Assembly (NCBI GenBank): GCA_964473825.1
Contig: CAYYQL010000050.1
Location: forward strand, 1 to 15,789
Reading direction: 5' to 3'
DNA: 15,789 bases
From: an uncultured archaeon
Lineage (GTDB): Archaea > Asgardarchaeota > Thorarchaeia > Thorarchaeales > Thorarchaeaceae
Part shown: positions 1-15,789 of the stretch, one piece after another
How the letters are laid out: each line of letters opens with the position of its first letter
Position numbering within the stretch: position 1 is the first letter of the stretch
Program-made: the position numbers and the translations under genes
The notes under the pieces: model-generated
The model's input: only the letters and a program-made list of their open reading frames with translations
The model's database searches: none
Told to the model about the DNA's origin: nothing

Positions 1-17
1 CGGGCCCGCCATCCTTG

Positions 18-1742
18 TTATTCTTGTTCATCTTCAAACTCGATGCTGTGGTGCAACCAGTGTGGGACCTCTGTATCGAGCTGACTATGAACATGGGAGA
101 GGCTGTGCCAGGGGGCTCCGAGCTTCAAGCGAGCCGCTCGTTTTGAGCCGATGCCCGGGATTACACTGAGTTGCGACATACTGGCAGAATTGATAGGGAA
201 AGGATGTGGAAGCACAGTGACTGAACGCGGGCCCTGGTCAATCACGACAACATCAGTGACTGATGTCACTGGCCTACTTGGCATATAGCAGAGGAGAGGA
301 TACGATGCGAGGGGGCGAAGCAGGCTGGTCTTCCCTCGTTCTTCTTCGAGGAATGCAGAGCGTATGATGGTCCCTGCAGGAGCTACCCTCTGCAACATGA
401 CAGTATCAATCTCTTCCCGTATCCGCTCCTTATGCTTCAGGAATGCCCTGTGTGAGATAGCAGGAGATGATGGCTCTGACAGGGAGGTCCCAGGAAGACC
501 GATCACCTGTCGAATATTGATTCTCCGCACAAGCAGGTTGGCGTCTAGTAGACGCTTCAAGAATGACAGATTGTGTTCAAGGGTCGCCTCGCTCTCTCCA
601 GGGAGGCCGTAGAGAAGGTTGATACCGGGAAGGAGATGTGGAAGTTCTCTTGGTGGGGCATGAGCGCCCACTTCATTGAGTGTTGCTATAGCTTCGAAGG
701 CCTCATCAGCATCCACTTTGAGATTGTTACGACGAATCACCTCGGGATCCACCGACTCGATGCCAAAAGCCGCCACATCTCCGACAGAATGATACTTCAT
801 GATGGTCTTGGCGACCTGTTTGCTCTCTTCTGGGTGATTTGCAACGGTACCTGGGTTGACGTTATCGATGTGAAGAACTTCAACATCTGGAGCAGCCGCC
901 CGTACTTTAGAGAAGAGGTTGTGAACTTCGTGCACGGCTGGAGTTGGAAACTCTTCCTCGCCAATCTCTTGGGAGCCGTAGGAGAACATGTCGCTCTGAC
1001 GACCCAACCGGAAAGCACGGATTCCCTCAGCATACAATACCTCAATCTCCCTTGCAATATCTGCTGCGGCTCGTGTCTGAGGTGGACCGTAGTTCGGCTC
1101 TATACAGAAAGAACAACCTCCTACAATATATCGAGGACATCCACGAAAGGTTTCAATCTCACAGATGAGATAGTTACGTCGGAGGTTAGGGTGTTGCCTC
1201 ACAATCTGAGCTCCCCGAACCAAGAAGGGTTCAATCTCACGGGCAGAGGCCCGTGACGTATCAAGGGAAACAGCAGAGAAATCGCCCCGTTCTGTAAGAG
1301 CGTTATAGATGACTAGTTCTGGGTCACCAGTCACGATATAGTCAAAGGGGGGCGACAATGCATCGGGACTCAGTGCGAGTCGGCCACCCTCAAGACCGCA
1401 ACCAAATCGAGCCCATGGTCCAACAAGGAGTTTTGGGGTATCTACAAGCCTAGAATCGGAGAATAACACTCTGGCCTCGCGTGGCGATATGGGGGTACCA
1501 CCTAGGTACTTCCCCGGCACAATCATGCCTGCAATGAGTATCAGTACATCACTGTGTGCCCAAATCTTCTGAGCGTTTTCAAAACTCAGTCGAACCTCGT
1601 CAATCGTTTGATAGAGGATTTCGATTTGAGGATTAGCCGACCAGATGGCACCGGCGATATATCGGGGATAGGTACTGATGTACGGGGGGACCCCAAGACA
1701 GGTAGGTTCGTCCACGTAACCATCTAGTAGAACTATTCTGAC
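18..1742 (-). CDS. Radical SAM protein with C-terminal helix-hairpin-helix motif (COG1031-like); start codon uncertain
   Basis: Family N-terminal motif (VRIVLL)DGYVDEPTCLGVPPYIS; cysteine motif CPRYIVGGCSFC (CX7CX2C); HIDNVNP, FGIESVD, PGINLLYGL and RRINIRQV motifs; C-terminal HhH IPGIGSKRA; TAA at 18-20. The frame stays open upstream of the track's GTG (1715) to 1745, so the start is placed at about 1742 by homology. Confidence 0.85.
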   Translation of the reverse strand, partial: VRIVLLDGYVDEPTCLGVPPYISTYPRYIAGAIWSANPQIEILYQTIDEVRLSFENAQKIWAHSDVLILIAGMIVPGKYLGGTPISPREARVLFSDSRLVDTPKLLVGPWARFGCGLEGGRLALSPDALSPPFDYIVTGDPELVIYNALTERGDFSAVSLDTSRASAREIEPFLVRGAQIVRQHPNLRRNYLICEIETFRGCPRYIVGGCSFCIEPNYGPPQTRAAADIAREIEVLYAEGIRAFRLGRQSDMFSYGSQEIGEEEFPTPAVHEVHNLFSKVRAAAPDVEVLHIDNVNPGTVANHPEESKQVAKTIMKYHSVGDVAAFGIESVDPEVIRRNNLKVDADEAFEAIATLNEVGAHAPPRELPHLLPGINLLYGLPGESEATLEHNLSFLKRLLDANLLVRRINIRQVIGLPGTSLSEPSSPAISHRAFLKHKERIREEIDTVMLQRVAPAGTIIRSAFLEEERGKTSLLRPLASYPLLCYMPSRPVTSVTDVVVIDQGPRSVTVLPHPFPINSASMSQLSVIPGIGSKRAARLKLGAPWHSLSHVHSQLDTEVPHWLHHSIEFEDEQE

Positions 1743-1918
1743 GTCTCATCCCACCGTTCATTGTTGGTTAGACAAACTTGAACAGCAGAGTGCTGTCCAT
1801 CTAGGAGCGATAACAGAACAACTCTGCGAGGACACTGAATCCGTCGTTCCAACCTCAACCTCGTATAACCGGACGAAGCGCTATAGGGTCGGAGAGCCTC
1901 CTTGAAAACCAACATCAT
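1733..1918 (-). CDS. Possible small hypothetical protein (61 aa)
   Basis: ATG overlaps the thiL TGA (ATGA overlap), with GAGGTGG SD at 1925-1931. It fills the gap between thiL and the radical SAM gene. No recognisable motif. Confidence 0.3.
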   Translation of the reverse strand: MMLVFKEALRPYSASSGYTRLRLERRIQCPRRVVLLSLLDGQHSAVQVCLTNNERWDETSE

Positions 1919-2940
1919 CTATGTCCACCTCTGTTCGAGTTCATTGACTCATCCCACCCTCTCAGACTGTCATATCCCACATTTGGCACGTCCACAAATC
2001 CTTCACTTGACTCATAGACCACACCCTCGCCCCTTTTTGCAAAGCCAATCGACCTAAGAGGGATACTCTGCTCCTTGGCAATATCCAAAGCAAAACCCCA
2101 TCTCTCGTGAGGGACTGTGATCACTAGGGTGAATTCCTCACCCCCGCCCATGACCAGCTGCATTTCATCAAGGTTGTTCTCTCGGGCAAACCTCCATAGA
2201 TTGGTTGAGATGGGCAGTTCATCTATCACAAAAGCCAGCTCAGACTGCTTGGCCATAGTATGCAGTGTGATTCCAAGCCCATCACTGCTGTCCATGGAGG
2301 CAGAGATTGCGTCATTTGCAGCAAGAGCGGCAACAAAATGATGGTGAATTCTTGGCTTGTACGCTGCAACAAGCGCCTCGAATCTGAGATCGGCACCCAA
2401 TTCCATGTTCCTGAGAAGATGTTCATAGGCAATTGCTGTGAAACCGAACAGCCCAGTGGTCGCAATGATATCTCCATCTTTCGTGCCATCACGCGGAACA
2501 ATCCTTCTAGGAGAAGCGGTGCCAATTGCCACACCCGTGAGCACAACATCTTCAGCACAACCCAGATCACCGCCGACAAATGGAATGTCGTTCTTCAGCC
2601 CATATTGTGAGAAGCCCCTCACAATCTCTGTCCCCTCATCGCGAGAGTAGTCTTCCGGAAAACAGAGAGATAGCATGAGGGCTTTTGGCACTGCACCCTT
2701 CGCCACAATATCACTGATAGCCATCACGGCGGTCTTGCGTCCAACCTGTGCAGCAGTCATGCCGGGGAGCCAGTCGGTCTTGCCAACGAAGGTATCAACA
2801 TTGATGACCACATTGGTTTCTGATGCCAGTGGAAGGTCTGATGCGTCATCGTCGAAACCCAGTATTGCGCCCGGCGGCTTCTGAATCAGATGGCTTATAC
2901 CTTGAAGAAAAGAACGTTCACTGCCTGTATCGGATTGCAT
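1915..2940 (-). CDS. thiL: Thiamine-monophosphate kinase
   Basis: PurM/ThiL motifs GFDDDA, NVDTFV, AISDIVAKGA, VGGD, GDIIATTG, MDSSDGL and GGGEEF; GAGGT SD before the ATG. Confidence 0.9.
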   Translation of the reverse strand: MQSDTGSERSFLQGISHLIQKPPGAILGFDDDASDLPLASETNVVINVDTFVGKTDWLPGMTAAQVGRKTAVMAISDIVAKGAVPKALMLSLCFPEDYSRDEGTEIVRGFSQYGLKNDIPFVGGDLGCAEDVVLTGVAIGTASPRRIVPRDGTKDGDIIATTGLFGFTAIAYEHLLRNMELGADLRFEALVAAYKPRIHHHFVAALAANDAISASMDSSDGLGITLHTMAKQSELAFVIDELPISTNLWRFARENNLDEMQLVMGGGEEFTLVITVPHERWGFALDIAKEQSIPLRSIGFAKRGEGVVYESSEGFVDVPNVGYDSLRGWDESMNSNRGGHR

Positions 2941-2975
2941 CTGCAGACCTCAGTATAGGGGACAGGCGTGTCAGT

Positions 2976-2990
2976 GATAAAGTTTTATAA
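2976..2990. promoter_or_regulatory. BRE/TATA promoter for tRNA-Thr, possibly also serving divergent thiL
   Basis: Purine-rich GATAAAG followed by TTTTATAA (2983-2990), 28 nt upstream of the tRNA; reads TTATAAAA on the minus strand toward thiL. Confidence 0.65.
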
Positions 2991-3018
2991 CTGAAACAAG
3001 AAGAATCGCTCACGGCAA

Positions 3019-3126
3019 GCCTCGGTGGCTAAGCGGTCTACAGCGTCTGCCTCGTAAGCAGAAAAACAGCGGATTGATTTCCAATCGCTGGTCGACTCGC
3101 GGGTTCAAATCCCGCCCGGGGCTCCA
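3019..3126 (+). tRNA. tRNA-Thr(CGT) with ~31-nt insertion in the variable region; CCA encoded
   Basis: Acceptor GCCTCGG/CCGGGGC, U73, CCA; anticodon arm TCTGC-CTCGTAA-GCAGA (CGT at 3053-3055); T arm GCGGG-TTCAAAT-CCCGC; 36 nt between the anticodon and T stems. Confidence 0.92.
3066..3096 (+). other. Putative non-canonical tRNA intron (best fit 46/47) with relaxed BHB
   Basis: Hairpin CAGC-G-GATTG-ATTTC-CAATC-GCTG with bulges AA^A and AC^T; central helix AGAA/GTCG has only 2 Watson-Crick pairs. Removal restores a 5-nt variable loop AAATC. Confidence 0.55.
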
Positions 3127-3223
3127 TTTCCCATTTCTCCCGTAGCTAGATGTTGTGCAGGCTTCCATAGTATTAAGAGCGGAATCTCACAAAGTTTACA
3201 GTACACTGGAGGTGAAAGGAGTA

Positions 3224-3316
3224 ATGAAGAATGACAAAGACAGTGAAGATAAGCGTCGACGAGAACAGCAGACACCTCTGCCGCCGTTCGAGTGGTTCGC
3301 AGCAGCAACGAGATAA
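3224..3316 (+). CDS. Small ORF, 30 aa (MKNDKDSEDKRRREQQTPLPPFEWFAAATR); below the ORF-track length cutoff
   Basis: TATA-like TATTAAG at 3171-3177; full archaeal SD GGAGGTGA at 3208-3215, 8 nt before the ATG; tandem stops TAA TGA. Confidence 0.55.
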   Translation: MKNDKDSEDKRRREQQTPLPPFEWFAAATR

Positions 3317-3425
3317 TGAATACCACTCCCAAGATTTTGCGGAATCCGGTGGCAAACAACCAGTGCCATCCTGCTCCGCATGAATCTACTTCTTCTGAAT
3401 CTCTATATCACTATTATTCCGGCTG

Positions 3426-3671
3426 TCAACAGTATGCATAAAGCACAGGAGGTAGGCGGACCGTGCATTCATCTATCCTCGGGGTGAAACTTGGAAAGGG
3501 GAGCTCCTCCCCAAAGTATCGAGATCCCAGACCTTTGCAGGTGCCCGTTTCTTCTTCATAGTATCTGCAGAGCTGGCATGGTAGTGTTTCATCTGGGGGT
3601 TCTGCCACCGGAACCTCCACAAATCTTGCGTAGCGTCGATCCCAGACCCTGTGAAGTCTGACATGTCTCAT
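3426..3671 (-). CDS. Small Cys-rich hypothetical protein (81 aa from ATG 3671, or 93 aa from GTG 3707), putative metal binding
   Basis: CQLC-x9-C-x23-C-x11-C(C-terminal); protein-like composition; divergent from tRNA-Leu. Confidence 0.6.
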   Translation of the reverse strand: MRHVRLHRVWDRRYARFVEVPVAEPPDETLPCQLCRYYEEETGTCKGLGSRYFGEELPFPSFTPRIDECTVRLPPVLYAYC

Positions 3672-3795
3672 GCCATACTGTTTCTCTTGAACATATATAG
3701 CGCCCACACAACATCAGAAACCCGATGTCAATCCCGAAAGGGTAATAAGCGACGTAACTCGGACTAGGACCAGACACGACTCATAGAGGATTTCT

Positions 3796-3913
3796 GCGGA
3801 GGTTGCCAAGCCTGGCCAAAGGCGCTAGGTTGAGGGCCTAGATTCCGTGGTCTTCCACCACGGAAAGGCTATCTCGTAGGAGTTCGCGAGTTCAAATCTC
3901 GCCCTCCGCACCA
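3796..3913 (+). tRNA. tRNA-Leu(GAG) with 30-nt intron at 43/44; CCA encoded
   Basis: Acceptor GCGGAGG/CCTCCGC, A73, CCA; D arm GCCAAGCCTGGCCAAAGGC; anticodon arm CTAGG-TTGAGGG-CCTAG; class II variable arm TCTCGTAGGAGTTC; T arm GCGAG-TTCAAAT-CTCGC. Confidence 0.95.
3842..3871 (+). other. Non-canonical BHB intron at 43/44 of tRNA-Leu
   Basis: Central helix GCCT/AGGC, bulges AG^A and TA^T, 8-bp intron stem TTCCGTGG/CCACGGAA. Excision gives a standard archaeal tRNA-Leu(GAG). Confidence 0.9.
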
Positions 3914-4213
3914 TTTTCTCTTAGACCATCTATCCTTCTCCATCCTTTTTTCTCTGATGACATTACTCTGCTGTTGAGAGTAGGAACTGAGAGATTGATG
4001 CTCTATTGAATGACAATGGGGTAACTCCGTTGTGTGTATGTTTCGAAAAGGTAACAACATCCTCAGGTGAGTGTGATGAGCCATATACGGTTCTATCAGT
4101 TCTCTCAAGATGTTGTCTGAGTGAGATCCGGGACTGTCCATGTCGAACCAAGCTGTCTGCAACCTTTCTGCTATCTTTATGTGGATACGGGTCTTGTATC
4201 TCTGACTGGACAT

Positions 4214-4676
4214 GTGACGATAGTGGCCAACATTCGCGTATGCGTTAGGGGACTAGTACGAAACGGTAAGAGAATTCTGGTCTCTTCTGAAGTATGGCCC
4301 ACTAAGGACGATAAATTCTATCTCCTGCCAGGAGGCGCAGTTAAGTATGGGGGAGTATGCTCAGCACGCAATCGTTCGTGAGTTCGAAGAGGAGTTGACC
4401 GTGCGCGTGGAGAATGTGAGGTATCTGGGAGTACTGGAGAATATCTTCGAAACTTCTCTAGGTCTCGGCCACGAGATAGTATTGGTGCATGAGGTCGATC
4501 TTCTTGATAAGACTCTCTATGAAAAGGATAAGATAGCTGGAGTGGAGGATGATATCGATAATCCGGAGATATACGGCAGTGATGCACTCTCGCTTGAGTT
4601 CTGCTGGAAATCACAAGAAGAGATGAGAAGGGAAGGACGCCCGCTCTACCCAGAGGGCGTGGAACGATTATTCTAA
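4214..4676 (+). pseudogene. Nudix hydrolase, frameshifted within the Nudix box
   Basis: First frame IRVCVRGLVRNGKRILV...FYLLPGGAVKYG continues in the next frame as EYAQHAIVREFEEEL...YLGVLENIF...GHEIVLV. The join gives GX5EX7REUXEE. One extra G in the G5 run at 4349-4353. Start is GTG 4214 or 4223. Confidence 0.8.
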
Positions 4677-4994
4677 CATTGCAGGGACCGTTCATCGTAA
4701 GTTGTGCGATTTTGGATGTCAAGGCACACTGAGAGCTATAGCATACTTGGACAGAGCTGGATAGAGAGTAGCTGATACTTTGTACAATGAGAGGTCTTCA
4801 GCCCAGTGTGTGGACACTCTGGTACTGAATGCATATCTGATATCATTGCAATGCCTCAAGGAGTTCAATCCAGTGCTGTTTCTGGTAGGAGAATGAATGG
4901 AGGGAAAGAAGATTCTATCCGGCGCCCGGGACATTGATCTAATGACCTCGAGGGCGCATGCGGATGATTGCAACCCAAGAGGCTACTGAGGGGA

Positions 4995-5034
4995 GACCCG
5001 CCTCCATGATGAGAGAGGTAGCGAGAGGCGGGTC
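4995..5034 (+). ncRNA. Perfect 10-bp GC-rich hairpin with a box C/K-turn-like loop (candidate structured RNA element)
   Basis: GACCCGCCTC (4995-5004) pairs with GAGGCGGGTC (5025-5034); loop C-ATGATGA-GAGAGGTA-GCGA. Confidence 0.4.
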
Positions 5035-5259
5035 GTTTGAGGGAGGCAAGTGCAACAAGTCTTGGTGGTGTGGTTGCGTCAACATGGAATACGACTCCGC
5101 GGATTTAAGCAGCACAGAAGTCCGGTCTGCGTCTGTGCGGAAGATAACGCACATTCTTGGCGGGCATACCGTGCACGACTACAACAATCAGCATCAGAAT
5201 GGTAATGTATAAAGGAGGAAGACCCTGCGAGGGGGACAAGAACCGGCCGGTGCATCGAT

Positions 5260-6279
5260 GTGACTACGCCTCAGATAGGGATTATTGGTATAGGGAACAT
5301 GGGCAAGATCCATGCCAGAGTACTGAACAACGCTAGAGCCCTGGCGGGGGTTGCAGATACCGACTTCGAGAAAGCGAAACAAGTTTCTGAAATCTATCAA
5401 GTACCCGCGTTCAGAGATTTTGAGGTGATGCTTCAAGAGGTGGCCTTGGACGGCGTCATTATAGCAACACCAACCTTTACTCACGCAATCATCGCTGAAA
5501 AGATTGCAGACAAGCATGACTCCGTGAAAGGTATTCTTATCGAAAAGCCACTCGCGTCGAACCTGCAGGATGCTGAGAGGGTTGCGAGCATTCTTAATCG
5601 GAAGAAGATTGAAGCAGTTGTTTCACACTCAGAGATCTACAATCCCGTGGTCGAGAGAGCTTTGAATCTTATTATGAGCGGAGATATCGGAAGACCCCGA
5701 ACTATCGTCCATGACAGGAGAGGATTTGTTCAGCCCTCACGAATTCCGTCACTTGGTGATGTCTTTGAGGATATTGGCGTTCATGACTTCGACATCATGT
5801 CGAGAATAAGTACCGGACCGGGCCGTCTGTTCGCTCAGGGCTGTATTCAAGAGGGAACCTACAATTCGGGAACTGTTCTGATCAAATTCGATAGTGGTAC
5901 GGAACATGTATTCCATCTATCTCGCCAATACGTGGGACGAAAGCGGATCATGGACGTTTCAGGCACAAAAGGAACTCTTGTACTGGATTTATTCGCGCAG
6001 ATAATCAAAGTCCAGGACTTGGACCAAGAACCATCAGCTGATAGTAGAACAATCAAACTGCCTCAAAGAGGTGCCACTATCAAAGTATATGGGGAACCAG
6101 TTCAAGAAGTGATTAACGACTTTCTAAGATGCATCGAGACTGGGTCCAGGCCGCTGGTCGGTCTTGATGACGGCATTGCGGCTTTACGTATCGTTGAGGC
6201 CGCAAGGAAGAGTGCGAGTTCCGGAGAGGCTGTGGGGATCAATATTCAGCCGAGAGCGGAAACATCACCCGCTAAGTAG
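5260..6279 (+). CDS. Gfo/Idh/MocA family NAD(P)-dependent oxidoreductase
   Basis: Rossmann motif IGIIGIGNMG, IATPTFTH, IEKP and DIGVHDFD; TATA-like GTATAAAG at about 5207-5214. Confidence 0.92.
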   Translation: MTTPQIGIIGIGNMGKIHARVLNNARALAGVADTDFEKAKQVSEIYQVPAFRDFEVMLQEVALDGVIIATPTFTHAIIAEKIADKHDSVKGILIEKPLASNLQDAERVASILNRKKIEAVVSHSEIYNPVVERALNLIMSGDIGRPRTIVHDRRGFVQPSRIPSLGDVFEDIGVHDFDIMSRISTGPGRLFAQGCIQEGTYNSGTVLIKFDSGTEHVFHLSRQYVGRKRIMDVSGTKGTLVLDLFAQIIKVQDLDQEPSADSRTIKLPQRGATIKVYGEPVQEVINDFLRCIETGSRPLVGLDDGIAALRIVEAARKSASSGEAVGINIQPRAETSPAK

Positions 6280-7541
6280 GTCTTCTCAGCGGAGGATATC
6301 TCTACCCCTATAGTTGAACCCAGCTTCACATCATCATCTATGATGACAGGCCTATAGCATGGGGTGCGAGCCAATAGACCACCTTTTGGAGCCACAGAGG
6401 TCACAAGCACAGGTCCAGTCCACCCAAGCCACGAGTTAGCCTTCTCTGAGAGAATAGTGCTCACCAAGTGGGATAGTTTCCGACTCCTATTCTTCTTCAC
6501 TGAACTATCAACTTTGTCACCGGACTCTGAAGCCGGGGTTCCCGGCCGATCCCCGTATTTTGATATATTGGTGATCTCAGGCCGCACACTTCTAATCAAA
6601 TCCATCGTGGCGGCGAAGTCGGCATTGGACTCGCCGGGGTGTCCCACGATGATATCTGTGGCAATCGTAGAAGATGGAAACCTCTTACGGACGGTGTGAA
6701 CAATTGACTCCCACTCGGCAACTGAATACTGTCGATTCATGGTATGCAGGACACGATCACTCCCGGACTGTACAGGTAGATGAAAGAACTTGAAGAAATG
6801 TTGCGACTTCATTACTCTCAGCAATGCATCCAATGAATCGGAAACTAGGTTGCAGTTGAACATCCCAAGCCTGAAGCGATGGTCTCCTGCAATCTCATCA
6901 AGCTCAGATAGAAGCTCGACAAGATTCTCACCAGTGTCTGCACCGTAGGCAGCTGCATCTTGTGCTGTAAGTCGTATTTCCTTATAGCCTGATGCCACTG
7001 CTTTGCCTACAACTTCCCTCAGTGAGTGGATAGAATAACTGCGTATAGATTCTCTTGCGAATCTCACTGCGCAATAGCTACAGGCACCCAGACAGCCTTC
7101 ACAGATAGGTACTGTGCAGATCACACTATGAGGGGGGCCTCGGAAGTATCTGAGTTTGGAACCTATATCTGGTTCTAGGTCAATGATTCCGCGTTCGCCC
7201 TTGAGAACTGTCTGCAAAACAGGACCTAGTTTCTCGATCGATTGAGGACCCAGTATTGCCGCATGATCCGAAGCAGCATCGAGCACACGAGGTAGATTGA
7301 TTTTGGGAAGACATCCTGTGATGATAAGAGGAGCACCAAGCTTGTCTAGCTCACCTATGCGATGAATAACCCTATCCTCAGTTGGTTCTTTTACCCCACA
7401 CGTATTCACAATCAAGACATCGGCAGCATCGGGTCCTTGCACCCGTTTTCCTCCAATGAGAGCGAGTCGCCCCACTATCAAATCGGAGTCGGCCATGTTT
7501 AGTGAACAGCCGTATGTTTCAAGATAATAGGTAAACCCCAA
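6246..7541 (-). CDS. mtaB: tRNA t6A37 methylthiotransferase (archaeal/eukaryotic MtaB/CDKAL1 type)
   Basis: UPF0004 cysteines in ETYGCSLN, NTCGVK and TGCLP; radical SAM motif CLGACSYC; HLPVQSGSD and TDIIVGHPGE; C-terminal TRAM-like region. Probable TTG start at 7541, just after the upstream TAG. Confidence 0.85.
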   Translation of the reverse strand: MGFTYYLETYGCSLNMADSDLIVGRLALIGGKRVQGPDAADVLIVNTCGVKEPTEDRVIHRIGELDKLGAPLIITGCLPKINLPRVLDAASDHAAILGPQSIEKLGPVLQTVLKGERGIIDLEPDIGSKLRYFRGPPHSVICTVPICEGCLGACSYCAVRFARESIRSYSIHSLREVVGKAVASGYKEIRLTAQDAAAYGADTGENLVELLSELDEIAGDHRFRLGMFNCNLVSDSLDALLRVMKSQHFFKFFHLPVQSGSDRVLHTMNRQYSVAEWESIVHTVRKRFPSSTIATDIIVGHPGESNADFAATMDLIRSVRPEITNISKYGDRPGTPASESGDKVDSSVKKNRSRKLSHLVSTILSEKANSWLGWTGPVLVTSVAPKGGLLARTPCYRPVIIDDDVKLGSTIGVEISSAEKTYLAGDVSALG

Positions 7542-7545
7542 CAGT

Positions 7546-7830
7546 CTACCACTCTCCGCCTTGAACATGGGGCAGAATTGCTATTTCATCACCGTGCTTG
7601 ACCGGAGTGTCAAGGCCCTCCAGAAGATCCGTGTCATGTCCGTTCAACATGACTATCAGATTACCGCTGATAGTGCCATTCTTGTTCAATAAGATGTCTT
7701 CTAGTCCAAACTTTTTGATTGCTACTGTGATTATGTCCCGCACCTTAGCAGTGGGGTTAGCTTCAAGCGAAACCACCGACTGGCCCATGGCTCTCCTGAT
7801 GGTTCCGAATACCTTCAATCTGACCTTCAA
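7546..7830 (-). CDS. MoaD/ThiS/SAMP ubiquitin-like protein with C-terminal GG-EW
   Basis: Beta-grasp signature MKVRLKVFG...IVMLNGHD...GLDTPVKHGDEIAILPHVQGG; GAGGT SD before the TTG. Confidence 0.9.
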   Translation of the reverse strand: MKVRLKVFGTIRRAMGQSVVSLEANPTAKVRDIITVAIKKFGLEDILLNKNGTISGNLIVMLNGHDTDLLEGLDTPVKHGDEIAILPHVQGGEW

Positions 7831-7847
7831 TTGTTGACCTCTGCGAT

Positions 7848-8222
7848 TCAGGCACTAGTTTTCATTTTCTTCGAGAGCATCTCAGTGACTAGTTCGTCCA
7901 CCAGTGAGGATACTGTGGCTATGTCTTCGGAGGATGCCTGCTCCAAGTGGATGCCAAGCATCAGTATGACTGTGCATTGCATCTCTCTGCAGATGCGCTC
8001 AGCAAGGGGGCTCGAAAGAACATATTCCTTATGACCGGGAACAGATATAGTGCTCACGCTTATGGTCGGCACTCTTCGATATCTGCTCTCCGAAACGGAT
8101 GCAACAGAAACGCCACCAACATGGGCAGTGTCACCCCCATAGACTGTGGTCACTAAGTCCTCTCCGATCCATCTCGCCTCCAGCGTAATCTTCTGGCTTC
8201 GATATTCCCGTTCAAGTTTCAT
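7848..8222 (-). CDS. LpdD-like / proteasome assembly chaperone 4-like protein
   Basis: Motifs IGEDLVTTVYGG..AHVGGV, ST...PGHKE and V..GIHL..AS.EDI match my recollection of the LpdD family. ATG at 8222 has a GAGGT SD; alternative ATG at 8273. Confidence 0.7.
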   Translation of the reverse strand: MKLEREYRSQKITLEARWIGEDLVTTVYGGDTAHVGGVSVASVSESRYRRVPTISVSTISVPGHKEYVLSSPLAERICREMQCTVILMLGIHLEQASSEDIATVSSLVDELVTEMLSKKMKTSA

Positions 8223-8281
8223 TGCTCTGACCTCACAGTGAACATACTGCAAACACACCATCGAGTAACCCATACCGCTAC

Positions 8282-9838
8282 TCAGTCTCTGCTCTGGTCA
8301 CTTTTCTCTCTATGCATCCTCCATGAGAGGGTTAGCGTCTTGGGGTGTGCGGCCTTGTACTCATCTAGAAGGGAAATGGCGGTCGTGTAGGGTGCTTCCA
8401 TCATTCTGTCGGGTTCTTCGTAGGCCTCTCTCGAAATCTTCTTGAGAGCGTCAATGAAATAGTCGAGCTCCTCCTTGGTTTCACTCTCTGTCGGCTCAAT
8501 CATAAGAGCCTCAGGAACTATGAGAGGGAAATATACAGTGGGAGCGTGAATCCCGAAATCGAGGAGACGTTTCACAACTTTCATCGCGGTGATACCGGTG
8601 TCTTCCTTGAGCTTCTCAGCAGAAATCACACATTCATGCATCCTTGGTGCATCTTGGGAGTAGGGAAGAGTGAATCCCTTGATTCTGCTCACATGCCTAG
8701 CAATGTAGTTCGCGTTGAGGACCGCTGCCTCAGATGATCTCTTCAGCCCTTCGCCACCAAGAGCATAGATGTAGGCATATGCTTTGAGGAGGACGCCGAA
8801 GTTTCCATAGAATCCGTGGACTTTCCCAATAGACTTTGGATAGTCATAGTCTAAACCAAAGACTCCATCCTCATTCTTGATGACACGAGGAACTGGAAGG
8901 AATTCTGTAAGTTTGCTTTTTACGCCGACCGGACCAGCTCCAGGACCACCACCACCATGCGGCGTCGAGAATGTTTTGTGAAGGTTCATATGAACCACAT
9001 CAAAGCCCATATCACCGGGACGAACTATACCAAGTATGGCGTTGAGGTTAGCCCCGTCATAGTAGACAAGTCCTCCAGATTCATGGACCAGGTCTGTAAT
9101 CTCCTCAATGTCTTTCTCGAAGACACCGATTGTGTTGGGATTTGTCAGCATCAATCCAGCAGTCCTAGAGCCCACGGCTTCTTTCAACGCATCTATGTCA
9201 ACGAGTCCCTCACTGCTTGATGGTAGTACTACAACATCATAGCCCGCCATTGCCGCTGATGCAGGATTTGTACCGTGCGCAGAATCAGGAATCAGCATCT
9301 CTGTTCGTTGTTCGCACTCACCGGTTACGCACCGATGGTATTCTCGCATGATCATCACGCCCGTATACTCACCTTGGGCACCAGCTGCTGGCTGAAGTGT
9401 CACTGCATCCATGCCGCTTATCTCGGCGAGCCAATGCTCGAGTTGCCAGAGCATTTCGAGAGCGCCTTGGGCAGTCGTCGGATCTTGATCTGGATGAAGA
9501 CCGGCGAATCCATTCAACGATACACCCTCTTCATTGATGAGTGGATTGTATTTCATCGTGCAGCTTCCCAGAGGATACGTGCCAAGACTGACCGCGAAGT
9601 TCATCTGTGATAGTCTCGTGAAGTGCCTCACAACTTGCAATTCAGAAACCTCAGGTAACATCGGTCGCTGTTTTCTGACAAGATTCTCTGGCAGAAAGGA
9701 GTCGAGACTGCCGACTTGTTCTCTTATTTCTCGTTCTAGTGGGGGGAACATGTGGCCGACTCTACCGGTCTTTGTTCGCTGGAATATGAGGGGTTCATTC
9801 CATCTGGCCTGTTGATATACTCTTGATGTGTCCTTCAC
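8282..9838 (-). CDS. gcvPB: Glycine dehydrogenase (decarboxylating) subunit 2, glycine cleavage P protein beta
   Basis: YPLGSCTMKYNP, QPAAGAQGE, SAHGTNPASA, PLP-lysine motif NLHKTFSTPHGGGGPG, IEPTESE; its GTG overlaps the gcvPA TAG. Confidence 0.97.
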   Translation of the reverse strand: MKDTSRVYQQARWNEPLIFQRTKTGRVGHMFPPLEREIREQVGSLDSFLPENLVRKQRPMLPEVSELQVVRHFTRLSQMNFAVSLGTYPLGSCTMKYNPLINEEGVSLNGFAGLHPDQDPTTAQGALEMLWQLEHWLAEISGMDAVTLQPAAGAQGEYTGVMIMREYHRCVTGECEQRTEMLIPDSAHGTNPASAAMAGYDVVVLPSSSEGLVDIDALKEAVGSRTAGLMLTNPNTIGVFEKDIEEITDLVHESGGLVYYDGANLNAILGIVRPGDMGFDVVHMNLHKTFSTPHGGGGPGAGPVGVKSKLTEFLPVPRVIKNEDGVFGLDYDYPKSIGKVHGFYGNFGVLLKAYAYIYALGGEGLKRSSEAAVLNANYIARHVSRIKGFTLPYSQDAPRMHECVISAEKLKEDTGITAMKVVKRLLDFGIHAPTVYFPLIVPEALMIEPTESETKEELDYFIDALKKISREAYEEPDRMMEAPYTTAISLLDEYKAAHPKTLTLSWRMHREKSDQSRD

Positions 9839-11238
9839 TATCTGGCACCCCCCTTACGTACAGCATCACCAAGAACATCGACAAGCTTGTCGATTGATTC
9901 CTTGTTGTGCAATTCGGTCATGCAGAGCAGCATGGATTCTCCGAGCTCAGGGAATGTATCTGTGAGTGTTCGTCCCCCGTGAAGTTCTTCCTCAAGAAGA
10001 TACTCATGCACATCTGCAGCGGAGGCTTCATCAAATTTCACTACAAACTCCTTCCATATGTGCGATCCAAGAGCTGGAGCAGTGACTGATTCAATCATTC
10101 CTAGTTTCTGTGCAGCATACTTTGAATAGTAGGCAATCCTCTCACCAACATCACGAATGCCACTCGCACCAAGTGTGGATAGATAGACTGCCGCAGTCAC
10201 TGCGAGAAGTGCCTGATTTGAACAGATATTGCTTGTTGCCTTTTCACGCCGAATGTGCTGCTCACGAGGGCTCAGGGTGAGAACGTAGCCACGTTCATAC
10301 GGTTCTTTCTCTGTTGTTGTCATTCCCACAAGACGGCCGGGCATCTGATAGACAAGCCGACGGTCCATTCTGCAACCGAATACTCCTAGGAGAGGGCCAC
10401 CATAAGACATTGAGGTACCGAGAGATTGACCTTCGGCCACCACGATGTCCGCGCCATAGTCCCCGGGGGGTCGCAGGATACCAAGGGAGAGGATATCCAC
10501 TCCTGCAACCAATAGGACATCGGATGCATGGACCAAGTCATCAATCTCATCCAAGGAACTTTCAAGAACTCCGAAGTAGTTCGGGTTCTGAATGTATACG
10601 CCCGCCACACTTTCATCAAGTTTTGACTCCAAATCTGAGAGGTCCAACTGTCCCGTGGCCATCTCGTAGTCTACCTGAATGACCTCAATACCTGCGGGTT
10701 CAGCATAGGTTCGGATAACATCCAGATAGCTTGGATTCATCGCCCTTGGCACCAAGAACTTCTGGCTCCCCTTTCTGACGCGGCTGGTCATTAAGACTGC
10801 TTCAGCAAGCGAACTTGCCATGTCATACATACTACTGTTGACGACATCGATCTCGAGAAGTTCAGCCAACAGGCTCTGGTATTCAAACAAGGCCTGAAGC
10901 ATACCCTGACTAATCTCGGGTTGATAGCTCGTGTAGGAAGTCACAAACTCGGAGCGCGAAGCAAGTTTCCTGACAGCGGCAGGAATGTAATGGGGCTCAA
11001 CGCCGGAGCCGAGAAACGCACTTCCGTCATTCATTGGACGGTTCCGTGCCGCCAATTTCTGGAGGCGCCTGAAAACATCAAGCTCACCATGGGGAACAGG
11101 AAGGTCAAGTTTTTTCTTGAGCACGAACTTGGAGGGGATGTTTCTGAACAGGGCATCGATCGAGCTCTCACCTATCGAATCAAGCATCTCTTCTTCTGTG
11201 TCTTTGGTTAGGGGAATATACGAGTGTCTTAGGTCCAT
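9838..11238 (-). CDS. gcvPA: Glycine dehydrogenase (decarboxylating) subunit 1, glycine cleavage P protein alpha
   Basis: SYTSYQPEISQGMLQALFEYQ, NSSMYD and REQHIRREKATSNICSNQAL. Start moved to ATG 11238 (MDLRHSYIP), which has a GGTGA SD. Confidence 0.96.
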   Translation of the reverse strand: MDLRHSYIPLTKDTEEEMLDSIGESSIDALFRNIPSKFVLKKKLDLPVPHGELDVFRRLQKLAARNRPMNDGSAFLGSGVEPHYIPAAVRKLASRSEFVTSYTSYQPEISQGMLQALFEYQSLLAELLEIDVVNSSMYDMASSLAEAVLMTSRVRKGSQKFLVPRAMNPSYLDVIRTYAEPAGIEVIQVDYEMATGQLDLSDLESKLDESVAGVYIQNPNYFGVLESSLDEIDDLVHASDVLLVAGVDILSLGILRPPGDYGADIVVAEGQSLGTSMSYGGPLLGVFGCRMDRRLVYQMPGRLVGMTTTEKEPYERGYVLTLSPREQHIRREKATSNICSNQALLAVTAAVYLSTLGASGIRDVGERIAYYSKYAAQKLGMIESVTAPALGSHIWKEFVVKFDEASAADVHEYLLEEELHGGRTLTDTFPELGESMLLCMTELHNKESIDKLVDVLGDAVRKGGAR

Positions 11239-11318
11239 TGTGAGTGTCACCAGAGTGTCTAGGTCAGACCCCATACAAAAGGACAAATATCCTTTCGTGT
11301 TCAGGTCGGCCAGAATCA

Positions 11319-11326
11319 TTTTTAAA
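11319..11326. promoter_or_regulatory. TATA-like box in the divergent gcvPA/trm112 intergenic region
   Basis: TTTTTAAA on plus and TTTAAAAA on minus; the most TATA-like element between the two divergent starts. Confidence 0.5.
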
Positions 11327-11369
11327 TTGGCACGTATCAAAATCAATCTAGACCATAGGAGGTCTTGGT

Positions 11370-11690
11370 TTGAAACCGTGGCTCATGGACATCCTCGCCT
11401 GCCCCATTCCCGACTGTAGAAGTGAACTTGAGCTCCGGGTATACAGGTCACATATGCTCAAGGGCGTTGACGGAGAGGTTCAAGAGATTGATGATGCACT
11501 CATTGTGTGTCCGAGATGTGGTCGCTGGTATCCTGTGATTGAGGGAATACCATGCATGCTTCCAGACGACCTCAGGAATAGTGGAAAACAGAGAATCGAG
11601 GAAACTAGATTCTTGGAGACGTGGAAGGAAAGGATTCCTGATAGTATTTTGCAGGAGGGGAAGCCCTTTGGACTCACACCCAAAGGCTGA
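11370..11690 (+). CDS. trm112: Trm112-like methyltransferase activator (zinc-binding)
   Basis: MKPWLMDILACPIPDC...LIVCPRCGRWYPVIEGIPCMLP; GGAGGT SD before the TTG. Confidence 0.88.
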   Translation: MKPWLMDILACPIPDCRSELELRVYRSHMLKGVDGEVQEIDDALIVCPRCGRWYPVIEGIPCMLPDDLRNSGKQRIEETRFLETWKERIPDSILQEGKPFGLTPKG

Positions 11691-11718
11691 TATTCCTAAC
11701 AAGACTGGGGATTTCCAA

Positions 11719-11794
11719 AGCCCCGTGGTGTAGCGGTCCAGCATGGCGGGTTTTGGCCTCGCCGACCCAGGTTCAAATCCTGGCGGGGCTACCA
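11719..11794 (+). tRNA. tRNA-Gln(TTG), intronless; CCA encoded
   Basis: Acceptor AGCCCCG/CGGGGCT with the archaeal A1-U72 pair; anticodon arm GCGGG-TTTTGGC-CTCGC; T arm CCAGG-TTCAAAT-CCTGG. Confidence 0.96.
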
Positions 11795-11796
11795 TT

Positions 11797-12657
11797 CTAT
11801 TTTTCCACTTCGGTGATGCTCAATGCATCAGCAGAATCAGGAGTCTGAGCCTTGAACAGACGCTTCACCTTCGATAGAACCAATCTATCACCGTTGACAA
11901 GTATAACGATAGTCACATGTTCAGCAAGCCCTGAAGTAGACAACTTCTTCTCTAGTACAGCCTGAACTTGAAACACACCTGCGGGATTATCCATGGCTAC
12001 GGTGATTCGGAGGGGGGCTTCTGTGCCCTTCTCAAGAATGACGTCCTCAATTGCAAGTGCACTCACAGAATGGATGTCGACCTTGCCCTTTTGATAAGGG
12101 ATGACAGTTCGGCCCTTGGTCATATCGCATCCATCTCCAATCTTCGTGGCCCCTGCCTCGAAAGTCAGACACTGGGTATCATCGTCGTGGGAGTAGATTC
12201 CATGCAGAGTGAAAGACAGAATATCTGTCGCCTTTGCAGGGTCATCGTATATCTCCTCTAGTTTTGACTCCAGAACAGGTCGTGCTAGCTGGAGGGTTGC
12301 CTGTGCATGTTCATTGCGGTGTACTACCATTCCTATATCGTGCAGATACGTCGCGGCGAGCACAATCAGTCTTGCATCATCCATGTCACCTATGCCTTCA
12401 GCAACAACATTCGGCAGGAAGGTCTGAGTCAAGATATCAAATGCTTTCAGTGCATTCCACGTGGCAACTTCGGCATGCGTTCTTCCGTGATCGGTATAGC
12501 CTAGTCGGGATACAGCCATTCGGTTAGCAGTTCGAAGATAAGACTGCACTTTCGGGGAACTGCTCAGATAGCGATACATATCCAGAGATTTCGTCCCCTG
12601 CTCTAGGAGATCCTCAACTTCAATGTCTTCTCTTACGAAACTCCTCGTACTATTCAT
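11797..12657 (-). CDS. HD-superfamily metal-dependent phosphohydrolase (COG3294-like)
   Basis: RLGYTDHGRTH, YLHDIG, SHD, GDGCDMTKGR, DIHSVSA and NPAGVFQV. ATG 12657 has a GGTG SD; alternative GTG at 12693. Confidence 0.88.
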   Translation of the reverse strand: MNSTRSFVREDIEVEDLLEQGTKSLDMYRYLSSSPKVQSYLRTANRMAVSRLGYTDHGRTHAEVATWNALKAFDILTQTFLPNVVAEGIGDMDDARLIVLAATYLHDIGMVVHRNEHAQATLQLARPVLESKLEEIYDDPAKATDILSFTLHGIYSHDDDTQCLTFEAGATKIGDGCDMTKGRTVIPYQKGKVDIHSVSALAIEDVILEKGTEAPLRITVAMDNPAGVFQVQAVLEKKLSTSGLAEHVTIVILVNGDRLVLSKVKRLFKAQTPDSADALSITEVEK

Positions 12658-12727
12658 GTCTAACACCAGAGGGACTGAGAACCTCGTTGTCACTAGAGAT
12701 AAGCATTGCTGCGTGGCAACAGCGGTC

Positions 12728-15679
12728 CTAGAACTCTCCTGCTTCCTCCTCTAGTGAGAGAAGAATCCTATCTGTGGTAGAGATTGCCTGTTTGATGGTC
12801 TTGAGATAGTCCTGACGGGACCTCTCGAATGCCGCCCGACTTATTTTCTGCTTCTTTTTCCGGAGAAGAAGCTGGCGAAGACCAGCTTTGGCACCTGCAA
12901 TTCGTTCCTCTTGGAGCTCCAGCTGTGAAACAATGTCGCGATACTTTGAGCCTTCAGAAATCATCTCTTGCTTAAGGCCTGCAAGCTCGCTATCTACCTC
13001 GTCCAGTTGTGATTTGATGTCACGCTCTCGAATCATGAATTCTTTTTTGGTCACCTTTCCTCGTTTTCTGGCAGACTCAAGTTTCTCAAGGTCGAGACCA
13101 AGTGTTGTCTTCCGAGAGTAGCTGGACGCGAAATCACGTAGGAGCTCAGGTGCAGCACCGACCTGCCGGCTGGGACTTGTCATCTCATCTTCTCCCGCAA
13201 CGACTTCTCCGACTGTACGGCGTTTCGCACCTCTGTAAGCAACATAGATCAGCGCAACAACGCCGAAGATGAAACCGAATGCAGCCGGTCGAGCTAGCGA
13301 TCCAGGCGTTGTCATATATGCAATAGATACCTCAGGAGGGTTGAACCGAGTCGAATTGTAGACGGTATATCTAAGAGTTGAATGCGACGCACCACGAAGT
13401 AGTCTATAATCACCAGATGCCTCAGTCACTCCAACAGAAAGGGGCAGAACAATGTCAATTGTATGGCTTTTGACATTGATCTCACTAAGTGTGGTCATGG
13501 GAAATTCGACGATACTGCCTGCACTACCGGACTCCTGGTAGGTTGGGAGATGAATGGTGTAGTGAACATTGAATGTGTATTTGTATCCTGGCCAGAACCC
13601 TTGTTCTCCGAACCGGTCCCTCTGTAGGTTTATTTTTTGGTCCAGTGTGGCATTCCAGTCCCAAGATTTCGGCTGCGAATCTGCGAGGATGCCTACTCTA
13701 TCAAATATCTCCACATCTGACATATAGGCGGGGAAGTTCATCGTTATGCCCAGCTCTCTTGCAGGCCCGATATTCTCCAGACTGATTGTCTCTTCGTAAT
13801 GCAACCAGCCCCAGGGATCTAGGGTTATCCGCGTCGTTCGGGTTGCGACAAGATAAGGTGTGAATGACCTGATGGTTATGGTGAAGGGTTCTACTGTCAT
13901 GGGGGCGATGTTCTGTGTGCTTCCTTCAATATTCTCACTATCGAGAGAATCACCACTTCTGAAGCCGAAGGAGAATGAGAGAGACTGGATCACATAGGGG
14001 ACCACTGGATACTTCAGATAAGATATATCAAACAGGTTATTCTCAAAACTCTTCTCCACATGAAGTGAGTGGAAATAGGTGACCACTGTGAATGTATAAC
14101 TCTCTCCAACATCGACGGGTTCAAAGAAGTATACACGCCAGTGCATCATTCTGCTGGTATCAGCAAGCCGCTTCACTTCCAGTTGGTGGTTTGCGCTGTC
14201 TTCGGCCTCGATGGAGAGATAGTTCGCTCTGAATTGGAGAGGCATGTAGAGCTCTAATGCACCGACAGGAACGGATCTTGTGTTCTGTACTGTGAACTTA
14301 TCAGCGGTCTTGTCTGTATGATACATCATTGTTGTGAATGTACGGGTCACACTCAATCTCATGCCGGCCAGCGGGACGACAGGGTTTCCCACGGTGATAT
14401 TGATCATCGTGACACTTGTCAGGTTTGATGGATCTGTTGCATTGAAATAGATTGTTTTCGGGCCATCGTCGAAATCAGAGACATCTACTTCTGTCGTCCA
14501 AAAGCCAGTCTTGAAGCTGTATCTGAGGTCTGTCCAGTTTGTGTCTTCAAAGCGATATCCAGCAGTCCGAATGATTGACTTGTCAGTGGCCTTCAGCTGG
14601 ATGAACAGTGTCCATTCAACAATCGCATCGGCAGTTGGTGATATCACTTCCAGTTGAGGCGCATCATTTGGTTCTATAACCATCATCAGCGGGTCTGACC
14701 AGTCAGTATGCCGAACTGGCAACTCGTCGAAATCGTCACTGGGGCCGGCCAGCAGAACAAATGGATAGACAACATCAGTTCCATTGAGTAGCGCTATGTC
14801 CTCAGTATCTGTGCTGTTCATCCGAATGTGATACTCCAGCTGGGTGGTGGACCCACTATCGGTACCATTGGCGGAGATGATTCGACTTTGGTTTGAATAA
14901 GGTGCATGTCTTAGTGTACTGATTCCATGTCGATAGCTGTATGAAATGGCGCTGGACTCAGCAGGATTCCTGAAGTTGCTATCAATTCTGGTCAATGTGA
15001 TCACATACTCCAAGTCCTCACCGTAGAGAGGGTGATCGGGAGTTGTGTAACCCTCCTCAGCAGGTATAACGAAGTGCCTAGTCTCGCCGATTCTCATGCC
15101 ATATATCTGCTCTTTGTATGCTTCGAGAAGCCCCTCATTCTGAATCTCTGTAACGGAGTCATTACCGGGAACATATCCTTCCTGTTCAATAGTTCCGTTT
15201 CTGAAAGACAGTACATAATGGACTGTAACCGAATCGGTCGGTTGGACGCGTTGCACCGGTTCGTATGCACCAGCCGGTGAGGATCCGATGACGACATCGC
15301 TGTTGTTCAGACCATCCAACGTATAGGTTTCATTATCTTCTTTCCAGCTTAGACCAATCCATCCAGTTGTCTGTGCCTTTAGCCCAACATACATGACAGT
15401 GGAGTTATGTTCGAGGTAGACGGTGATACCAGTGGCCGGATCAGTGTAGTTGAATGCGTATTCATATGGATCAATAATGCCATCTGCAAGCCCATAATGC
15501 TTGTCAGTGTAGGGAATAGATAGGTTGCATACCGCCTGAGCAATTTTGTTGTCAGACCCATATGCGTTCACATCTGTGGTCTCCAGACTGTTGGAGTCAG
15601 ATAGGCTCACCAAAGCACTGCTCGCAGCGAGAAGCACCAAGAGAGCGATTGTCGTAATCCGTCTATTCAGATGTTTCAA
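12728..15679 (-). CDS. Type I membrane protein: signal peptide, DOMON/CBM9-like domain with inserted FKBP domain, Ig-like domain, ribophorin I (Ost1)-like lumenal region, TM helix, cytoplasmic helical bundle
   Basis: Signal peptide aa 1-25; DOMON-like GWIGLSW...NSDVVIG; FKBP VTVHY...GMRIGETRHFVIPAEEGY...HPLYGEDLEY; ribophorin I-like EPFTITIRSFTPYLVATRTTRITLDPWGWLHYEETISLENIG, IFDRVG, GYKYTFNVHY and IVLP; TM aa ~795-815 followed by RGAKRR; GGTGAT SD before the TTG. Confidence 0.8.
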   Translation of the reverse strand: MKHLNRRITTIALLVLLAASSALVSLSDSNSLETTDVNAYGSDNKIAQAVCNLSIPYTDKHYGLADGIIDPYEYAFNYTDPATGITVYLEHNSTVMYVGLKAQTTGWIGLSWKEDNETYTLDGLNNSDVVIGSSPAGAYEPVQRVQPTDSVTVHYVLSFRNGTIEQEGYVPGNDSVTEIQNEGLLEAYKEQIYGMRIGETRHFVIPAEEGYTTPDHPLYGEDLEYVITLTRIDSNFRNPAESSAISYSYRHGISTLRHAPYSNQSRIISANGTDSGSTTQLEYHIRMNSTDTEDIALLNGTDVVYPFVLLAGPSDDFDELPVRHTDWSDPLMMVIEPNDAPQLEVISPTADAIVEWTLFIQLKATDKSIIRTAGYRFEDTNWTDLRYSFKTGFWTTEVDVSDFDDGPKTIYFNATDPSNLTSVTMINITVGNPVVPLAGMRLSVTRTFTTMMYHTDKTADKFTVQNTRSVPVGALELYMPLQFRANYLSIEAEDSANHQLEVKRLADTSRMMHWRVYFFEPVDVGESYTFTVVTYFHSLHVEKSFENNLFDISYLKYPVVPYVIQSLSFSFGFRSGDSLDSENIEGSTQNIAPMTVEPFTITIRSFTPYLVATRTTRITLDPWGWLHYEETISLENIGPARELGITMNFPAYMSDVEIFDRVGILADSQPKSWDWNATLDQKINLQRDRFGEQGFWPGYKYTFNVHYTIHLPTYQESGSAGSIVEFPMTTLSEINVKSHTIDIVLPLSVGVTEASGDYRLLRGASHSTLRYTVYNSTRFNPPEVSIAYMTTPGSLARPAAFGFIFGVVALIYVAYRGAKRRTVGEVVAGEDEMTSPSRQVGAAPELLRDFASSYSRKTTLGLDLEKLESARKRGKVTKKEFMIRERDIKSQLDEVDSELAGLKQEMISEGSKYRDIVSQLELQEERIAGAKAGLRQLLLRKKKQKISRAAFERSRQDYLKTIKQAISTTDRILLSLEEEAGEF

Positions 15680-15789
15680 ATCATATCACCGCAGACTCGA
15701 TGTACGCCTAGTCAGTAAACGCAATCTTGACTAGACAGCAATCGATGCGGCTCAGATTCGGGTCAATTATTATAGGTTTCGGAAAGATA

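Follow-up and report, generated by a model that had tools for sequence, protein, structure and literature searches.

In a 15,789-nt stretch of DNA of an uncultured archaeon of the Thorarchaeales (the window), the gene at positions 12728-15679 encodes a 983-aa protein that is the Ost1/ribophorin I subunit of this Thorarchaeon and the sole copy in its genome. Fused ahead of its ribophorin body is an order-specific module of about 400 aa, composed of a DOMON-like sandwich with an FKBP domain in a loop, followed by an Ig domain. Ribophorin I (OST1) is a helper subunit of the secretion and N-glycosylation machine common to Asgard archaea and eukaryotes; it is a eukaryotic signature protein of Asgard archaea, and what it does at the molecular level is ill-defined even in eukaryotes. 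The gene, its parts and the adjoining intergenic region are as follows:

12728..15679, minus strand: whole gene, encoding the 983-aa Ost1/ribophorin I with an N-terminal DOMON-FKBP-Ig module (open reading frame and orthologs)
15593..15679, minus strand: signal peptide or N-terminal hydrophobic segment, aa 1-29 (hydropathy; also in orthologs)
15254..15526, minus strand: N-terminal half of the DOMON/CBM9-fold beta-sandwich, aa 52-142 (fold matches, conservation)
14981..15253, minus strand: FKBP domain inserted in the DOMON-like sandwich, aa 143-233 (Pfam FKBP_C and fold matches)
14669..14980, minus strand: C-terminal half of the DOMON/CBM9-fold beta-sandwich, aa 234-337 (fold matches across the FKBP insert)
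14384..14668, minus strand: Ig-like domain of the Big_7 type, aa 338-432 (Pfam and fold matches)
13856..14383, minus strand: ribophorin I extracytoplasmic beta-sandwich domain 1, aa 433-608 (model, fold and profile matches)
13304..13855, minus strand: ribophorin I extracytoplasmic beta-sandwich domain 2, aa 609-792 (model and fold matches)
13211..13303, minus strand: single transmembrane helix, aa 793-823, then RGAKRR, positive-inside (model and hydropathy)
12731..13153, minus strand: cytosolic four-helix bundle, aa 843-983 (phmmer and VIA against 8WHN)
15680..15789, no strand: first half of a divergent intergenic region of ~208 nt, common with an AglH/Alg7-type GT4 gene (contig join)

The reading frame opens with a TTG codon that coincides with the Met start in orthologs, is closed by a stop codon at 12728-12730 and has zero internal stops over 983 aa, and full-length orthologs of 930-1010 aa are present in more than 120 protein clusters. 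All domain junctions were crossed by single contigs at a depth of 76-86x and without differences; as the runs behind these contigs are probably those of the source sample, they are not independent evidence. With the orthologs being full length in 74 of the 77 sampled genomes of the order, and with contigs spanning every junction, the fusion is confirmed as genuine: this is one intact gene and not a misassembly. Read coverage across the junctions, a check proposed in the first-pass annotation, came out in favour of the fusion, and the domain order and boundaries given there proved close to those obtained from Pfam, fold matches and hydropathy.

Hydropathy gave two hydrophobic segments only, one at aa 6-29 and the other at aa 793-818, the latter followed by RGAKRR. 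The signal peptide has a basic n-region and then an h-region at aa 8-26; that of OST1 from Prometheoarchaeum MK-D1 is functional (PMC11417166). The orthologs carry 13-19 N-glycosylation sequons each, with zero in the tail, which places the ectodomain on the extracytoplasmic side, and of the conserved sequons of the protein the majority sit in the N-terminal module.

As judged from the predicted models, the last 550 aa follow the complete body plan of RPN1: two sandwiches, one transmembrane helix and a cytosolic bundle. The model of the ribophorin I region (pLDDT 91.5) was superposed, with its two tandem beta-sandwiches and one transmembrane helix, on RPN1/Ost1 of solved OST complexes. The best 8 matches in Foldseek were without exception RPN1/Ost1 chains from human or yeast OST, with E from 1e-29 to 5e-19, as the first-pass annotation had anticipated, and in the VIA comparison RPN1/Ost1 reached Z 27.9-32.4 over 365-519 aligned residues, versus Z ~13 for the next class, the aminopeptidase sandwiches. 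The earlier assignment to ribophorin I, as opposed to a generic aminopeptidase-like sandwich, is upheld by these values.

At the sequence level, Pfam Ribophorin_I (PF04597) matched neither the 983-aa protein nor its aa 436-800 alone at E<=10; among the orthologs it matched 8/20, of which three exceeded the cut-off of 25 bits, the matches covering profile positions 14-232 and 259-436. A profile built from Thorarchaeal sequences alone gave no sequence match reaching RPN1. When canonical Ost1 proteins were combined with the Thorarchaeal family, the resulting profile, which may contain eukaryotic rows, matched human RPN1 with E 3.7e-50 and yeast Ost1 with E 5.4e-24. Moreover, the canonical Asgard Ost1 P0139 (Pfam E 6e-17) matched one gene in the genome, that of the 983-aa protein, with E 4e-36. 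Since Pfam and the Thorarchaeal-only profile fail by sequence, the link to ribophorin I rests on structure and intermediate sequences. Domain 2 holds DPWGW and DRVG motifs, and its D660 is invariant in all 79 Ost1 sequences of alignment A3.

The tail, taken earlier for a basic coiled coil, is in fact a bundle of four helices and a homologue of the domain with which MK-D1 OST1 binds ribosomes (8WHN). It matched 8WHN by phmmer with E 2e-7 and by VIA with Z 18.4 and an rmsd of 1.7 A over 141/142 residues, at 24% identity, and it is the best-conserved part of the protein, with a mean pairwise identity of 73%. The pull-down of ribosomes was shown for MK-D1 OST1, of which 8WHN is the solved ribosome-binding domain (PMC11417166); the Thorarchaeal tail, as its homologue, may also dock on the ribosome.

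The possibility that the open reading frame is an assembly chimera, or encodes a generic surface beta-sandwich protein and not Ost1, has practically nothing left to it, even though Pfam Ribophorin_I gives no direct match. It was rejected on the grounds of the same full-length architecture in 74/77 genomes of the order, the contigs across all domain junctions, the Z of 28-32 with RPN1/Ost1 versus ~13 with generic sandwiches, and the match of the tail to 8WHN.

The N-terminal part was predicted with a pLDDT of 82 and a pTM of 0.78. Its first domain matched the fold of the gamma subunits of ethylbenzene dehydrogenase (2ivf_C, Z 14.0, 168 residues aligned) and Nxr (7b04_C, Z 12.8), of CBM9 (1i82_A, Z 12.6), of the cellobiose dehydrogenase cytochrome domain (1d7c, Z 11.7) and of the DBH DOMON domain (4zel, Z 11.1), and the Atlas DOMON cluster with TM 0.50 and an rmsd of 2.3 A. 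All the fold matches span model residues 12-298, that is, they run across the FKBP insert, which bears out the nesting of FKBP within a DOMON/CBM9-fold domain that had been read from the sequence. No Pfam profile, those of DOMON, CBM9 and EB_dh included, matched either flank of the insert (aa 40-145, aa 233-340) with the threshold relaxed to E<=10, and therefore we call the domain DOMON-like by fold and not a member of any Pfam family. The label "lectin-like", given to it in the first-pass annotation, would rest solely on a fold common to heme-binding and sugar-binding domains. The N-terminal half of the sandwich holds the invariant motif IPY-D-HYG-ADGIIDP-EY and is the best-conserved part of the ectodomain, at a mean pairwise identity of 63%. 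In the ortholog alignment, W107, W112, W327, many Asp/Glu and His61 of the domain are invariant, and His91 and His258 nearly so; no invariant Met was found there.

Pfam FKBP_C (PF00254) recognizes the FKBP domain over aa 144-228 with E 1.3e-8 and 35.5 bits, where the cut-off is 21.1, and also matches 19/20 orthologs. Of the Pfam assignments expected segment by segment this one held, while Ribophorin_I failed in the 983-aa protein itself and DOMON/CBM9 was reached by fold only. By fold, it matched SlyD (Z 12.5), FKBP2 (Z 12.0, rmsd 2.0 A), SlpA (Z 11.9) and human FKBP11 (9ygy_A, Z 10.9), and it is of the short type, without the IF insert. For the pocket, we compared residues Y26, F36, D37, V55, I56, W59, Y82, H87 and F99 in FKBP12 numbering. 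Positions Y26, I56, W59 and Y82 correspond to Y155, L185, Y188 (Y for W) and Y211, each invariant over 20/20 orthologs; H87 is kept as H216 in 16/20 and, by an alignment that past aa 217 is manual, F99 as Y225 (Y for F) in 19/20. The main Thorarchaeal family has lost the F36/D37 dyad, a pair important in the catalysis by FKBP12: the 983-aa protein reads E165/Q166/E167 there, in an ambiguous register, and the orthologs have I/L (17/20), Q/E and E/D at these positions. Prolyl isomerase activity is uncertain for this reason; as far as pocket residues can tell, catalysis by the main-family FKBP is possible but weakened. An ortholog from the sister family has the full canonical pocket, FD dyad included (IFDTS), and the best sequence match of the domain, SlpA, is likewise without the dyad. 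The sequon N161-G-T, in a loop adjoining E165/Q166/E167, is kept in 20/20 orthologs.

The Ig domain was matched by Big_7 (PF17957) with E 0.0014 and 19.7 bits against a cut-off of 24.1, and in 12/20 orthologs with a best E of 1.9e-8; its fold matches had Z 11-13.5. Repeats of the Big_7 type also occur in giant archaeal surface proteins.

Altogether, the module is better conserved than the ribophorin domains, with mean pairwise identities of 63% for the N-terminal half of the DOMON-like sandwich and 56% for FKBP versus 41-46%. The survey across Asgard genomes that the first-pass annotation had called for placed the fusion in 73/76 sampled genomes of the family and, with the sister-family genome added, in 74/77 of the order (labelled Thorarchaeota in the sampled genomes), and in 0 of ~224 genomes sampled from other families of the phylum. 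One whole archaeal order has fused Ost1 to FKBP and DOMON-fold domains, and the fusion is a clean lineage marker for Thorarchaeales. A few Thorarchaeal genomes have stand-alone, membrane-anchored copies of the module (P0127, P0131, P0132), so it can work away from Ost1. In public annotation the orthologs are named "FKBP-type peptidyl-prolyl cis-trans isomerase" or "hypothetical" and nothing else, and Thorarchaeal genomes can therefore appear to lack Ost1. No published description of a DOMON-FKBP-Ig-ribophorin I architecture was found in the literature, in line with the first-pass annotation.

The AglH/Alg7-type GT4 family starts lipid-linked glycan synthesis. A gene of this family lies divergently upstream of the Ost1 gene in six other genomes and also here, on the adjoining contig (C33:109-1134), by a contig join that is based on a 10-nt exact overlap and colinearity with the intergenic region of genome G233. 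AglB is encoded elsewhere in the genome (C2:92479-93717), and an Ost3/6-like gene is also present. No redox partner gene was found in the conserved neighbourhood.

From the models and matches, we consider it fairly probable that the protein is an Ost1 with a built-in co-translocational folding helper, ribosome-docked beside SecYEG and AglB. Like those of RPN1 and MK-D1 OST1, the cytosolic bundle would dock the ribosome during translation, the ribophorin domains would sit beside SecYEG and AglB, and the N-terminal module would hold the FKBP peptide-binding pocket, together with a putative ligand-binding DOMON-like sandwich, over the point where nascent chains exit and are glycosylated. Holdase or proline-directed binding would be the likely activity of such a helper, with isomerase catalysis weakened but possible, and the arrangement would be a one-chain counterpart of human FKBP11/OST-A. 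That the fused domains are better conserved than the ribophorin domains suggests Ost1 as a platform for nascent-chain handling at the translocon exit. Only tentatively would we go further and regard the Thorarchaeales Ost1 as a hard-wired co-translocational folding station, in which FKBP and a glycan- or ligand-binding DOMON domain both act on emerging, glycosylated nascent chains; the module may have lectin and prolyl isomerase activities, and "quality control" by such a protein would be so called by analogy. If true, this would be a single-chain archaeal counterpart of the eukaryotic FKBP11 and malectin-ribophorin I systems, possibly, in principle, their evolutionary forerunner, and the coupling of a folding helper to OST would have arisen outside and before the ER.

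The same data can be read as if the module were a non-catalytic adaptor or scaffold, its FKBP pocket and DOMON domain binding not nascent clients but a fixed partner, be it a further subunit of the translocon or OST, a part of the S-layer or envelope, or glycans on the module itself. We find this rather unlikely. The loss of the FD dyad in the main family, the conserved sequon adjoining the pocket, the precedent of FKBP11 with CCDC134 in its pocket, the stand-alone membrane-anchored copies of the module (P0127, P0131, P0132) and an Ig domain of a kind found in surface proteins all fit it, but the invariance of the other pocket residues and the fully canonical pocket of the sister lineage fit substrate binding at least as well, and no candidate partner was identified.

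It is improbable that the DOMON/CBM9-like domain binds N-glycans of freshly synthesized proteins, or their lipid-linked donor, and, with FKBP, retains or triages misfolded glycoproteins in a lectin-type quality control of the kind that the first-pass annotation had proposed, comparable to malectin-ribophorin I of animals. Although the fold is common with CBM9 (Z 12.6), heme-binding DOMON/EB_dh domains are no worse a fit (Z 14.0, 12.8 and 11.7); the invariant W107, W112 and W327 with the acidic cluster, and the linkage to the glycan-initiating GT4 gene, point to sugars, but no CBM or DOMON Pfam model matches the sequence, malectin and calnexin are absent among the matches listed in the Pfam, PDB sequence and fold searches, and the cell surface has neither a retention compartment nor a degradation route equivalent to ERAD. 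The lack of an invariant Met in the domain also speaks for a lectin, as it makes Met-ligated heme less likely, Met being an axial heme ligand in the EB_dh and CDH types. It thereby weakens, in turn, the proposal that the domain binds heme b and has an extracytoplasmic redox role unrelated to glycosylation, in spite of the best fold matches being heme-b subunits (Z 14.0 and 12.8), joined by the cellobiose dehydrogenase cytochrome domain (11.7), and of the invariant His61 and nearly invariant His91 and His258. With no redox partner in the conserved neighbourhood and no redox rationale in a fusion to Ost1 and FKBP, we regard heme binding as very improbable.

Among known proteins, the 607-aa MK-D1 OST1 shares with the Thorarchaeal protein the signal peptide, two ribophorin I sandwiches, one transmembrane helix and the cytosolic four-helix bundle. 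Canonical Asgard Ost1 proteins (560-620 aa) align with its aa 442-982 at ~20-24% identity, but lack the extra ~400 aa between signal peptide and ribophorin domains. Human RPN1 (6S7O, 8B6L) and yeast Ost1 (6EZN, 6C26) share the fold along the entire body (Z 28-32 at 14-16% identity) but carry neither an FKBP nor a DOMON nor an Ig domain at the N-terminus; the ribosome-contacting bundle of RPN1 is matched by the Thorarchaeal tail, whereas yeast Ost1 is without a cytosolic bundle. Eukaryotic partners of OST subcomplex III were reported solely in Heimdallarchaeia (PMC10307638). SlyD, SlpA and the archaeal FKBP17/26 have the FKBP fold (SlyD Z 12.5, SlpA Z 11.9), and SlpA likewise has no FD dyad; however, these are proteins of the cytosol whose FKBP hosts an IF chaperone domain, whereas the Thorarchaeal FKBP is itself the inserted guest, extracytoplasmic and without an IF domain. 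In the animal ER, the sugar-binding beta-sandwich of malectin associates with ribophorin I on glycoprotein clients. A beta-sandwich is also found beside ribophorin I in the Thorarchaeal protein, where its sugar binding is putative, but malectin is absent among its listed matches and the association is covalent.

The closest functional analogue, closer than free lumenal FKBPs, would be human FKBP11, the likeness being one of analogy. FKBP11 has a lumenal FKBP domain, one transmembrane helix and a basic ribosome-binding C-terminus, and adjoins OST-A; its pocket is buried by the partner CCDC134, and it was argued not to be an isomerase (PMC12804085). The Thorarchaeal protein resembles it (9YGY, Z 10.9) in the exoplasmic FKBP, the single transmembrane tether, a basic cytosolic element that would bind the ribosome, and OST as a probable neighbour. 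In contrast, FKBP11 is a separate, dynamically recruited protein of 201 aa, whereas the Thorarchaeal FKBP is covalently built into Ost1, where it sits inside another domain, and its pocket is without a known partner like CCDC134, although it could, like that of FKBP11, be buried by a partner and not act as an isomerase. The likeness to FKBP11, shown in 2025 beside OST-A, makes the idea of a folding helper testable.

At window positions 12728-15679, the minus strand contains one frame of 983 codons without interruption; it begins with TTG, a start supported by the orthologs, whose Met start falls in the same alignment column. Hydropathy revealed only two hydrophobic segments in the protein, a signal-peptide-like one at aa 6-29, after a basic n-region, and another at aa 793-818, followed by RGAKRR; on this basis, aa 30-792 should be extracellular and aa 823-983 cytoplasmic. 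The distribution of N-x-S/T sequons in 20 aligned orthologs agrees with the predicted topology: there are 13-19 per ortholog, about 17 positions are conserved, and none lies in the tail.

The C-terminal half of the protein is ribophorin I. With the AlphaFold model of aa 432-983 (79 sequences, pLDDT 91.5) as a query, Foldseek ranked RPN1/Ost1 chains of human and yeast OST structures in all of the first eight places (E 1e-29 to 5e-19). VIA-align superposed the model on RPN1/Ost1 with Z 27.9-32.4 and 365-519 residues aligned; second came the sandwiches at the N terminus of M1 aminopeptidases and LTA4 hydrolase, with Z ~13 only. The first-pass annotation had named generic sandwiches as what this region might turn out to be instead; as RPN1/Ost1 far outscore them, its ribophorin I assignment stands, and an S-layer or aminopeptidase-type sandwich is rejected. 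Sequence confirmed the identity of the chains: a profile that may include eukaryotic rows matched 'Dolichyl-diphosphooligosaccharide--protein glycosyltransferase subunit 1', with E 3.7e-50 for the human and E 5.4e-24 for the yeast protein. A profile of Thorarchaeal full-length sequences only, run against PDB sequences, reached 8WHN and FKBPs, and not RPN1. Pfam Ribophorin_I did not match the protein itself, whole or as aa 436-800 alone. It matched 8 of 20 orthologs, three of them above the curated cut-off, and jointly these matches account for positions 14-232 (aa ~454-643) and 259-436 (aa ~645-830) of the profile. Moreover, when 1.8 billion representatives were searched with a profile, aa 442-982 aligned with many proteins of 560-620 aa, and the examples checked were Ribophorin_I by Pfam (E 1e-10 to 7e-26).

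The tail, described at first as a basic coiled coil, is indeed present, but it is a four-helix bundle of the 8WHN type and not a generic coiled coil. Its residues 845-974 matched PDB 8WHN in a plain phmmer search (E 2e-7), and its model superposed on that structure over 141 of 142 residues (Z 18.4, rmsd 1.7 A). The structure shows the four-helix bundle on the cytoplasmic side of OST1 from 'Ca. Prometheoarchaeum syntrophicum' MK-D1, a domain that shares the topology of its human RPN1 counterpart and was reported to pull down ribosomes in vitro (PMC11417166). The tail is also the most conserved region in the Thorarchaeal family (73% mean pairwise identity), with an invariant helix within aa 843-983 (AKAGLRQLL-R-KKQ / AKAGLRQLLLRKKKQ).

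In the 3.27-Mb own genome, which is 95.7% complete, the canonical Asgard Ost1 query P0139 matched only the gene under study (E 4e-36); the fusion gene is thus the only Ost1 of the organism. A PF04597 search of this genome gave no match, as it did in control genomes, and is hence uninformative. The single STT3/AglB lies in contig C2 (match 92479-93717, 939-aa frame), and an OST3_OST6-like match (C2:97625-97948, 39.5 bits, with one TGA inside) was found ~4 kb from it.

The fusion is genuine. Among 5.8 billion proteins searched, full-length relatives (930-1010 aa, 45-92% identity) form more than 120 clusters. Nearly all the named ones bear the label Thorarchaeota, and their annotations are 'FKBP-type peptidyl-prolyl cis-trans isomerase', 'Ig-like domain-containing protein' or 'hypothetical'. 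In a survey of 301 sampled genomes of the phylum with aa 50-340 as a query, the DOMON-FKBP part was present, within frames of ~985-1000 aa, in 73 of the 76 own-family genomes, and also in the sole genome of a sister family belonging to the same taxonomic order. The full module was found in none of ~224 genomes of other families, where matches were FKBP-only or short and partial. Logan contigs at 76-86x depth span the whole gene with zero differences; the DNA runs behind them, metagenomes from one microbial-mat study, probably represent the source sample itself, which leaves phylogenetic conservation as the real argument for the fusion. Together, the conserved full-length frames and the covering contigs exclude the misassembly that had been raised as a concern. 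No RNA sequencing runs containing the gene were listed. Searches for shorter proteins with the module gave only contig-end fragments labelled Thorarchaeota; in the ESM Atlas, the shape search yielded no further cluster with a nested DOMON-FKBP, and the feature search with aa 40-340 no usable match. That Asgard archaea have Ost1 is well known (PMC10307638; PMC11417166). Full-text searches on Thorarchaeota, ribophorin and FKBP, and on Asgard, ribophorin and DOMON, in the main texts of openly accessible papers found no paper on the architecture; the first-pass annotation, too, knew of none.

A link of the gene to N-glycosylation that does not depend on homology comes from its neighbourhood. The window includes 110 nt upstream of the Ost1 gene. 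Six genomes show a divergently transcribed upstream neighbour, namely G233 of the same genus, four of other genera and that of the sister family; the distance is 209 nt in G233 and, from blast and ORF coordinates, ~170-210 nt in the others. This gene is Glycos_transf_4 by Pfam in G233 and in genome G124 (E 5.5e-25 and 1.8e-29), and was assigned by tblastn similarity or reading frame in the remaining genomes. Members of Glycos_transf_4, the MraY/WecA/AglH/Alg7 family, produce the first lipid-linked sugar. The own genome carries the orthologous AglH/Alg7-type gene at C33:109-1134, and the end of the window contig, C50, shares an exact 10-nt overlap with the start of C33, both being colinear with the G233 intergenic region. 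C50 joins C33, and the GT4 gene lies divergently upstream of Ost1 across a ~208-nt intergenic region; a Logan contig extends 6.5 kb past the window end. The divergent Ost1-AglH pair is conserved across the order. Downstream, synteny extends over the 298-aa protein, the Trm112-like gene, tRNA-Gln and gcvPA/PB:

Features downstream of the Ost1 gene (window coordinates)
11797-12693, minus strand: 298-aa protein, no Pfam match, HD-like 'YLHDIGMVVHR' motif, 35 nt downstream of Ost1
11719-11794, plus strand: tRNA-Gln(TTG), by ARAGORN
11370-11690, plus strand: 106-aa zinc-ribbon protein (CPxxxC...CPRCG), whose G233 ortholog matches Pfam Trm112p (E 2.3e-8)
6246-11346, minus strand: co-oriented gene run
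9838-11346, minus strand: gcvPA of a split glycine-cleavage P protein
8282-9838, minus strand: gcvPB of the same split protein
7848-8273, minus strand: PAC_bac proteasome-assembly-chaperone-like gene
6246-7568, minus strand: MiaB/MtaB-type radical SAM methylthiotransferase

The gene of the 298-aa protein is found at the same place in G233, G124 and G112, the genome of the sister family, and may be co-transcribed with Ost1; the zinc-ribbon gene is syntenic in several genera. A 115-aa ORF over tRNA-Gln (11448-11795, minus strand) starts with translated tRNA-like MVAPPGFEPGS... and is almost certainly spurious.

An exhaustive structural search with the AlphaFold model of aa 40-440 (20 sequences, pLDDT 82, pTM 0.78) resolved three units:

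Units of the N-terminal module (model residues)
12-298: beta-sandwich across the FKBP insert, best structural matches heme-b/CBM9/DOMON folds
101-197: FKBP domain
299-394: Ig domain of the Big_7 kind, Z 11-13.5

The top match of the sandwich, with Z 14.0 over 168 aligned residues, is the heme-b gamma subunit of ethylbenzene dehydrogenase; Nxr gamma (Z 12.8), the Thermotoga xylanase CBM9 (Z 12.6), the cellobiose dehydrogenase cytochrome domain (Z 11.7) and the dopamine beta-hydroxylase DOMON domain (Z 11.1) follow. In the ESM Atlas, it also matched a cluster of Pfam DOMON proteins (rmsd 2.3 A, TM 0.50). As no Pfam model, DOMON and CBM included, matched either half of the sandwich by sequence, the modelled domain is called DOMON-like by fold only. 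Complex prediction of the module with the ribophorin ectodomain (aa 432-796), run without controls, scored 0.00, which is neutral on docking.

The FKBP unit matched SlyD (Z 12.5), FKBP2 (Z 12.0, rmsd 2.0 A), SlpA (Z 11.9) and FKBP11 (Z 10.9). Its pocket was mapped by HMMER alignment to FKBP2 and residue counts over 20 orthologs, with FKBP12 numbering:

Pocket positions (FKBP12 residue, residue here, orthologs keeping it)
Y26, Y155, 20 of 20
I56, L185, 20 of 20
W59, Y188, 20 of 20
Y82, Y211, 20 of 20
H87, H216, 16 of 20
F99, Y225, 19 of 20

The F36/D37 dyad is not kept; in an ambiguous register, its place is taken by E165/Q166/E167 here and by I/L (17 of 20), Q/E and E/D in the orthologs. The best sequence match of the domain, E. 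coli SlpA, likewise lacks the dyad. The sister-family ortholog (L013:1960-5016, minus strand; genome G112, P0124 lineage) is divergent, with 41% identity in the module and a longer loop before the VIEGF helix, and it keeps IFDTS and every other canonical residue. This makes it useful as an 'ancestral-state' comparator and suggests that the inserted domain began as a canonical FKBP, of which the main family appears to have changed the catalytic dyad while keeping the aromatic pocket. The loop directly before the dyad carries the invariant sequon N161-G-T. Mean pairwise identity is 63% in the N-terminal half of DOMON, 56% in FKBP and 41-46% in the ribophorin domains, so that the module is more strongly constrained than the latter.

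Stand-alone versions of the module exist, too, in a minority of Thorarchaeal genomes (proteins P0127, P0131 and P0132; loci G179:C23:20722-21597 and G299:C125:6303-7157), in the order signal peptide, DOMON-FKBP, Ig, second Ig and C-terminal TM anchor, without the ribophorin part; none was found in the own genome. In a tree of the N-terminal module, they form one clade (support 91/95) inside a polytomy of fused sequences; the tree is midpoint-rooted, with a long P0124 branch, and gives no firm direction. An origin of the paralogues by duplication out of the fused gene would fit. Ig domains of the Big_7 kind are also repeated in giant archaeal surface proteins. In the own genome, contigs C47, C5, C41, C1, C32, C16 and others carry many tandem Ig-like repeats (~30 matches in C47 alone) that resemble the second Ig of P0127, in very long frames that probably encode giant surface proteins.

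In the mechanism that we propose, the tail would dock the translating ribosome, like MK-D1 OST1 and RPN1, the ribophorin domains would sit beside SecYEG and AglB, and the module would place its FKBP pocket and its putative ligand-binding sandwich above the chains as they emerge. Most likely, the module would bind them in a proline-directed way or help as a holdase during their translocation and glycosylation, its catalysis being weak or absent in the main family. The first-pass annotation had proposed a glycoprotein quality-control chain with a lectin-like domain; such a lectin-type role of the module is possible, but nothing specific speaks for it. The same applies to a heme or redox role. 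In the sandwich of the aligned orthologs, no Met is invariant, while W107, W112, W327, His61 and an Asp/Glu cluster are, which in our judgement leans away from a Met-ligated heme.

Human FKBP11 is the best known analogue. It spans the membrane once, with an FKBP domain in the lumen and a basic helix in the cytosol by which it binds the ribosome, and this precedent supports the general picture. The precedent is also the main reason for keeping another reading, rather unlikely in our judgement, in which the module is a non-catalytic adaptor: in a 2025 structure CCDC134 buries the FKBP11 pocket, and the study argues for an adaptor rather than an isomerase (PMC12804085).
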